Source of the DNA: Candidatus Thorarchaeota archaeon
GTDB taxonomy: Archaea > Asgardarchaeota > Thorarchaeia > Thorarchaeales > Thorarchaeaceae
NCBI GenBank assembly: GCA_046758445.1
Contig: JBHIAE010000003.1
Coordinates: 32,001-96,000, forward strand
Length of the DNA: 64,000 nucleotides
Direction of reading: 5' to 3'
Below are positions 1-64,000 of this stretch, one piece after another. The translations under genes were made by a program, and so were the position numbers. The notes under the pieces were generated by a model. That model searched no databases and was not told the origin of the DNA. It saw nothing but the letters and a program-made list of their open reading frames with translations. How positions within the stretch are numbered: position 1 is the stretch's first letter; every line of letters begins with the position of its first letter.

Positions 1-2
1 AC

Positions 3-485
3 ATGACTAGTCTGGCGCCTAGCGAGTTCCTCACACAGCTTGGACACACCTTGACTGACGAGGGGTCAATAGTATTCCAGGCGGCCCGGAACAGTGTCCC
101 CATAATCTCGCCTGGCCTAATGGACTCGATGCTGGGGCTTCATCTGTACACCTACAGCACAATGAAACGCTTCAGCCTCGACTTTGTGAAGGATTTGAGA
201 ATCCTTGGAGAACTTGTGACTGAGACAAAGAGGACGGGGGCCATAATGCTGGGAGGGGGGCTCACTAAGCACTTCACTATGGGGTCCACGATTCTCCGGG
301 GTGGTCTCGACATGGCTGTTCAAGTCACCCTCGACCGACCTGAGGGCGGCAGTCTGAGCGGTGCCCCCCTTGTTGAGGGAGTCTCCTGGCAGAAGGTGCA
401 GACAGGGGCCAAGTTTGAGACCGTAATCGGAGATGCCACCATTATCTTTCCGTTGATGGTGATTGGTGCTCTGAATGCACGATGA
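3..485 (+). CDS. dys: deoxyhypusine synthase family protein (C-terminal part, 5' truncated by window edge)
   Basis: GGGLTKH, GSLSGA and EGVSWQK (catalytic Lys motif, cf. EAxSWGK), GDATI. Confidence 0.88.
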   Translation: MTSLAPSEFLTQLGHTLTDEGSIVFQAARNSVPIISPGLMDSMLGLHLYTYSTMKRFSLDFVKDLRILGELVTETKRTGAIMLGGGLTKHFTMGSTILRGGLDMAVQVTLDRPEGGSLSGAPLVEGVSWQKVQTGAKFETVIGDATIIFPLMVIGALNAR

Positions 486-533
486 GTAGTCTGGGAATTG
501 GCACGTTCTCTGCCAAGGCTCACTCGGAATAGT

Positions 534-761
534 CTACGAACGTGCAATCACAATCAGTCCGATCAGAGCCAGCAATGCACCCAAGTAGAGATGGTCCAAG
601 TGAAAGCCAGAAATGACTATGGGCTGGAAGTCAGGTAGCCAATGGAGCCACTCTGTTCCGGGAACGAAGTGATGGAGATCATCAAGGAAGATTGCAGCTC
701 CGATGATGAACATCAGCGCACCAGCTGCGAGTCTGCCACTGCTTCTCGAAATGTCAGTCAC
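534..761 (-). CDS. small 2-TM membrane protein, His-rich loop
   Basis: Two hydrophobic helices flanking DDLHH...HLDH; GGAGGAG SD-like sequence upstream of ATG. Confidence 0.6.
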   Translation of the reverse strand: MTDISRSSGRLAAGALMFIIGAAIFLDDLHHFVPGTEWLHWLPDFQPIVISGFHLDHLYLGALLALIGLIVIARS

Positions 762-889
762 TCTCCTCCGTCATTGGTTACACGACGGTCTACAATCATA
801 CTGAATAACGGTGGGCTATCAATCATTGCATTTGGACGGCACCCATTTTGGACCCAATGACGTTACCGAACACTTATCTTGACACCTGG

Positions 890-903
890 TTAACAAATGT
901 TAA
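890..903. promoter_or_regulatory. palindromic candidate operator upstream of VOC gene
   Basis: TTAACA-AA-TGTTAA, about 25 nt upstream of ATG 929. Confidence 0.35.
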
Positions 904-928
904 TTCGTATATCGAGAGGATGATTCGA

Positions 929-1330
929 ATGACAGACAAATATCCAGTGCCATACAAGAAAGACCAGGTGTACTTCCAGTATGATGTGAAGGACTTCAAT
1001 AGAGCCAAGAAGTTCTACGAGGAAGTTCTGGGATTTGAGAAGACCTGGGACGGCGGTGAGGAAGCCGGGTGGGTAGAGTTCGCCCTGCCAGTTGGCGGCG
1101 CAAGAGTGGGCCTAAACCTCAAGCGTGAAGGCGAGATAGACCGTGGTTCAGGGACTCTGACGCTTGTAGTAGAAGACCTTGACGTGACAAAGAACTACTT
1201 TGGGACCAAGGGCGTTGAAGCAAGTGACATTGTGGACATTCCAGACATGGTGTCATACTTTGATATCGAGGATACCGAAGGAAACCCAATTCAGGTTGTT
1301 TCTGATCCGAGAGTGAAGAGTGAGAAGTAG
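929..1330 (+). CDS. VOC/glyoxalase-bleomycin resistance family protein
   Basis: VKDFNRAKKFYEEVLGF, WVEF, FDIEDTEGNPIQV; start moved to ATG 929 after GAGGA. Confidence 0.85.
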   Translation: MTDKYPVPYKKDQVYFQYDVKDFNRAKKFYEEVLGFEKTWDGGEEAGWVEFALPVGGARVGLNLKREGEIDRGSGTLTLVVEDLDVTKNYFGTKGVEASDIVDIPDMVSYFDIEDTEGNPIQVVSDPRVKSEK

Positions 1331-1476
1331 GTACAGGCAATACTAAGGGGATGAACCACTGATTCTATACTTCAGAGTTCTCTCATTAAATTCCTAGTTA
1401 GAGCTCTGTTCGAGAAGCTGAATGTAGGACGGAAGGCATTTGAGAGAGGGTAACCCTCATACAAATGTGACCTGTC

Positions 1477-1974
1477 ATGAATGCCAAGCAGTCTGGCAAC
1501 ATCATAGCTAAGGCCCTGGAAGCACAATACACAGGAAGCCTGAATATGCTCCAAGCTGCAATTGCAGCTGTCCCAGACGAGAGATGGCACGCAGGAGTGG
1601 GGGCGTGGTTCTACTCTTACAACGTCTACCATACCATCGAGGCCGTCCAGTTCTATCTTGGTAGCGATCCAGATGCCATGAAGTGGGGGGCAAGAGCTGG
1701 ATTTGAGTGGAGCCCTGATACGAATATAGAGAAAGACGTTCTACCAAAGCTGAACAAGAAACTAGTGAATTCCCATATGCTGGAGGTCCGCCAGAAGCTG
1801 TCAGATATACTGAAAGCGATGAGGGATGAGGAGTTCTTTGAAGTCGATGGCTTCTATTGGGTTGACTCCATCTTTGAGAAACTAGTATATTGTCTTCGTC
1901 ACACTGCTCATCATGTAGGGGAGCTTTGCAGAGCTCTTAGAGAATGGGGCTTGGAGCCTGTGAAGTGGTCCTAG
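1477..1974 (+). CDS. DinB/YfiT family four-helix protein
   Basis: VYHT near N-terminus and RHTAHHVGEL His-triad motif. Confidence 0.8.
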   Translation: MNAKQSGNIIAKALEAQYTGSLNMLQAAIAAVPDERWHAGVGAWFYSYNVYHTIEAVQFYLGSDPDAMKWGARAGFEWSPDTNIEKDVLPKLNKKLVNSHMLEVRQKLSDILKAMRDEEFFEVDGFYWVDSIFEKLVYCLRHTAHHVGELCRALREWGLEPVKWS

Positions 1975-2034
1975 TTGAGGTATTCCGAAGGAAGAGTTCA
2001 AGCAGAACTACGAAAAGAGAGTGGTCGTATACCC

Positions 2035-2166
2035 ATGGAAAGCAGATTGAAATGTCCTGTGTGTAAGAGCACGGAGATTAGTAGGGAGATGTATCATGGG
2101 GCCTTTGGCATCAGGGCTCGCTTTGTCTATTACTGCAGGAAGTGTGGGAATCAATGGGAAGAGTGA
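2035..2166 (+). CDS. zinc-ribbon microprotein (43 aa)
   Basis: CPVC...YYCRKCGNQWEE. Confidence 0.65.
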   Translation: MESRLKCPVCKSTEISREMYHGAFGIRARFVYYCRKCGNQWEE

Positions 2167-2276
2167 CTGCGACACAAAGTGTTGGAGAACCCATGCCATA
2201 ATCCTTTTATTCGTTGCAAAGGGCTCTCGGGTGAATCTGGCCACATGTTAGGCCATCGACCAGTCAGGTGAGCAAA

Positions 2277-2816
2277 ATGGGAAAGCGACCAGGTCATTGC
2301 TATCGCGAGGCGGATAGGCCGCCATTCGTAAGACGTCGGTACATTCATCGTCAGCCAGCCAGCCGGATAGTCAGCTTTGACATGGGCAACGCTGGCGGTG
2401 AGTTTGATGTGGAGCTCTCTCTAGTCGGACTTGAGAGGTGCCAGATTCGACATCAGGCCCTGGAAGCAGCCCGAATTGCCTCTAATCGGCATATGACCAA
2501 GACAGTTGGCCGGAAGAACTACCACCTGAGAATCCGAGTAAAGCCATACCATTACCTCCGAGAGAACAAGATGATATCCGGAGCGGGTGCGGACCGTGTT
2601 CAGGACGGCATGAGAAAGGCATTCGGCAAGGTCATCGGTGTGGCAGCCAGAGTGAGGCCTAATCAAGCGCTTATCACCATTCGGACCAACAAAGAGAACA
2701 TCAAACAGGCAATGAGGGCACTGAAGAAGGCTGCGCCCAAGATGCCCACACCCTGCAAGGTGAATTTCGATAGGATAGACCCTGAGCTGAAAAAGAAGCT
2801 TGGCTATGGCGCCTAG
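2277..2816 (+). CDS. rpl10e: 50S ribosomal protein uL16 (L10e)
   Basis: RPGHCYR, QIRHQALEAARI, RENKMISGAGADRVQDGMRKAFGK. Confidence 0.97.
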   Translation: MGKRPGHCYREADRPPFVRRRYIHRQPASRIVSFDMGNAGGEFDVELSLVGLERCQIRHQALEAARIASNRHMTKTVGRKNYHLRIRVKPYHYLRENKMISGAGADRVQDGMRKAFGKVIGVAARVRPNQALITIRTNKENIKQAMRALKKAAPKMPTPCKVNFDRIDPELKKKLGYGA

Positions 2817-3553
2817 TCCTCGATATTTCTCTTCATCAAGTTTCTCAGCTTTCTTACGACTCCCGTGAGTGTCGCCACTTCACGTCCGGTCATATACGCC
2901 CTGCCCAGAAGATTTCTGAAGACCTGCCTAGCAATCGGCTTTCTGTAATCCTTGATATCTAGCTCATCTACGACCTCATCGAAGAACTTGTAGACAATCT
3001 CTCTTTCCTCTCGAGTGGCTGGTTTGGCTTCAGTAGCCTCTGGAGGCTCCACAGGTGCGAACTTCCTGAATAGCTCGTACAGTGTAACAGCAACAGCATG
3101 GCTGAGGTTTAAGCTCGGATATCCTTTGGACACCGGTATTGTGAATACGAGGTCGCAGAGAGAAACCTCCTGATTTGTCAATCCAGCATCTTCTCTTCCA
3201 AATACTAGTGCTACACGGCCAGACACAGAACGCGGATCAGGGAGTTCTTGGAGCGGCACAGCAGCCCTTGTTACACTGTGATTCCGACCCACTCTTGCTG
3301 TAGCAGCCCATGATGCATGCATATCCCCTAGAGCTGACTCAAGATCTGTAAAGACTCCTGCTGACTCCAGAATCTCAAATGCACGTACAGAGAACATTCG
3401 AGCGTGTTCGTCGTTTCGGGAATCCTCTCCCACGATTCTAAGGGCGTTCACGCCGAAATTGGCCAGAACTCTCGCTGCGAAACCGACGTTTCCTGGATTT
3501 CTCGGCTCTACTAGGACTACCGTGAGGTTCGACAGCTCGCTCAACATGACCAC
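2813..3553 (-). CDS. trmJ: TrmJ/TrmH family SPOUT RNA methyltransferase
   Basis: VLVEPRNPGNVG, LVFGREDAGLTNQE, YPSLNLSHAV. Confidence 0.9.
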   Translation of the reverse strand: MVMLSELSNLTVVLVEPRNPGNVGFAARVLANFGVNALRIVGEDSRNDEHARMFSVRAFEILESAGVFTDLESALGDMHASWAATARVGRNHSVTRAAVPLQELPDPRSVSGRVALVFGREDAGLTNQEVSLCDLVFTIPVSKGYPSLNLSHAVAVTLYELFRKFAPVEPPEATEAKPATREEREIVYKFFDEVVDELDIKDYRKPIARQVFRNLLGRAYMTGREVATLTGVVRKLRNLMKRNIED

Positions 3554-3562
3554 CTACGAGAT

Positions 3563-4741
3563 CTACCTGTGCATAAGCTGAAGCACATCTCCATCTTGAA
3601 GCGGATAGTTGAGTCCGACCTGCCTGCGCTTTACCTTGTCGTGTTGACGATATATCACTGCGGCCCGAAACTTCTCCACAAACAGCTCTTTGTGAACCTT
3701 GGCCGCAGCATCCTCGACAACAGAGCCCTCAGGCAAGACGATGGGTTTGTCCTCTTGTTTCTTTCCGGGAATCTTGGTGTAGACTCTAAGGATGTCAAGA
3801 TGACCGTACAGAGCCCACATCATTCCGTCCAAGTTTTCCCCTCTCTCTGCGGAAACTGGGATGATGTCGAAACGTTCTCCATACTTCTTTTCAAGTTCCT
3901 CAAATCGCCCCTCAGAACCTGGGACATCGCCCTTTGTGGCTATTATTAGGGCGCGCACATAGGCCACGCTGGCATCCATGGCGTCCATGAGATGTTTTAG
4001 CGTTGCAGGTCTTTGGAAACGTACAATGATGTTGGATACCCTACTCGCTCTCAGATACTCGCGGACCTCTTCTATATCACCCTGATAGTGCTGCGCACCG
4101 TAGATCATATGGCCGCCAAGACCAACTCGCTCAATTCTGACTGCGCTCTGCTCTCTGTTCAATCGGATTCTCGTGCTATCCAATTCACCGAGTATGACAC
4201 CCATCTGGGAGTCGATGTCTTGCGACAGATCGATGACAAGTGCGATACAATCAGTGGTACGTGCGACTGCTAATGCCTGCCTCCCTATTCCGGCCTCATG
4301 ACTCCCTTCGAACAGTCCTGGAATCTCAACCAGTTGAATGTTGATGTCTTCCAAAGTCAGCATTGCTGGTGTCGGAATTGCAGTCGTGAAGGGATAGTCG
4401 CCAACATCAAACTCTGCATTAGTCACTGCGTTGATCAAGGTCGATTTTCCACTGTTTGTTACACCAATGAGACAGACCTGCCCCGCACCCTCCTTGCGTA
4501 TCACACCCTCCTCGGAGGCTCTTGCTCTGCTGCGAGTTCGTTCCTGCTCCTTCTGTTTCTCAAGCTTTGCCTTCAGCTGAGCAAGCTTCTTCCTATAGTC
4601 GCCAACCATGCGTTCTGCACCCTTATGTCTTGGAGCTAAGGAGAGCAGTTTCTCCAATTCCACGATCCGCTGCGCCAAGTCTTCGGTGTCCTCGTAGATT
4701 TGTCTCTGTTTGTCGAACTCAGGAGATACATTGGTCGGCAA
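3563..4741 (-). CDS. DRG/RBG-like OBG-family GTPase with C-terminal TGS domain
   Basis: PRHKGAE, GVTNSGKST, YPFTT, RVYTK, LQDGDVL; TTG start. Confidence 0.9.
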   Translation of the reverse strand: MPTNVSPEFDKQRQIYEDTEDLAQRIVELEKLLSLAPRHKGAERMVGDYRKKLAQLKAKLEKQKEQERTRSRARASEEGVIRKEGAGQVCLIGVTNSGKSTLINAVTNAEFDVGDYPFTTAIPTPAMLTLEDINIQLVEIPGLFEGSHEAGIGRQALAVARTTDCIALVIDLSQDIDSQMGVILGELDSTRIRLNREQSAVRIERVGLGGHMIYGAQHYQGDIEEVREYLRASRVSNIIVRFQRPATLKHLMDAMDASVAYVRALIIATKGDVPGSEGRFEELEKKYGERFDIIPVSAERGENLDGMMWALYGHLDILRVYTKIPGKKQEDKPIVLPEGSVVEDAAAKVHKELFVEKFRAAVIYRQHDKVKRRQVGLNYPLQDGDVLQLMHR

Positions 4742-4802
4742 AGCGGGCTACATCCACATACTAGGTTTCTGTTTCGTTGTCCCTTCTGAAGACTGTCATT
4801 AT

Positions 4803-6097
4803 GAAGGTTTTCAAAAGGACCACAAACATCAGCGAATGTGTGATTGATTCTTCTTGCGCGTTGTGGATATATACGCTCAACAACCACATCACAATATGCT
4901 GAGAACCTACGTGTATCGATTGTACCCGAATAAACGTCAACGAAACCTGATTCGCAAGAACGTCGATGCCTGTAGGTTTGTATACAATTGGGCATTGGAG
5001 CAAAAGGTGACAGTCTACGAGGATGGAAAGAGATCCCTATCCTGGTTTGACCTGAATAAGATGCTCCGAAAGCTCAAAACTGAGGAAACCTGGCTCAAGG
5101 AAGCATACTCTCAATCACTGCAGCAGGCTGTCAGGCGTGTCGACCTAGCCTTTAGACATTTCTTTCGGAGATTGGAGAATGGAGAAACGCCTGGTTTCCC
5201 ACGATTCAAATCTAAGAGAATCCTTCGACAGTCCTTTGACATCCCTCAGTTTTTCCAGGTGGAACCGTCAAAGAACAGAGTGAAACTTCCTAAGATTGGA
5301 CGTTTGAAAGCAGTCCTCCATCGTCAGTTTGAAGGACAGGTCAAGTGTGCTACAGTCACAATGACAAGCACAAGAAAGTACTTCATTCACATTGTAGTCG
5401 ACACAGACGATGACCTTCCTCAGAAGTCACGGATTCATTCGGGAAACACAGTTGGCATGGACCTTGGTTTCCTTAGCTATGCTACTCTGTCGACTGGAGA
5501 GAAAATCGAAAACCCCCGACATCTCGAGAGGTCAATTCAACGGTTGAGAATACTCCAGCGAAGACTCGGTCGGAAACAGTAGGGCTCAAAGAACCATGAA
5601 ACAGAGAGATTGCGAGTTGCTCGTCTTCATGAGAGAGTCCGAAACCAACGCCTTGACTTCCAACATAAGCTCTCCACAAGATTGGTGCGCGAGAACCAAG
5701 GCATCGCAGTAGAGAGTCTGAATGTATCAGGAATGATAAGGAATCGTCTACTCGCTCGAAGCATATCCGATGTTGCATGGTCGTCCTTCCTACGAATATT
5801 AGAGTACAAGTCAAAGTGGATGGGAACGACTCTCATGACAGTGGGACGCTTCGAGCCCACATCAAAAGTCTGCAGCACGTGTGGCCACAGAAACAACAGC
5901 CTCACACTATCAGATCGTGAGTGGGCTTGTCCGGAATGCGGGAGTTCCCATGATAGAGATGCCAATGCAGCTATGAATATCAAGCAAATAGGACTACAAA
6001 CAGTTACACCCCGGGTACCGGGGGAAGTGCCTGTAGACCCGTCCCAGAGGGAGGGGATGAAGCAGGAAGCCACTGACCAAGGTCAGTGACAGTTCAC
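4803..6097 (+). mobile_element. tnpB-only IS200/IS605-family (IS1341-like) element
   Basis: tnpB; right-end hairpin CACTGACC-AA-GGTCAGTG (6071-6088) followed by terminal TTCAC (6097); left end uncertain, placed after TTAT at 4802; no tnpA. Confidence 0.75.
4896..6089 (+). pseudogene. tnpB: RNA-guided endonuclease TnpB interrupted by in-frame TAG at 5580-5582
   Basis: YRLYPN, GFPRFKSK, RuvC motifs GMDLG / VESL / DRDANAAMNI, zinc finger CSTCG..CPECG; ORFs 4854..5582 and 5610..6089 share a frame separated by one stop. Confidence 0.9.
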
Positions 6098-6113
6098 GAA
6101 GGTTTCTTCTTGT
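5990..6113 (+). ncRNA. predicted TnpB omegaRNA (reRNA): scaffold overlapping tnpB 3' end plus guide from 6098
   Basis: GC-rich hairpins at end of tnpB, GAAGCAGGAAGCC-hairpin-TTCAC end typical of IS605 right ends; 5' boundary approximate. Confidence 0.55.
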
Positions 6114-6118
6114 TCCAT

Positions 6119-6697
6119 CTATGCTCTATCGGCGGCGAAGTTGATGTCCAGAATAAAGCGTTCAGGATGGGTCGGTCTAGGCAAATAGATGGGCGGCCGA
6201 CCTGAGAGGTCTTCCATCATCTCTCCTTGCTCCACAGCGTACACAAACAGCCCTGACAAGGCACTAGTTTGCTCTTGACCTTGGTCAATGTCGTCAGCTG
6301 CAAGGTAGATATCAGACTCGGGCCAGAGCGCCAACAAATCCATCAGGTCTACTCTTCTAATCTCTATTCCATTGTCCATCTTCCTTGATTCACCAAGAGA
6401 TAGACTCTCCAAGGCCCGGGCTGCCTTTAGCAGGAAGAAGGAGATTGAACGTTCATCCGGGGAAACACGCTTTAGCGTAGCACCCGGGAATGTTATCACC
6501 TGAAGGTCCCTAGAGTCCCCATAGGCAATACTAACTTCTACATTCCTTCGCAAGTCACCAGAGATGAATAGTCCTACATTGATACATCGACATGCAACAA
6601 TGACCTGCCAAACATTGTTTCCAGCCTTCACCTGACTCTCTTCTATTGGAAACTGGTTGAAAAGGAGCAAGAACCGACGATATGACATCGTGGGCAC
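6119..6697 (-). CDS. trmY: TrmY-like tRNA (pseudouridine54-N1)-methyltransferase, divergent
   Basis: CRCINVGLFISGDLRRNV and PDERSI motifs; directly downstream of srp54. Confidence 0.65.
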   Translation of the reverse strand: MPTMSYRRFLLLFNQFPIEESQVKAGNNVWQVIVACRCINVGLFISGDLRRNVEVSIAYGDSRDLQVITFPGATLKRVSPDERSISFFLLKAARALESLSLGESRKMDNGIEIRRVDLMDLLALWPESDIYLAADDIDQGQEQTSALSGLFVYAVEQGEMMEDLSGRPPIYLPRPTHPERFILDINFAADRA

Positions 6698-6711
6698 TCT
6701 CAGCGAAACGA

Positions 6712-8055
6712 CTATGTTCCTGGAAGTCCCGGTAGCCCAGGGATTCCACCACGTCTGCCTCGACGCTGCTTCCCAAACTGCTTCATCATCTTCTGCATCT
6801 GTTGGTGTTGCTTTAGTAGATCGCGCACGTCACGACGGCTTGTTCCTGAGCCTCGAGCAATGCGTTGAATCCTGGAAGACTTGATGGTCTTCGGATTGTC
6901 GAGCTCGCTCTTGGTCATCGAACTCATAATGACTTCCCAGCGCTTCATGTTCTCTTCCTGAATCTGCGCCATCTCATCCGGGAGCTTGTACTGAAGGCCT
7001 AACATCTCCATGACCTTCCCAATCGGTCCCATCTTCTTCAGTTGTCTAAGCTGTGCCATCATGTCATTCAGTGAGAACTGCCCCTTCATGAAACGCATAG
7101 TGGCATCTTCATCGACCTCAATCTGTGCCTCTCTGACCTTCTCAATGAGGCCCTTTATGTCTGACATGCCCAACAATCGGCCGGCGAACCGCGTTGGATT
7201 GAAGGGTTCGACTGCATCCATTGATTCGCCAATTCCAATGAACTTGACAGGAGCACCGGTTGCAGCCACTGCAGACAGTGCTCCTCCTCCTTTTGCACTT
7301 CCGTCAAGCTTTGTTACAATTATAGACCCGATGTCTGTGGCCTTCCTGAATGCTGCAGCCTGCGTTCCAGCTTGTTGACCAAGAGTTCCATCAACCACGA
7401 GCACAATCTCTTGGGGCTTCACGGCCTTGGAGATGTCCCGCATTTCCTTTATGAGGCCAGTTTCCTCGCGATGTCTTCCCGAGGTGTCGAGAAGAATAAG
7501 CTCGATGCCCTTCTTCTTCATGTCACTAACGCCTTTCTTCGCCAACTTGACAGCGTCTTTTTCATCCTCGTCGCCCCAGAAGGGCACATTGGAACGCTCG
7601 GCCAACTGTTTGAGTTGGCTGTAGGCACCTGGACGGAAATTGTCAGCACAGATGACACCAGTCTTGATGCCTCTCTTCTGGTAGTATCGAGCCAGCTTCC
7701 CGATGGTCGTTGTCTTCCCGGAGCCCTGAATTCCAACCATCATCAAAAGATTGGGCTTCCCTGGTTTGATTTCAAGTGGAACGGTCGTTTCACCCAAGAA
7801 GTGTGCAAGCGTGTCCCAGACGACTTTGACTATATGTTCTCGCCTAGAGATGCCTCTGGGCAGCGACTCATCAAGCGCTTGTTCTTCCACTCTCTCTGTT
7901 ATGGCCATTACAAGATTGACGTCCACGTCGGCCACCAATAACGCACGTTGAATGTCCTTTGTAAGCTCCTTTACAAGCTCTTCATCTATTACGCTCGCAC
8001 CGAATAATCTCTTCAGAGCAGAGTTGAGTGCCTTTCCTAGACCTTCCAAGACCAA
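6712..8055 (-). CDS. srp54: signal recognition particle protein Srp54
   Basis: GIQGSGKTTT, DTSGRH, TKLDGSAKGGGALS, Met-rich M domain with RIARGSG. Confidence 0.97.
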   Translation of the reverse strand: MVLEGLGKALNSALKRLFGASVIDEELVKELTKDIQRALLVADVDVNLVMAITERVEEQALDESLPRGISRREHIVKVVWDTLAHFLGETTVPLEIKPGKPNLLMMVGIQGSGKTTTIGKLARYYQKRGIKTGVICADNFRPGAYSQLKQLAERSNVPFWGDEDEKDAVKLAKKGVSDMKKKGIELILLDTSGRHREETGLIKEMRDISKAVKPQEIVLVVDGTLGQQAGTQAAAFRKATDIGSIIVTKLDGSAKGGGALSAVAATGAPVKFIGIGESMDAVEPFNPTRFAGRLLGMSDIKGLIEKVREAQIEVDEDATMRFMKGQFSLNDMMAQLRQLKKMGPIGKVMEMLGLQYKLPDEMAQIQEENMKRWEVIMSSMTKSELDNPKTIKSSRIQRIARGSGTSRRDVRDLLKQHQQMQKMMKQFGKQRRGRRGGIPGLPGLPGT

Positions 8056-8191
8056 TTCGATTCACCGTCTTGCTGGGTGCCGTCTGGGAGTTCTCCATAT
8101 CAACCTTCGCCTTGAGATACAGCGATTGAAGTTTAAGCAACGGGAAGGAATAAAACGGAACGGCCTGACAGGCAACTCCCAGATGATATAG

Positions 8192-8677
8192 ATGAGCAAG
8201 AGGAAGAAGTACGAAGGCATTCGGGTCGTGAAGATATCAGACGGGACCGTCATCGACCACATACGAGCCGGACATGCACTTGAAGTCCTCCAGATTCTAG
8301 GAATCACAGGGAGGGAGGACAACATCATCACTCTGGCGATGAATATCTCAAGTTCGAAGATTGGCCGCAAAGACATAGTGAAGCTTGAGAATCGTTCTCT
8401 TGAGGATCATGAGGTAGCTCGAATTGCACTTGTGGCACCGGATGCGACACTGAATCTCATCAAATCTGGCAAGGTAACGAAGAAGACACGGGTAAAGCTT
8501 CCCGACACAATCACTGATGTCATCATCTGTCCAAACCAGCGGTGCGTTACAAACAAAGAACGAGAGCCAATCGCACCGAAGTATGAGGTCGTTGCTCGAA
8601 CTCCTACCACTCTCAAATGCTTATACTGCTGGACTCTTGTTGATGAAGAGGACATTGTTGCCCAGTTCGCTGAGTGA
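8192..8677 (+). CDS. pyrI: aspartate carbamoyltransferase regulatory subunit
   Basis: GTVIDHI, KDIVKLE, CPNQRC...CLYC. Confidence 0.95.
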   Translation: MSKRKKYEGIRVVKISDGTVIDHIRAGHALEVLQILGITGREDNIITLAMNISSSKIGRKDIVKLENRSLEDHEVARIALVAPDATLNLIKSGKVTKKTRVKLPDTITDVIICPNQRCVTNKEREPIAPKYEVVARTPTTLKCLYCWTLVDEEDIVAQFAE

Positions 8678-8796
8678 ACATGAGCAGTTCAGAGCAGAGA
8701 GGTCGAATGAAAACCTTAATTTGATGGACACTTGAAGCAGGCTCCAACCAGAATCGAGGTTTGAGCCTCCAGAGTCAAAGTGACGTGAAACAACAT

Positions 8797-9120
8797 ATGG
8801 TCGGCAACAAGATTGTTGTAATTGGGGACCGAGATACGGTCACTGGCTTCCAGATGGTTGGAGTGAAGGACTGTTCAGTCCCGAGCTCTCCAGAGGAAAC
8901 AGTCAAGTCGCTGACTAGGTTCTTCAGAAACCCCGACACGGGACTCATTCTCATCACAGAACCCCTTGCCAAAACTGTGGAAGACACGATCCTTGAGCTC
9001 TCTGAGGCTCCAGTTCCAGTGGTCCTGCTGATTCCCGACAGAAACGGAACAACCGGGGCTTACGACGAAGTTCTACGGGAGCTCATTCGAAAAGCTGTAG
9101 GTATCGAGATTAAGGTCTGA
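8797..9120 (+). CDS. atpF: A/V-type ATP synthase subunit F
   Basis: IVVIGDRDTVTGFQMVGV, IRKAVGIEI. Confidence 0.92.
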   Translation: MVGNKIVVIGDRDTVTGFQMVGVKDCSVPSSPEETVKSLTRFFRNPDTGLILITEPLAKTVEDTILELSEAPVPVVLLIPDRNGTTGAYDEVLRELIRKAVGIEIKV

Positions 9121-9145
9121 CGTTACATTGATGGAGTGAACAAAG

Positions 9146-10954
9146 ATGACTCAGGAAACCGGAGGAATAGAGAGCATTGCTGGACCCGTTGTTCGATGCG
9201 AAGGACTGACTTCTGTTCGAATGTATGAAGTTGTGCGAGTGGGCGAACAACAGCTAATCGGAGAAGTGATTGAGGTCGGGGAAGGCACCTGTACCGTACA
9301 GGTCTACGAGGAAACTTCTGGTCTGACTCCCGGGGAGCCAGTTGTCCCAACTGGTGACTCCCTATCTGTTGAGCTAGGTCCTGGCCTTCTCGGTTCTATT
9401 TACGATGGAATTCAACGTCCTCTCCCCGAGCTCCGAGAGATGTCTGGGGACTTCATCTCGAGGGGTCTTACCGTAGAGGGAATCAACAAGGAGAAAAAGT
9501 GGGAGTTCAAACCCTCGATCAAGGTTGGGGACAAGGTCGAGCCTGGAGACATAGTCGGCGAGGTCCCAGAAACTGGCATTATAACGTCCCGAATCCTCAT
9601 GCCAGTGGAAATCGAGGGCGAGGTCGTAGAAGTAGTACCTCCCGGGGAATACACAGTTCTTGAAACAATCTGCAAGGTGAAGAACAGCTACGGCGATATC
9701 CACGACGTCATGATGCTTCAGAGAACACCAGTTCGTATTGGCCGACTTTTCAAAGCCCGAGTGCCCATGGACACGCCTCTTATTACTGGCCAACGGGTCA
9801 TTGATACGTTCATGCCTCAGGCAAAGGGTGGCACTGGCGCCATACCTGGAGGCTTTGGAACTGGCAAGACAGTCGCGCTTCATCAGTTTGCCAAATGGGC
9901 CGATGCACAAGTAGTCGTATACGTTGGTTGTGGAGAACGTGGCAATGAGATGACCGAGGCGCTTGAGGAGTGGCCACACCTCAAAGACCCTAAGAGTGGC
10001 CGTCCGCTCATGGAACGCACAGTGCTGATTGCCAACACATCAAACATGCCTGTCGCAGCTCGTGAAGCATCCATCTACGTGGCTGTGACGCTTGCTGAAT
10101 ACTTCAGAGACCAGGGTTTTGATGTGGCTCTGATGGCAGACTCAACTTCACGGTGGGCCGAAGCCCTTCGGGAAATCTCCGGCCGGCTGGGTCAATTGCC
10201 GTCTGAGGAAGGATATCCTGCCTACCTTGGTTCCAGACTTGCTCAGTTTTATGAGCGAGGTGGAAGAGTGAGAACGTTGGGCTCAGAAGAGCGGCTCGGC
10301 TCAATCACTATCTGTGGTGCGGTTTCACCTCCTGGAGGCGACTTCTCTGAACCGGTGACTCAGGCCACGCTCCGGATCGTAAAGGTGTTCTGGGCTCTGG
10401 ACAAGGACCTGGCGGCACGGAGATTCTTCCCGGCCATTAATTCACTGACGAGTTACTCCCTGTATCATCCAACTCTCGAACCGTGGCACAGAGAGAACCT
10501 TGGAGATGACTGGCCCGAGCTAGTACGGGATGCCATGGCACTACTTCAGAAGGACCAAGAACTCAGAGAGATTGTGCAGCTTGTAGGTCCAGACGCACTT
10601 CCTGAGTCAGAGCGCGCAACTCTAGAGGCCGCTAGAATGATCAAGGAGGACTTCCTTACTCAGAGCGCACTTCATGAGATTGATACATTCTGTCCCATTG
10701 GAAAGACGTACCGCATGCTACGCTTGATTATCAAGTTTACAGAGAAGATGGCTGAAGCTGTGAGCTTGGGCGTACAAGTCAGGAGGATTCTAGAGTTCAG
10801 CGTCCTCGACAACATTGCTCGAATGAAGATTACGCCCTGGGATAGTTATGAGTCAACGATGGACACCATCGAGAAGAAGACGGAAACAGAGTTCCAGTCG
10901 CTGTACAAAGAACTAGCTGACTCTGGCATGGTGATATCAGAAATCGCTGAATGA
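9146..10954 (+). CDS. atpA: A/V-type ATP synthase subunit A
   Basis: GGFGTGKT, GCGERGNEM, NTSNMPVAAREAS, DSTSRWAEALRE; no intein. Confidence 0.98.
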   Translation: MTQETGGIESIAGPVVRCEGLTSVRMYEVVRVGEQQLIGEVIEVGEGTCTVQVYEETSGLTPGEPVVPTGDSLSVELGPGLLGSIYDGIQRPLPELREMSGDFISRGLTVEGINKEKKWEFKPSIKVGDKVEPGDIVGEVPETGIITSRILMPVEIEGEVVEVVPPGEYTVLETICKVKNSYGDIHDVMMLQRTPVRIGRLFKARVPMDTPLITGQRVIDTFMPQAKGGTGAIPGGFGTGKTVALHQFAKWADAQVVVYVGCGERGNEMTEALEEWPHLKDPKSGRPLMERTVLIANTSNMPVAAREASIYVAVTLAEYFRDQGFDVALMADSTSRWAEALREISGRLGQLPSEEGYPAYLGSRLAQFYERGGRVRTLGSEERLGSITICGAVSPPGGDFSEPVTQATLRIVKVFWALDKDLAARRFFPAINSLTSYSLYHPTLEPWHRENLGDDWPELVRDAMALLQKDQELREIVQLVGPDALPESERATLEAARMIKEDFLTQSALHEIDTFCPIGKTYRMLRLIIKFTEKMAEAVSLGVQVRRILEFSVLDNIARMKITPWDSYESTMDTIEKKTETEFQSLYKELADSGMVISEIAE

Positions 10955-11026
10955 TACCAGTAAGAGCCGTCTGTCCAGTATACAGCAGTGGTGTTTATTG
11001 GTCTGTAGTCCCACATAACTCAAGAC

Positions 11027-11578
11027 ATGAGTCGAGAACAGGAACTAGCAGAGCTTCATGAAGAGATTCTCAAGTGCACAAGGTGTCCGCTAAATGCCAC
11101 CCGGAGAAACGCAGTGCCTGGAGAAGGCCCCCTCAACGCCACCGTGATGTTCATCGGCGAAGCGCCCGGTGTTAAGGAGGATGAATCCGGAAGGCCGTTT
11201 GTGGGGCGTTCTGGAGGTTTCCTGACAGATTTGATTGCTGAGATTGGACTGTCAAGAAATGAAGTATTCATCACGTCAGTTCTGAAGTCACGACCACCGA
11301 GAAACCGTGCTCCAAGAAAGAGCGAGATCGAGGCCTGTAGACCATATCTGGAGCGCCAGATACGTATTGTGAATCCAGATGTAGTCGTGCTTCTTGGAGG
11401 TGTAGCCGTTTCATCCATAATCGGTCCTTGGAAGATCTCAGAGGCACACGGTAGAATGTATGAGATAGAAGACCGGAAGTTCCTCATTACATACCACCCC
11501 GCAGCAGCGCTACGATTTCCGAAGCTAAGAGAGGCCATGGCTGCGGACTTTGCAGCTTTGAGGCGCGAGTTTGAGTGA
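11027..11578 (+). CDS. udg: uracil-DNA glycosylase family 4
   Basis: CxxC, GEAPG, GRPFVGRSG, TYHPAA. Confidence 0.9.
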   Translation: MSREQELAELHEEILKCTRCPLNATRRNAVPGEGPLNATVMFIGEAPGVKEDESGRPFVGRSGGFLTDLIAEIGLSRNEVFITSVLKSRPPRNRAPRKSEIEACRPYLERQIRIVNPDVVVLLGGVAVSSIIGPWKISEAHGRMYEIEDRKFLITYHPAAALRFPKLREAMAADFAALRREFE

Positions 11579-11613
11579 GTGGTGGTTAAATTGCACCAGA
11601 TTAACAACCTGAC

Positions 11614-12132
11614 GTGGACTCAATGGTCGTGTCAATGGTCCCCCTGATACTGCAGACCCCCTTCGACATACCTGCCTTTCCACCATGGATGGAAGCCGCA
11701 GACCTAATTCTGAATGTCTTCTTCGCACTCGTCATTCGAGGATATCTGATACTTGTGCTTGTAGGGTTCATGATCTATGTGACAGGGCTAAGTGATGGTC
11801 TAGCGAAGACACTAGTCGTCTTTGGAGTGGCGATGTATATAGCAGGGCCCTATTTGCTTGGCATTCTCGCAGATCTAGCTGGTGTGACACCGCCGACCCT
11901 CGAAGATGCAACTGGCGCATGGTTCGGGCTTTTCGGGATGACAGATGCGGAGCTGATAGATGTTCTGGTGACTCTTGGCGACATCATAGTTGCTGTTGCC
12001 ATCCTTGCGGGTGCAATCATGTATTTCACTCCCCTCGCTGGTGACTTGAAGACGAAAGGACAGTCGTTAGTTGTCCGAGGATTGCTATTGATTCCCATAC
12101 TAAGCTTCTTTCACATAGCCGCCTGGCTCTAG
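11614..12132 (+). CDS. membrane protein with two VirB2/T4SS-pilin-like repeats
   Basis: Two TM hairpin units: LVGFMIYVTG..LAKTLVVFG and LAGAIMYFT..KTKGQSLVVRG; start uncertain; family assignment tentative. Confidence 0.6.
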   Translation: MDSMVVSMVPLILQTPFDIPAFPPWMEAADLILNVFFALVIRGYLILVLVGFMIYVTGLSDGLAKTLVVFGVAMYIAGPYLLGILADLAGVTPPTLEDATGAWFGLFGMTDAELIDVLVTLGDIIVAVAILAGAIMYFTPLAGDLKTKGQSLVVRGLLLIPILSFFHIAAWL

Positions 12133-12222
12133 CAGACGAACACCAGACGGGAAGTCTTAAAACGAGCAGCAGTGTACCGAGGCGAACGAAACTCGAAAGG
12201 ATGACCATAGGCGGATTTCACA

Positions 12223-13620
12223 ATGTCTAAGTCCTCAGTTGCCTATCGCACAGTGTCCGATGTTAGCGGGCCTCTTCTTGTTGTGGAGAACACACATGAC
12301 GTTGGTTACAACGAGGTTGTCAAAATCCGTGCTCCGAATGGAAACCTCCTCACCGGCACTGTTCTTGAAACAGGCCGTGGAAGAGCAGTGATTCAGGTCT
12401 TTGAAGGAACAAGTGGTCTCGATACCGACGTTACTGCTGTTCGTTTCACGGGAGATACTCTGAGGCTTCCTGTTTCTAGCGAGATTCTGGGTCGCGTTCT
12501 TGATGGTTCAGGCAACCCTCTAGATAGTGGTCCTGTTCTTACGGCAGAGGACCACTGGGACATCTACGGGTCCCCCATCAATCCGTATGCAAGACAGTAC
12601 CCCCGTCAGCCCATTCAGACAGGACTGTCTGTAATTGACGGTCTGAACACACTTGTTCGAGGACAGAAGCTACCAATCTTCTCCGGCTCCGGTCTACCAC
12701 ATAACCGGATTGCAGCACAGATTGTGAGACAGTCCAAGATTCCTGGTGAAGAAGGCGATTTTGCCATAGTGTTTGCTGCGATGGGCATTACGGCCACAGA
12801 ATCACAATACTTCATGAAGTCCTTCGAAGAAACCGGAGCTCTAGAGCATACAACCATGTTCTTGAATCTGGCCAACGACCCGGCGATTGAGCGAATCATC
12901 ACTCCAAGAGCCGCGCTGACAGCAGCTGAATATCTGGCCTACGAGTCCGAAATGCACGTTCTTGTCGTATTGACAGACATGACGAACTATGCGGAGGCAC
13001 TTCGAGAGATAAGTGCGGCAAGGTCCGAGGTTCCTGGACGTCGTGGCTATCCGGGGTACCTGTACACAGACCTTAGTCTAATCTATGAGCGTGCCGGAAG
13101 AATACACGGGAGAAACGGAACAATTACGCAGATGCCAATTCTCTCAATGCCTCAGGATGACATGACCCATCCGATACCTGACCTGACCGGTTATATCACT
13201 GAGGGTCAGCTTCCTCTGAGCAGAGCACTCCATAGGCGAGGTGTCTATCCACCTATCGACCCGGGACCATCCCTCAGCAGACTTATGAAGGAAGGTATTG
13301 GTGAGGGTATGACCCGCTTCGACCACAAGGAAGTCCAAGCACAACTCTACTACGGTTACTCTGAAGGAATAGATCTGAGGGACCTAGTGGCCGTCGTCGG
13401 TTCTGAGGCCCTAACTGATCGCGACCAGAAGTACCTCAAATTTGCCGATCGTTTTGAGCAGGAGTTCATAAGCCAAGATGAGTTCGAGGATCGCTCCTTC
13501 GAACATACGTTGGATCTCGGATGGAACCTCCTCAGCGAGTTCCCTGAGCGTGAACTGAAACGATGTGACCCTGAAACAATCTCGTGGGCAAGTGAAAGGG
13601 GCGTTTACAAGTCGGCATAG
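12223..13620 (+). CDS. atpB: A/V-type ATP synthase subunit B
   Basis: [49 protein letters not shown]. Confidence 0.98.
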
Positions 13621-13658
13621 TCCAAAACACCACTAGGCACATATAGTTCATTCGCAAT

Positions 13659-14003
13659 TCATTCTGGCTCGAGCCCGTGGTGCAGGTAATGGTCCTTCTC
13701 CTTCTTCGCACCAAAACTTCGAAGGCCGTCTGTCTTCAACTGAGCCTTGATGTCCCGTGCTTCCGTGCGACTAATCTCCCCACGTCCCATCATATAGTCT
13801 ACAATCTCGATAGCCTGGGAGAGAGTATCGCATCGCCGAATATAGTCCACAATATCCGGGACAAAGGTCTGATGAGCTTTGGGTTGGTCAGGTTCCTCAG
13901 ACATCGTGCGGACACCATCTATCTTGTGGGTCTTGGTGCGTCCTGCTTCCAGCTCATCGCTCAATGCAGGATATGCATCATCGAACTCTTCTCGTGACAT
14001 CAT
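13659..14003 (-). CDS. DUF2095 family protein
   Basis: PDIVDYIRRCDT...RGEIS...GLRSFG.KK. Confidence 0.8.
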   Translation of the reverse strand: MMSREEFDDAYPALSDELEAGRTKTHKIDGVRTMSEEPDQPKAHQTFVPDIVDYIRRCDTLSQAIEIVDYMMGRGEISRTEARDIKAQLKTDGLRSFGAKKEKDHYLHHGLEPE

Positions 14004-14103
14004 AGATCACCAGACTGCCTGCACCGCGACCAGACCTGGCATGTAATCCAAGACTTCTCTAGGATTTTCATTTATAACCTTAGCCAAGACGGCTGGAGTC
14101 ATC

Positions 14104-15630
14104 TCAAGCCCTCAAAAACGACCATGATAGCTCCCCTTTCAGACGCTCAGAGTCATTTGCCAAAGATAGGAAGCGAACGCCTGTTTCCTTTTCTGCTCTT
14201 CTCCATCCACCGAATCCTCCATACCTCGCTGCTAATTGAATCACCTCTCCGATTGAACGATCGCCGACTGACAATGCTGCTTGAATTCGTGCACTTCTGG
14301 GGTCAGTCCCTTCAACCTCAGTCCGTGGCACATTTCGCAGCCCGTTCTCAATCAATTTGAGCTTGTTTCTAAGCTCTTGAACCACGGGTTGGCTCTCACG
14401 TTCCCATCTAGTTTGAGCTTTAGGCACAAACGGATTGACACTAGCTGTCACTTTGATACCTGAAGCATTTGCAAGATGTTTGACCATCTTCACAATGTCC
14501 TTCAGATCGTCATCCGACTCATCGGGAAGTCCAATTATGAAGTAGAGTTTCAGTGCCTTGTATCCAGCTTCCACGGCCAGACTGACAGCTCTCTGAATGT
14601 CATCCTCATTCAGTCCTTTGCCCATGGCCTTCCTAAGACGGGAGGAGCCAGCCTCGGGAGCGATAGTGAGTGTTCGCTGACCTCCCTTCACAAATGACTT
14701 GAGCATCCGGGAAGTGACCGAGTCTGCTCTGAGGGATGGGGCTGAGAGCTCAACATTCTGCTCGACAATCCATGCAGCAAGATCCTCTAGGCCATCTAGG
14801 TCCCCAAGGGATGACCCTATCAGTGAAACCTTTCGGACAGGTGTGTTTTCGAGTCCCTTAGTGACAATCTCCTGTAAACGTTCCAGCGACCTGACCCTGC
14901 GAGGTCGACAGATGTGACCGACCAGACAGAACCTGCAAGAGTGACCACACCCTCGGGTGACTTCAACCAGGAAGGACTTTCCAAACACCGGTTCCAGTTT
15001 CGCGCCCTCTGGCACATCTGGAACAATCTGGTCAGTGGGATGGAACAGCTCCTCAAGACTATCTATTGTGAGTCTTGTGACTGAGGATTGTGATTCAGAC
15101 GGGACATATACTCCTGGAATCTCAGCCAAATCGGCTATTACCTCTGACCTAGAGGAGGCGTCCCGAATAGAATCCACAATATCATGAATAACAAGGTCGC
15201 CATCCCCAATCACAAATGCATCCACAAAGTCTACATAGGGCTCAGGATTTGCACTGACGGCTGGCCCTCCGACCAGCACTATTGGACTATCAGCGCCTCT
15301 GTTTTCGGCTATGGTTTCAATCCGACCCTGTTCTAGCATCTGCAATAGGTTGACGATGTCCTCCTCCCAAGTCAACGAGAAGGCCACAACATGATTGTCC
15401 TTGAGTGGACGTGCTGTTTCCAGAGAGAGTGCTGGAGATGGCACATCATACCTGAAGTATCTCTCACAAGAAGTGTCATTCCTCCTGTTCAAGCCCTCGT
15501 AGAAGAGGTGTGTGGCAAGTGATGTCATTCCAACCCTGTAAGTGGACGGATAGCCATATCCAACTTGGACCTCAATTGCTCGGAGGTCCTTTACAACGAT
15601 GTTATGTTCTCTGAACTGGGTCTTGGACAA
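14104..15630 (-). CDS. radical SAM protein with B12-binding-like N-terminal domain
   Basis: YPSTYRVGMTSL, GGPAVSANPEP, RGCGHSCRFC, PSLRAD, APEAGS. Confidence 0.9.
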   Translation of the reverse strand: MSKTQFREHNIVVKDLRAIEVQVGYGYPSTYRVGMTSLATHLFYEGLNRRNDTSCERYFRYDVPSPALSLETARPLKDNHVVAFSLTWEEDIVNLLQMLEQGRIETIAENRGADSPIVLVGGPAVSANPEPYVDFVDAFVIGDGDLVIHDIVDSIRDASSRSEVIADLAEIPGVYVPSESQSSVTRLTIDSLEELFHPTDQIVPDVPEGAKLEPVFGKSFLVEVTRGCGHSCRFCLVGHICRPRRVRSLERLQEIVTKGLENTPVRKVSLIGSSLGDLDGLEDLAAWIVEQNVELSAPSLRADSVTSRMLKSFVKGGQRTLTIAPEAGSSRLRKAMGKGLNEDDIQRAVSLAVEAGYKALKLYFIIGLPDESDDDLKDIVKMVKHLANASGIKVTASVNPFVPKAQTRWERESQPVVQELRNKLKLIENGLRNVPRTEVEGTDPRSARIQAALSVGDRSIGEVIQLAARYGGFGGWRRAEKETGVRFLSLANDSERLKGELSWSFLRA

Positions 15631-15689
15631 CTCTCCCCATTCCTGGTTTTCATTTCTTAATCTCGTTTGCCACGTTATTCCTATTCTCT

Positions 15690-16958
15690 CTAATCTGTTT
15701 CTGACTGTTTCTGTGTGACCCGTAGAAGTTTCCCAGGTGCCACGTCCTTCTCCACAATCACACCGATTCCTGTTCGCGACTCTTGATGTAGAACAACTCC
15801 TGGCGCGAGAAGAGTCCCTATGCCAGTCTTGACGTTGTCTCCAATGATTGCTCCAAGTTTCCTCCGACCAGAGTCGACCAGCTTGCCCTTCACCATTACT
15901 CTAACTGGTCTATCATCGTGTCTGAGATTTGCGGTAATAGTGCCTGCTCCGAAGTTGACCTTCTTCCCAATCACCGAGTCCCCAACATACGAGAGATGCC
16001 CGATACTAGCCCCCTCCATGACCAATGAGTTCTTGATCTCGCAACCATTGCCCACCTTGACGCCCCTGACTAGGCAAGAGTGAGGTCGAAGATAGCAGTT
16101 CGGACCGACCACAGAATTCTCGCCAATGTACACCGGCCCCTCAATGTATGCTCCACTCTTTACTATCGCTCCGGGCTTTACGGTGACCTTTCCCTTGAGC
16201 ACTGCACCATCTTCTACGACGCCGGATATCTCACCCTTCATGTCAGCCTGTATCCGTTCATTTGCTACGAGAAGGTCCCAGGGTTTCCCAATCTCGAGCC
16301 ACCATGAAGGTATGGTATATGCTCCCACGCTCCTTTCACTGATGATCTTCATTATCGATTCAGTTATCTCGTACTCGCCTCGAGATGACAACTCAGTCTT
16401 ATCAATGGCCTCCCAAAGTTCCTTTCCTGCTGCATAGATTCCAGCATTGACCAGATTACTCACCAGCTGTTCTTCAGTTGGCTTCTCAATCAGGTTGGTT
16501 GCTCTTCCATCTTCCACGGCTACAACACCATAGGCAGTAGGGTCCTCGATTGGGAAAACAGAGAGAGTGAGGTCATGATCACTCTTCTTGTGATAGTCTA
16601 TCAGCCCCGTGAACGTACCGGGGCCCACCATCACATCACCATTCATCAGAAGCACCGAGTCGTCGCCAGCAAAGTCCCTTGCATGACCCGCTGCGTGAGC
16701 TGTTCCCTTTCTCTCAGCCTGAAGAACATATGAAACACTCATCTTTCCCCAGTCCTCTGAGTCGATGGCTTCTCGGAGCTGTTCTCCATGATATCCATAG
16801 ACAACAAGGGTCTCCCGTATCCCAGCTTCTTTGAGACCATCCAGAGTGTGGAATATGAGCGGTCTTCCAGCCACGGGCAGTAGATGTTTCGGAACATAGG
16901 CTGATAGGGGCATCATTCGAGTTGATTCGCCAGCAGCGAGTAGAGCAGCCTTCTTCAT
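15690..16958 (-). CDS. glmU: bifunctional sugar-1-phosphate nucleotidylyltransferase/acetyltransferase (archaeal GlmU-like)
   Basis: LAAGESTRM.P, EKP, RGEYEIT, hexapeptide repeats, HLSYVGDS, GRRKLGA. Confidence 0.9.
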   Translation of the reverse strand: MKKAALLAAGESTRMMPLSAYVPKHLLPVAGRPLIFHTLDGLKEAGIRETLVVYGYHGEQLREAIDSEDWGKMSVSYVLQAERKGTAHAAGHARDFAGDDSVLLMNGDVMVGPGTFTGLIDYHKKSDHDLTLSVFPIEDPTAYGVVAVEDGRATNLIEKPTEEQLVSNLVNAGIYAAGKELWEAIDKTELSSRGEYEITESIMKIISERSVGAYTIPSWWLEIGKPWDLLVANERIQADMKGEISGVVEDGAVLKGKVTVKPGAIVKSGAYIEGPVYIGENSVVGPNCYLRPHSCLVRGVKVGNGCEIKNSLVMEGASIGHLSYVGDSVIGKKVNFGAGTITANLRHDDRPVRVMVKGKLVDSGRRKLGAIIGDNVKTGIGTLLAPGVVLHQESRTGIGVIVEKDVAPGKLLRVTQKQSETD

Positions 16959-17089
16959 GGTGGGTCGAGCATCTCGATGTTATACTTCGTTATAGAGTTT
17001 GTCGGGCATTGTGTGAGGAGTTTTGAGTGCAACAAGTAGCGCGGTGACGGACTGCGACACTCCATCCTAGGCTGCGATACATTAATATA

Positions 17090-17122
17090 CTTCATTTTTG
17101 ATAGATATACTATCGTTTGAAG
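17090..17122. promoter_or_regulatory. inverted repeat in the glmU / HTH divergent promoter region
   Basis: CTTCA..GATAG-ATATA-CTATC..TGAAG. Confidence 0.35.
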
Positions 17123-17169
17123 CAAGTTTCGAGAACTCTGCCTGCTTCAGACAGAACGAACGAAAGTAG

Positions 17170-17427
17170 GTGAATAACCGAATGATGTCAGATGAGCAAC
17201 TGAAGGAGGAGCTTAAGGATCTGAAGCTCACCAAGAGCCAGATGATCGTGCTAGATATCCTCCGTACCAGCGGCAAGGGCGGCGTTACTCCCAAGCAGCT
17301 CCTGGACAAGGTTTCCTTCGCTCCGAGGACCGTGAGATACGCCCTCAGAAAGCTGCTCAAGAAGAAATTGATCAAGAGAGTACCCTGTCTTCAAGATATG
17401 AGGCAATGGATATACGTACCCGCTTAA
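17170..17427 (+). CDS. small winged-HTH transcriptional regulator (MarR-like)
   Basis: LTKSQMIVL, PRTVRYALRKL, DMRQ.IY. Confidence 0.85.
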   Translation: MNNRMMSDEQLKEELKDLKLTKSQMIVLDILRTSGKGGVTPKQLLDKVSFAPRTVRYALRKLLKKKLIKRVPCLQDMRQWIYVPA

Positions 17428-17522
17428 CCAAATAAAGGCCTATGAGCGTCGATTTACGATAATAGACTCTTATAGGCCTAGAAACACATCCCGTTTCAAG
17501 GGTCGATGTACAACGAAATCCG

Positions 17523-18287
17523 ATGACTTCTGCAGGTCGCTTCCAAGACGAAGAACCCTATCGAGAAACTCAAAGACGGTGCGACCTTGCAATACCTGAC
17601 CCGGAGTTTGGAGAGATGGAAACAATAAAGATCGTGACAGGCGAGGAGGAAACCGCGGCCGTCGTTCGTGCCCTGAATGATGAGAATCGTCGACGGATAC
17701 TTCACGCACTTAGGTCCAAACGGATGTCAACATCAGAGATATGCGATTTTTTGGAGACCACAGATCCAGACAGGGAATTGAAGCCTCAGACCGTCCGCTA
17801 TCACCTGAAAGAGCTGGAGAAGGCCGGTCTGATAACGCAAGAAGGCTTTGAACCAGCTGGAAATGGCGATAGTCACATAATGACAAAGTTGTGGAGAGCC
17901 ACAGCTGAGAACGTGTTCATAGCGACCAGCGACATGGATGGTCTCCCTGAGAGAACGGTCAATGGAATTGACATGACTCTCGATCTTGTTGGAACGATGC
18001 GAGAGCTAGGATTCGTCCTCGAGGATGAGGAAGAGATACAACAGATCGCCCACGACTTCGTCGAGCGAGACCGGCTCTGGAAGAAGAGCCAAGAAGAGGC
18101 AAAGTTGATCCTCAAGAGTGTGTCTGCTCTTGACCCTGGTGTCTACTCCATACTCCTGAGAATCCTTGGCATTGCACAACTCAGCGATTCCGATTTCCGG
18201 CGTTATCAGGAGCTAAGCCAGAGCCTCACTGCTAGATTCAGAAAGGCATACCTAGACGGCTTGGGCGAGAATCCGAGAGTCTACTAG
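17523..18287 (+). CDS. ArsR-family HTH regulator with C-terminal helical domain
   Basis: ALNDENRRRILHAL, QTVRYHLKELEKAGLI; true start may be downstream. Confidence 0.8.
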   Translation: MTSAGRFQDEEPYRETQRRCDLAIPDPEFGEMETIKIVTGEEETAAVVRALNDENRRRILHALRSKRMSTSEICDFLETTDPDRELKPQTVRYHLKELEKAGLITQEGFEPAGNGDSHIMTKLWRATAENVFIATSDMDGLPERTVNGIDMTLDLVGTMRELGFVLEDEEEIQQIAHDFVERDRLWKKSQEEAKLILKSVSALDPGVYSILLRILGIAQLSDSDFRRYQELSQSLTARFRKAYLDGLGENPRVY

Positions 18288-18396
18288 CAAATGCATACAG
18301 ATGGATATCGGTCAATCCACACGCTCATAGTGTTCAGCCTGAAGTAAAGGTTTCTCGTTCGCTGTCTCTATATCATGCTGAGTCCGGTGTTCTTCT

Positions 18397-19943
18397 TCAC
18401 TTCATATCCTTCGCCATCGACTCCGCCATCGTCACCCACTGGTCAGGAATGAGATAGGGCCATCCCTTTGAGAAGCCGAGGTTTCTGAAGAATGAGAGTA
18501 GCAGATCCTGAACGCCCAGACCCCTCAATTGATCCTCTCCACCATCCATCACCCATACGGTGGCCAAAACCAATATCGCAGCCGCCCGGGTTTCCCAGTG
18601 GGAAGATGACAGAGCAGTCACCACCTCTGACAAGCCTTCACTCCCTTTCTCGTAGATCATGGTGCTGATGTTGCCGACGGCAGTCTTGCTACTCGTGGTC
18701 CAGGTCCTTCCAGATTCAGGTGAGAAACAGAGAGCAACGGCGGTGAGCGAGGACTTCACAGTCCCTCTCTCGGGATAGTACAGCATGAACCGGGTCGCAC
18801 CTCTTAACACGGCATCATTCTCAATCATCAAGGCAGAAATCAAGTCCTTATCTTGAACTTTGAAGTCGACATAGGCTATGTCTTTCTCGTCGTAAAGATG
18901 CTCTGAGGAAAGGAACATGAAGAGAATGTAGGCTGCTCGTTGTGTGGAGGTCCGACTCGAGAGCTCCACCATGTCCTTGATTGTTGTAAGCTGGACGCTC
19001 TTTAGTGAGCCAAGATTCTTGGTCAAATGCTCGTAGAACACCTCTGAGAGGTCAACACTGGAAGAGAGTCCATCAAAGACCGCCATCGCATGCGACCAGA
19101 GGTAGTGTCTATGTGTGGTAGCAGCCAAGGGATTGCCTCCACCCCAAAGTCAACGACTTTGCTACAGACCAGCCCATCAAGTTCCGGACCAAGGGAAGAC
19201 TCGGCTTGGCCGTAAACTCTCGGGATTAGGTCTTCTATGCATCCGATTCCTTCTATCTCAACAAGACGGTCAAGTGCCCAATCTCCAATTCGATTTCCTA
19301 GTATGAAAGGATGCCACACGTCACGTGCCTCGAGGAAATAACGTAGGCGCTCGCCCAACTCAGAATAGTTGTATCTATGGGCAATACGCGTCGCCAGATC
19401 AAGAGCCTCTAATGACGTATGCATGATGTACATGTCTTCTGGTCTTATGACGTCTTCAGCTGTCCATTTCAGCCCACAAATGAACTTCACCACTGGGTCC
19501 AGCACCTGCCGCACGTCAATCTCATTGAAGCCTCTCAAGATTGTTTCATGAATAGTATACTCGGGCCAATCCCTAAGCAATTCACTGTTAAGCGCCTTTC
19601 CCAGCAAAGGGATATGGTTGCCGACGTCTTCTTCAAGTAGATCTTCAACTGCCTCTAGGATTAGAGTGACATCGAATTGCATCTCCGCAATATCTCGCCC
19701 ATCGATGTCAGAGTTTTCAAGAATCTCAGTGAACTCCAGAAGCTTGCCTAGGAACTCCCGGGAGCTGTAGATGCCCGCTTTGTAGAGCTCCATGGTTGCC
19801 TTTCCTCTTGTTTCAACTGAGTTCAATGCATTGAGGAGTGCATCGATTTCATCATCTGAAAGGTCGTCACGCGTTCTTGGCATGGTCGCTCTCACATTGG
19901 ATTGTCTTGTGAGAACTGATTTAACCTTCGGTCTTTCTTGCAT
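18397..19943 (-). pseudogene. hypothetical alpha-helical (HEAT-like) protein split by a probable frameshift near 19110
   Basis: ORFs 19023..19943 and 18397..19128 overlap in different frames; joined sequence reads ..EAIPWLLPHI / HYLWSHAMAVF..; LSSSHWETRAAAILVL is HEAT-like. Confidence 0.5.
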
Positions 19944-20018
19944 TCCTCTATGCCTTCAGAAAGGCCTACCTAGACAGCGACAATGAAAACCCAAAGGTCT
20001 ACCAGCCTTTGACTGATC

Positions 20019-22340
20019 TCAACTACTGTCTTCACGATGGAACGGATATCGTGTAGTCAACAGACGCCTTATTCTCCCGGCTATCTTGGGTCCCACACCC
20101 TTCACTCTTCGCAGCTCTTTCTCCTCAGCAGAGAAGATTTTCTCCAGAGAACCGAGCTCTGTCAACATTGCCCGTGAAGTCACTGTGTCAATGCCTGGGA
20201 ATCCGGACAGAATGTACTCGAGTGTTTCAGCGTCACCTATCCTGGTTTCCCCTGTTCGTGTCCGCAACGGGCGCTTGGCACCAACCTGCTCGAGATGTGC
20301 TAGGCGATAGAGTACGTTGGCGGTTTCAGTTGCATTCCGTGTCCACAGGATTGGAATCTGAATGCGGATGGCTATCGACGCAAGTGCACCATATAAGGAA
20401 GCAGGACTGACGGCCCTCAAGCCGATGAGTTGTTCTCCCTCGATTATGAGCACAGGACGACGATACGCGGAACGTAGAGAGGTCAGTTGTACAAAGAGTC
20501 GCCCATCAATCAAGGACTGTATGAAATCACCGGTTTCTTTCCTTTCAACAGCCACCTCCTCGGATACGATGTAGTCACCTATTTCGAGGCTCTCTCCGGA
20601 CAGCTCGACATCAAGACGCGTTAGCTCACGCGGGACCGCTGTTGGAAGCTCTCTGGAGTCAACAATCATACGGATCCGATCATCTACCTTGGGTTCTCTC
20701 TTTCTCGGTGGAATGGCCGCGACTTCTGTGTCCACTTCCTCCTCAACAAAATCCTCAAGACTCATCTGCTCTTCCTCTGAGTCTTTCTCAGCCTCCTTGA
20801 GGGCCGATGGCATCTTCTTCAATTTTCTCACCACACTCCAATGATAGAACTCATCATGCGTTCCTCGAGCAACGAATATCACCACACGACCCGGTGTCTT
20901 TCGTCCTGTTCTTCCTCGCCGCTGGATGTAAGGGACAACGGACGGCACGCAGTCATAGAACACCACCAAGTTACACTCAGGGATGTCAAGACCCTCCTCG
21001 CCTACCTGTGTAGCGACTAGTACGTTGAACTCGTTGTTTCGAAACCTTTCCAGTACTTCGACCTGCTTCTTCTGACTGAACCCTTTATCTCGCCCTCTGG
21101 AACTCTGCCCCACAAAACGACTGACCCTTGCGTGTTTCAATTGCTCAAGGGTTTCGACGACTTCTGCCGCTGTGTCACGGAATCTAGTGAAGACAAGAAT
21201 TCGAGAGTCTAGATCCACTGAGAGTTGCTCGTTAACGAGCTCCAGAATGGCATCCGCTTTCGGATGACGGTGTCCCCTCTCTATGAGGGCTTGCAGTAGG
21301 CTCTCAAACTGCTGAAACTCGGCTCTGGATATGAGATCCTTGACGCCCTTGGAGCTCTTCTTGTTGCGGACCTCTTCGTAGATTCCCTGAATGTAGCGGT
21401 GTGTTGGTGTGAGTCCCTGAGTACCGATAAACTCAATCAAGTGCACGATTCGAAGGGCAGCCGTGAGGTTTCGAATGACTAGATAGAGACCTCGTGGTGG
21501 CTTTGTGTAAGTTCCTATCTCCCTTCGGACCTGCTGCTGAACACGAAGTATCTCCTTGCGGCTTAGACGGCGGCTGTCTGGAAGTGAGAAACCATGGTCC
21601 AGAATTGGCCTCTTGTAATCCTCAAGAAGGCCGTAAAGGATGTCTTTCAGAACCTCGACTTCTGAAGGCAAGACGAGATAGTGCATGTCAGTCGCAATCG
21701 AAACCGCATACTCACGAACATCTGGACTCTGCTCGTTGCGCACTTCCACTCTATCCAAGCGGAGGTTCGTGCAAACAGTCTTGATATGGTCTGCCTGATG
21801 CCCAGGTGAGGCGGTCAGCCCCAGGGAAAGGGGACTCTCTCCCTGTTTCTCATAGAGCTCGGCTATGAAGGTGTAGGCGTAGTTCCCCACACCTCGATGG
21901 GCCTCATCATAGACAATAAGTGAGACCTGACTCAGACTGTACCGTCTTTGTACAAGGTCATTTTGCAAAGCCTGAGGAGTCATCACCAGAACCCTAGACT
22001 CGGACCACATGCCAGGTCGGGTATCTGGCGGATCTTGACCAGTCATGCAGACTACTTGGTCTGGATCAATGTCCAATACCCTTCTCAAGAATCGGGCCTG
22101 TTGGTCAACCAGTGGGCGAGATGGCGCCAGGAATAAGATTTTGGACTCCGGCCGTTCTGTAAGAAGTCTGGCCGCCACAAGTGCCGCTATAACTGTCTTC
22201 CCAAGTCCAGTACTCAATACAATCATGGTGCTTTCCTTTGAAGCCACCTCAGAAAGACTGACCTGATACTTTCTGTAGTCAATGCTCTCCTTTCGCACTC
22301 CTGGCGCATCGACATAGGCAGTCTTCAAATCAAATCCCAC
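20019..22340 (-). CDS. hef: Hef helicase/nuclease (FANCM/XPF-like)
   Basis: TGLGKT, DEAH, TAS, QRRGRTGR; ERCC4 domain DSRE/GDY/ERK; HhH; PIP-like QMSLEDF in linker. Confidence 0.95.
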   Translation of the reverse strand: MGFDLKTAYVDAPGVRKESIDYRKYQVSLSEVASKESTMIVLSTGLGKTVIAALVAARLLTERPESKILFLAPSRPLVDQQARFLRRVLDIDPDQVVCMTGQDPPDTRPGMWSESRVLVMTPQALQNDLVQRRYSLSQVSLIVYDEAHRGVGNYAYTFIAELYEKQGESPLSLGLTASPGHQADHIKTVCTNLRLDRVEVRNEQSPDVREYAVSIATDMHYLVLPSEVEVLKDILYGLLEDYKRPILDHGFSLPDSRRLSRKEILRVQQQVRREIGTYTKPPRGLYLVIRNLTAALRIVHLIEFIGTQGLTPTHRYIQGIYEEVRNKKSSKGVKDLISRAEFQQFESLLQALIERGHRHPKADAILELVNEQLSVDLDSRILVFTRFRDTAAEVVETLEQLKHARVSRFVGQSSRGRDKGFSQKKQVEVLERFRNNEFNVLVATQVGEEGLDIPECNLVVFYDCVPSVVPYIQRRGRTGRKTPGRVVIFVARGTHDEFYHWSVVRKLKKMPSALKEAEKDSEEEQMSLEDFVEEEVDTEVAAIPPRKREPKVDDRIRMIVDSRELPTAVPRELTRLDVELSGESLEIGDYIVSEEVAVERKETGDFIQSLIDGRLFVQLTSLRSAYRRPVLIIEGEQLIGLRAVSPASLYGALASIAIRIQIPILWTRNATETANVLYRLAHLEQVGAKRPLRTRTGETRIGDAETLEYILSGFPGIDTVTSRAMLTELGSLEKIFSAEEKELRRVKGVGPKIAGRIRRLLTTRYPFHREDSS

Positions 22341-22423
22341 ACCATGGCTACTTTGTCTGTCTTCTGATAATACTCACTGTAAAAAGGCTCCTACCACTTG
22401 AACATGATTAGGAGTTAGACGCG

Positions 22424-22759
22424 ATGACAGCCGGCGAGGCATTGCCAAGCATAGAAGCTGAGCTCTATGAACTCAGCATGCCCGGTAGACTGCTGGGCAA
22501 GGAAGTCCTTGACAGTAGAGCACGAAGAATCGGCATTGTGAGGAGCATACGAATTGCTCTGCATCCCACCCGTTCAGAACTGATAGTGAAGGGGGCGGAG
22601 GTCGAGTTCCCTGTAGACTTCGCCAAAGTTGAAACGGTGGGGACGGTGGTTCAACTCAACTCGACCGTCAAGGAAGCAGAAGAGATTGAGGTTCATGACG
22701 TCATCCGTCTGCAGAAAGAAGTCCTCGATGACATAAAGTCCTACCTTGGAGCAGGCTAA
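22424..22759 (+). CDS. PRC-barrel domain protein
   Basis: LLGKEVLDSRARRIGIVRSIRI...VETVGTVVQL. Confidence 0.7.
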   Translation: MTAGEALPSIEAELYELSMPGRLLGKEVLDSRARRIGIVRSIRIALHPTRSELIVKGAEVEFPVDFAKVETVGTVVQLNSTVKEAEEIEVHDVIRLQKEVLDDIKSYLGAG

Positions 22760-22834
22760 ATCCGGATTTTCAGAGGACTGGTCCCATAGAAGAGTTAATA
22801 GCGGTCAGGAAGGCATTCCGTTTTTGGTGTCAAA

Positions 22835-23659
22835 TTGATGGACCTGTCAGTCGAAGACTTGGCAAGTATGATTGACCATACGCGTCTCAAGCCAGAAACC
22901 AAAAGGAGCAAGATCCAGCAACTCTCCGAAGAGGCAATCACTTTCGGATTCGCATCTGTCTGTATTAATCCAGTTCACGTCGCATATGCCTATGAATTGT
23001 TGAAGGACACTCAAATCAAGGTGTGTTGTGTGATTGGCTTTCCTCTAGGTGCCAATCTATCAGAGGTGAAGGCTGTAGAAACAAGAGAGGCTGTTCGGTC
23101 GGGTGCTCATGAGGTAGACATGGTAGTCAACGTCGGCGCCCTTCGCGACGAGAACTATGAGCTCGTCAAGAGCGACATTGAGGCAGTAGTTGCCGCATCA
23201 GGAGATGCTCATGTTAAGGTAATTCTGGAAACAGGTCTTCTGACTGATGATCAGAAGCGTAAGGGATGTCTTCTCTCAAAGGAAGCCGGGGCAGACTTCG
23301 TAAAGACCTCTACTGGATTTGGTCCGATGGGCGCTACACCATACGACGTTCGTCTGATGCGGGAAACCGTTGGCGAAGATATGGGCGTCAAAGCCGCCGG
23401 TGGGATTCGAACCTTCAAGGATGCAATCAAGATGATCGAGGCCGGGGCCGATCGACTAGGCACAAGCGCAGGTATTGCAATTGTTGAAGACTACCGATGG
23501 GCCCAGTATAGCGACTCTTGGATGCAACCGGATAGACCCTGCTGGGACTGTCCAAGTCGTCAGGCAAATCTCGCTAAGCAGCCCAAGGAAGTGTATGTCT
23601 GGTACAAACAGCGGTGCTTGATCTGTCCTGACCGAGATGAGAATGTGTTTAATGACTAG
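22835..23659 (+). CDS. deoC: deoxyribose-phosphate aldolase with Cys-rich C-terminal extension
   Basis: IDHTRLKP, GFPLG, KVILET, FVKTSTGF, KAAGGIR, RLGTS. Confidence 0.96.
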   Translation: MMDLSVEDLASMIDHTRLKPETKRSKIQQLSEEAITFGFASVCINPVHVAYAYELLKDTQIKVCCVIGFPLGANLSEVKAVETREAVRSGAHEVDMVVNVGALRDENYELVKSDIEAVVAASGDAHVKVILETGLLTDDQKRKGCLLSKEAGADFVKTSTGFGPMGATPYDVRLMRETVGEDMGVKAAGGIRTFKDAIKMIEAGADRLGTSAGIAIVEDYRWAQYSDSWMQPDRPCWDCPSRQANLAKQPKEVYVWYKQRCLICPDRDENVFND

Positions 23660-23671
23660 GAGGGGAGATGA

Positions 23672-25462
23672 TTGACAGAGTCACCGCAACCATATTCTGA
23701 TGCAGAGATTCTCAGTGTTTCATTGACAAAGGGGAAGATAAACAGAGAGTCCATCTCATCTGACCTTTATTTCGAGTACCTGGGAGGCCGTGGACTGGGT
23801 GTAAAACTTCTATATGACAATCTTGCCCCGAAGACTGACCCGCTTTCGCCAGCAAATTGGCTGATCTTCGCTGTAGGTCCTCTCACCGCCACTACTGTAC
23901 CCACCGCCGGTAGATTCGTAGTTGTCACGAAGTCACCTCTCACGGGCACCATATTTGATTCACATGCTGGAGGTTACCTTGGTGCTCAATTGCGCCGAGC
24001 AGGCTTTGCTGCAGTAGTCTTCCACGGTGCCTCATCGTCACCTGTGTATCTCTGGATCGATAACGATGAGATGGAGCTCAGGGATGCTTCGAAAGTTTGG
24101 GGCAGGAATGTCGAGGAGACCACAGATCAGCTCTTGAAGGAGACCGACTCAAAGGCTCAGGTAGCTTGCATTGGACCCGCGGGAGAGAACCGTATCAACC
24201 TCGCCGCCATTATGACAGACAAACACAGAGCGGCGGGACGTGGGGGTGTCGGCGCCGTGATGGGGTCGAAGAACCTTAAGGCGGTCGTTGTAAGAGGCAC
24301 AAGGCAAGTTGGTGTCAATGAACCCGACCGACTGAAAGAGGCTGTCAAGAGGGCTCGTCGACTGATTAAGAAGAACTCTGTTACTGACAAGTCGCTCCCC
24401 ATATATGGAACAGCAGTGCTAGTGAATGTCGCCAATGAGTTTGGTATGTTGCCGACCTACAACTTCCAAGAGGGGACATTCAATGACGCGGTAGGAGTGT
24501 CAGGAGAGAAGCTACTTGAGAGGCTCTCTGTTCGAACCTACAATTGCTTTGGTTGTCCCATAGGTTGTGGACGAATCAGTCGGGCAGAGGGCAGAGAAGT
24601 CGGAGGTCCTGAATACGAAACAATATGGGCGTTTGGTCCGCAGTGCGGCATAAACGACCTAGAATGGATTGCGGCAGTGAATCACCACTGTAACCTCTTG
24701 GGGATTGATACAATCTCAGCGGGGAGCACAATAGGCTGTGCCATGGAACTGGTGCAGAAGGGCAATCTTGATGCACCGCTCCATTTCGGAAACACGGAGG
24801 GCATCATTGAACTGATTCAAGACATGGCTCACGCTCGCGGGCTTGGCGGAGAGCTTGGAGAGGGTAGTCGAGCGTTCGCATCCAGGTATGGTGCTCCGGA
24901 GCTCGCAATGCATGTGAAGGGACTTGAGATTCCAGCCTATGATCCTCGCGGTGCACAAGGACATGCTCTTGGCTATGGCACCTCCAATAGAGGAGGCTGC
25001 CACCTACGGTCCTACCTAATTGGCCCGGAGATACTGGGCAGTCCTGTGCGGGTTGACCGCGATAGACCTGAAGGTAAGGCTGACCTTGTGATTCTATACC
25101 AGAACCTCTCTGCGGCCATGGACTCAATGGTCCTGTGCCGATTCACCAACTTCGCATGGACTGTCGATGACTATGCCGAGATGTTGGCTGCTGCCACAGG
25201 TCTCTCAACAAGCGGGCGGGACATCCTGAAGATAGGGGAGCGCATCTGGAACATTGAACGTCTCTTCAACAATCGTGAGGGTCTGACAGCTAAGGATGAC
25301 CAACTGCCACCGAGGTTCCTCTCGCCTCTTCCTGAAGGCAATTCGCGGAACCGTGTTGTCCACATGAATGAGATGCTCACGGAATACTACAGACTCAGAA
25401 ACTGGGACCAAGACGGCCGTCCTACCAAGAAACGTCTCAAGAGTCTCAATCTTGTCAGTTGA
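23672..25462 (+). CDS. aor: tungsten-containing aldehyde:ferredoxin oxidoreductase
   Basis: LGGRGLG, KSPLTG, GRGGVGAVMGSKNLKAV, CFGCPIGC, PEYET, YDPRG, RGGCH. Confidence 0.93.
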   Translation: MTESPQPYSDAEILSVSLTKGKINRESISSDLYFEYLGGRGLGVKLLYDNLAPKTDPLSPANWLIFAVGPLTATTVPTAGRFVVVTKSPLTGTIFDSHAGGYLGAQLRRAGFAAVVFHGASSSPVYLWIDNDEMELRDASKVWGRNVEETTDQLLKETDSKAQVACIGPAGENRINLAAIMTDKHRAAGRGGVGAVMGSKNLKAVVVRGTRQVGVNEPDRLKEAVKRARRLIKKNSVTDKSLPIYGTAVLVNVANEFGMLPTYNFQEGTFNDAVGVSGEKLLERLSVRTYNCFGCPIGCGRISRAEGREVGGPEYETIWAFGPQCGINDLEWIAAVNHHCNLLGIDTISAGSTIGCAMELVQKGNLDAPLHFGNTEGIIELIQDMAHARGLGGELGEGSRAFASRYGAPELAMHVKGLEIPAYDPRGAQGHALGYGTSNRGGCHLRSYLIGPEILGSPVRVDRDRPEGKADLVILYQNLSAAMDSMVLCRFTNFAWTVDDYAEMLAAATGLSTSGRDILKIGERIWNIERLFNNREGLTAKDDQLPPRFLSPLPEGNSRNRVVHMNEMLTEYYRLRNWDQDGRPTKKRLKSLNLVS

Positions 25463-27447
25463 CTAATGGTTTAGCAAAATGGAGTTGTGTTCTACTGGCT
25501 CGAAACACAGGTCGGCGTAAGAAGTTCAGAAGGTCTCACGCGCCCTATCTTGCGGAAATCAGGCTCTTTTGGTGTGATTCCTGTAACGTACCGACGCCTG
25601 CAAAAACAGAATGTAGCACATGTGGCAGCATTCCTAGGAGAGTCGGAATCTCTCCTCCCGGCGACCCATACCCGGCCATGGAGGGCCATCTCAACTATGC
25701 AATCAAGACAATTGACACGCAATTCGGCGAAGGGGTGGGCAAGGATCTTCTACCTGCTGGCAAGACCATAGTAATGAACAAGATTCCCTCGCTAGATGCG
25801 ATGTTCGAAATCGTGATTGATGGCTACATTATTGGCAGACTGCGATATGAAGTCCCTAAGCATGATTACACTTTCTTACTGACACTTGAGGGTGGGAGAA
25901 GGATTGGACAGTCGAGCAGACAGAAATGGGTTAGTTGTTACGATGACGTTCTGCAGTATCTAAAGAAGGGTGCGAACCTGATGGTTCCGGGTATTGCTGG
26001 ATGCGACTCCGACATTGAGGTAGGTGACGAGGTATGGGTTACTGACAGTAATGGCAGCGTGATAGGTGTTGGGACAGCTCGGATGAGCGGAGAGCAGATT
26101 GCAGCAGAACCCAAGGGCTATGCAATCAAGATCAGAGAGGTGGACAATCCCCGGCCACCCGCCATAAACCCGAAGAATGCGACTTGGGATGAAGCAGTAA
26201 ATGCCAACGCAAGGGAGATTGACCGCATTGAGGAAGAAGCAGTCACTTTCATCAGGCGCACCATTGAGAAGAGAAGTCTACCTGTGGTAGTGGGCTTCAG
26301 TGGTGGGAAGGATTCTCTTGCTACATACTTACTAGTAGAGAAGGCTCTTGGTCGGAGCCCCCCTTTGTTCTTCATGGACACTGGCTTGGAGCTACCTGAA
26401 ACAGTTCAATATGTGAGTGAGTTTGCTGAGCGGCACGAAACGATTGTAGTTGGACAGAAGGCAGGGCACAAATTCTGGGAGTCTATCGGTTCTTTTGGTC
26501 CTCCTGCCAGAGACTTTCGTTGGTGCTGCAAGATACTGAAACTGGGACCTGCTGCACTATCCATAAGCGAGGAATTGGATGGCAGCACACTCACCTTCAT
26601 GGGTCAAAGAAAGCTGGAGTCATTCCAGCGTTCTGTAGAACGTCGAGTATCACACAATCCATGGGTGCCTGGGCAGACCTCTGCCAACCCAATCCAGAAC
26701 TGGAACGCTCTCGAGGTCTGGCTGTACATCTTCAGAGAGAAGGAGCCCTTCAACATAATGTACAACAAGGGCTATCACAGGATGGGGTGCTATCTGTGTC
26801 CTTCATCCCCGCTCGCAGAGATTGAAAGCCTTGGTGAAACTCACCCCGAACTTCACACAAGATGGCGAGAAGAGCTGAACAGGTGGGCCCAGAAACTTGG
26901 CCTTCCTGAAGAGTGGGTTGACATGGGTTTCTGGAGATGGAAGCGGCTGCCTCCAGGGCAGCTTGGTATGATTGACAGCCTCGGCCTAGAGATAGAAGCA
27001 GATAGTCCCGGGCGTAAAGAAGGCCTAGATCTGACTGCTGTAAAGGGGGTTTCTCCCTGTGTGGAGTCGGGCTTTAGCTTCGAGGGGCAATTCTCAGCAG
27101 GCATTGATCTCGACAGAGTGTCAAAGCTGGCGCCCATCTTTGGGAAGACCAAGGTATCTCAGGAGCTGGGTGCTCTGAGGACAAAGTCTGGAGAGAACAC
27201 GATTTCACTGTTTAGTTCAGGTTCTTTGGTTATTCGCGGAAATTCAAATTTGGAGGTTGATCAGTTGGCGAGGCAGGCAGAGCGCGCGGTGAAACGTTCT
27301 TTGTTCTGTCAGGCATGTGGAACCTGTGTGCCCCAGTGCGAACAGGATGCTCTGAACCTGAATGAAGGCATGATAGCTGTTGATGAAGCGAAGTGCACCA
27401 ACTGTCTCAAGTGCGATCAGTGGCCTTGTCCCATATACTTGGACTGA
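25459..27447 (+). CDS. PAPS-reductase family protein with Zn-finger, PUA and 4Fe-4S domains
   Basis: WCDSCNVP, PUA (GANLMVPGI), FSGGKDS, RWCCKILKLGP, RMGCYLCP, CQACGTC..C / CTNCLKC..C; true start probably downstream. Confidence 0.88.
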   Translation: MTNGLAKWSCVLLARNTGRRKKFRRSHAPYLAEIRLFWCDSCNVPTPAKTECSTCGSIPRRVGISPPGDPYPAMEGHLNYAIKTIDTQFGEGVGKDLLPAGKTIVMNKIPSLDAMFEIVIDGYIIGRLRYEVPKHDYTFLLTLEGGRRIGQSSRQKWVSCYDDVLQYLKKGANLMVPGIAGCDSDIEVGDEVWVTDSNGSVIGVGTARMSGEQIAAEPKGYAIKIREVDNPRPPAINPKNATWDEAVNANAREIDRIEEEAVTFIRRTIEKRSLPVVVGFSGGKDSLATYLLVEKALGRSPPLFFMDTGLELPETVQYVSEFAERHETIVVGQKAGHKFWESIGSFGPPARDFRWCCKILKLGPAALSISEELDGSTLTFMGQRKLESFQRSVERRVSHNPWVPGQTSANPIQNWNALEVWLYIFREKEPFNIMYNKGYHRMGCYLCPSSPLAEIESLGETHPELHTRWREELNRWAQKLGLPEEWVDMGFWRWKRLPPGQLGMIDSLGLEIEADSPGRKEGLDLTAVKGVSPCVESGFSFEGQFSAGIDLDRVSKLAPIFGKTKVSQELGALRTKSGENTISLFSSGSLVIRGNSNLEVDQLARQAERAVKRSLFCQACGTCVPQCEQDALNLNEGMIAVDEAKCTNCLKCDQWPCPIYLD

Positions 27448-27537
27448 CGTATTGCGAGTCGTTATATAGTGAGTACAGTTTCTTTGACAAAAGCTTAATT
27501 ACAGAGCCCCAACGGGGGCCTCCGTGACTCCAAACTA

Positions 27538-28896
27538 GTGACAGCCAAGGCGGCCAAGAAGATGCTCAGCGCGATCTCAATCACGATATGGCGATTCCGC
27601 AGGTACCTCGTGCTGAGTCTGGTTATCTCCATGATAGCAATTCCATTTGCCAACTTCCTGGTAATTGAACGCGACCGTAATCGGAATGAGATGTACGGGG
27701 AGGCCTTCTGGAGATTCGGCTTCAACGTCTATGACATGACTGATGACGAAGTCGCTGAAGCTCTGGGATACCATCCTGAGAATTACACGCTGCCAGAATA
27801 TCTAGGTAATGTTACGTACGAGTATCCAGTGTTCGGCCTGATCTTCTTTGCTATAGCTGCTTGGTTATTCCCAGGACAGGGAGGTTTACAGCCGCTATGG
27901 TTGAACTTCATTCTGACGCTGGTATTTAACCTGAATCTCGTCTTGGTAGCTATTCTGCTAGGAGAGCGCATATTCAACAAGAATTGGGCACGGATGTTGT
28001 TCGGCGGTTACTTCGTCTACGGCCTGATAATGTCCGCGGGAGGCGGCAAGCTCGAGCCCATTGTAGATTGCCTGCTTCTTCTGGCACTAGTGCTGAACAA
28101 GGAGAAACAACATGGAAAGGCGATGTTTGCCTTAGGTCTATCAGTGCAGACTAAGATATACTCGGTCGTTGCTCTTCCAATCCTATTCATCACAGCTCCT
28201 CTTTCGATTATCTGGTTCCTTGCTTCAACATTTATAACCGTAATTCCGTTTCTCTTCCTAGGAGCAGACTTCAGCACTCTGTTGTCGCATTTCCTGAATA
28301 CAACAGAGTACAGCTCCTACATCGTCAACCCGATGTTTCCTGGACTTTTCCTAGCAACACCAGATATCAACAGCGATCCTGTCACTTTCTATATGTGGCC
28401 TCCAGCTCTGATTCCAGTCGTCATATACGTGACATTCATGCTATTCACGTTTCGGCCTTACCTGCCTCTCAGAGCTGATTTAATGGAGGCATCATGGCAC
28501 ACGAAGCTGAAGTTACTGTTCCCTCTCTACATCTATATGCTTCCTGCGATTCTCTTCGTGTTCAGGTGGGTCATGCCCTGGTATCTCTTCTGGCTGGGTC
28601 CTATGATATTCCTATTCAAGGAAGACGAACATGCCATTGGCTATCTAAAACAGCTCACAGTTGTGGGCTTCGTCTATGCTTTTGGGATACTCTGTAACTG
28701 GCCTTACTTCATCTCTGGACCCCTGCCTGACTTCTTGATACACTTTCCACTCGGATGGTACACCCTTCTGGGTCTATTCCTATTGGTATTGTCAGCTGCA
28801 GTATCATTTGGTATATGGCGATGGACTTTCAAACGCAGAGAGAGAAGAGCTCAGAAGATTCGAGAGGCCATCGCACGCGGCGAGCTAGTGATGTAG
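27538..28896 (+). CDS. polytopic GT-C fold glycosyltransferase (GT87/PIG-M-like)
   Basis: YEYP in first external loop, SVQTKIY, PWYLFW, about 11 hydrophobic segments. Confidence 0.6.
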   Translation: MTAKAAKKMLSAISITIWRFRRYLVLSLVISMIAIPFANFLVIERDRNRNEMYGEAFWRFGFNVYDMTDDEVAEALGYHPENYTLPEYLGNVTYEYPVFGLIFFAIAAWLFPGQGGLQPLWLNFILTLVFNLNLVLVAILLGERIFNKNWARMLFGGYFVYGLIMSAGGGKLEPIVDCLLLLALVLNKEKQHGKAMFALGLSVQTKIYSVVALPILFITAPLSIIWFLASTFITVIPFLFLGADFSTLLSHFLNTTEYSSYIVNPMFPGLFLATPDINSDPVTFYMWPPALIPVVIYVTFMLFTFRPYLPLRADLMEASWHTKLKLLFPLYIYMLPAILFVFRWVMPWYLFWLGPMIFLFKEDEHAIGYLKQLTVVGFVYAFGILCNWPYFISGPLPDFLIHFPLGWYTLLGLFLLVLSAAVSFGIWRWTFKRRERRAQKIREAIARGELVM

Positions 28897-28897
28897 T

Positions 28898-29401
28898 TTA
28901 GATGCGGGCTGTTCCATTCTCACGATAGTAGTCGATTATCCGTCGTCTAATGAGCGTAGAGGAACAGAGTCCATCTGCATCTCGTTTCTCAAGTCTGACT
29001 ATCTTAGTACTCATCCCAACATCTGTGAAAAGCCTCTCCAAGGCATCCATGTCAGTCTGTTGATCATACCCGAGCGCAATGATGTCGGGGTCAATGTCCA
29101 CTACGATAGAGGTGTGGTCGGTGGTATCGTACCCTAGGACCGCTCTGTCCACCATCTTCAAAGATTCAACAATTCGTCGTCTTTGTTCTGCTGGGAATAC
29201 TGGGGGCGCGCCTCTTTCCTTCTCGACAGTCTTGTCGAGCGCGACCACGACGACAAGTTCCCCTCCATCACCAACCAGCTCTCTGGCTTGTTCGAGGTAT
29301 GCGATGTGTCCAAGATGAAGGATGTCAAACTTCCCAGCAGCCAGCACGCGCTTACCTGCCATGAATAACCCCTCAGTCAAACTAGTCCTCGTCGACGGCA
29401 A
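28898..29401 (-). CDS. ribL: FAD synthase (archaeal RibL)
   Basis: GKFDILHLGH, PDIIALGYDQ, CSST.I. Confidence 0.88.
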   Translation of the reverse strand: MPSTRTSLTEGLFMAGKRVLAAGKFDILHLGHIAYLEQARELVGDGGELVVVVALDKTVEKERGAPPVFPAEQRRRIVESLKMVDRAVLGYDTTDHTSIVVDIDPDIIALGYDQQTDMDALERLFTDVGMSTKIVRLEKRDADGLCSSTLIRRRIIDYYRENGTARI

Positions 29402-29651
29402 GGAACTCGGTGCCTTCCTTTATGACCTCAATCCGACGCTTAGTCTTAGTAATCTGGCTGACATGGACCAGACCGTTGATTTCAAGCTGCATCAACGCCT
29501 GGTTGAGTTCTGCGTCGCTCGGCTCGTCGCCCAACTCCTTCTTCAGCGCTCTTGTCAGCTCATCGTCGAGAATGACCCCTCGCCGTTTCTTGAGTATTTG
29601 AACGATTACATTTCTGAGTGGTAGCACACTCCACGATGTCATCAATACCAC
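29382..29651 (-). CDS. small winged-helix protein
   Basis: DAELNQALMQLEINGLVHV; tightly packed between cdc48 and ribL. Confidence 0.7.
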   Translation of the reverse strand: MVLMTSWSVLPLRNVIVQILKKRRGVILDDELTRALKKELGDEPSDAELNQALMQLEINGLVHVSQITKTKRRIEVIKEGTEFLAVDED

Positions 29652-29661
29652 ATCCTGACGT

Positions 29662-31857
29662 TCATATGTATCCTGGAGGTGTGGTCTCCATAGCTTGAGT
29701 GGATCTGCGCATCTCCCTCTCTATCTTCTCAAATCGTTCGATATCTTCTGGCGTCACCGAAGCGTGGATGGCGGCCAGTGCAGACTCGAAGTGCCTCCAA
29801 GAAACAAGATTAGCATCCAAGTCCTCGCGAAGGGCACGCATGCCCGCCTCACGACAGACGGCTTCAATATCCCCACCAACATATCCTTCAGTTTGATCTA
29901 CCAGCGCACCTATCGAAACGTCTGAGTCAAGTGGCATGCCATCTGTGTAGATATGGAAGATCTCCTTCCTACTCTTGGCATCTGGAGCTCTTACATAGAC
30001 AAATCGGTCGAATCTCCCAGTCCTCAGCAGAGCTCTGTCAATCAAGTCGGGTCGGTTTGTTGCGGCGAGGACGATTATGTCCTTCATTGATTCGAGTCCA
30101 TCCATCTCGGTGAGGAGCTGACTGATTACTCTCTCTGTGACATGACTGTCACCGCTACTCCGGCCTCTAGTTGGAGCAATCGCGTCAATCTCGTCGAAGA
30201 AGATTATTGCAGGAGCGGCAGTTCTTGCCTTTCTGAACACCTCTCTAATGGCCTTCTCACTTTCTCCGACCCACTTGGAAAGCAGCTCCGGGCCCTTCAC
30301 ACTGATGAAGTTGGCCTCACTCTCAGTTGCCACAGCCCTGGCAAGGAGTGTCTTTCCGCATCCCGGTGGACCCCAGATAAGAACGCCTTTTGGAGGCGAA
30401 ATTCCGATTCGGGTGAATGACTTTGGTTTCTTCAACGGCCACTCGACTACCTCAATGAGTTCCTGTTTCACCTCAAGTAGGCCGCCTACATCAGTCCAAT
30501 GGACGTTAGGTACTTCAATGAACACCTCCCTCACGGCAGAGGGCTGTATCTCTCTCAGCGCCCCAAGGAAGTCAGGGTTGTTGACCTCCAATTGGTCAAG
30601 GACTTCCGGAGGTATCTCTTCCTCTTCGAGGTTTATCTGAGGCAGGTATCTTCTCAGTGCCTTCATGGCTGCCTCTCTACAAAGCGCATTCAGGTCTGCG
30701 CCCACAAAGCCGTGCGTTATCCTCGCAAGGTTCTGAAGGTCCACTTTGTTATCACCTTCAGAGGTAAGAGGCATTCCCCTCGAGTGAATATGCAGTACCT
30801 CCAGCCGCCCGGTCTCGTCCGGCACTCCAATCTCAATCTCGCGGTCGAATCTTCCTGGACGTCGTAGAGCGGGATCTAGAGCATTGATTCTGTTGGTGGC
30901 ACCAATCACTATTACTTGGCCTCGAGCCTTTAGGCCGTCCATTGTTGCAAGAAGCTGCGCCACTACACGGCGTTCGACTTCTCCCTGAACGTCCTCTCGC
31001 TTTGGCGCAATGGCATCTAGCTCATCGATGAAGATTATACTCGGCGCGTTCTCCTCTGCCTCTTCAAAGATCTTCCTGAGTTTCTGTTCAGACTCGCCAT
31101 AGAACTTGGACATGATCTCCGGACCATTTATGTGAACGAAATTGGCCTCCGACTCAGAAGCGACAGCCTTTGCAAGCAATGTCTTGCCTGTTCCTGGTGG
31201 TCCATGGAGAATAAGTCCGCGCGGAGGATCAATACCCAAACGCTTGAATATCTCGGGATGCCTCATTGGCAGCTCAACCATCTCACGGATTCGTTGAATT
31301 GCATCAGCAAGACCCCCGATCTCTTCATACGTCACCTGTGCAGCGCCAATTACGTCACCAGTCGGTTTTTCGGCAATAGATAACATACTAGAATGCTGAA
31401 CCACAACAGTACCTGCAGGTTTGACTGATGTGACCTTGAATGGAATCGCTCTCCCGAGAATGGGAATGAATACTGTGTCGTTTAGAGTAACTGGACAGTT
31501 CAGGAGTTTTCTCTTGACGAACTCCTCAAAGCGTGGCTCAGGCCGAATTGGCACAGAAGTCGGTGCAAGAGTGATGTTGCGTGCAGGCTCCTCATTTGCC
31601 CGACAGACAGTCACTTTCTCACTGAGACTCACGCCAGCGTTCCTGCGTATTCTACCATCCATGCGGATGATCTCTCGTCCCTTGTCTCCCTGATATGCTG
31701 GCCAGGCAATTGCAGCTGTGACTCGCTTCCCTTTGATTTGGATTATATCTCCAGTTCTGACTCCAAGCTTTTCCATAGACATGGCATCGATTCGTACAAT
31801 GAACCTGCCAATGTCTCTGTGTTCGGCCTCTGTTACCTTCAGAACTATTTCGACCAT
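29662..31857 (-). CDS. cdc48: CDC48/VCP AAA+ ATPase
   Basis: N domain, two AAA modules ([16 protein letters not shown]), C-terminal HbYX-like GYI. Confidence 0.98.
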
Positions 31858-32107
31858 TGCTCAACAACAACCTCCGGTTCTTGTATGGTGATAATCCAGA
31901 AACGGGGTGGGTCTTCGGCAACCCGCCAGCAACACCAAGCTTCCCATACTCTGGCTTCCATGAGAGGGTATTTCTACACCGAGATAATCTCCCAGTAAGC
32001 GATTGTTGATTTCAAGTGATTGCCTCAAGTATGTTGTTATAAACCCTGAGTTCTGTTCTTTAACCCCTTACTGGTTCAATATGAACTTACGTCGTAGGGC
32101 GCGGTTC

Positions 32108-32377
32108 CTACATCCGTGAAACTCGTTCTACCTCTACTTGTGAAACACCTTCAAGGGTGCATATCGCATCCTCAATGTCATCAGTGCCACCCAACGACTC
32201 ATCGCGAGCGACATTCATCCGAAGTGCTTTGAGGCCGAACGCTATTGGAGTTATCTCGGTTGCTCGGACATCAGTATCCTCTGGTATGACCGCCTTGATG
32301 CGCTCAAGCAAGTCATCTAGATCCACGTCAACATCTTCTGGCATAACTTTCAACGTAACAACCACTCTTGCCATCAC
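32108..32377 (-). CDS. ef1b: elongation factor 1-beta
   Basis: LKVMPED, PIAFGLKAL. Confidence 0.95.
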   Translation of the reverse strand: MMARVVVTLKVMPEDVDVDLDDLLERIKAVIPEDTDVRATEITPIAFGLKALRMNVARDESLGGTDDIEDAICTLEGVSQVEVERVSRM

Positions 32378-32396
32378 CCATCAGCTCCCTAGACAA

Positions 32397-32564
32397 TCAA
32401 GGCCCCTCAAAAGCACAGTTGGGGCAGGTGTATTTGACAGAGAAACGTCTACAGACCTCGCACCGCCATATCATCAAGTCGCCACAAGACGGACACTGGA
32501 ACTTCACGCTGTCCTCCTGTGGAGAGATTGAGCGGTGACATGATGTACATCTAATTGCTCTCAT
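32397..32564 (-). CDS. DUF1610 zinc-ribbon RNA-binding protein
   Basis: CTSC..FQCPSCG..IWRCEVCR..YTCPNCAFEGP, in its usual position upstream of ef1b. Confidence 0.9.
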   Translation of the reverse strand: MRAIRCTSCHRSISPQEDSVKFQCPSCGDLMIWRCEVCRRFSVKYTCPNCAFEGP

Positions 32565-32756
32565 GTTAGACAAGTTACCACCAGAAGTATTTCTCAAGGG
32601 ATGCGTTTCATTGGGCCCCTTTCTGCGTTATTATAAACCTGCCGAAGCGTACATTCCGACAGTCTTCCCAATTGTGACCAGAACCAATCAGTGATGCTCA
32701 ATTCATATATGCAAGGATTAGGGAATTGATATAGACATCAGTCAGGAGAGGAATTC

Positions 32757-33791
32757 ATGGGCACCAAACTGGGTGACATAATGAACGCAGATGTGATAAC
32801 CCTGCGAGAACTTAGCGGTCGTGCAATCGCCATCGATGCTTTCAACACCATCTATGCTTTCCTTGCTAGTATTAGACAGCCTGACGGTACTCCCCTAAAA
32901 GACAACAAGGGACGTGTCACCAGTCATCTTTCCGGGCTCTTCTACAGGAATCTAAACCTTCTCGAGCACGGAATAAATCCTGTCTACGTGTTTGACGGCG
33001 AAGCACCCACCTTGAAGGCTGCAGAAGTCGAACGCAGGAAGGAGTTTCGCGAGGCTGCAAGAAAGGAATGGGTACGTGCAAAAGAGGAAGGGAGAATTGA
33101 AGACGCTAGAAAGGCAGCCCAGGCCAGCTCAAGACTGACCACACCAATGGTCGAGGACAGCAAGAAGCTCTTGACTGCCCTAGGGATTCCGGTGGTTCAG
33201 GCCCCCTCTGAGGGCGAAGCTCTCGCCGCGCAGATGACTCGATCTAACACCGTGTGGGCCAGTGCGAGCCAAGACAATGACTCGCTGCTCTACAATTGCC
33301 CGCGAATGATTCGTAATCTGTCAATATCAGGGCGTCGTAGGGTATCCCGTTCGAAGACCTATAAGACGATACACCCTGAAATCATCGATTTGGACTTGAA
33401 CCTGAAGCTAATGGGTATAACGAGAGAGCAGCTCATAGATATTGCAATTCTTGTTGGAACTGACTACAACGAGAAGTTGGAGGGTGTTGGTGCCAAGACA
33501 GCATTGAAGTGGATCAAGAAGTATGGCAGTTTGGAGAATGTGGAGGCTGAGAGAGGAATCACACTTGATTTCCCCTATCCTGAAATCAGAGAGATCTTCT
33601 TGGATCCTCCAAGGATTGAACTTCAGGAACCTAAGTGGTCTGAACCACAAAATGAGGACCTAAGACGAATACTCTGTTCGGAACACGATTTCAGTCGGAA
33701 TAGAGTCGAGAAATCACTAGAGCGACTTCGTACAGCGCTCAAAGAGGTCAGAGGGTCCACACAGCAGAGCTCTCTTACGGATTTCTTCTGA
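32757..33791 (+). CDS. fen: flap endonuclease 1
   Basis: IRQPDGTPL, VTSHLSG, APSEGEA, GTDYN, C-terminal PIP box QSSLTDFF. Confidence 0.97.
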   Translation: MGTKLGDIMNADVITLRELSGRAIAIDAFNTIYAFLASIRQPDGTPLKDNKGRVTSHLSGLFYRNLNLLEHGINPVYVFDGEAPTLKAAEVERRKEFREAARKEWVRAKEEGRIEDARKAAQASSRLTTPMVEDSKKLLTALGIPVVQAPSEGEALAAQMTRSNTVWASASQDNDSLLYNCPRMIRNLSISGRRRVSRSKTYKTIHPEIIDLDLNLKLMGITREQLIDIAILVGTDYNEKLEGVGAKTALKWIKKYGSLENVEAERGITLDFPYPEIREIFLDPPRIELQEPKWSEPQNEDLRRILCSEHDFSRNRVEKSLERLRTALKEVRGSTQQSSLTDFF

Positions 33792-33870
33792 GTAGACTGT
33801 TGGATTCAGACTCCGAGAATGATAAATACCAAAGCAGAAACAGGACTAGTGTAGCAGGTGAAGCACACGC

Positions 33871-34563
33871 ATGCAAGAGAGAATAACGGCAGTTCGTGCG
33901 TCAATAGCTGACATAATCAACGGAACGTACCAGAATGTAAACGGGCCTCATGTCGTTTCTCCACACGGGGTCGAGCTCAGAAGAGTTGCTCTCGTGGGAT
34001 TCATTGTAGATCAATACTCGGGGCAGGGTTTCGCCAGCATTACAATAGATGATGGAACGGAAACAATAAGGGCGAAGGCGTGGGGCGGAGAGGCCAGCTC
34101 CCTAGAGAAGGTTGAGCAGAACATTCTAACACTGATTATCGGTAAGGTACGGGAGTACGAAGGAGAGGTCTACCTCGTACCGGAGATTGTGCGCGAGCTC
34201 GACGATCCGAACTACTTGTCCGTCCATCAGCTGGAGCGATACATTGCCATGCTTACAAGGAGCGGAGTCAGTTCCTCTGTGACTTCCGACTTGGAAGACT
34301 TCCTCCCTGAGCCGCCTCCACCGAAGCCGGCAGACAAGGAGAAGTCCGGAGGAGTAAAGGTTGCAGGCAAGATCTACAAGCAGATAATGCAATTTATCGA
34401 GAACCACGCAGACAAAGATGGTGTTCCCATTGATGACATAGTTGGATTCTTTGAGGAACGCGGCCATGATCGCACCGATATCCAGTTGAAGGTACTGGAT
34501 TTGCAGGGGCAAGGGAAGATACTGGAGGTCAGTGTCGGTGTTTACAGGCCGGCTGATGCATGA
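33871..34563 (+). CDS. replication protein A subunit RPA2/RPA32-like (OB fold + winged helix)
   Basis: ITIDDGTETIRAKAW, IIGKVREY, Pro-rich linker, C-terminal wH ..GKILEV..GVYR. Confidence 0.78.
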   Translation: MQERITAVRASIADIINGTYQNVNGPHVVSPHGVELRRVALVGFIVDQYSGQGFASITIDDGTETIRAKAWGGEASSLEKVEQNILTLIIGKVREYEGEVYLVPEIVRELDDPNYLSVHQLERYIAMLTRSGVSSSVTSDLEDFLPEPPPPKPADKEKSGGVKVAGKIYKQIMQFIENHADKDGVPIDDIVGFFEERGHDRTDIQLKVLDLQGQGKILEVSVGVYRPADA

Positions 34564-34622
34564 TTGAATCGGAACCGTTCACCGAACGACAGCTTAATAG
34601 CGAATATGGAGTGGGTTGACAT

Positions 34623-35036
34623 ATGGACGACTACGATAGCCTATTGGACAGAGCAAGATCTCAAGTTCCCGAAGACGCGTTCAAGCGGTCCGGAGAGCGA
34701 TTCAACGTCCCTGGCGTGCAGCTCATGGTTCAGGGCAACAGGAGTTTCTGGCAGAACTTCCAAGAAACAATCAGTATCCTGAATCGACCTGGGAAAGAAG
34801 TGTTGAAGTACATTGCCGGACAATTAGCTACTGCCGGGAACATTGAGGGTAGCAATGCGATATTCAACGGCAAGTTCACTTCAGAACAAGTTGATGCTGT
34901 ATTGAGTCGCTATGTCGAGTCCTACGTGATCTGTCCTGTTTGTACTCGTCCTGACACAAGCATGGCAAAGGAAGGAAACGCATACTATCTCGTATGTCAG
35001 GCCTGCGGTGCTCGCACTTCTGTAAGGCCAATATAG
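34623..35036 (+). CDS. eif2b: translation initiation factor aIF-2 beta
   Basis: YDSLLDRA, ERF, YVICPVCTRPDT, CQACGA. Confidence 0.95.
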   Translation: MDDYDSLLDRARSQVPEDAFKRSGERFNVPGVQLMVQGNRSFWQNFQETISILNRPGKEVLKYIAGQLATAGNIEGSNAIFNGKFTSEQVDAVLSRYVESYVICPVCTRPDTSMAKEGNAYYLVCQACGARTSVRPI

Positions 35037-35048
35037 GGGGCCAAGTAG

Positions 35049-35351
35049 TTGGTCAGTGTGTACTTGCGAGTTCGTGAAACTCATGATGGACACTATCTCG
35101 TTGCTATGTGTGACGAAGGTCTCCTAGGAAAGACACTGGTGGAAGGAAAAGTGAAGTTCAAGGTGTCAAAGGATTTCTACGGAGAAGAGCTTGTAGACGT
35201 TACGACCTGTGTGGAACATCTCAACAGAGCCACTATTGCCAATATGGTTGGGTCGACAAGCGTGGAAACCGCGATCAGTGCCGGTTTTGTACATGAGCAG
35301 GCTGTAGGCTACATTGAGGGTCATCCACATGCACAATGGGTAAGACTCTAG
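35049..35351 (+). CDS. DUF424 family protein
   Basis: LVAMCDEGLLGK, FYG, ATIANMVG, PHAQ. Confidence 0.9.
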   Translation: MVSVYLRVRETHDGHYLVAMCDEGLLGKTLVEGKVKFKVSKDFYGEELVDVTTCVEHLNRATIANMVGSTSVETAISAGFVHEQAVGYIEGHPHAQWVRL

Positions 35352-35419
35352 ACAAATAGAGAGTCTGACTGCTCAGGAAAAGCGCATAATCCAACCACGT
35401 TTTAAGCAAATCGTGAAGA

Positions 35420-36508
35420 TTGGAACTGTTGATGAAATTGAAAGCCCCCTGTTATGAGTGTGGAGAAAAGGCCGTAGTGGAAGGTCTCTGCGCCAACTGC
35501 TACGAGAAGGCACATCCGCTCATTCAGATACAGTCTCCACTTACTCTCTATTCTTGCAGGAGGTGCGACGCGGTGAAGACTCCGGGGGGTTGGACGCCAA
35601 TCACCGAGGTCCTGCCGGACTCGATCCAGACGAATCTGTATCAGGTCCGTATAGCGTTGGACCATGAGGTACAACGTTTCAAGGACCACGTTCAAGTTGA
35701 CTTCACTGAGGAGAAAAGGCTAGACAGAGTACTTCACATCACTGTTTCTGCATCCGGGAAGTCCCATGAGTCAATTCCTAATCACACCGAGAGCTACCGC
35801 GTAGAAGTCAGGATGAAGAATGGCACGTGTGACACCTGCTCAATGATGAGCGGCGGGTATCACGAGGCGATTCTCCAGGTGCGCGCCGATGGCCGCCAAA
35901 TAAGTGAACCTGAAGAAGAACAGATAATGTCCGTCCTCACTGATATGACCGTCGCTGAGTATGGGAAAGACGCCAAGGCATACGTTTCAGAAACAAGCAA
36001 AGACAAACATGGACTTGATTTCAAGATAGGCTCTGAACATCTGTGCCGCCGAATTGCTGATGAGCTCGAATCAAAATACCTTGCCCAGCGGAAAGAGAAC
36101 TATAAGCTAATTGGACAAGATCGTGGCGGCAAGCGGAAGTATCGAATCACCATTCTCATTAGACTGCAGAGATTCACTGTAGGTGATTTTGTCCGGGTCG
36201 GTGACGTTCCTTGCCAGGTTATGTCAATGGGCAAGAGTGGACTCACCTGCTTTGACCTGACGGCCCTACAGAGCTTCACAATCAACACAAAGAGTTCCAA
36301 ATGGAGAACACTAGATTTCATCTCTCCTGAGTCTACAAAACGACAGTTCATGGTTGTTTCGAGAGCCTATGGTCAGCCCATTCAGATTATGGACTCCGAA
36401 ACCTACGAGATGTTTGAGATTGATGACAATGCCCTCTCTCAGGAGATAGGTGGAGGCGAAACAATCTTCGCGGTCTTGCTCGAAGACAACATCTATCCCC
36501 TTCCTTAG
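35420..36508 (+). CDS. nmd3: NMD3 family ribosome biogenesis protein
   Basis: CYECG..LCANCY, CRRC, CDTCS..GGYHEAILQVR. Confidence 0.9.
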   Translation: MELLMKLKAPCYECGEKAVVEGLCANCYEKAHPLIQIQSPLTLYSCRRCDAVKTPGGWTPITEVLPDSIQTNLYQVRIALDHEVQRFKDHVQVDFTEEKRLDRVLHITVSASGKSHESIPNHTESYRVEVRMKNGTCDTCSMMSGGYHEAILQVRADGRQISEPEEEQIMSVLTDMTVAEYGKDAKAYVSETSKDKHGLDFKIGSEHLCRRIADELESKYLAQRKENYKLIGQDRGGKRKYRITILIRLQRFTVGDFVRVGDVPCQVMSMGKSGLTCFDLTALQSFTINTKSSKWRTLDFISPESTKRQFMVVSRAYGQPIQIMDSETYEMFEIDDNALSQEIGGGETIFAVLLEDNIYPLP

Positions 36509-36622
36509 TTACCAGGGCGAATGCCCCTCTAAGTGCCTGAAACAAAGAGCTACGCTTAAATGCGCTCCCAAGTCACACTCTGCTAATGCCCAGGCCGAAT
36601 GGGTCATAAACGGAGGAATTAG

Positions 36623-36952
36623 TTGCCCCGACGAGGTAAGCGCCGACACCAGGGTCCGCCAACTGAAGAGCTAGTTCGTGTTAGAACGCCCAAGCGAGAT
36701 GAGGGAGAGATGTTTGGCATCATAATACAGATGCTTGGCTTTGACAGGGTCAGAGTTAGATGTGAGGACGGCGAGATTCGAATAGGAAGAATACCTGGCC
36801 GCATGAAGAAGAGGGTGTGGATGCGTGTCGGTGACACAGTACTGATAGTACCTTGGGAGTTTCAGTCTGATTTGAAGGGAGACGTTGTTTGGCGTTATCG
36901 CCAAAACGAAACTGACTGGCTCCAAAAGAAAGGCATCTTGAAGATGTTCTAG
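36623..36952 (+). CDS. eif1a: translation initiation factor aIF-1A
   Basis: MLGFDRVRVRC.DG, RIPGRMKKRVW, PWEFQ, WRY. Confidence 0.96.
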   Translation: MPRRGKRRHQGPPTEELVRVRTPKRDEGEMFGIIIQMLGFDRVRVRCEDGEIRIGRIPGRMKKRVWMRVGDTVLIVPWEFQSDLKGDVVWRYRQNETDWLQKKGILKMF

Positions 36953-37000
36953 GCCAACCTTTTTCTGAGTAGTCAGTGGACGACTTGATACGAGGCATAA

Positions 37001-37813
37001 GTGCTTCTCGAAGGAAGGCACCCTGAGTTGAAACGACTGGACAGAGAGCATGAGCGGATTCTCTCTGAGCTCGACCGCCGTAAGATGAAGCGGCGGAAGG
37101 ACTCAGATGAGTTCAAGGTTGTTGAGGGCGTGATTGACCCGCCGACGCTCAAAGCACTCTACAGGCTACTAAACAAAGGAGTCATCAATGCAGTACATGG
37201 CACCATCAGCACAGGGAAAGAGGCAAATGTCTATCGAGGAGAAGACCTTGATGGACAGCCGGTAGCAATCAAAATCTATCGGGTTTCTACTGCAGAAACT
37301 GACTTCATGCTCGAGTACATCGTGGGTGATCCAAGATTCAGACGTATCAAGAGGCGAAGTAGAGCACTGATACCTCAGTGGACACTCAAAGAATACAAGA
37401 ATCTCACACGATATCATGATGCGGGAGTACGCGTTCCCAAGCCAATAGCCGTCGACCGAAATGTACTGGTCATGGAGTTCATAGGTGATGCAAAGACTGC
37501 TGCTGCGCCTCTCATGAAGACAGTAGAGGTGCCGTCACCCGTGAAAGTCTTCAATCAACTCATTGAGATGGTTCAGATTGGTTACAACAAGGCAGGCCTT
37601 GTTCACGCTGACCTGAGTGAGTATAACGTACTGTGGTTCAAGGGACCTGTGATAATTGACGTTTCTCAGGCCGTACTCACGACCCATGACAACGCTAAAC
37701 GGTATCTGATTCGTGACATCCAGAACCTAGCAAGCTTCTTCCGGAAGCTAGGAGTGGAGCCGGCGAATCCTGAAGAGATTGCCGAACACATATTGTCCTC
37801 TGGTGAAGAATAG
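37001..37813 (+). CDS. rio1: RIO1 serine/threonine kinase
   Basis: ISTGKEANVY, AIKIYR, LVHADLSEYN, IIDVSQAV. Confidence 0.95.
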   Translation: MLLEGRHPELKRLDREHERILSELDRRKMKRRKDSDEFKVVEGVIDPPTLKALYRLLNKGVINAVHGTISTGKEANVYRGEDLDGQPVAIKIYRVSTAETDFMLEYIVGDPRFRRIKRRSRALIPQWTLKEYKNLTRYHDAGVRVPKPIAVDRNVLVMEFIGDAKTAAAPLMKTVEVPSPVKVFNQLIEMVQIGYNKAGLVHADLSEYNVLWFKGPVIIDVSQAVLTTHDNAKRYLIRDIQNLASFFRKLGVEPANPEEIAEHILSSGEE

Positions 37814-38380
37814 ATGCATTTCCAAGAGACCGTCAGAGTTCCTGCAGAAAGAGTAGGCGTCATCGTTGGGCGCAACGGCAGAGTCAGGAAGAAAGTAGAG
37901 CAACTGACAAACACCAAGATTGAGGTAGACCCTGAAGGTGTTGTGACTATTAGGAGTCCAGAAGACACTGAAGATCCTGTTTTGGCATGGAAGGCTCGTG
38001 ACATTGTTCGAGCCATGGCTCGTGGCTTTAGTCCTAAGAACGCCCTCTCCCTCATTGATGAAGATGCACGACTCGTAATCATCTCGCTCAGGGAGATTGT
38101 TGGGTCTTCACCCAACCAGCTGAAACGAGTTGCAGGCAGAATCATTGGAGAGAATGGCAGAACAAGAAGAGCAATTGAGCAGACGACCGAGACCAAGATA
38201 TCCGTATATGGAAGGACAGTTTCACTGATTGGTTTTGATCCTGGTCTCCAGTATGCACATAGAGCCGTCGACATGCTAATTGGAGGAGCACCTCACAGTG
38301 CAGTCTATTCAATGCTTGAGAGAGCTCGAAGACAGATGAGTCGCCTTGAAGCGGAGCTGTGGGAGGACACTGACCTCTGA
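37814..38380 (+). CDS. KH-domain RNA-processing protein (Dim2/Pno1-like)
   Basis: RVGVIVGRNG, ARGFSP, GRIIGENGRTR, GAPH..VY. Confidence 0.92.
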   Translation: MHFQETVRVPAERVGVIVGRNGRVRKKVEQLTNTKIEVDPEGVVTIRSPEDTEDPVLAWKARDIVRAMARGFSPKNALSLIDEDARLVIISLREIVGSSPNQLKRVAGRIIGENGRTRRAIEQTTETKISVYGRTVSLIGFDPGLQYAHRAVDMLIGGAPHSAVYSMLERARRQMSRLEAELWEDTDL

Positions 38381-38434
38381 ACCTAGAGGAATTGTAATAC
38401 CTCCTCTAATAATCCCAATTCCTCATTCTCTTAA

Positions 38435-39961
38435 TTGGCTAAGATGAACAGGACTCACAAGTCAGAAGAAGACTTTCGAGGAATCTCACCGGCAGAGTTC
38501 TTCTATAGAAATCGTCAGATGGCAGGCTTTGGAAATCCTACCCAGTCAGTGTACTCAACAGTCAGAGAGCTAGTTGAGAACAGCCTAGATGCCTGCGAAG
38601 ATGCTCAACAACTCCCGAGAATACGGGTCTGTATTCAGTCCCATCGATCCAATATACTCACAGTGAGTGTTTCCGACAATGGAGCAGGAGTTCCATATGC
38701 GCACGTTCCGGAGGCCTTTGGTCGAGTTCTCTATGGTAGCAAGTTCGGGCATAAACAGAAGCGTGGTACTTTTGGTCTAGGGGTCACAATGGCTATCCTC
38801 CATGGACAGATCACAACTGATGAACCTGTTTCGGTTCACACTCGAACAACGGAAGGTCCGGGTATGATCTTCCGAATTCTCATTGACGTCGAAAGAAACA
38901 CTCCCATTGTCGAAAATAAAGAAGTATTGAGAAGGAGGGAGCAAGGCACCACCGTGACTGTCAAGTTAAGAGGTGACTTGAAGCGCGCTCAGGAGAGAGT
39001 AGAGGAGTATCTTAGACTGACGACTGTGGTATCCCCGCATGCTCAGATCGCACTCGTGATCGACGATTCATCAAGCAAGGTCATGGGCGGGTTTGTCGAC
39101 ACAGTCCCTGAAATGCCAGTCCCAACTAGACCGCACCCTAGGGCCGCAGATCTGGAGCTGCTTCGCCGACTCATTGAGAGTAGCAGGCCTAAGGGGCTTC
39201 GGGACTTCTTGATTGATTCCTTTCAGCAATTGGGAACTAGAACTGCAACCCGACTCCTCGGGTTTCTAGCAATGGACCAAAGCATTCAAGTTAAGACGAT
39301 GGAACGCGAAGACATCTCTCGACTAGGTGCGGGACTTCGTAGATTCGACGGTTTTAGTAGTCCTAGTGGTAAGAGTCTGAGTCCCATCGGGAAGGATGCT
39401 TTTCTCAAGTCGGTGGCAGCTACCTTCAATACGAAAATGCTTAGCTATACACACAGTGCGACTTGTGAATGGGGCGGCAACGCCTTTGGAATTGAGGGAG
39501 TAGTGGCATTGGGTGATGATTTTCCCTCGGCAGACATACCAACGCTCTACCGATTCGCCAATCGTGTGCCTCTTCTTTATGACGCAAGCGAGGACATCCT
39601 GTCCAAGGTGCTAAGACAGGTCAACTGGTCGAGGTACGGTAGAACAGGCCCGAAACCCGTTGCATTATTCATCCACTTCTTCTCCACGAAGGTACCATAC
39701 AAGGCAGCAGGAAAGCAGGCTATCGCCCAGACATCTCAGATTGAAGAAGCGGCTCTGGCGGTCTACCGCAGACTGGGACGTTCTCTGAGCAAATCCATCA
39801 AGAAACACAATCGTTCCCTACGGGACACCAAGAGGATTAGGGAGTTCTCCGAATTGTTTCGATTGGTGGCTAAGTATGGATCAGCCCTGGCAGAATCGGA
39901 AACAGTCCCTTCTACCGCCAAGATGGTGAAGATCCTTTTCGAGGCGAGTGATGATGTCTGA
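38435..39961 (+). CDS. top6B: DNA topoisomerase VI subunit B
   Basis: ISPAEFFYRN, RELVENSLDA, DNGAG, RGTFGLG, RFANRVPL. Confidence 0.95.
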   Translation: MAKMNRTHKSEEDFRGISPAEFFYRNRQMAGFGNPTQSVYSTVRELVENSLDACEDAQQLPRIRVCIQSHRSNILTVSVSDNGAGVPYAHVPEAFGRVLYGSKFGHKQKRGTFGLGVTMAILHGQITTDEPVSVHTRTTEGPGMIFRILIDVERNTPIVENKEVLRRREQGTTVTVKLRGDLKRAQERVEEYLRLTTVVSPHAQIALVIDDSSSKVMGGFVDTVPEMPVPTRPHPRAADLELLRRLIESSRPKGLRDFLIDSFQQLGTRTATRLLGFLAMDQSIQVKTMEREDISRLGAGLRRFDGFSSPSGKSLSPIGKDAFLKSVAATFNTKMLSYTHSATCEWGGNAFGIEGVVALGDDFPSADIPTLYRFANRVPLLYDASEDILSKVLRQVNWSRYGRTGPKPVALFIHFFSTKVPYKAAGKQAIAQTSQIEEAALAVYRRLGRSLSKSIKKHNRSLRDTKRIREFSELFRLVAKYGSALAESETVPSTAKMVKILFEASDDV

Positions 39962-41003
39962 GAGAAGCGGAGTAGACATTCTAACAACTGTGGGGAGGGA
40001 GATAGTCAATGCAATCCAACGAGGCGAGTTTCCGACTCTGAATCTACCCGACAGAGGGACCACAAATATCCTCTATGACCCTAATCTCGACCAGTTCATC
40101 CTTGGGAGTTCCCAAGTGAAGCGTGACTCCAGCAATCTCAAACACGTTCGGAGTTTTGCACAACTCGTCTGGGTTGCTCATTTCGCCAAGCAGCTTCTTC
40201 AGGCAAAACGTACCAGCTCACTTCGAGACCTATACTACTCAAGTGAGGCATTTGGTGTGGAGTTCAGCAATCAGACAGAATCAGATAGAACGATCGTTGA
40301 CCTTGAGTGCTTGACTGGTCTGTCGAGGGAGGCTCTTGGCATATTTCCTGAGGAGCACTCATCGATCTTCGGAAGCATGACAATGCAGTATACCGTTCCC
40401 GGCTATGAGGGCAAACAAGTGGATCTTACAATGAGTCCAGATGGTCTACCTGTGGGCCGCGCTCTCACGACCGCTCAGCCTCTGAGAACGGATGCGGAGG
40501 TCATACTGGCCGTAGAATCAGGTGGCATGTTCTCTCGGTTGATAGAAACCATGGCATGGGAAAGATACAAAGCTGTACTGGTGCAGTTGGGAGGACAACC
40601 TCCGAGATCCACCCGGGCCCTGATGAGAAGAATCCACGAAGATCTCGGTCTTCCTGTCTTCATATTTACCGATGGAGACCCTTGGGGAATGCACATTGCA
40701 CAGGTGGTAATCAGCGGCAGCGCAAATTCCGCTCATGTAAAGGGACTGACGATTCCCTCTGCTAAATGGATTGGTGTGACTCCAAATGACATAGTTGAAC
40801 ACGCACTGCCTTCAGAACCCATGACCGATGCGGATCTCAAACGCTTGGACGAGCTAGCTCGGGATGTTCGCTATTCCAACAGAGAATGGCAGGAACACAT
40901 CAAGCAGTTTCGGCGGCTTCAAAAGAAAGCGGAGCAGCAAGCCTTCAGTAGACACGGAATGGACTACGTTGTCGACACCTATTTGTCAGACAAGCTGGCG
41001 TAA
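39948..41003 (+). CDS. top6A: DNA topoisomerase VI subunit A (Spo11 family)
   Basis: LRDLYY (catalytic Tyr), AVESGG, DGDPWG, KAEQQA. Confidence 0.95.
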   Translation: MMMSERSGVDILTTVGREIVNAIQRGEFPTLNLPDRGTTNILYDPNLDQFILGSSQVKRDSSNLKHVRSFAQLVWVAHFAKQLLQAKRTSSLRDLYYSSEAFGVEFSNQTESDRTIVDLECLTGLSREALGIFPEEHSSIFGSMTMQYTVPGYEGKQVDLTMSPDGLPVGRALTTAQPLRTDAEVILAVESGGMFSRLIETMAWERYKAVLVQLGGQPPRSTRALMRRIHEDLGLPVFIFTDGDPWGMHIAQVVISGSANSAHVKGLTIPSAKWIGVTPNDIVEHALPSEPMTDADLKRLDELARDVRYSNREWQEHIKQFRRLQKKAEQQAFSRHGMDYVVDTYLSDKLA

Positions 41004-41004
41004 T

Positions 41005-42033
41005 TCAGAGACCAAGCAGCTGAAACACCAAAAGAAGAGCAACGGCCCCATACGCAATAACCGCCTGAAGTAACACCAACAGATTCACGTTCTTCTTCTC
41101 TGTCACGTTCTTTGAGAGGTGGGGTAATATCCAGTAGATTGTGTACGGTCCCGCAACCTCCAAAGTACCGTCTTCTCTTGGTCCTGCGAACTTCCTGTAC
41201 TCACCACGGGTGCGGTTGATGCGTACCTTGTAAAAGATGTAGAGCAGAAAGTTCAGCCCGAAGGGCAGATACAGGAGGACTGCAAGTCTGTCCATATTGC
41301 CGAGTATCAATGCAGCAGCTATTGCTGCTCCCATAGGCAACCTCCCGACGTCACCCGGCAGAATCCTTGCTGGATATCTATTGAACAATAGAAACCCGAT
41401 TGATGCACCCATTAGCGCTCCGGCAACAACCCCAGCATCTACCTGGGTCTGGGGAATGGCGACACCTGCTGTGAGCGGCAGCAACACCACATACAGAACT
41501 GCTGCTGAGGAGTTTACTGCCGAGAGGCCGGCCTCTAGACCATTCATCCCTCCATACATGTTGGTAGAGTCAATGATGAACGTCATCATCAGTGGCACAA
41601 TTACAAGCGGGTAGAGAATTCCCAGGTCAACCGTGCCTAAGAAAGGGATTGACATGGTTGTCGTGCCAACTTGCATCACTATCATTGGTATTGATGCTAT
41701 CATCGGGAGGGCTATCTTGGTTCGATTCCTGAAATCTAGGCTATCGTCTAGGAGTCCTATTATCGCTGCCATTAGAATAGAAACCATTGCCGCCAAGAGT
41801 CCGGGGTTCACAATGTCTTGGGCCTGGAACGTTGTTAGCCCAATCACAATCAGAAGAGAGGTGACAATTGCGAAGAGAACCACGATGCCTCCGCCCTTTG
41901 CAACCTCTGGCCTATCCTTCTTGTGGACATCAATGCCTACAAACCCCTTCTGTTTCAGGGTTTCTATCATAGATGGAAGTACTAGCACCACGATTAGAAA
42001 CGCAAGTACTATGGCAATCAGAATAGCTAGCAA
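41005..42033 (-). CDS. aglH: UDP-GlcNAc:dolichyl-phosphate GlcNAc-1-phosphotransferase (AglH/DPAGT1, MraY family)
   Basis: GIDVHK, GLLDD, NMYGGMNGLEAG, NRYPARILPGD. Confidence 0.85.
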   Translation of the reverse strand: MLAILIAIVLAFLIVVLVLPSMIETLKQKGFVGIDVHKKDRPEVAKGGGIVVLFAIVTSLLIVIGLTTFQAQDIVNPGLLAAMVSILMAAIIGLLDDSLDFRNRTKIALPMIASIPMIVMQVGTTTMSIPFLGTVDLGILYPLVIVPLMMTFIIDSTNMYGGMNGLEAGLSAVNSSAAVLYVVLLPLTAGVAIPQTQVDAGVVAGALMGASIGFLLFNRYPARILPGDVGRLPMGAAIAAALILGNMDRLAVLLYLPFGLNFLLYIFYKVRINRTRGEYRKFAGPREDGTLEVAGPYTIYWILPHLSKNVTEKKNVNLLVLLQAVIAYGAVALLLVFQLLGL

Positions 42034-42218
42034 TCGTTTCTATTCTCCTATTGAGCGTTTCACAATCACCCTGTTTAACACTTTTTGGATGTATGCCGCT
42101 TCGTGCATGCTTTCAACCTACGAAACCTATTTAACGAATCCAGAGGTTCGACCGCATCGTTCGCGGTCAGACTAGAGCATATCTTATCGCGAACCCCAGC
42201 GATTCACGGTGATTCGTA

Positions 42219-45215
42219 TTGAGCCTGCTGCATAGACGAATAGCGACATTCGCAATACTGGCGTTGTTTCTCGTAGGCAGTGCTATGACAGCGGTTCCAT
42301 TGGCAGCACACTGGGACTCTGAAGTGGCATACGACATAACGCAGCAGTCGACCATGGCAGATTCCACAAGCAATCTCACAGTTCCATATGTGGATAAGCA
42401 CTACGGGGCCGCTGATGGCATAATCGATCCATTTGAATATGCAATAAACTTCACGGATCCCGTGACTGGCATTACGGCCTATCTTGAACATAATGGCACC
42501 ACACTCTTCCTAGGACTATCCGCCCCTACTTCGGGTTGGATTGCAGTCGGATGGCAGAACTACACCGATAGGTTCACTGTGGCCGGGCTGAATCAGAGTG
42601 ATCTTCTATTCGGTTATGCTCCAGGTACACCGCATGAGGATTACTGGAGGGCCAGAGATGACGACGCTGGAACAGTCCACTATGTATTGACAAGCCGCAA
42701 TGGCAGTCTATTACAAGAGGGCGACTTTCCTACAGACGATATGGATGATCCATTCTCTGTAATGCCTGCACTTGCCATGTACAGAAACATGGTTCTCGCG
42801 GGCGGTGGCATGCGACTAGGTGAAGTGCGCCATTTCATCATCCCCGCCGAAGAGGCCTATGCCTTTGACCCCACACATCAACTCTATGGTCTGGATCTAG
42901 AGTACACAACTACACTAACCAGGCTAAAGAGAGGCGCATCAGTCCTAAGAAGCAATACGAGCAATCCTGCCAGATCAAGCCAGGTGGTGTTCAGCGACCA
43001 GAGAGGTGTCGGCACACTTCAACATCTCCCGGATGGTGATCAGAGTCGAATACTGTCTGCGAATGCCACTGATGACGGGGAAACGACTCAGCTTGAGTAT
43101 GTACTCCAAATGATCAGTGGAGATCCCGAGGATATATCGATTCTAAATGGTACCGACCAAGTGTATCCATTCGTATTCTTGTACAGCAACACAGAAGACT
43201 TCGGCGAGTTGCCTGTGCAGTATACTTACTGGTCTGGTCCCATAATGATGCAGTTCGAACCCAATGCTGCACCAACATTGTTGGTCGAGAGTCCAACCTC
43301 AGTAGACCCACTAGTCTGGGTGGACGAGTTCAAGGTAAATGTCACAGACAACACCTTTGTTAGAAGAGTGGACTACAGAGTTGACAATGAGAACTGGACG
43401 GAGATGGAGTTCGATTTCATATCCGGCCTTTGGGAATACCGTGTAGATCTTTCAGGCTACGCCGAGGGTCCGCACACTGTTTGGTTTAGCGGAACGGATC
43501 CGTCAAATTCGAGCAGAGTGATTTATGTCAATGTAACAATCACACGTCCATACACTCCATATCTTGGTATGAAGCTTGATGTGGAAAGAGCCTATAGGAC
43601 CGAAGGGTATCACACTGCACAGGTGAATGATCGATATACAATCACCAATAATGGTTCAGCGGCCATTGGAGCACTGGAAGTATTCCTTCCACTGGAATAC
43701 GTGTACAATGTCCTCTCCCTTACGGCAGTGGACTCTCAGGGTAATGAGATTAAGGTCACCAGACTTCAGGACCAAGGAGGCATGATGCATTGGCGACTGC
43801 ATCTCTATGAACCTGTAGACTATGGACAGACCTATGATTTCACCGCCACCATGCGAATGCACGGTCTCGATGTCATGACGGACTCAGACACCAAAGAATT
43901 CGACTTGAAGTTCTTGAAGTACCCGGTTCTTCCCTATCCGATAACCAGTGCCTCCTTTCGCCTGATCCTCAGAACAGGTGACTCTCTCGCACCAAATTAC
44001 GAAAGTCCTGATACAACAATGGACAATCTGGCTCCGTTTGCCATAGAGGAGTTCGCAACCGCTTTTCGGTCCTTCTCTCCATTCATTGTAGCAGACCGCA
44101 CTACAACTGTGACCGTTGATCCATGGGGCTGGCTATCATTTAGCGAAACCATCTGGTTGCACAATATTGGGCCATTTGGGACTCCTGAGGACAAGGTTTC
44201 CTTTATCCTGCCTGCGTATTCCACAGGGGTAAGAATCTTTGACCGAGTTGGCATTTTGGCCAAATCGCAGTTCTCTCTTTCCGGGGAGTGGAATGTTTCA
44301 AGAGTTGTTGAGATCGATCTGCTGGGTGACCGGTTCGGTGAACAGCTACGGGAAGGATACTCTTACGAGTTCAACATCGACTACTTGGTTCCAATCAGTG
44401 AATATGAGCAGCTTGCAGAAGGCGCCAATCTCTTGAAGCTACCCATGGGCAGCGTTCAGGAAATTGTTGCACTATCACACACAGTCGACCTAGTCCTGCC
44501 CTATTCTGTGGATACATTTGAGGCCTATGGCAGCTACAGGCTTCTATATGGTGTGTTTGATACGACCCTCCGATACCAGTTCGCCAACACTTCCGAGTAC
44601 AATCCGGCGGAAATCCAGATTCTCTATCGGCCATCACCAATCGTCTTTGTGCGACCTCTAGCCTTTGCTCTCATAGTGGGTCTCATTGCCCTCGCATACA
44701 TCGCCTACAAAGGAGTCGATACTGGCCTCAGGCCAGAGGACCTGGAAGATGGTGAGATGCCGACAGCTGACAAGCGGCAGGTTGGTGCACCACCCAATCT
44801 GCTCAAGGACTTTGCTAATCTCTACTCTAAGAAGACTGCCCTTAGCATGGATCTGGAAAAGCTCGAGGCCGCAAGAAGAAGAGGTAAGGTCAAGAAGAGA
44901 GAGTTCATGATACGTGAGCGTGACATAAAGTCGCAGCTTGAACAGATTGACTCTGAGCTGCCCTCACTCAAGAATGATCTTGGCGGGTACGGTACAAGGT
45001 ATAGGGACATGATCTCCCAGATCGAGCTTCAGAATGAAAGGATTGAGGGTGCCAAGGCGGGTCTTCGTCAGTTGCTCTTACGAAAGAAGAAGCAGAGAAT
45101 CAGTCGTGTGGCTTTTGAGAGGTCTCGTCAGGACTACCTGAAGACTATCCAGAAGGCCACGACAGCTATCGATCGAATCCTGCTCTCAATTCAGGAGGAA
45201 GCCGGTGAGATCTAG
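42219..45215 (+). CDS. ribophorin I-like type I membrane protein with DOMON-like, FKBP-like and Ig-like N-terminal domains
   Basis: Signal peptide; GWIAVGW..SDLLFG; TVHYVL..GMRLGEVRHFIIPAEEAY; Ig-like VDYRVD..GPHTVWF; RTTTVTVDPWGWLSFSETI; one TM; basic coiled-coil tail. Confidence 0.72.
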   Translation: MSLLHRRIATFAILALFLVGSAMTAVPLAAHWDSEVAYDITQQSTMADSTSNLTVPYVDKHYGAADGIIDPFEYAINFTDPVTGITAYLEHNGTTLFLGLSAPTSGWIAVGWQNYTDRFTVAGLNQSDLLFGYAPGTPHEDYWRARDDDAGTVHYVLTSRNGSLLQEGDFPTDDMDDPFSVMPALAMYRNMVLAGGGMRLGEVRHFIIPAEEAYAFDPTHQLYGLDLEYTTTLTRLKRGASVLRSNTSNPARSSQVVFSDQRGVGTLQHLPDGDQSRILSANATDDGETTQLEYVLQMISGDPEDISILNGTDQVYPFVFLYSNTEDFGELPVQYTYWSGPIMMQFEPNAAPTLLVESPTSVDPLVWVDEFKVNVTDNTFVRRVDYRVDNENWTEMEFDFISGLWEYRVDLSGYAEGPHTVWFSGTDPSNSSRVIYVNVTITRPYTPYLGMKLDVERAYRTEGYHTAQVNDRYTITNNGSAAIGALEVFLPLEYVYNVLSLTAVDSQGNEIKVTRLQDQGGMMHWRLHLYEPVDYGQTYDFTATMRMHGLDVMTDSDTKEFDLKFLKYPVLPYPITSASFRLILRTGDSLAPNYESPDTTMDNLAPFAIEEFATAFRSFSPFIVADRTTTVTVDPWGWLSFSETIWLHNIGPFGTPEDKVSFILPAYSTGVRIFDRVGILAKSQFSLSGEWNVSRVVEIDLLGDRFGEQLREGYSYEFNIDYLVPISEYEQLAEGANLLKLPMGSVQEIVALSHTVDLVLPYSVDTFEAYGSYRLLYGVFDTTLRYQFANTSEYNPAEIQILYRPSPIVFVRPLAFALIVGLIALAYIAYKGVDTGLRPEDLEDGEMPTADKRQVGAPPNLLKDFANLYSKKTALSMDLEKLEAARRRGKVKKREFMIRERDIKSQLEQIDSELPSLKNDLGGYGTRYRDMISQIELQNERIEGAKAGLRQLLLRKKKQRISRVAFERSRQDYLKTIQKATTAIDRILLSIQEEAGEI

Positions 45216-45260
45216 GTACTCGATGGCATCTTTAGCAAGTCTTATCAAACACAATCGCAA

Positions 45261-46136
45261 GTGAATTTCCCCCTTGGGGGCGTAGATATGAATAAGTTCC
45301 TGAATCGTGATGAAGTCAGCGCTCGTGATTTGCTCAGCCCCAATACGAAGGCACTGCAGATGTATCAGTATCTTGCAGGGTCTCCGAAGGTGCAGTCTTA
45401 TCTCCGAACAGCGAATAGGATGGCGGTTTCTAGGCTTGGCTATACTGATCATGGGCCGGTACATGCCGAGGTGGCGACTTGGAACGCCCTAAGGATATTC
45501 GACATCTTGGATGAAACATTTCAACCCAACGTAGTTGCTGAAGGCATCGGTGATACAGATGACGCTCGCCTTGTCGTATTAGCCTCCACGTACATCCACG
45601 ACATGGGCATGGTGGTCCATAGGAACGAGCATCCGCAGGCCTCATTGGCATTGGCCATCCCGATATTAGAGCCAAAGCTGACCGAGATCTATGATGACCC
45701 CGCCAAGGCAACTGACATCATGAGCTTCATTCTCCATGGAATCTATGCCCATGATGATGACACGCAGTGTTTAACTTTTGAGGCGGGAATCACAAAGCTT
45801 GGCGACGGATGTGACCTCACCAAGGGTCGAACGATTATTCCATTCCAGAAGGGCAAGGTCGACATACACTCTGTTAGCGCCATGGCTATCCACGAGATAA
45901 TCCTCGAAAAGGGAGAAGACACTCCGCTTAGGATAACGGTTGCAATGGATAACCCAGCAGGAGTCTTCCAAGTTCAGGCAGTTCTGGAGAAGAAGATATC
46001 GACTTCAGGACTAAGAGACCACATCGGCATCGATGTTCTGGTAAATGGCAGTCGTCTTGTGCTGACTCAAGTCAAAAGACTGTTCAGAGTCCATCTTGAA
46101 GACTCGCCTGATGCGATCAGCGTGAAGGAGAAGTAG
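45261..46136 (+). CDS. HD-domain phosphohydrolase
   Basis: RLGYTDHGPVHA, YIHDMG, AHD, GDGCD.TKGR. Confidence 0.88.
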   Translation: MNFPLGGVDMNKFLNRDEVSARDLLSPNTKALQMYQYLAGSPKVQSYLRTANRMAVSRLGYTDHGPVHAEVATWNALRIFDILDETFQPNVVAEGIGDTDDARLVVLASTYIHDMGMVVHRNEHPQASLALAIPILEPKLTEIYDDPAKATDIMSFILHGIYAHDDDTQCLTFEAGITKLGDGCDLTKGRTIIPFQKGKVDIHSVSAMAIHEIILEKGEDTPLRITVAMDNPAGVFQVQAVLEKKISTSGLRDHIGIDVLVNGSRLVLTQVKRLFRVHLEDSPDAISVKEK

Positions 46137-46137
46137 T

Positions 46138-46169
46138 TGGTAGCCCCGCCAGGACTCGAACCTGGGTCG
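46138..46169 (-). repeat. att-like duplicate of the tRNA-Gln 3' 32 nt
   Basis: TGGTAGCCCCGCCAGGACTCGAACCTGGGTCG identical to 47872-47903. Confidence 0.95.
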
Positions 46170-46190
46170 CCGCGAATCTCCTGTAAAGGC

Positions 46191-46832
46191 TTAGGTAAGA
46201 GAACGGAAGTTGACCACTTCAACTCTGTAGTCAGTCTTGATAGTTTCAGCATGACAGATGAAGTGCATGTCTCCCGTCACAAAGGCGACTCTCACTTGCC
46301 CTTCTTCTCGATTCAGAAGGGCCTCGGTGAGCCTATCATAATCCTCAGGTTCCGGCGTCAGGCGTTTTCGCCTTTTTCCACGTTTTTTGATGCAGTTTCG
46401 GGTTTCTGGAGTATTCCAGCGTTTGAAGACCTCAATAATCTCATTTCTTGTTTCCTTCTGTTTTCTCGAATTGATGACAGCACAATTGCTCGCATTCGAG
46501 TACAGGTTCTTCCGATGTGGTCGGTTCAGCAATTTGCTTCTAGCTATGCCAGAGCCTTTCTTCAATCGTGATGCCTCATCAACTACATTCCTGAACGCAT
46601 TATCTGCAATAGTTCGAGCACCATGAGGCGCGCAGATATCCCATCCGTCTTTCTCTTTCCTGAGCAGGTACCTTCTAAGAGATTGACCTTCCTTATGTCT
46701 CTCATCCATACGTACCCATTGATACAAGCTTCTACCAGGAAGACTTCTTCTCTCTGAGAGGTAGTGATTCCTAGCTGACGCTCTGAGTGCAACTATGGCG
46801 TCTGCATCAAGAACGATTCTCCTTTTGGCCAC
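46191..46832 (-). CDS. PIN-domain-like putative toxin
   Basis: N-terminal IVLDADAIV, PEPED, C-terminal FVTGDMHF acidic motifs; very basic. Confidence 0.6.
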   Translation of the reverse strand: MAKRRIVLDADAIVALRASARNHYLSERRSLPGRSLYQWVRMDERHKEGQSLRRYLLRKEKDGWDICAPHGARTIADNAFRNVVDEASRLKKGSGIARSKLLNRPHRKNLYSNASNCAVINSRKQKETRNEIIEVFKRWNTPETRNCIKKRGKRRKRLTPEPEDYDRLTEALLNREEGQVRVAFVTGDMHFICHAETIKTDYRVEVVNFRSLT

Positions 46833-46841
46833 CTACCACAC

Positions 46842-47759
46842 CTAGAGAAGCTTCTGCAGCTTTTTCTTCATTCTTCTCCTTAATGCTTTCCGTTCTCTAT
46901 TGGTTGTGTGGTCTGATATTACGACATCATCTAATCTGACCAGAACCCCTCTTGACTCGTTGAAGGACTCGAAATACGTCATAATGTCACGAATCTCCTC
47001 AAGAGCAGCTTGTACACCTGAAGGTCTTTCCTCTTCACTTCCGCACCCATACATCTCCACTTGATGCAGGAGATCTTTTGAGGCACCGATGAGGTCAAAA
47101 GCCGCGCCACAAACGATATGGGCATCAAGAGGTTCCAAGTCCTGTAGCGAATCAAGAGCGAAAGCTATCTGATCATATATTGCCAGAATGAACACTGAAA
47201 GTGGATAGTGTTCCTCTTCAAGTGCACCCCAGAATGAAGAATAACGTTTCAGACTCTTCTCTAGGGTGCTTGACTTTTCATTGAGGATTTCCATTTCATA
47301 GAATTCAGGTGGTGTATAGTTACCATAGACATGATCTAGAATCCCACTAATTGGCATTTCCAAGAACTTCTCAAGAGCTTTGGTAAGTCTCTCTCGGAGT
47401 TTGCTCAGAGAATGCTTATCTTCCAATTCCTTCACACGATTGCGTCCAAGGGCTGTCATTGTGTAGTCACGACGAGGACTCAGTCCATCAATCTCGGTCT
47501 TGGATTCCTTGACATATCCTTGAATCTTCAAGTGGTCGAGAGTTTCCTGCAAAGTAGAAGAATATGGTCCATAGTGACATCGTTCAAATCTGAAGTGCTC
47601 TCCTAGGTGTCCCTCTACTTCCCCCAAAAAGACAAGTTTCTGAAGCCGTTTTCTACCCTCTACTTTGAAGTTTGGGCTGGAATCCATGATTGCTAGAGGT
47701 AGCCAATGTGCAAGACTCTCTGAAACCTTTGAATCAGTACTGGCCATATTGTTCTCCAC
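46842..47759 (-). CDS. Panacea/SocA (DUF4065/YwgA-like) antitoxin domain plus C-terminal helical domain
   Basis: GRKRLQKLVFL, FERCHYGPYS, YTMTALG, ILDHVY. Confidence 0.72.
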   Translation of the reverse strand: MENNMASTDSKVSESLAHWLPLAIMDSSPNFKVEGRKRLQKLVFLGEVEGHLGEHFRFERCHYGPYSSTLQETLDHLKIQGYVKESKTEIDGLSPRRDYTMTALGRNRVKELEDKHSLSKLRERLTKALEKFLEMPISGILDHVYGNYTPPEFYEMEILNEKSSTLEKSLKRYSSFWGALEEEHYPLSVFILAIYDQIAFALDSLQDLEPLDAHIVCGAAFDLIGASKDLLHQVEMYGCGSEEERPSGVQAALEEIRDIMTYFESFNESRGVLVRLDDVVISDHTTNRERKALRRRMKKKLQKLL

Positions 47760-47871
47760 TCTAGAGCTCCACTTCGCCTCTTCGTCTGCATACTCTCTAA
47801 TAAGCCTCTATTTCATATATGTTTCCGTTGCAGCCTTCTGAACCTGATAAGGATGAGAAAACAGGAAAATC

Positions 47872-47947
47872 TGGTAGCCCCGCCAGGACTCGAACCTGGG
47901 TCGACGGGGCCAAAACCCGCCATGATTGACCGCTACACCACGGGGCT
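47872..47947 (-). tRNA. tRNA-Gln (UUG), CCA encoded
   Basis: AGCCCCG acceptor stem, GCGGG-TTTTGGC-CCCGT anticodon arm, CCAGG-TTCGAGT-CCTGG T arm. Confidence 0.96.
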
Positions 47948-47977
47948 ATGTTTGTCAAACCAAGGAGGCAAGCGTTT

Positions 47978-48298
47978 TCAGCTTTCCGACGTCAGACCGA
48001 AGGGAACTCCCTTTTCAAGGATTTCGGAGGGTATACGGTCACGCCACCTCTTCAGGAAATCGTCCTCAGCCTTTCTCTGTCTTCCCGTCATTCTAAGATC
48101 ATCGGGAAGCATGCAAGGTATTCCACTAATCACAGGATACCAGCGATTGCACCTCTGACAAGTTATGAGCGCCTCATCAATCTCCTCGAAGTCCTTTCCC
48201 TCTGCTTGTCCGGTGTGGCTCTCATAAACATCGAGATGGAGCTCACTCCTGCAGTCTTTCATCGGGCAGACAAGTATGTCCATCAACCAGGGCTTCAA
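47978..48298 (-). CDS. trm112: Trm112 family methyltransferase activator
   Basis: MKPWLMDILVCP (TTG start), CQRCNRWYPVISGIPCMLPD. Confidence 0.9.
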   Translation of the reverse strand: MKPWLMDILVCPMKDCRSELHLDVYESHTGQAEGKDFEEIDEALITCQRCNRWYPVISGIPCMLPDDLRMTGRQRKAEDDFLKRWRDRIPSEILEKGVPFGLTSES

Positions 48299-48431
48299 GC
48301 ATGCACAACTCCTGTGTACAGGGTACTCAGGTGGACACCAATAAAAAGCATTCGAGATGTCTACTGCGGTTCTAAGTCGAGGGAAAGCCTCTTTTGGCAT
48401 TTGGTTGGACCTCTAGCAGCGCAACGGACAG

Positions 48432-49844
48432 GTGATATTTCCAATGGACAACTCTCATCCTTGGCTTCCAATGACAGAAGACTTTGAACAAGAAATGCTT
48501 GAATCGATCGGAAAGAAAGACCTGGAGGAGCTGTTCTCTAACATTCCCAAGAAGTTCAGGCTGAAAGATGATCTGGACCTTCCAGAGTCACATACCGAGC
48601 GTGAAGTTATCAAGAGAGTCCAGGATCTTGCCGGGAGGAACAAGTCTGCAGATGATGGAAGGATGTTTCTCGGCGCTGGAGCAGGCATGCACTTCATTCC
48701 TTCAGTGGTACCTGCTTTGGCCGGGCGCTCGGAGTTTGTCACATCCTATACCAGCTACCAACCTGAGATTAGTCAGGGAATGCTCCAGACGTTGTTTGAG
48801 TATCAGAGCCTAATGGCAGAGCTGCTTGAAGTAGATGTGGTTAACAGCAGTATGTATGACCATGCCAGCGCTCTTGCTGAAGCTATTCTGATGAGTGCCC
48901 GGGTCAAGAAGCGCACGAGGTTTCTGGTTCCAAGTACAATGAACCCCTCTCACTGGCAAGTCATAAACACATACACCCAGCCCCTCGGCATTGAGCTAGA
49001 GCAAGTTGAATATGGCCGAGAAACTGGTCTGATGTCCATTTCCGACCTTGAAACACGCCTGAATGACCATGTTGCAGGAGTGTACCTTGAGAATCCAAGC
49101 TTTCTTGGTTTCATAGAGTCTCAGATAGACACGATTGACAAGTTAGTGCATGAAAGTGGTGCTTTGCTAGTAGCAGGAGTTGACATTCTGTCTCTTGGCA
49201 TAATGCGGCCTCCTGGTAACTATGGTGCAGACATAGTCGTAGGTGAGGGCCAGTTCCTAGGTACGCCGATGTCATTTGGAGGTCCTCTCTTGGGCGTCTT
49301 CGGTTGCATTGGGGAGATGAAGATCATCCGACAACTGCCAGGCCGTCTTGTAGGCATGACGAGGACAACGGATGAGCCACACGAACGCGGTTTTGTATTG
49401 ACCCTGAGTCCACGCGAGCAACACATTCGGAGGGAGAAGGCAACTAGCAACATCTGTTCCAACCAAGCGTTGGTCGCAGTTACTGCTGCAGTATATACGT
49501 CGGTCTTAGGACCAAAGGGTATTGAGAGTCTGGGCGAAACTCTTGCCTACAACTCCCACTATGCGGCCCAGAGCTTGGATGCAATTCCGAACGTGCATGC
49601 TCCTGCCCTCAGCTCGTCTTTCTGGAAGGAATTTGTCGTCAAGTTCGAGGGTGGCATATCTGCTCAGAGAGTCCATGAGGGCCTTCTCAAGCGCGATCTC
49701 CATGGAGGGAAGATTCTGACTCACGATTTTCCAGAACTGGGAGAATCAATGCTTCTCTGCGTGACTGAGCTTCATTCCAAGGAAGTCATAGACGAGCTCG
49801 TAACTGCTGTTGAGGAGATCGTAGCAGAAGGAGGTGACGCCTGA
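48432..49844 (+). CDS. gcvPA: glycine dehydrogenase (decarboxylating) subunit 1
   Basis: SYTSYQPEISQGMLQ, NSSMYD, REQHIRREKATSNICSNQAL. Confidence 0.96.
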   Translation: MIFPMDNSHPWLPMTEDFEQEMLESIGKKDLEELFSNIPKKFRLKDDLDLPESHTEREVIKRVQDLAGRNKSADDGRMFLGAGAGMHFIPSVVPALAGRSEFVTSYTSYQPEISQGMLQTLFEYQSLMAELLEVDVVNSSMYDHASALAEAILMSARVKKRTRFLVPSTMNPSHWQVINTYTQPLGIELEQVEYGRETGLMSISDLETRLNDHVAGVYLENPSFLGFIESQIDTIDKLVHESGALLVAGVDILSLGIMRPPGNYGADIVVGEGQFLGTPMSFGGPLLGVFGCIGEMKIIRQLPGRLVGMTRTTDEPHERGFVLTLSPREQHIRREKATSNICSNQALVAVTAAVYTSVLGPKGIESLGETLAYNSHYAAQSLDAIPNVHAPALSSSFWKEFVVKFEGGISAQRVHEGLLKRDLHGGKILTHDFPELGESMLLCVTELHSKEVIDELVTAVEEIVAEGGDA

Positions 49845-51382
49845 TGATTGGGTATCGTCAAGCAAGATGGAAAGAACCTCTCTTGTTCGAAGTATCTGTT
49901 CCAGGAAGGACAAGCTTCACGCTTCGAGAAGCTGACAAAGAGATCAAGAGTGTCGCTGGTTCCATGAAGTCGATGTTACCCTCAGAGATGATCCGAACTC
50001 GACCCCCTTCCCTCCCTGAGGTTTCCGAACTCCAAGTCATACGTCATTTCACTCGTCTGTCGCAAATGAACTTCTCAGTTTCATCAGGCACATACCCTCT
50101 TGGCAGCTGCACTATGAAGTACAATCCTGTTGTCAATGACTTGGCTGCCGGCCTTAGTGGATTCTCTTGGCTACATCCACTACAAGATGTGTCGACATGT
50201 CAGGGTGCATTGGAACTGATGTGGGAGCTTGAGCATTGGCTGGCCGAGATAACCGGCATGGATGCCGTGACGCTCCAACCTGCAGCTGGGGCTCAGGGCG
50301 AGTATACAGGAGTGATGGTAATCCGGGAGTATCACAAGAATATCACACAAGAGTGTGAGCAGCGTAATGAGATGCTAATACCGGATTCAGCACATGGAAC
50401 AAACCCTGCATCTGCAGCCATGGTTGGCTACAAGGTGGTAGTACTACCTTCAAGCCCTGACGGTCTTGTAGACCTAGAGGCGTTGAAAGCTGCAGCAGGC
50501 CCAAAGACTGCTGGTTTGATGCTGACTAACCCTAACACAATTGGGGTGTTCGAGAAGGACATCGAAGAAACTGCAGGAATCATTCATGAAGCAGGTGGTC
50601 TACTGTACTATGATGGCGCCAATCTTAACGCGATAATGGGCATCACAAGACCCGGCGACATGGGGTTCGATGTTGTACACATGAATCTACACAAGTCATT
50701 CTCCACCCCGCATGGCGGAGGTGGTCCGGGAGCGGGAGCAATTGGGGTAAAGGAAATGCTAGAAGAGTTCCTTCCTGTGCCTAGGATAGCAAAGACCGAG
50801 GAAGGCACATTTGATTTCAACCACGACTTTCCAAGGTCAATAGGCAGAGTACACGGATTCTATGGCAACTTCGGGATACTTGTCAGGGCATACTCATACC
50901 TCTACTCACTCGGAAGCGAGGGAATTCGAAACGTTGCCAAGAACGCTGTACTCAACGCCAATTACGTAGCTCACCACGTAGCTAAGATTCCTGGTTTTAC
51001 ACTTCCTTTCTCAAAGGATGCTCCTCGAATGCACGAGTGTGTCATTTCGGTCGAAGAGCTCAAGGAGAAGACGGGCGTCACAGCCATGAATGTGGCGAAA
51101 CGGCTTCTTGACTTTGGAGTGCACGCTCCTACTATCTACTTCCCGCTGATAGTACCTGAGGCTCTCATGATAGAGCCTACGGAAACCGAGTCCAAGCAGG
51201 ATCTTGACTTCTTCATCTCCGCCTTGAAACAGATATCAAAAGAGGCACACGAGACTCCAGAGAGAGTCATGGATGCTCCACATATGACAGCCGTGAGGCG
51301 CTTGGATGAGTACCGAGCTGCACATCCAAGAACACTGACTTTGTCATGGCGCATGTTTCAAAAGCAGAGCAAGGACAGATAG
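49844..51382 (+). CDS. gcvPB: glycine dehydrogenase (decarboxylating) subunit 2
   Basis: PLGSCTMKYNP, SAHGTNPASA, NLHKSFSTPHGGGGPG, IEPTETES. Confidence 0.96.
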   Translation: MIGYRQARWKEPLLFEVSVPGRTSFTLREADKEIKSVAGSMKSMLPSEMIRTRPPSLPEVSELQVIRHFTRLSQMNFSVSSGTYPLGSCTMKYNPVVNDLAAGLSGFSWLHPLQDVSTCQGALELMWELEHWLAEITGMDAVTLQPAAGAQGEYTGVMVIREYHKNITQECEQRNEMLIPDSAHGTNPASAAMVGYKVVVLPSSPDGLVDLEALKAAAGPKTAGLMLTNPNTIGVFEKDIEETAGIIHEAGGLLYYDGANLNAIMGITRPGDMGFDVVHMNLHKSFSTPHGGGGPGAGAIGVKEMLEEFLPVPRIAKTEEGTFDFNHDFPRSIGRVHGFYGNFGILVRAYSYLYSLGSEGIRNVAKNAVLNANYVAHHVAKIPGFTLPFSKDAPRMHECVISVEELKEKTGVTAMNVAKRLLDFGVHAPTIYFPLIVPEALMIEPTETESKQDLDFFISALKQISKEAHETPERVMDAPHMTAVRRLDEYRAAHPRTLTLSWRMFQKQSKDR

Positions 51383-51438
51383 AGTTGAACTGCAGAACCG
51401 TGACAATAGTGCTGAAAGAAGACCCGAGGTTGATGTAG

Positions 51439-51810
51439 ATGATGTTTGAGAAACAGGCTGGCCGCCACAAGATCTTCATCCATACTGAAACCATAGGCAA
51501 TGACTTGCTTGTCGCAATCTATGGGGGTGATGAACACCACATTGGTGGAGTCTCTGTTGCCTACCCCACAAAGAGTCACTATAGAAACGCGACAACTATA
51601 AGCGTCAACAGTCTCACGCTTCCAGGTCACAAAGACTATGTGGTTGCAAACTCCACTGCCGAGAAGGTATGCAAGTCCTTAGAGAAGCCAGTGGTTGTCA
51701 CTGTAGGAATACACTATGACGCAGCTACTTCTGAGGAGATAGAGCAGGTAATTCAGATAGTAGACGAGTTGACCGAAGAGGTCATTTCGCAGTATCAAAA
51801 CGCTGAATAA
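51439..51810 (+). CDS. LpdD-like / proteasome-assembly-chaperone-4-like protein
   Basis: GNDLLV.IYGG..HIG, LPGHKD, VVVTVGIHYD.AT.EEI. Confidence 0.7.
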   Translation: MMFEKQAGRHKIFIHTETIGNDLLVAIYGGDEHHIGGVSVAYPTKSHYRNATTISVNSLTLPGHKDYVVANSTAEKVCKSLEKPVVVTVGIHYDAATSEEIEQVIQIVDELTEEVISQYQNAE

Positions 51811-51842
51811 CTCAACTGAGTAGGCCCCTCAGGGTCCTTTAT

Positions 51843-52124
51843 GTGCGCGTGAGTCTCAAGTCCTTCGGCCCCATCCGCCGGGCTCTCAATAGTCAGGTAG
51901 TCGACATAGACGTTCCTGACAACTCCACTGTCAGGCAGGTCATCGATAGGATTGTCGAGATCGGAGGAGATGAAGTCAGGCGTCTGGTATTGGACGGCAA
52001 TCGCATAAGCGGCAATCTGATAGTGATGTTGAACAAGAGGGATGTGGCGACACTCGAAGGAGAAGACACACCAGTGCGTGAGAATGACGAGGTAGTTGTT
52101 CTACCACATGTCCAAGGGGGATAG
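51843..52124 (+). CDS. ubiquitin-like small modifier (SAMP/MoaD/ThiS family)
   Basis: VMLNKRDV, DEVVVLPHVQGG with C-terminal di-glycine. Confidence 0.92.
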   Translation: MRVSLKSFGPIRRALNSQVVDIDVPDNSTVRQVIDRIVEIGGDEVRRLVLDGNRISGNLIVMLNKRDVATLEGEDTPVRENDEVVVLPHVQGG

Positions 52125-52132
52125 ATAAGAGA

Positions 52133-53428
52133 TTGGAGCATGGTCGCTTCTACCTTGAAACATACGGTTGTTCCCTGAACAAGTCTGATTCTGATATCAT
52201 TGTGGGACATCTCAGTACTCTGGGAGCAGAACGAGTTGACAAGATTGAGAATGCCAATCTCGTCATACTGAACTCCTGTGGAGTCAAGGAACCCACCGAG
52301 GACCGTATCATACACAGACTTGAGAAGCTATCTCGGCAGTCAGCACCAGTAGTGATTGCTGGATGTCTTCCACGCATCTCCATCAATCGAGTCAAGAGTG
52401 CAATACCGGACTTTGCAGCACTTCTTGGTCCTCAATCGATTGAGTCAATGGGTCCAATAGTAGAACAAGTGTTGCGTGGTGAACGCGGAATCATTCACTT
52501 AGAATCTGACTTGGGCTCAAAACTTAGCTTCTTCGAGGGCCCACCGAGCAGCGTAATCTGTACGGTTCCGGTTTGTGAAGGCTGCCTAGGCAGCTGTGCC
52601 TATTGTGCAGTCCGTTTTGCTAGAGGGGATGTGCGGAGCCATAGCATTTCTGAGATAAGTCGTGTCGTAGATAGATGCGTTCACCTTGGCTATCGAGAGA
52701 TAAGATTGACCTCGCAAGATGCCGGTGTCTTTGGGCATGACACGGGAGAAACACTGCCTGACCTATTGACTACACTTGATCTCATTGAAGGCCTTCACAT
52801 GTTCCGACTTGGAATGTTCAACCCCAATCTGGTAATCGATTCAATAGAAGACCTAACTGAAATCATGGCGTCCAATCATTACTTCAAGTTCTTCCACATT
52901 CCTCTACAATCCGGAAGCGATCATGTTCTGGATAGAATGGAGCGACAGTATACTGTCAAGGAATGGACCGCAATTGTCAATAAGGTGACCAGGAGGCTCC
53001 CAAAGGCAACAATAGCTACTGATATCATTGTGGGATTCCCCGGTGAAACAGAAGTGGACTTTGAGTCCACCATTGCTCTTCTGGAGAGAGTGAAACCGAG
53101 CGTAGTCAACATCTCGAAATACGGGGACCGACCCGGAACCCGAGCATCGAGGTCCAATGAAAAGGTCGACACCTCTGTCAAGAAAGAACGAAGTCGGAAA
53201 CTATCAGGCCTTGTGTCAGAAATGACAACACAGCATAATGAGTCATGGATTGGATGGTCCGGCCCGGTACTTGTGACAGAGCCCGGTTCAAAGGGCGGAG
53301 TTGTGTGCAGAAACTTCGCCTACAAACCGGTTGTTGTTCTTGAGGACTTGGAATACGGGACCTACGTGAATGTGGAGGTGACTTCTGCCCAGAGGACCCA
53401 CTTGATTGCTCAGACATGTCCCGACTGA
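52133..53428 (+). CDS. mtaB: tRNA t6A37 methylthiotransferase (archaeal e-MtaB/CDKAL1-like)
   Basis: ETYGCSLN, NSCGVK, AGC, GCLGSCAYC, TDIIVGFPGET, TRAM domain. Confidence 0.9.
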   Translation: MEHGRFYLETYGCSLNKSDSDIIVGHLSTLGAERVDKIENANLVILNSCGVKEPTEDRIIHRLEKLSRQSAPVVIAGCLPRISINRVKSAIPDFAALLGPQSIESMGPIVEQVLRGERGIIHLESDLGSKLSFFEGPPSSVICTVPVCEGCLGSCAYCAVRFARGDVRSHSISEISRVVDRCVHLGYREIRLTSQDAGVFGHDTGETLPDLLTTLDLIEGLHMFRLGMFNPNLVIDSIEDLTEIMASNHYFKFFHIPLQSGSDHVLDRMERQYTVKEWTAIVNKVTRRLPKATIATDIIVGFPGETEVDFESTIALLERVKPSVVNISKYGDRPGTRASRSNEKVDTSVKKERSRKLSGLVSEMTTQHNESWIGWSGPVLVTEPGSKGGVVCRNFAYKPVVVLEDLEYGTYVNVEVTSAQRTHLIAQTCPD

Positions 53429-54444
53429 ATCATGATATCGATTACCTTGCCTGACAGAGCACTCTTCCTTGAAGCCTCTACAATCTCAAGAGCTGCTATA
53501 CCATCATCAAGGCCCACTTTGGGGGTATCTCCAGTTTCAATACAATGAAGGAAGTCGCTGACCACTTGCTGTAGGGGCTCTCCATAGACCTTGATAGTAG
53601 CACCTCGTTCTGGCAGGCTCAGAGTCCTACCATCGGCTGAAGGCGCTTGATCCAAGTCTTGAATCTTGATTATCTGGCCGAACAAATCGAGTGTCAAAGT
53701 GCCCTTTGTTCCTGATACATCCATGCTCCGCTTCCTACCGACATATTGTCTTGATAGATGGAAAAAGTGTTCAACTCCGCTTTCAAACCTGACCATCACA
53801 GTCCCAGCGTTCATTACCTCGTTCTTCATGCTGCACTGAGCGTACAGTTTGGCAGGCCCATGGCTTATCCGTCTCATGATGTCGAAATCGTGAACGCCTA
53901 TGTCTTCGAAGACATCACCTAGAGATTCTATCCTCGTTGGTGACACGAATCCCCGCCTGTCATGAATTACACTCTGAGGTGTGCCGACTGCACCGTTTCG
54001 AATGAGCTTCAGTGTTCGTTCCACTACCGGATTGTAGATCTCAGAGTGACCTACAAGTGCCACTATACACTTCTCTCTAAGAAGCTTAGCCACCCTCTGT
54101 GCGTCTTTTGCAGTTCTTGCCATGGGTTTCTCGATGAGCATCCCTCGGATTCCCGTGTTGTCACTGGCGATCCTCTCCACAATGCTTGCGTGGGTTTCCG
54201 TGGGTGTAGATACCACCACTCCGTCCAGACTCGCTTGGTCAATCATTGATTGATAATCATCATATGCCTCTACCTCATACAGCCGCGCTACTTCTTCTGC
54301 CTTCTCGAAGTCTGTATCTGCAACTCCTGCAAGTGTATGCATGCCACTCAGGACTCGGGCATGGATTCTTCCCATGTTTCCTGTGCCGATGATTCCTATC
54401 CTTAGCGTTGTCGTGGCAATCCACTCCTCAGGCAAGCGTCTCAT
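53410..54444 (-). CDS. Gfo/Idh/MocA family oxidoreductase
   Basis: IGIIGTGNMGRIH, STPTETH, IEKPMA, DIGVHD. Confidence 0.92.
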   Translation of the reverse strand: MRRLPEEWIATTTLRIGIIGTGNMGRIHARVLSGMHTLAGVADTDFEKAEEVARLYEVEAYDDYQSMIDQASLDGVVVSTPTETHASIVERIASDNTGIRGMLIEKPMARTAKDAQRVAKLLREKCIVALVGHSEIYNPVVERTLKLIRNGAVGTPQSVIHDRRGFVSPTRIESLGDVFEDIGVHDFDIMRRISHGPAKLYAQCSMKNEVMNAGTVMVRFESGVEHFFHLSRQYVGRKRSMDVSGTKGTLTLDLFGQIIKIQDLDQAPSADGRTLSLPERGATIKVYGEPLQQVVSDFLHCIETGDTPKVGLDDGIAALEIVEASRKSALSGKVIDIMIQSGHV

Positions 54445-54846
54445 TAGAAACCCGCTTTATAGATTATTCTTCGTCGCTCGTGAAGGGATCACCAATGATA
54501 CATTCCGGATTTGACATGATTTTCGCATTTGGCACAAGTCGCTCTGACCCTGCACTGCACTAGGGCCTTATATTCCGAAGACAACACTCATTTTCAGAAT
54601 ACAGTCTGCATGAAACTTCGAGGTTTCCTCATGGCACTGGTCTTAGGTCTACGTCCCTGTCACCCTCTCTGCTCCCACTAGAGGAGAAAGACCCACCACA
54701 CCAACTAGTGCCTGCTAATTGTGAAACTTCATTCCCCTGTAGACACCTCCCAAGAAGGACCCACCCTTGAAGCCTCGGCTCTTCTTTCCCGTGGTACGGG
54801 TGGGTCCTGTAAATACGAGAAATGTCACATAACATCAGAGGTGATC

Positions 54847-55734
54847 TCACTTGTTACTCTCGTCGGACCGTCCGATAGCCTTTGGGTAAGAGCCCAAGAC
54901 CTTGACAAAGACTGACTTAGCTCTCAGGCCCTCAAGTGCCTCTGAACATCTCTTCTCGTTTTGGTGCCCTTCAAAGTCCAAGTAGAAGTTATACTCCCAT
55001 GGATGCTGTCGGGTGGGCCTGGATTCAATCTTGGTCAAGTTTATTCCTCTGGTGGCCAATTCTCCCAACGACTCATAGAGTGCACCAGGAACATGCTTGG
55101 TTGAGAAGATCACTGATGTCTTATCGTTCTCAGTAGGAGTCGGCTTTACCTTGGACAGCACAAAGAAGCGAGTGTAGTTGTTCCGGTTGTCTGCGATATC
55201 CTCAGCCAGTATCTTCATTCCATAGATCTCAGCAGCTCTCTCGCTTGCGACTGCAGCAGCATCTCTCAGTTGCTCCTCCTTAATCATCTTCACACTTCCA
55301 GCAGTATCATAGGTAGACACTAAGTCGAAACCCTGACGTTCTAGGAAGTCCCGACACTGTCCAAGCGCCTGAGGATGTGAGTAGACCACTCTTACTCCTT
55401 CAATCGTTGTACCGGGGTCCGCTATGAGGCAGTGAGAGATTCTCAGAACTATCTCGCCACACACATTCAGATCATACAGTAGAAACAAATCGTATACCTG
55501 ACTGACGCTACCTTCAATCGAGTTCTCTATGGGAACTATACCATACTCAGTGGCATCGGAACTCACTTCTCTGAAGACGTCGGAAAACCGTTTGCAGGGT
55601 CTAGGTTGAGCACTCGGTCCGAAGAAACTGTAGACTGCACTCTCACTATATGCACCTGGTTCGCCCTGAAACGCAACTTCTGTGCTTCTTCCTGATTCCG
55701 TCATTTCACAATCCTTGGACTGCTGACTTGACAT
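54847..55734 (-). CDS. pheA: prephenate dehydratase with ACT domain
   Basis: AFQGEPGAYSE, PIENSIEG, SHPQALGQC, NYTRF, NLTKIESRP. Confidence 0.96.
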   Translation of the reverse strand: MSSQQSKDCEMTESGRSTEVAFQGEPGAYSESAVYSFFGPSAQPRPCKRFSDVFREVSSDATEYGIVPIENSIEGSVSQVYDLFLLYDLNVCGEIVLRISHCLIADPGTTIEGVRVVYSHPQALGQCRDFLERQGFDLVSTYDTAGSVKMIKEEQLRDAAAVASERAAEIYGMKILAEDIADNRNNYTRFFVLSKVKPTPTENDKTSVIFSTKHVPGALYESLGELATRGINLTKIESRPTRQHPWEYNFYLDFEGHQNEKRCSEALEGLRAKSVFVKVLGSYPKAIGRSDESNK

Positions 55735-55887
55735 GCTTATAACACTACGGCTGTCCGTCGGCCGAATTGGGAGGTCTTATCAATTTGGCCCCGAGTCCGG
55801 AAGAACCTATTTCCAAGGGAGGTGAAAGACACTCGCGGATACTGAGATTCAGACATGAGTCACTTCACAAGATGCTCGTGAGAGGAC

Positions 55888-56208
55888 TCAATTCTCACGT
55901 GGTGTAACTCGAATACTCACTACCTCTTTTTCTCTGTAGATATCCGACCACTGTTCAGATGTCAACATCTCTCTAAGCTTGTCTTTGGCACCCTTTCTCA
56001 TACGCTCACTCGTGTACACTATCTTGTCCACTTTGACTGGCACACTTGGATCATCATATTCCTCTCTGTCGTACTTACGCATGGTAGCTTCGAGGTAATC
56101 ATGAAGTGTTTCCAGCTGGTCTTCGATGGCATTCTTCTGTTGAAGCAAATTGTAGTACTCTTCACAGATCTCACGCATCTCTTCCTCGAATCTCTCTTGC
56201 AGACTCAT
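55888..56208 (-). CDS. hypothetical coiled-coil protein
   Basis: ATG with upstream GAGG, charged helical N-half; lies directly 3' of tRNA-Leu. Confidence 0.6.
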   Translation of the reverse strand: MSLQERFEEEMREICEEYYNLLQQKNAIEDQLETLHDYLEATMRKYDREEYDDPSVPVKVDKIVYTSERMRKGAKDKLREMLTSEQWSDIYREKEVVSIRVTPREN

Positions 56209-56274
56209 TGCATAGGCCTCTTTCTCTGTGAATACTGTCTTCTGTCAGAATGCTCATCCATCTGAAAAACAAGT

Positions 56275-56362
56275 TGGTGCGGAGGGCGAGATTTGAACTC
56301 GCGAACTCCTACGAGACTAGGCCCTCAACCTAGCGCCTTTGGCCAGGCTTGGCAACCTCCGC
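56275..56362 (-). tRNA. tRNA-Leu (GAG), CCA encoded
   Basis: GCGGAGG acceptor, CTAGG-TTGAGGG-CCTAG anticodon arm, long variable arm, TTCAAAT T loop. Confidence 0.96.
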
Positions 56363-56430
56363 GTGAGTAAGTGGTCAATCGAATCGTGGTTGCTGTTGTG
56401 AACCTCTTAAAGCTGTCGGACATACAATGG

Positions 56431-56775
56431 CTACTCTGCTTCATATCTGTCCGATTCTGCAAAGAAGTCCATTGCAAGCACGAACGAGTTGGGCACTGCG
56501 TGATGAACTACGCCTTCGGGAATCGTGTACGTGTCGCCCTTCCTGTAGACTCGAGTTTCGTCGCCTATTGTGAGAGTCAATTCGCCTTCTATCACCACTC
56601 CGAACTGGGCCGCGTGGCTGTGAGGAGGCACTCTTGCCGTAGACTCAATCTCAAAGAAAGCAATCTGGAAGGTCGTTCCTTGCGCCAGCCACCCCTCGAC
56701 CCCCTTCATAGAGTGCTTGACTTTCGGGAGGCCTTTGATGAAATCAGGATATGTTGCTCTAGTCATGTTGGTCAC
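56431..56775 (-). CDS. cupin domain protein
   Basis: PPHSHAAQ.G.VIEGEL, GDTYTIPEGVVH. Confidence 0.9.
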   Translation of the reverse strand: MTNMTRATYPDFIKGLPKVKHSMKGVEGWLAQGTTFQIAFFEIESTARVPPHSHAAQFGVVIEGELTLTIGDETRVYRKGDTYTIPEGVVHHAVPNSFVLAMDFFAESDRYEAE

Positions 56776-56990
56776 AGCTTTCGGAGTAGTAGCCCCCTCC
56801 TATAATACTTGAGTCCAGAATACGAAACTGTCCTGTTGATAGAATAATGGAAACGTCCGGATGAGACGAGGGTATGCGCATGGACCAAGGTCTTCTACCT
56901 CTAGCTCATCCTCTCAGAATGATTGCTAAAGGTAGAGGCACAAGAAGAGATGAACTCGAGAGAGCTCATCTCCCCTAACCCTTTTAGATT

Positions 56991-58361
56991 CTACAAAGAA
57001 AGGCTCTCAATCGTCCTCTCTGAATTCACAACTTCCTCCATTTGCATAATCGTGGGGATGAAGCGTCCTACCAGCCCAATCAGGATTATTCCGACTCCGC
57101 TGATCAGAAACCAGGTAGATGCGCCTAGGGCGTCTGCCACCGGACCAGCCAGAGCAAGGCCAATGGGTGCCATCAGTGGTGATAGACTGACTATGACTGA
57201 GAAGACACGCCCCTGCATATCCGGCGGTACTACTGCCTGCAGTATGGCCATTAGCGACCCGGAGGCCATCGGAATCATGATTCCTGCAAGAAGCAGTCCA
57301 CCAACAGCCATTGAGAAGAAGCTGCTTGGAGTCAAACCAACAACGAGAATCGCCACACCTGCGATAACCACAGCCCAGACTACCGTGACCATGCGACGCT
57401 TGAAGCCACCCCACATGCTCAAAGTTACACCGCCCAATATCATGCCGACTCCCATGGCTGACTGAAGCCAGGCTAGCTCAAATGGCCCGCCGCTGAAATG
57501 AATCAGGGCCAAAATGGGTATCAACGTAGTAGCAGGAATCAGAATCATGTTAATGATCATAAGGGCGAATAGGGTGAACTGGCCACCTTTCCACCCCAGC
57601 AAGAAGCCAACCCCTTGTTTAATGTCAGTCTGCAGACTAGAAGAGCTCTCTTCTACCGAGAGTTCTTTCATTGGTTGAGGAATCCTAATCAATAACAAAG
57701 GCACTATTGCCATAGCTGCAGTTCCAACATCTATCATCAATATAGTCTGAATTGGTAGAATCACAAGCAACAGAGCGCCGAGGGGAGGGGCAGCGATCTG
57801 AGCCAGACCAGAGAGAGTCTGATACAGACCATTGGCTCTGGAAAGATGTTCGTCTGGCACCATCAGTGAAACTGAAGCTTGCAGTGCAGGCCACTGAAAC
57901 ACTCCGATGGCAGAACGAATCGCCATTACTATGTAGACATGTACTATCTGAGCAGACCCCATTGCAAAGAGAACAGCCAATAGAATGACCATGAAGGCTG
58001 CAACCCCATCTGAAAGGATCATCACCTTACGTCGATTCCAACGGTCGACTAGGACTCCAGCAACAGGGCTGGCTATGATCTGAGGTAGGAGAGCAATAAT
58101 TGTACCGATTGCAAGCACAGTGGCGCTGCCTGTGGTCAAGGTCAGCCACCAGACGAGTGCAAACTGCACAAGTGCACTACCCACAAGGGAGAATGCCTGC
58201 CCTCCAAGTATCTTCATGAAGTCCTTCATCAGATGCTTCTTCTCAGCATCGGGCTGTTGAGATGTTGACAGCACACCTGCAGCTAGGTCGACTGACTCGC
58301 CAGCAGCATACGTGATCTCGTGAGCCTGAAGTTCCTGTTCGAGTTCTGTTTCAAGTATCAT
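56991..58361 (-). CDS. MFS transporter, DHA3/MefA-like efflux
   Basis: GQAFSLVGSALVQFALVWWL, GVLVDRWNRRKVM, QGRVFS; 12 TM. Confidence 0.92.
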   Translation of the reverse strand: MILETELEQELQAHEITYAAGESVDLAAGVLSTSQQPDAEKKHLMKDFMKILGGQAFSLVGSALVQFALVWWLTLTTGSATVLAIGTIIALLPQIIASPVAGVLVDRWNRRKVMILSDGVAAFMVILLAVLFAMGSAQIVHVYIVMAIRSAIGVFQWPALQASVSLMVPDEHLSRANGLYQTLSGLAQIAAPPLGALLLVILPIQTILMIDVGTAAMAIVPLLLIRIPQPMKELSVEESSSSLQTDIKQGVGFLLGWKGGQFTLFALMIINMILIPATTLIPILALIHFSGGPFELAWLQSAMGVGMILGGVTLSMWGGFKRRMVTVVWAVVIAGVAILVVGLTPSSFFSMAVGGLLLAGIMIPMASGSLMAILQAVVPPDMQGRVFSVIVSLSPLMAPIGLALAGPVADALGASTWFLISGVGIILIGLVGRFIPTIMQMEEVVNSERTIESLSL

Positions 58362-58389
58362 TTCCGTAACAGTCCTTACATAGTGATAT

Positions 58390-58407
58390 AAACCGACCAG
58401 TCGGTTT
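58390..58407. promoter_or_regulatory. TetR operator 1
   Basis: AAACCGAC-CA-GTCGGTTT palindrome abutting the MFS TATA box. Confidence 0.8.
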
Positions 58408-58420
58408 TGAATTACTTATG

Positions 58421-58438
58421 AAACTAACCAGTCGGTTT
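58421..58438. promoter_or_regulatory. TetR operator 2
   Basis: AAACTAAC-CA-GTCGGTTT. Confidence 0.75.
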
Positions 58439-58567
58439 TATTAATAAGTCTTTCCCCTGACGTAGGACATCAAAACCATTGAAGGCAGCACACTTCGAAG
58501 TCAGTGATCTTGACTACACCGATGTTCCAGGATTCCCTGTAGGCTCACAAATCGAAACACTTATTGG

Positions 58568-58585
58568 AAACTAACCAGTCGGTTT
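58568..58585. promoter_or_regulatory. TetR operator 3
   Basis: AAACTAAC-CA-GTCGGTTT just upstream of the tetR start. Confidence 0.75.
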
Positions 58586-58607
58586 CATTAGAAGGACCTA
58601 GAGAGAT

Positions 58608-59237
58608 GTGTGCGCAAAGTTGACACCGAAAGTAACTGCCGAGAAGAAGAAGCTCATATTGGATACAATAGTGAGTGCAGCGGAAACTCTCTTTGGAAAC
58701 AAGGGGTACCATGGAACCTCTATGGATGATATTGTCAAAGAGAGTGGCTATAGCAAGGGCGCAATATACGGTCATTTTGAGAGTAAGGAACAGCTATTCT
58801 TGGCTGTACTTGATAGGCAGACTGGCGCGAGCTTGGAAGCTATGAGGTCCCAGTTCTCTCCTGATGATTCTGCCTGGACAAAACTGGAGAAGATCTTGAA
58901 GGCTGAGACTGACAACATGTCCAGAATCTCAGACGAGGAATGTCGGCTCTCTTTCGAGATTCAACTACAAATCTCAAGGCAGAAGTCTTGGAGATCTAAG
59001 ATGGAAGAACAGTTTGATAGAGCACTTAGGTTTATAGCTGAGATTGTTGAGGAGGGTATACAGACCGGGGAGTTCGAGCAAGACATAGATCCCGAGAGCG
59101 TGGCAGCCATACTAGTAGGAGCTTCAAACGGGCTGTCACTCTACAGACTCGTTACCAGTAAGCCGTTCGACTGGAAGAAGATCAATGACACTCTATGTGC
59201 CATCCTACATAGAGGAGTAGTCGCTACCAGCAAGTGA
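58608..59237 (+). CDS. TetR/AcrR family transcriptional regulator
   Basis: AAETLFGNKGYHGTSMDDIVKESGYSKGAIYGHFESKEQLF. Confidence 0.95.
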   Translation: MCAKLTPKVTAEKKKLILDTIVSAAETLFGNKGYHGTSMDDIVKESGYSKGAIYGHFESKEQLFLAVLDRQTGASLEAMRSQFSPDDSAWTKLEKILKAETDNMSRISDEECRLSFEIQLQISRQKSWRSKMEEQFDRALRFIAEIVEEGIQTGEFEQDIDPESVAAILVGASNGLSLYRLVTSKPFDWKKINDTLCAILHRGVVATSK

Positions 59238-59322
59238 AGGGACTACAAGCTAGCTTTGCATTGCCTGCAAGTTTTCGCTTGACTCTCTAGCTACTTTCAA
59301 CTAGCCTAACGCAAGGAAGAAA

Positions 59323-59426
59323 TGGAGCCCCGGGCGGGATTTTCGGCATCGCAAGAATGTTTCAGCTTTCGAACCCGCGATCTATTGCTTACGAGGCAAT
59401 CGCCGTAGCCGCTTGGCCACCGGGGC
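59323..59426 (-). tRNA. tRNA-Thr (CGU) with a 28-nt intron (59340-59367) in the T loop
   Basis: GCCCCGG acceptor, ATTGC-CTCGTAA-GCAAT anticodon arm; intron removal gives a 76-nt tRNA with TTCGAAT loop; bulge-helix-bulge motif present. Confidence 0.92.
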
Positions 59427-59506
59427 ATGTTTCACGCGGAGTCCGCTCGTGAGCGTTAATAAAAGTTTATCATGAACAGAAATCGACTTGCACCGGAGGT
59501 CTCCGA

Positions 59507-60499
59507 ATGACAATGGGTGAAATGGGAGAACGTCAGTTTCTAAGGAGCATTCGTGATCTTGTTGGTGAGATAGATGGGGCACGGCTAGGTTTTGACGATG
59601 ATGCCTCAGACATTCCATTTACTGATGACAAGAGTCTCGTGATCAATGTTGACACCCTTGTCGGGAAGACTGATTGGCTTCCGGGAATGACAGAGGCGCA
59701 GGTGGGACGAAAGACAGCAGTGATGGCATTGAGTGACTTGATTGCTAAGGGGGCATCACCTGTTGCTACGATGTTGTCTCTCTGTGTTCCGCAGGACTTT
59801 GAGGCAGTTGCAGCCCAAGAATTGATGCGTGGCTTCTCTCAATACTGCTTGAAATCCCGCGTCCCTTTCATCGGTGGTGATGTTGGATCCTCCAATGATG
59901 TCATACTTACAGGAGTTGCCATCGGATTAGCTAACCCAGATGGAATCATAGCAAGGGGCGGTGCCAGAAGCGGTGACATAGTAGCAGTCACTGGAAAGTT
60001 CGGCCTGACTTCTGTGGCCTTTGAGATCCTTCTGAACGGAAGGAAGGCAGAGGACAACCTCAAGAGCAGGGCGCTTGGTGCTGCATACAAACCTGACATC
60101 CACCATGGATTTGTTTCTGCGCTTGTCAAGAAAAGGGCGGTCACCTCATCCATGGACAGTAGCGATGGTCTCGCGATTACACTAAACACTATGGCGGCAC
60201 ATAGCAAGCTCTCCTTCCTGATAGAACACTTACCTATCGCTGAAGATGTGACCCACTTTGCCAAAGACATCGATGTCCAAGAAAGGAAGTTGGTATTGGA
60301 AGGCGGAGAGGAGTTCATTCTTGTGCTAACTATCCCGCATGACCGCTGGGACGATGCGCTAGGGGTTGCGCGAAAGACACACACTCCTCTCTGGAGAATA
60401 GGACATGCTCGAGAGGGCGAAGGTGTACAATTAGAAACTTCAGAAGGGTATGTTGAGATCCCGCCGAAGGGCTATGACAACTTCAGGGAGTGGGAATGA
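59507..60499 (+). CDS. thiL: thiamine-monophosphate kinase
   Basis: GERQFL, DDDAS, LSDLIAKG, GGD, MDSSDGL, GGEEF.LV.T. Confidence 0.92.
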   Translation: MTMGEMGERQFLRSIRDLVGEIDGARLGFDDDASDIPFTDDKSLVINVDTLVGKTDWLPGMTEAQVGRKTAVMALSDLIAKGASPVATMLSLCVPQDFEAVAAQELMRGFSQYCLKSRVPFIGGDVGSSNDVILTGVAIGLANPDGIIARGGARSGDIVAVTGKFGLTSVAFEILLNGRKAEDNLKSRALGAAYKPDIHHGFVSALVKKRAVTSSMDSSDGLAITLNTMAAHSKLSFLIEHLPIAEDVTHFAKDIDVQERKLVLEGGEEFILVLTIPHDRWDDALGVARKTHTPLWRIGHAREGEGVQLETSEGYVEIPPKGYDNFREWE

Positions 60500-62219
60500 G
60501 CTGGACAGGGTAGTGATTGTTGATGGCTATGTAGATGAGCCCACATGTCTAGGTGTTCCGCCCTACATCAGTCCCTACCCAAGATACATAGCTGGTGCAA
60601 TTTGGACAGAGTCTCCGAGAACAGAGGTCCTCTACCAGACCATAGATGAACTTCGCAAGATGAGAGATCCTCAGCATAAGTGGGCAGACGCAGACATGCT
60701 ACTCTTGATTGCTGGAATGATCGTGCCTGGTAAGTACCTCGGCGGCACTCCGATATCAGTCAGGGAGGCGAAGCGTCTATTCTCAGATTCAAGGATTGAG
60801 GACGTTCCCAAGCTGCTTGTTGGACCCTGGGCACGATTCGGTTGTGGTCTTGAAGGTGGGCGTCTGGCTCTCAGCTCGGAAATCCTCTCCCCGCCGTTTG
60901 ACTACATCGTGTCCGGTGATTCTGAGGTGGTCTTGGCTGACATCATGAAGGCGGACGGCGACATCTCCGCAGTGGACATTGCCGCGGAGAGAGAAATCTT
61001 GGAAGATGTCCAGGAGTATTCAGTGCGTGGAGCACAGTTGATACCGCAGCATCCGGGATACAAGCGAGGGTACATGATATGTGAGATTGAAACGTACAGG
61101 GGCTGTCCCCGATATATCACAGGCGGCTGTTCATTCTGCACTGAACCACTCTACGGGCAGCCGAAGCAGAGGAAAGAGTCTGACATTGCGAAGGAAGTCG
61201 AGGCTCTCTATCGTCAAGGTGTCAGAGCATTTCGCATCGGCAATCAGGCAGACCTGTTCACCTACGGATCCAAAGAGATAGGTGACGAAGAGTTTCCGAA
61301 GCCCAACCCGGCCGCCATTAATGGTCTGTTCAGAAAGATACGCTCAGTTGCGTCACAGGTGCAGGTCCTCCACATAGACAATGTGAACCCTGGCACTATA
61401 GCTCACCATCCAAATGAGAGTAGAGAAGTGGCCAAGACAATCGTCAAACATCACACTACTGGAGACGTGGCAGCGTTTGGAGTGGAGTCATTGGATCCCG
61501 AAGTGGCCAGACGGAATAACCTGAAGGCTAACGAGGAAGAGGTGATGGATGCAGTCCGCCTCCTTAATGAGATTGGAGGTCAACGGTCTTCATGGGAGCT
61601 ACCTCATCTTCTGCCAGGAATCAATCTTCTGTATGGCCTTCCTGGAGAGAGCAATAGAACACTTGAGCACAACATCTCGTTTCTTGAGCGTCTAGTTGAA
61701 GAGAATCTCATCGTGCGCAGGATAAACATCAGGCAGGTGATTGGCTTCGCTGGAACTCGAGTCGGGAGCGAAACATGGAAGGTCATAAAGAAACACGAGT
61801 TCTTCCAACATAAGAAGAGGGTAAGGGAAACAATAGACGTTGAGATGATGAAACGTGTAGCTCCCTATGGCACTGTCATTCGCTCTGCATTTCTCGAGGA
61901 GCAGAGAGGGAACAATCACCTCTTGCGTCCCTTAGGGACCTACCCGCTACTATGCTACATGCCAGATGGGCGAAGCCCCGGTGCAGTGACCAATGTCTTC
62001 GTCGTTGATCATGGCCCAAGGTCTCTCAGAGCATTACCTTATCCATTCAAGGTTAGAAGGGCCTCTCTGGCACAATGGAGGGCTGTACCAGGGATAGGTT
62101 CCAAGCGGGCGGCACGGATAAAGGCGGTTTCGCCCCCTGATAGCGCACGTGAGCTTGAAACATATCTTGACACACACTTACCAGAATGGTTCAAACGCAC
62201 TCTGGATTTCGAGGACTAG
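60474..62219 (+). CDS. archaeal radical SAM protein with C-terminal HhH motif
   Basis: DGYVDEP.CLGVPPY, ETYRGCPRYITGGCSFC, LHIDNVNP, RRINIRQV, VPGIGSKRA. Confidence 0.88.
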   Translation: MTTSGSGNELDRVVIVDGYVDEPTCLGVPPYISPYPRYIAGAIWTESPRTEVLYQTIDELRKMRDPQHKWADADMLLLIAGMIVPGKYLGGTPISVREAKRLFSDSRIEDVPKLLVGPWARFGCGLEGGRLALSSEILSPPFDYIVSGDSEVVLADIMKADGDISAVDIAAEREILEDVQEYSVRGAQLIPQHPGYKRGYMICEIETYRGCPRYITGGCSFCTEPLYGQPKQRKESDIAKEVEALYRQGVRAFRIGNQADLFTYGSKEIGDEEFPKPNPAAINGLFRKIRSVASQVQVLHIDNVNPGTIAHHPNESREVAKTIVKHHTTGDVAAFGVESLDPEVARRNNLKANEEEVMDAVRLLNEIGGQRSSWELPHLLPGINLLYGLPGESNRTLEHNISFLERLVEENLIVRRINIRQVIGFAGTRVGSETWKVIKKHEFFQHKKRVRETIDVEMMKRVAPYGTVIRSAFLEEQRGNNHLLRPLGTYPLLCYMPDGRSPGAVTNVFVVDHGPRSLRALPYPFKVRRASLAQWRAVPGIGSKRAARIKAVSPPDSARELETYLDTHLPEWFKRTLDFED

Positions 62220-62254
62220 TTTCTGGAAGTTACGTTGTCTTAGAATGAGTCGCA

Positions 62255-62332
62255 TGGCGGGCCCGGCCGGATTTGAACCGGCGATCTCTAACTTAGAAGG
62301 CTAGCGCCTTATCCAGGCTAGGCAACGGGCCC
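62255..62332 (-). tRNA. tRNA-Arg (UCU), CCA encoded
   Basis: GGGCCCG acceptor, CTAGC-CTTCTAA-GTTAG anticodon arm, GCCGG-TTCAAAT-CCGGC T arm. Confidence 0.96.
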
Positions 62333-62475
62333 ATTCACATTTGGGTCAATTCTGTTCTGACATAAAGCTTTCCGCCCGGACTCTTGGTTCAGACGCAAGG
62401 ATGTATGTGATGGCCCGGGAACTCGCCAGAGCTCCCGAACCTGGGGGTGTGTGTGAAACCGGGGCTGTCACCCGT

Positions 62476-62733
62476 TCAGATTACAAAAGAAGGCGGATAC
62501 ATTACAAAGTACTGGACTACAATTGAGAGTAGAATTCCACTAAAGACCAAGCTTCTGCCTCTCTTCATATTGACTTCTGTGAACCAGAGTATTGCACCGA
62601 CGAGGACAACTATCACACCTGACAACCTGCCAATGAAGATGAGAAAGTCCCAGATCTCTGCAAGATACGTGGTTATCATGTTCACAAAATCGGTCAAAGG
62701 ACTCAGTAGCTGGACGTGTTGCACGCGTCTCAC
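62476..62733 (-). CDS. small membrane protein, VirB2/pilin-like TM hairpin
   Basis: VLVGAILWFTEVNMKRGRSLVFSGILL; start uncertain (ATG 62679 possible). Confidence 0.62.
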   Translation of the reverse strand: MRRVQHVQLLSPLTDFVNMITTYLAEIWDFLIFIGRLSGVIVVLVGAILWFTEVNMKRGRSLVFSGILLSIVVQYFVMYPPSFVI

Positions 62734-62809
62734 CGCTATATCATTCTACATGTGCAATTTAAGGTCCTGAAGAACTACAGACAGGGCACGAGCCCAAGCG
62801 CGAGGAAGT

Positions 62810-63598
62810 CTATGGTTGTCGTTTCTCCAGACCATCACAGAAGGCCAAGATGTTCTTCCCGAGATCTTGGAAGTTATATCCTCCCTCTAGCAGCCCATAA
62901 CGACGACCCTCACATCTCTCCATAGCGAAATCATGCATGAGCTCTCCAATTCTCTTGAAAGCGCCAGTCGAGAGATTAGACCCCCAGTCGTCTATATACT
63001 GGTCAAACCCGGCTGAGGCAACAATGATGTCGCTATCAGGACTTGCATCGAGTGCCCTCTTCACGTCTGCCAGGTAGTCCTCGTCACCGTGACCCCGTGG
63101 GTTGTGAATCACGAAATCCTTGTCATGTCCTAGGATGTTGATGTTGCCGTCACCGGTATGAAGGTCAAAGTCGAGGATGAAGGCCGACTGTATGCGCCCG
63201 GTCGCTCTTAGATGGAGTAGAGAAACAGCTACATTATTGAAGTAACAGAAGCCCCAAGAGCTATCCCAGGATGCGTGGTGTCCCGGTGGGCGAATCAACC
63301 CAAAAGCAGGTTGACCCTCAATAGCAATCTCTGCTGTCAGAATCGCTCCCCCTGCGGCGAGTGCTGACATCTCGTACAATAGATTCCTGCTTGAGAATCC
63401 GCTGTTTCTCTTTATCCTCTCAAGATGGTCGGCCCCATGTGATCGCAAAATCTGTTCTTCTGTTGCTGGGACAGGCTCAACGAACTGATAGTCAGGGTGC
63501 TTCCCAAGAATCTCCACGGCTGTGTCCAGTCGTCCAGGAGCTCCCGCCGGAGTGCCGTCATAAGACTCCTTCATTAATGGATGATAGACAATCTTCAC
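62810..63598 (-). CDS. histone deacetylase family protein
   Basis: RPPGHHA, GFCYFNN, DFDLHTGDG, SAGFD, LEGGY. Confidence 0.93.
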   Translation of the reverse strand: MKIVYHPLMKESYDGTPAGAPGRLDTAVEILGKHPDYQFVEPVPATEEQILRSHGADHLERIKRNSGFSSRNLLYEMSALAAGGAILTAEIAIEGQPAFGLIRPPGHHASWDSSWGFCYFNNVAVSLLHLRATGRIQSAFILDFDLHTGDGNINILGHDKDFVIHNPRGHGDEDYLADVKRALDASPDSDIIVASAGFDQYIDDWGSNLSTGAFKRIGELMHDFAMERCEGRRYGLLEGGYNFQDLGKNILAFCDGLEKRQP

Positions 63599-63660
63599 AG
63601 GACATGCTCTGTAACTGGCGGCATATGTTTGTGTGGGTCAGTTATTGGAGAAACAGTGGT

Positions 63661-63689
63661 GAGCGGACGGGCTCGCGACCCGTCCGTTC
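63661..63689. other. strong GC-rich hairpin downstream of rpl12
   Basis: GAGCGGACGGG-CTCGCGA-CCCGTCCGTTC. Confidence 0.5.
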
Positions 63690-63727
63690 TCCCGAATGAG
63701 GGATGGACTAAATGCTTTGAGTCCACT

Positions 63728-64000
63728 TTAGCCGAAGAGGCTTCCGAGACCGGCCACCTCTTCCTCCTCTTTCTCTTCTTCCTTCTTCTTTTTCTTCTTC
63801 TCCTTAGCGGCAGGTGCTGCCTGAGCAGCGCCGCCAGCTGCGGGTGCTGCAGCAACTGCAACAGGCATTGCTGCACCCTTCAAAGCCTCATCAATGTCCA
63901 CGCCCTTCAGGGCCGCAAGAAGTGCCTTGACTCTTCCCTTGTCAGCCTTCACACCTGCTGCGGTGAGCACGGCTTCTATATTCTTGGCGTTGACCTTCTG
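63728..64000 (-). CDS. rpl12: 50S ribosomal stalk protein P1/L12 (5' truncated by window edge)
   Basis: [17 protein letters not shown], Ala-rich hinge, [14 protein letters not shown]-terminus. Confidence 0.96.

Follow-up and report, generated by a model that had tools for sequence, protein, structure and literature searches.

The OST1 locus and its neighborhood

At positions 42219 to 45215 (+) of the window, by which we mean the whole 64,000-nucleotide stretch of Candidatus Thorarchaeota archaeon DNA that was analyzed, there is a gene encoding a protein of 998 amino acids (aa). We consider it almost certain that the product is the Thorarchaeota orthologue of OST1/ribophorin I (RPN1), fitted with a head made of a DOMON domain with an FKBP domain inside it and an Ig-like domain. 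In eukaryotes, OST1/ribophorin I is a non-catalytic subunit which keeps the oligosaccharyltransferase (OST) beside the Sec61 channel and the ribosome, and it belongs to the eukaryotic signature proteins that Asgard archaea encode. The gene starts with TTG. It has 220 full-length relatives (identity of 48 to 86%), and relatives open with the same motif, MSLLHRRIAT, at the same position, which supports the TTG start. From the N terminus to the C terminus, this long form of OST1 consists of a signal or anchor, a split DOMON domain enclosing the FKBP domain, the Ig-like domain, the ribophorin I ectodomain, a transmembrane (TM) helix, and a cytosolic tail. An initial annotation, made from the DNA letters alone, had proposed this list of domains including the nested FKBP, and profiles, models, and a split alignment bear it out almost residue for residue. 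Pfam and NCBIfam searches with the 998-aa protein alone returned just sub-threshold FKBP_C and Big_7 matches plus chance coiled-coil matches. FKBP_C and Ribophorin_I are missed with the single sequence, and it is family profiles and models that carry the domain assignments.

Hydropathy peaks are limited to aa ~1 to 30 and ~805 to 834, in agreement with the signal peptide and single TM helix annotated initially. The N-terminal segment (aa 1 to 30, 42219 to 42308 (+), with hydropathy windows above 1.6 at aa 1 to 31) has a conserved basic and then hydrophobic stretch and may be either a signal peptide or an anchor. The second segment is modelled as a helix at aa 808 to 831 (44640 to 44711 (+); model residues 369 to 392) and aligns to the TM helix of RPN1. 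The protein has 16 N-x-S/T sequons, every one of them in the ectodomain before the TM helix, and 13 of these positions are conserved. By homology and by the models, the product is shown to be a type I membrane protein, with an N-terminal signal, one predicted TM helix after the ectodomain, and a cytosolic C terminus.

The gene is divergent from a Glycos_transf_4 gene 185 bp upstream (41005 to 42033 (-); PF00953, E 2.3e-28), which encodes an AglH/Alg7-like GlcNAc-1-P transferase. The same divergent neighbor is found in 72 of 75 Thorarchaeota loci, and the remaining three loci end at contig ends. Downstream, at 45261 to 46136 (+), lies a gene for a conserved 291-aa soluble protein which is probably an HD-domain protein, with no Pfam match and a weak match to the HD protein 2o6i (E 0.021). 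It directly follows the OST1 gene in 63 of the 75 loci, with identities of 61 to 95%, and the other loci are truncated. As its product is a soluble HD-like protein, this gene was ruled out as an OST subunit. An HD gene (PF01966, weak) also follows a short OST1 in an 'Asgardarchaeia' metagenome-assembled genome. The genes for STT3 (AglB; E 1.4e-51) and Ost3/6 (E 8.5e-10) lie on another contig (C20), and therefore there is no operon link between them and the long-form gene.

The ribophorin I ectodomain and the cytosolic tail

The ribophorin I/OST1 extracytoplasmic domain, with two beta-sandwiches, covers aa 446 to 807 (43554 to 44639 (+)), close to the ribophorin I-like ectodomain (about aa 450 to 805) of the initial annotation. 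A family profile (A3) matched human RPN1 (6s7o_E) with an E value of 6.6e-33 over RPN1 residues 32 to 457, which is the whole lumenal domain plus the TM helix. The model of the ectodomain (pLDDT 93.9) was searched with Foldseek, and the top eight matches are human RPN1 and yeast Ost1, with E values of 2.4e-23 to 3.9e-17 and TM scores of 0.67 to 0.74. The next match (E 1.5e-8, TM score 0.25) is separated from the best one by 15 orders of magnitude. Profile and fold agree on an RPN1/Ost1-like two-sandwich domain.

The Pfam model of this domain, PF04597, does not match the 998-aa protein (P0001) even at E values up to 10. It does match 11 of 26 close relatives (best 4e-08) and the short forms aligned to P0001 (up to 2.7e-33), so the miss is explained by divergence past the reach of a single-sequence HMM search and not by absence of the domain. 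A PF04597 search of the whole genome had no match either, missing the long-form gene as well, and the controls were equally unmatched, which makes this search uninformative. The eukaryotic proteins (human 6S7O and 8B6L, yeast 6EZN and 7OCI) share the two-sandwich lumenal fold and the TM helix, but the sequence identity is just 13 to 18%, and no eukaryotic RPN1/Ost1 among the matches has an FKBP or DOMON domain. They are in the ER, whereas the Thorarchaeota protein is presumably in the cell membrane.

The cytosolic C-terminal domain (aa 854 to 998, 44778 to 45212 (+)) had been described as a basic coiled coil. The tail profile (A1) matched 8whn_A, the cytoplasmic domain of OST1 from 'Ca. Prometheoarchaeum syntrophicum' MK-D1, with an E value of 4.2e-7 over 144 residues, and this match to a four-helix bundle rules out a generic coiled coil. 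The MK-D1 domain pulled down ribosomes in vitro, and in metazoans, too, the cytosolic part of RPN1 includes a helical bundle that binds ribosomes (PMC11417166). The homology to 8WHN lends indirect support to the earlier guess that the tail may contact ribosomes. The tail is the most conserved region of the protein, with a mean pairwise identity of 0.77 versus 0.46 for the RPN1 ectodomain, and it is common to the long form and the short Asgard OST1 proteins.

Those short proteins (566 to 630 aa), such as that of MK-D1 (607 aa; 8WHN; PMC11417166), align to aa ~441 to 995 of the long form and are homologous in ectodomain, TM helix, and four-helix tail. In them, however, the ribophorin ectodomain comes straight after the signal peptide. 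The head of ~400 aa, DOMON(FKBP)-Ig, is found only in the Thorarchaeota order.

The head: a DOMON sandwich with an FKBP insert

The head was modelled with AF2 (aa 45 to 445, pLDDT 92.3), and structural matching was done per range with VIA-align. Foldseek with the three-domain head model gave mostly generic Ig and adhesin matches. The DOMON beta-sandwich comes in two halves, as initially annotated for a DOMON/CBM9-like domain. The N-terminal half spans aa 50 to 139 (42366 to 42635 (+)) and has conserved sequons at N92, N114, and N125, and the C-terminal half spans aa 242 to 349 (42942 to 43265 (+)), with the structural matches ending at model residues 304 to 306. The best VIA-align matches are EbdC (2ivf_C, Z 15.7), NxrC (7b04_C, Z 15.0), and the DOMON domain of DBH (4zel_B, Z 13.6), followed by the CDH cytochrome domain (Z 12.3) and CBM9 (Z 12.0). 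These DOMON-type matches stretch over model residues ~5 to 306 yet pair only 140 to 173 residues. In the ESM Atlas, the best match to the head is a cluster that is 100% PF03351 DOMON (163 residues at an rmsd of 1.8 Å), and with phmmer the DOMON halves match PF03351 DOMON proteins (P0164, P0209, P0257, and P0268). Structure and sequence both point to a DOMON-type beta-sandwich.

The split is seen with the uninterrupted DOMON protein P0268, which aligns to aa 54 to 113 and aa 253 to 325 of the long form with a gap of 19 residues on its own side. The insertion of the FKBP domain into the DOMON domain is thus proven by sequence. PF03351 matches just 2 of 26 relatives directly, as expected for a split domain. 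The N-terminal half is well conserved, with a mean pairwise identity of 0.67, above that of the RPN1 ectodomain. The long form shares with the DOMON superfamily (PF03351; DBH, CDH, and EbdC cytochrome domains, CBM9) the beta-sandwich and the N-terminal motifs 'DG.ID..EY' and 'GW.a.G'. Unlike in that superfamily, the Thorarchaeota sandwich is broken by an insertion of ~115 aa which holds an entire FKBP domain. No further protein with an FKBP-in-DOMON insertion was found among 1.84 billion representatives or in the ESM Atlas search.

The FKBP domain, initially annotated at about aa 143 to 237, is placed by fold and profile at aa 140 to 241 (42636 to 42941 (+); model residues 96 to 197), in a DOMON loop. 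VIA-align on this range identified an FKBP fold, the type defined by a five-stranded sheet around a helix, with matches to SlyD (3cgm, Z 11.8, 85 aa at 1.8 Å), FKBP13 (4nnr, Z 11.2, 93 aa at 2.3 Å), and FKBP2 (Z 11.0). The insert profile (A4) matched FKBPs in the PDB with E values of 5.9e-16 to 1e-8; FKBP2 was matched from end to end (1.2e-8). With PF00254 (FKBP_C), the 998-aa protein alone scores 13.5 to 15.8 bits, under the cutoff of 21.1, while 23 of 26 relatives match it (best 4.7e-11), and membership in FKBP_C by sequence comes through the family. The mean pairwise identity of the insert, 0.57, is also above that of the RPN1 ectodomain.

The insert shares its FKBP core with T. thermophilus SlyD and with archaeal FKBPs that have an 'insert-in-flap' (IF) chaperone domain (3CGM, 3PRB). 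Like SlyD, the long form combines a foldase with a second binding domain through domain insertion, binding by the DOMON domain being putative. The topology is reversed: the chaperone domain of SlyD sits in the FKBP domain, whereas here a short FKBP domain lacking the IF domain sits in the DOMON domain. SlyD is cytosolic, in contrast to the extracytoplasmic Thorarchaeota domain. The head is completed by an Ig-like (Big_7) domain at aa 350 to 445 (43266 to 43553 (+)), where one had been annotated, with VIA-align Z scores of 10 to 13.6 (model residues 306 to 400). Its Big_7 E values are 0.001 to 0.007, and those of relatives reach 5.8e-11.

Distribution and possible role of the long form

The long form was found in 75 of the 77 sampled genomes of the order (74 of 76 in its own family and the single genome of the sister family). 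All other Asgard families sampled have solely the short OST1 of ~566 to 630 aa, which has no head. Judged from its sequences, the fusion is under purifying selection across the whole order. Precomputed Pfam matches to PF00254, PF04597, and PF17957 already fall on the same Thorarchaeota proteins, many of which are named "FKBP-type peptidyl-prolyl cis-trans isomerase" at NCBI and others "hypothetical". The domain combination is therefore implicit in public databases. Our search of the literature on ribophorin with FKBP, DOMON, or Thorarchaeota turned up general statements that OST1 is present in Asgard archaea and no published description of the architecture.

The same annotation saw a "proto-ER hub" in the protein, which over-reads it given this restricted distribution. 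One study (PMC10307638) places an order other than Thorarchaeota nearest to eukaryotes. A head that occurs in one order only, which is not the order nearest to eukaryotes in that study, and that is missing from the short OST1 of the other Asgard families sampled is a derived trait of this lineage, presumably located at the cell membrane. As the arrangement is specific to Thorarchaeota, it has no direct bearing on the origin of the ER.

The explanation we favor overall, and hold to be reasonably probable, is an OST1 orthologue whose outward head aids folding at the site of secretion and N-glycosylation. The tail would dock translating ribosomes, and at the cell membrane the TM helix and ectodomain would have AglB/STT3 and Ost3/6 as neighbors, if the complex assembles as its homologues do. 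The head would then project outward above the exit of nascent, freshly glycosylated chains. There, the FKBP domain might act as a prolyl isomerase, a holdase, or a docking site for proline peptides, and the DOMON domain might bind a ligand, for which a glycan is likelier and heme less likely. A sugar or Ca site would be compatible with the conserved W107, W112, and W338 and with the many acidic residues. In such a design, help with folding would be tied physically to secretion and N-glycosylation. We put forward these particular activities of the two domains tentatively, with somewhat less confidence than the overall explanation. In this order-wide fusion under purifying selection, the outer end of OST1 bears a foldase-type domain and a ligand-binding-type sandwich, a hint that archaeal OST1 may work on emerging substrates and be more than a scaffold.

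The arrangement is a natural parallel to two recently described associations in eukaryotes. Human FKBP11 binds the OST-A translocon (PMC12804085; PDB 9N9J/9YGY). It places an FKBP domain on the exoplasmic side beside OST, and the basic C terminus of this membrane protein contacts the ribosome in the cytosol. The design is similar to that of the long form, in which the ribosome contact would follow from homology. FKBP11 is, however, a separate small protein with substrate-dependent recruitment, whereas the Thorarchaeota FKBP domain is a covalent part of OST1, nested in the DOMON domain; the likeness is one of design, with no sign of common descent for the arrangement. Malectin binds ribophorin I in ER quality control in animals and plants (PMC9144812). 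This couples ribophorin I physically to a beta-sandwich that binds carbohydrate, as a putatively glycan-binding DOMON domain would do here. Malectin is, however, a separate protein, of a different fold family than DOMON. The long-form head is at best analogous to these two associations, not ancestral.

A bolder proposal, which we find rather unlikely, is that Thorarchaeota independently built a one-chain station to glycosylate, read, and fold, in which OST1 would dock the ribosome and AglB, the DOMON domain would read the newly attached N-glycan in the manner of a lectin, and the FKBP domain would isomerize or hold the emerging chain. If true, malectin-RPN1 and FKBP11-OST-A would have a covalent counterpart among archaea in this station, and folding quality control coupled to N-glycosylation would have arisen outside eukaryotes, at a plasma membrane translocon.

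The same OST1 orthologue might instead carry a non-catalytic head, with the FKBP pocket as a fixed docking site and the DOMON and Ig-like domains as a scaffold or spacer. We regard this as unlikely but worth serious weight. The proline pocket of FKBP12, which we take to comprise Y26, F36, D37, F46, I56, W59, Y82, and F99, is partly retained in an HMMER alignment to FKBP2. Y155, L185, Y188, Y214, and Y229 are the identical or conservatively exchanged equivalents of Y26, I56, W59, Y82, and F99, and each is at least 90% conserved over 69 sequences, which counts against a non-catalytic head. However, F36 is replaced by L and D37 by Q, while F46 and F48 are not alignable and fall in an acidic loop, where the head model lacks a strand that would correspond to FKBP12 residues 46 to 49. 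These changes suggest that catalysis may be weak or lost, although many catalytically modest FKBPs still work as chaperones. Several FKBP structural alignments start at model residues 14 to 18, within the N-terminal DOMON segment, a possible sign that the two domains are packed closely together. Like human FKBP11, which recruits CCDC134 at OST-A, such a head would recruit a partner, or else it would shape the pseudo-periplasmic space. FKBP11 appears to be a non-catalytic adaptor: CCDC134 buries its ligand site, and the authors argue that it is not an active isomerase (PMC12804085). Against a recruited partner, the conserved neighbors of the long-form gene are limited to the GT4 gene and the gene for the cytosolic HD protein, with no partner gene.

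In another alternative, the DOMON domain would bind heme b as cytochrome-type domains do, which would make the head an extracytoplasmic redox module on OST1 and not a lectin or foldase. The Met of "GMN" in related uninterrupted DOMON domains is presumably the heme ligand, and the long-form family has Leu124 at this place, adjoining the invariant N125-x-S127 sequon; in the lists of invariant residues, there is no conserved Met in either DOMON half. Although the top structural matches, EbdC and NxrC, bind heme and the CDH and PDH cytochrome domains match with Z scores of 12, the non-heme DBH DOMON and the sugar-binding CBM9 match about equally well, and we judge a heme domain very improbable. 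We give hardly any credence to a stand-alone surface glycoprotein which reuses the ribophorin fold outside any OST or translocon: AglB is not adjacent, and in the paralogues P0128, P0132, and P0133 a simple TM anchor bears the DOMON(FKBP)-Ig head, with no RPN1 part, but apart from the 998-aa protein no strong OST1 homologue turned up in the genome (92.7% complete), its best-conserved region is the tail shared with the short Asgard proteins and 8WHN, and its AglH-like neighbor is conserved. In a FastTree phylogeny of the head alignment, midpoint-rooted with no outgroup, these paralogues branch between P0125, which is a divergent long form, and the main clade of long forms.

An OST1 ortholog with a nested N-terminal head

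The gene at window:42219-45215 (+) forms a 998-codon open frame with a TTG start, which we judged to be right because its product (the query, to which all aa numbers refer) and its relatives share the same beginning, MSLLHRRIAT. A word-indexed search returned 220 relatives, of which the 120 listed have lengths of 932-1001 aa and cover 95-100% of the query at 48-86% identity, and among the matches listed, nearly all named ones come from MAGs labeled Thorarchaeota. An exhaustive phmmer search of 1.84 billion representatives gave 388 matches. Beyond the long relatives, this set holds many proteins, mostly of 540-630 aa, whose alignment is confined to aa ~450-995.

Pfam returned no match to PF04597 in the query protein by itself, and 11 of 26 close relatives match this family; the short proteins aligning to aa 450-995 match Ribophorin_I with a best E value of 2.7e-33. 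The initial annotation had read this region as a ribophorin I-like ectodomain, and both profile and structure comparisons bear this out. Human RPN1 (6S7O_E) was matched by a profile of aa 440-832 plus 67 homologs (A3) with an E value of 6.6e-33, from residue 32 through the end of the RPN1 TM helix. The AF2 model of the ribophorin part has a pLDDT of 93.9, and human RPN1 and yeast Ost1 account for its best eight Foldseek matches (E 2.4e-23 to 3.9e-17, TM 0.67-0.74), with an integrin at rank nine (E 1.5e-8, TM 0.25). A single TM helix (aa 808-831) follows the ectodomain. The cytosolic tail (aa 854-998) is matched over 144 residues (E 4.2e-7) by PDB 8WHN, the cytoplasmic part of OST1 from "Ca. 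Prometheoarchaeum syntrophicum" MK-D1. That domain, a four-helix bundle sharing its topology with the corresponding domain of human RPN1, pulled down human ribosomes (PMC11417166). The query's tail has the highest mean pairwise identity of the protein, 0.77 versus 0.46 for the ribophorin ectodomain. We regard it as secure that the query is an OST1 ortholog with a nested head architecture. By homology, the ectodomain would lie beside AglB at the membrane, and the cytosolic tail would dock the ribosome.

The DOMON sandwich and its FKBP insert

The AF2 model of the head (aa 45-445) has a pLDDT of 92.3 and a pTM of 0.85. When run against 48,161 chains with VIA-align, it returned three families of matches, which agree with the FKBP insertion in a DOMON domain and the Ig-like domain proposed in the initial annotation. 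The first is the DOMON superfamily (EbdC 2IVF_C, Z 15.7; NxrC, Z 15.0; dopamine beta-hydroxylase DOMON, Z 13.6; CDH cytochrome domain, Z 12.3; CBM9, Z 12.0), whose alignments extend over model residues ~5-306, yet align only 140-173 residues. FKBPs (SlyD, Z 11.8; FKBP13, Z 11.2; FKBP2, Z 11.0) match model residues 96-197 (aa 140-241), and Ig-like domains match model residues 306-400. The insertion is also evident from sequence alone, as P0268, an uninterrupted DOMON protein, aligns in two pieces to aa 54-113 and 253-325, between which it has 19 residues versus about 140 in the query. A profile of the insert from 69 sequences (A4) matched PDB FKBPs, namely wheat FKBP73 (5.9e-16), human FKBP2 (1.2e-8, full length), and an archaeal FKBP (1.6e-8). 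In the ESM Atlas search, the first match for the head was a cluster that is 100% PF03351 DOMON (163 aa, 1.8 A), and none of the clusters returned had an FKBP nested in a DOMON.

Some FKBP alignments (FKBP11, FKBP12, AtFKBP13, and FKBP51) begin at model residues 14-18, within the DOMON N-terminal segment (model residues 14-25, aa 58-69). The canonical strand that FKBP12 forms with residues 46-49 has no counterpart in the model. On the model, the FKBP sheet may be completed by the DOMON segment.

No conserved Met is present in either DOMON half. The "GMN" of related DOMONs corresponds to Leu124 in the query's family, followed by an invariant N125-x-S127 sequon. The conserved Trp and acidic residues of the DOMON are compatible with, and would suit, a putative sugar or Ca site. 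All 16 N-x-S/T sequons of the query lie outside the membrane; 13 sequon positions recur in 60% or more of 26 relatives, three of them without exception.

Putative role of the head

The head is better conserved than the ribophorin domain, which argues against a passive spacer function. Its most likely role is isomerase or holdase action of its FKBP on emerging chains, combined with ligand binding by its DOMON. The FKBP pocket was read from the HMMER alignment to FKBP2 against the conservation list, with equivalents in FKBP12 numbering. Five residues are kept, each at least 90% conserved: Y26 (Y155), I56 (L185), W59 (Y188), Y82 (Y214), and F99 (Y229). F36 is replaced by L and D37 by Q, and the F46-F48 strand is missing, with an acidic loop instead and no strand in the model. 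In the window's subclade, three additional residues ahead of GMRLGE lower the Pfam score further. As read from this alignment, the pocket is under selection but non-canonical, and a putative isomerase activity is therefore plausible. The main rival, drawn by analogy, is that the head would be a non-catalytic adaptor; its model is human FKBP11 at the OST-A translocon, for which the authors argue such a role (PMC12804085).

Our literature search found no paper that connects archaeal ribophorin to FKBP or DOMON, and Asgard OST1 had general mentions only in the literature found. Public records name the relatives "FKBP-type peptidyl-prolyl cis-trans isomerase," "Ig-like domain-containing," or "hypothetical."

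Distribution, paralogs, and gene neighborhood

The family profile was searched in 300 other genomes of the phylum. Full-length matches (profile positions 1-991, frames of 981-1034 aa) were found in 74 of the 76 genomes searched from the window's family, and the one sister-family genome also has such a match. In all other families, the match is limited to profile positions ~441-989, and the frames measure about 540-755 aa (566-640 in most cases). Species representatives with both head and name are almost all "Candidatus Thorarchaeota archaeon," SMTZ1-45 and AB_25 included. The suggestion that the protein represents a "proto-ER" hub was not borne out, since among the genomes surveyed the headed OST1 is confined to one order, which makes the fusion a derived trait rather than a proto-ER relic.

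The genome that holds the window (92.7% complete) has no strong OST1 homolog other than the query gene. STT3/AglB (G000:C20:7761-8990, minus strand; 927-aa frame, PF02516 E 1.4e-51) and an Ost3/6-like protein (G000:C20:13026-13346, minus strand; 190-aa frame, E 8.5e-10) are both encoded on contig C20, separated by about 4 kb, at a site distinct from the OST1 locus. Some Thorarchaeota genomes have an extra paralog of 567-598 aa (P0128, P0132, and P0133; loci L072 and L073), in which the DOMON(FKBP)-Ig head is followed by an additional Ig-like domain, a TM anchor, and a short basic tail; it has neither the ribophorin part nor the neighbors described below. A 364-aa protein of the window's genome (L003:1276-2370, equal to G000:C1, about 174697-175791) has one domain distantly like the ribophorin ectodomain's first beta-sandwich (hhalign probability 92%, E 6.4e-7, 146 columns, NNGS motif included) and may be a remote paralog of the OST1 N-terminal sandwich.

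Divergently oriented 185 bp upstream of OST1 is a Glycos_transf_4 (GT4) gene for an AglH/Alg7-type GlcNAc-1-P transferase, the activity of step one of the dolichol pathway. Of 75 Thorarchaeota loci, 72 keep it in this position, and the remaining three are cut by contig edges; a 32%-identical relative likewise has it divergent upstream. Directly downstream (window:45261-46136, +) is the gene for a soluble 291-aa protein, probably HD-type, with an H..HD-like motif, no Pfam match, and a weak phmmer match to the HD protein 2O6I (E 0.021). Every locus of sufficient length has it after OST1 in the same orientation, and its identity across Thorarchaeota (61-95%) is far above OST1 conservation. In an "Asgardarchaeia" MAG, an HD gene comes next after a headless short OST1, which suggests that the OST1-HD pairing is older than the head. 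The topoisomerase VI B and A genes (window:38435-41003, +) lie immediately upstream of the GT4 gene, and the order KH protein, TopoVI-B, TopoVI-A, GT4, OST1 is kept across Thorarchaeota loci.
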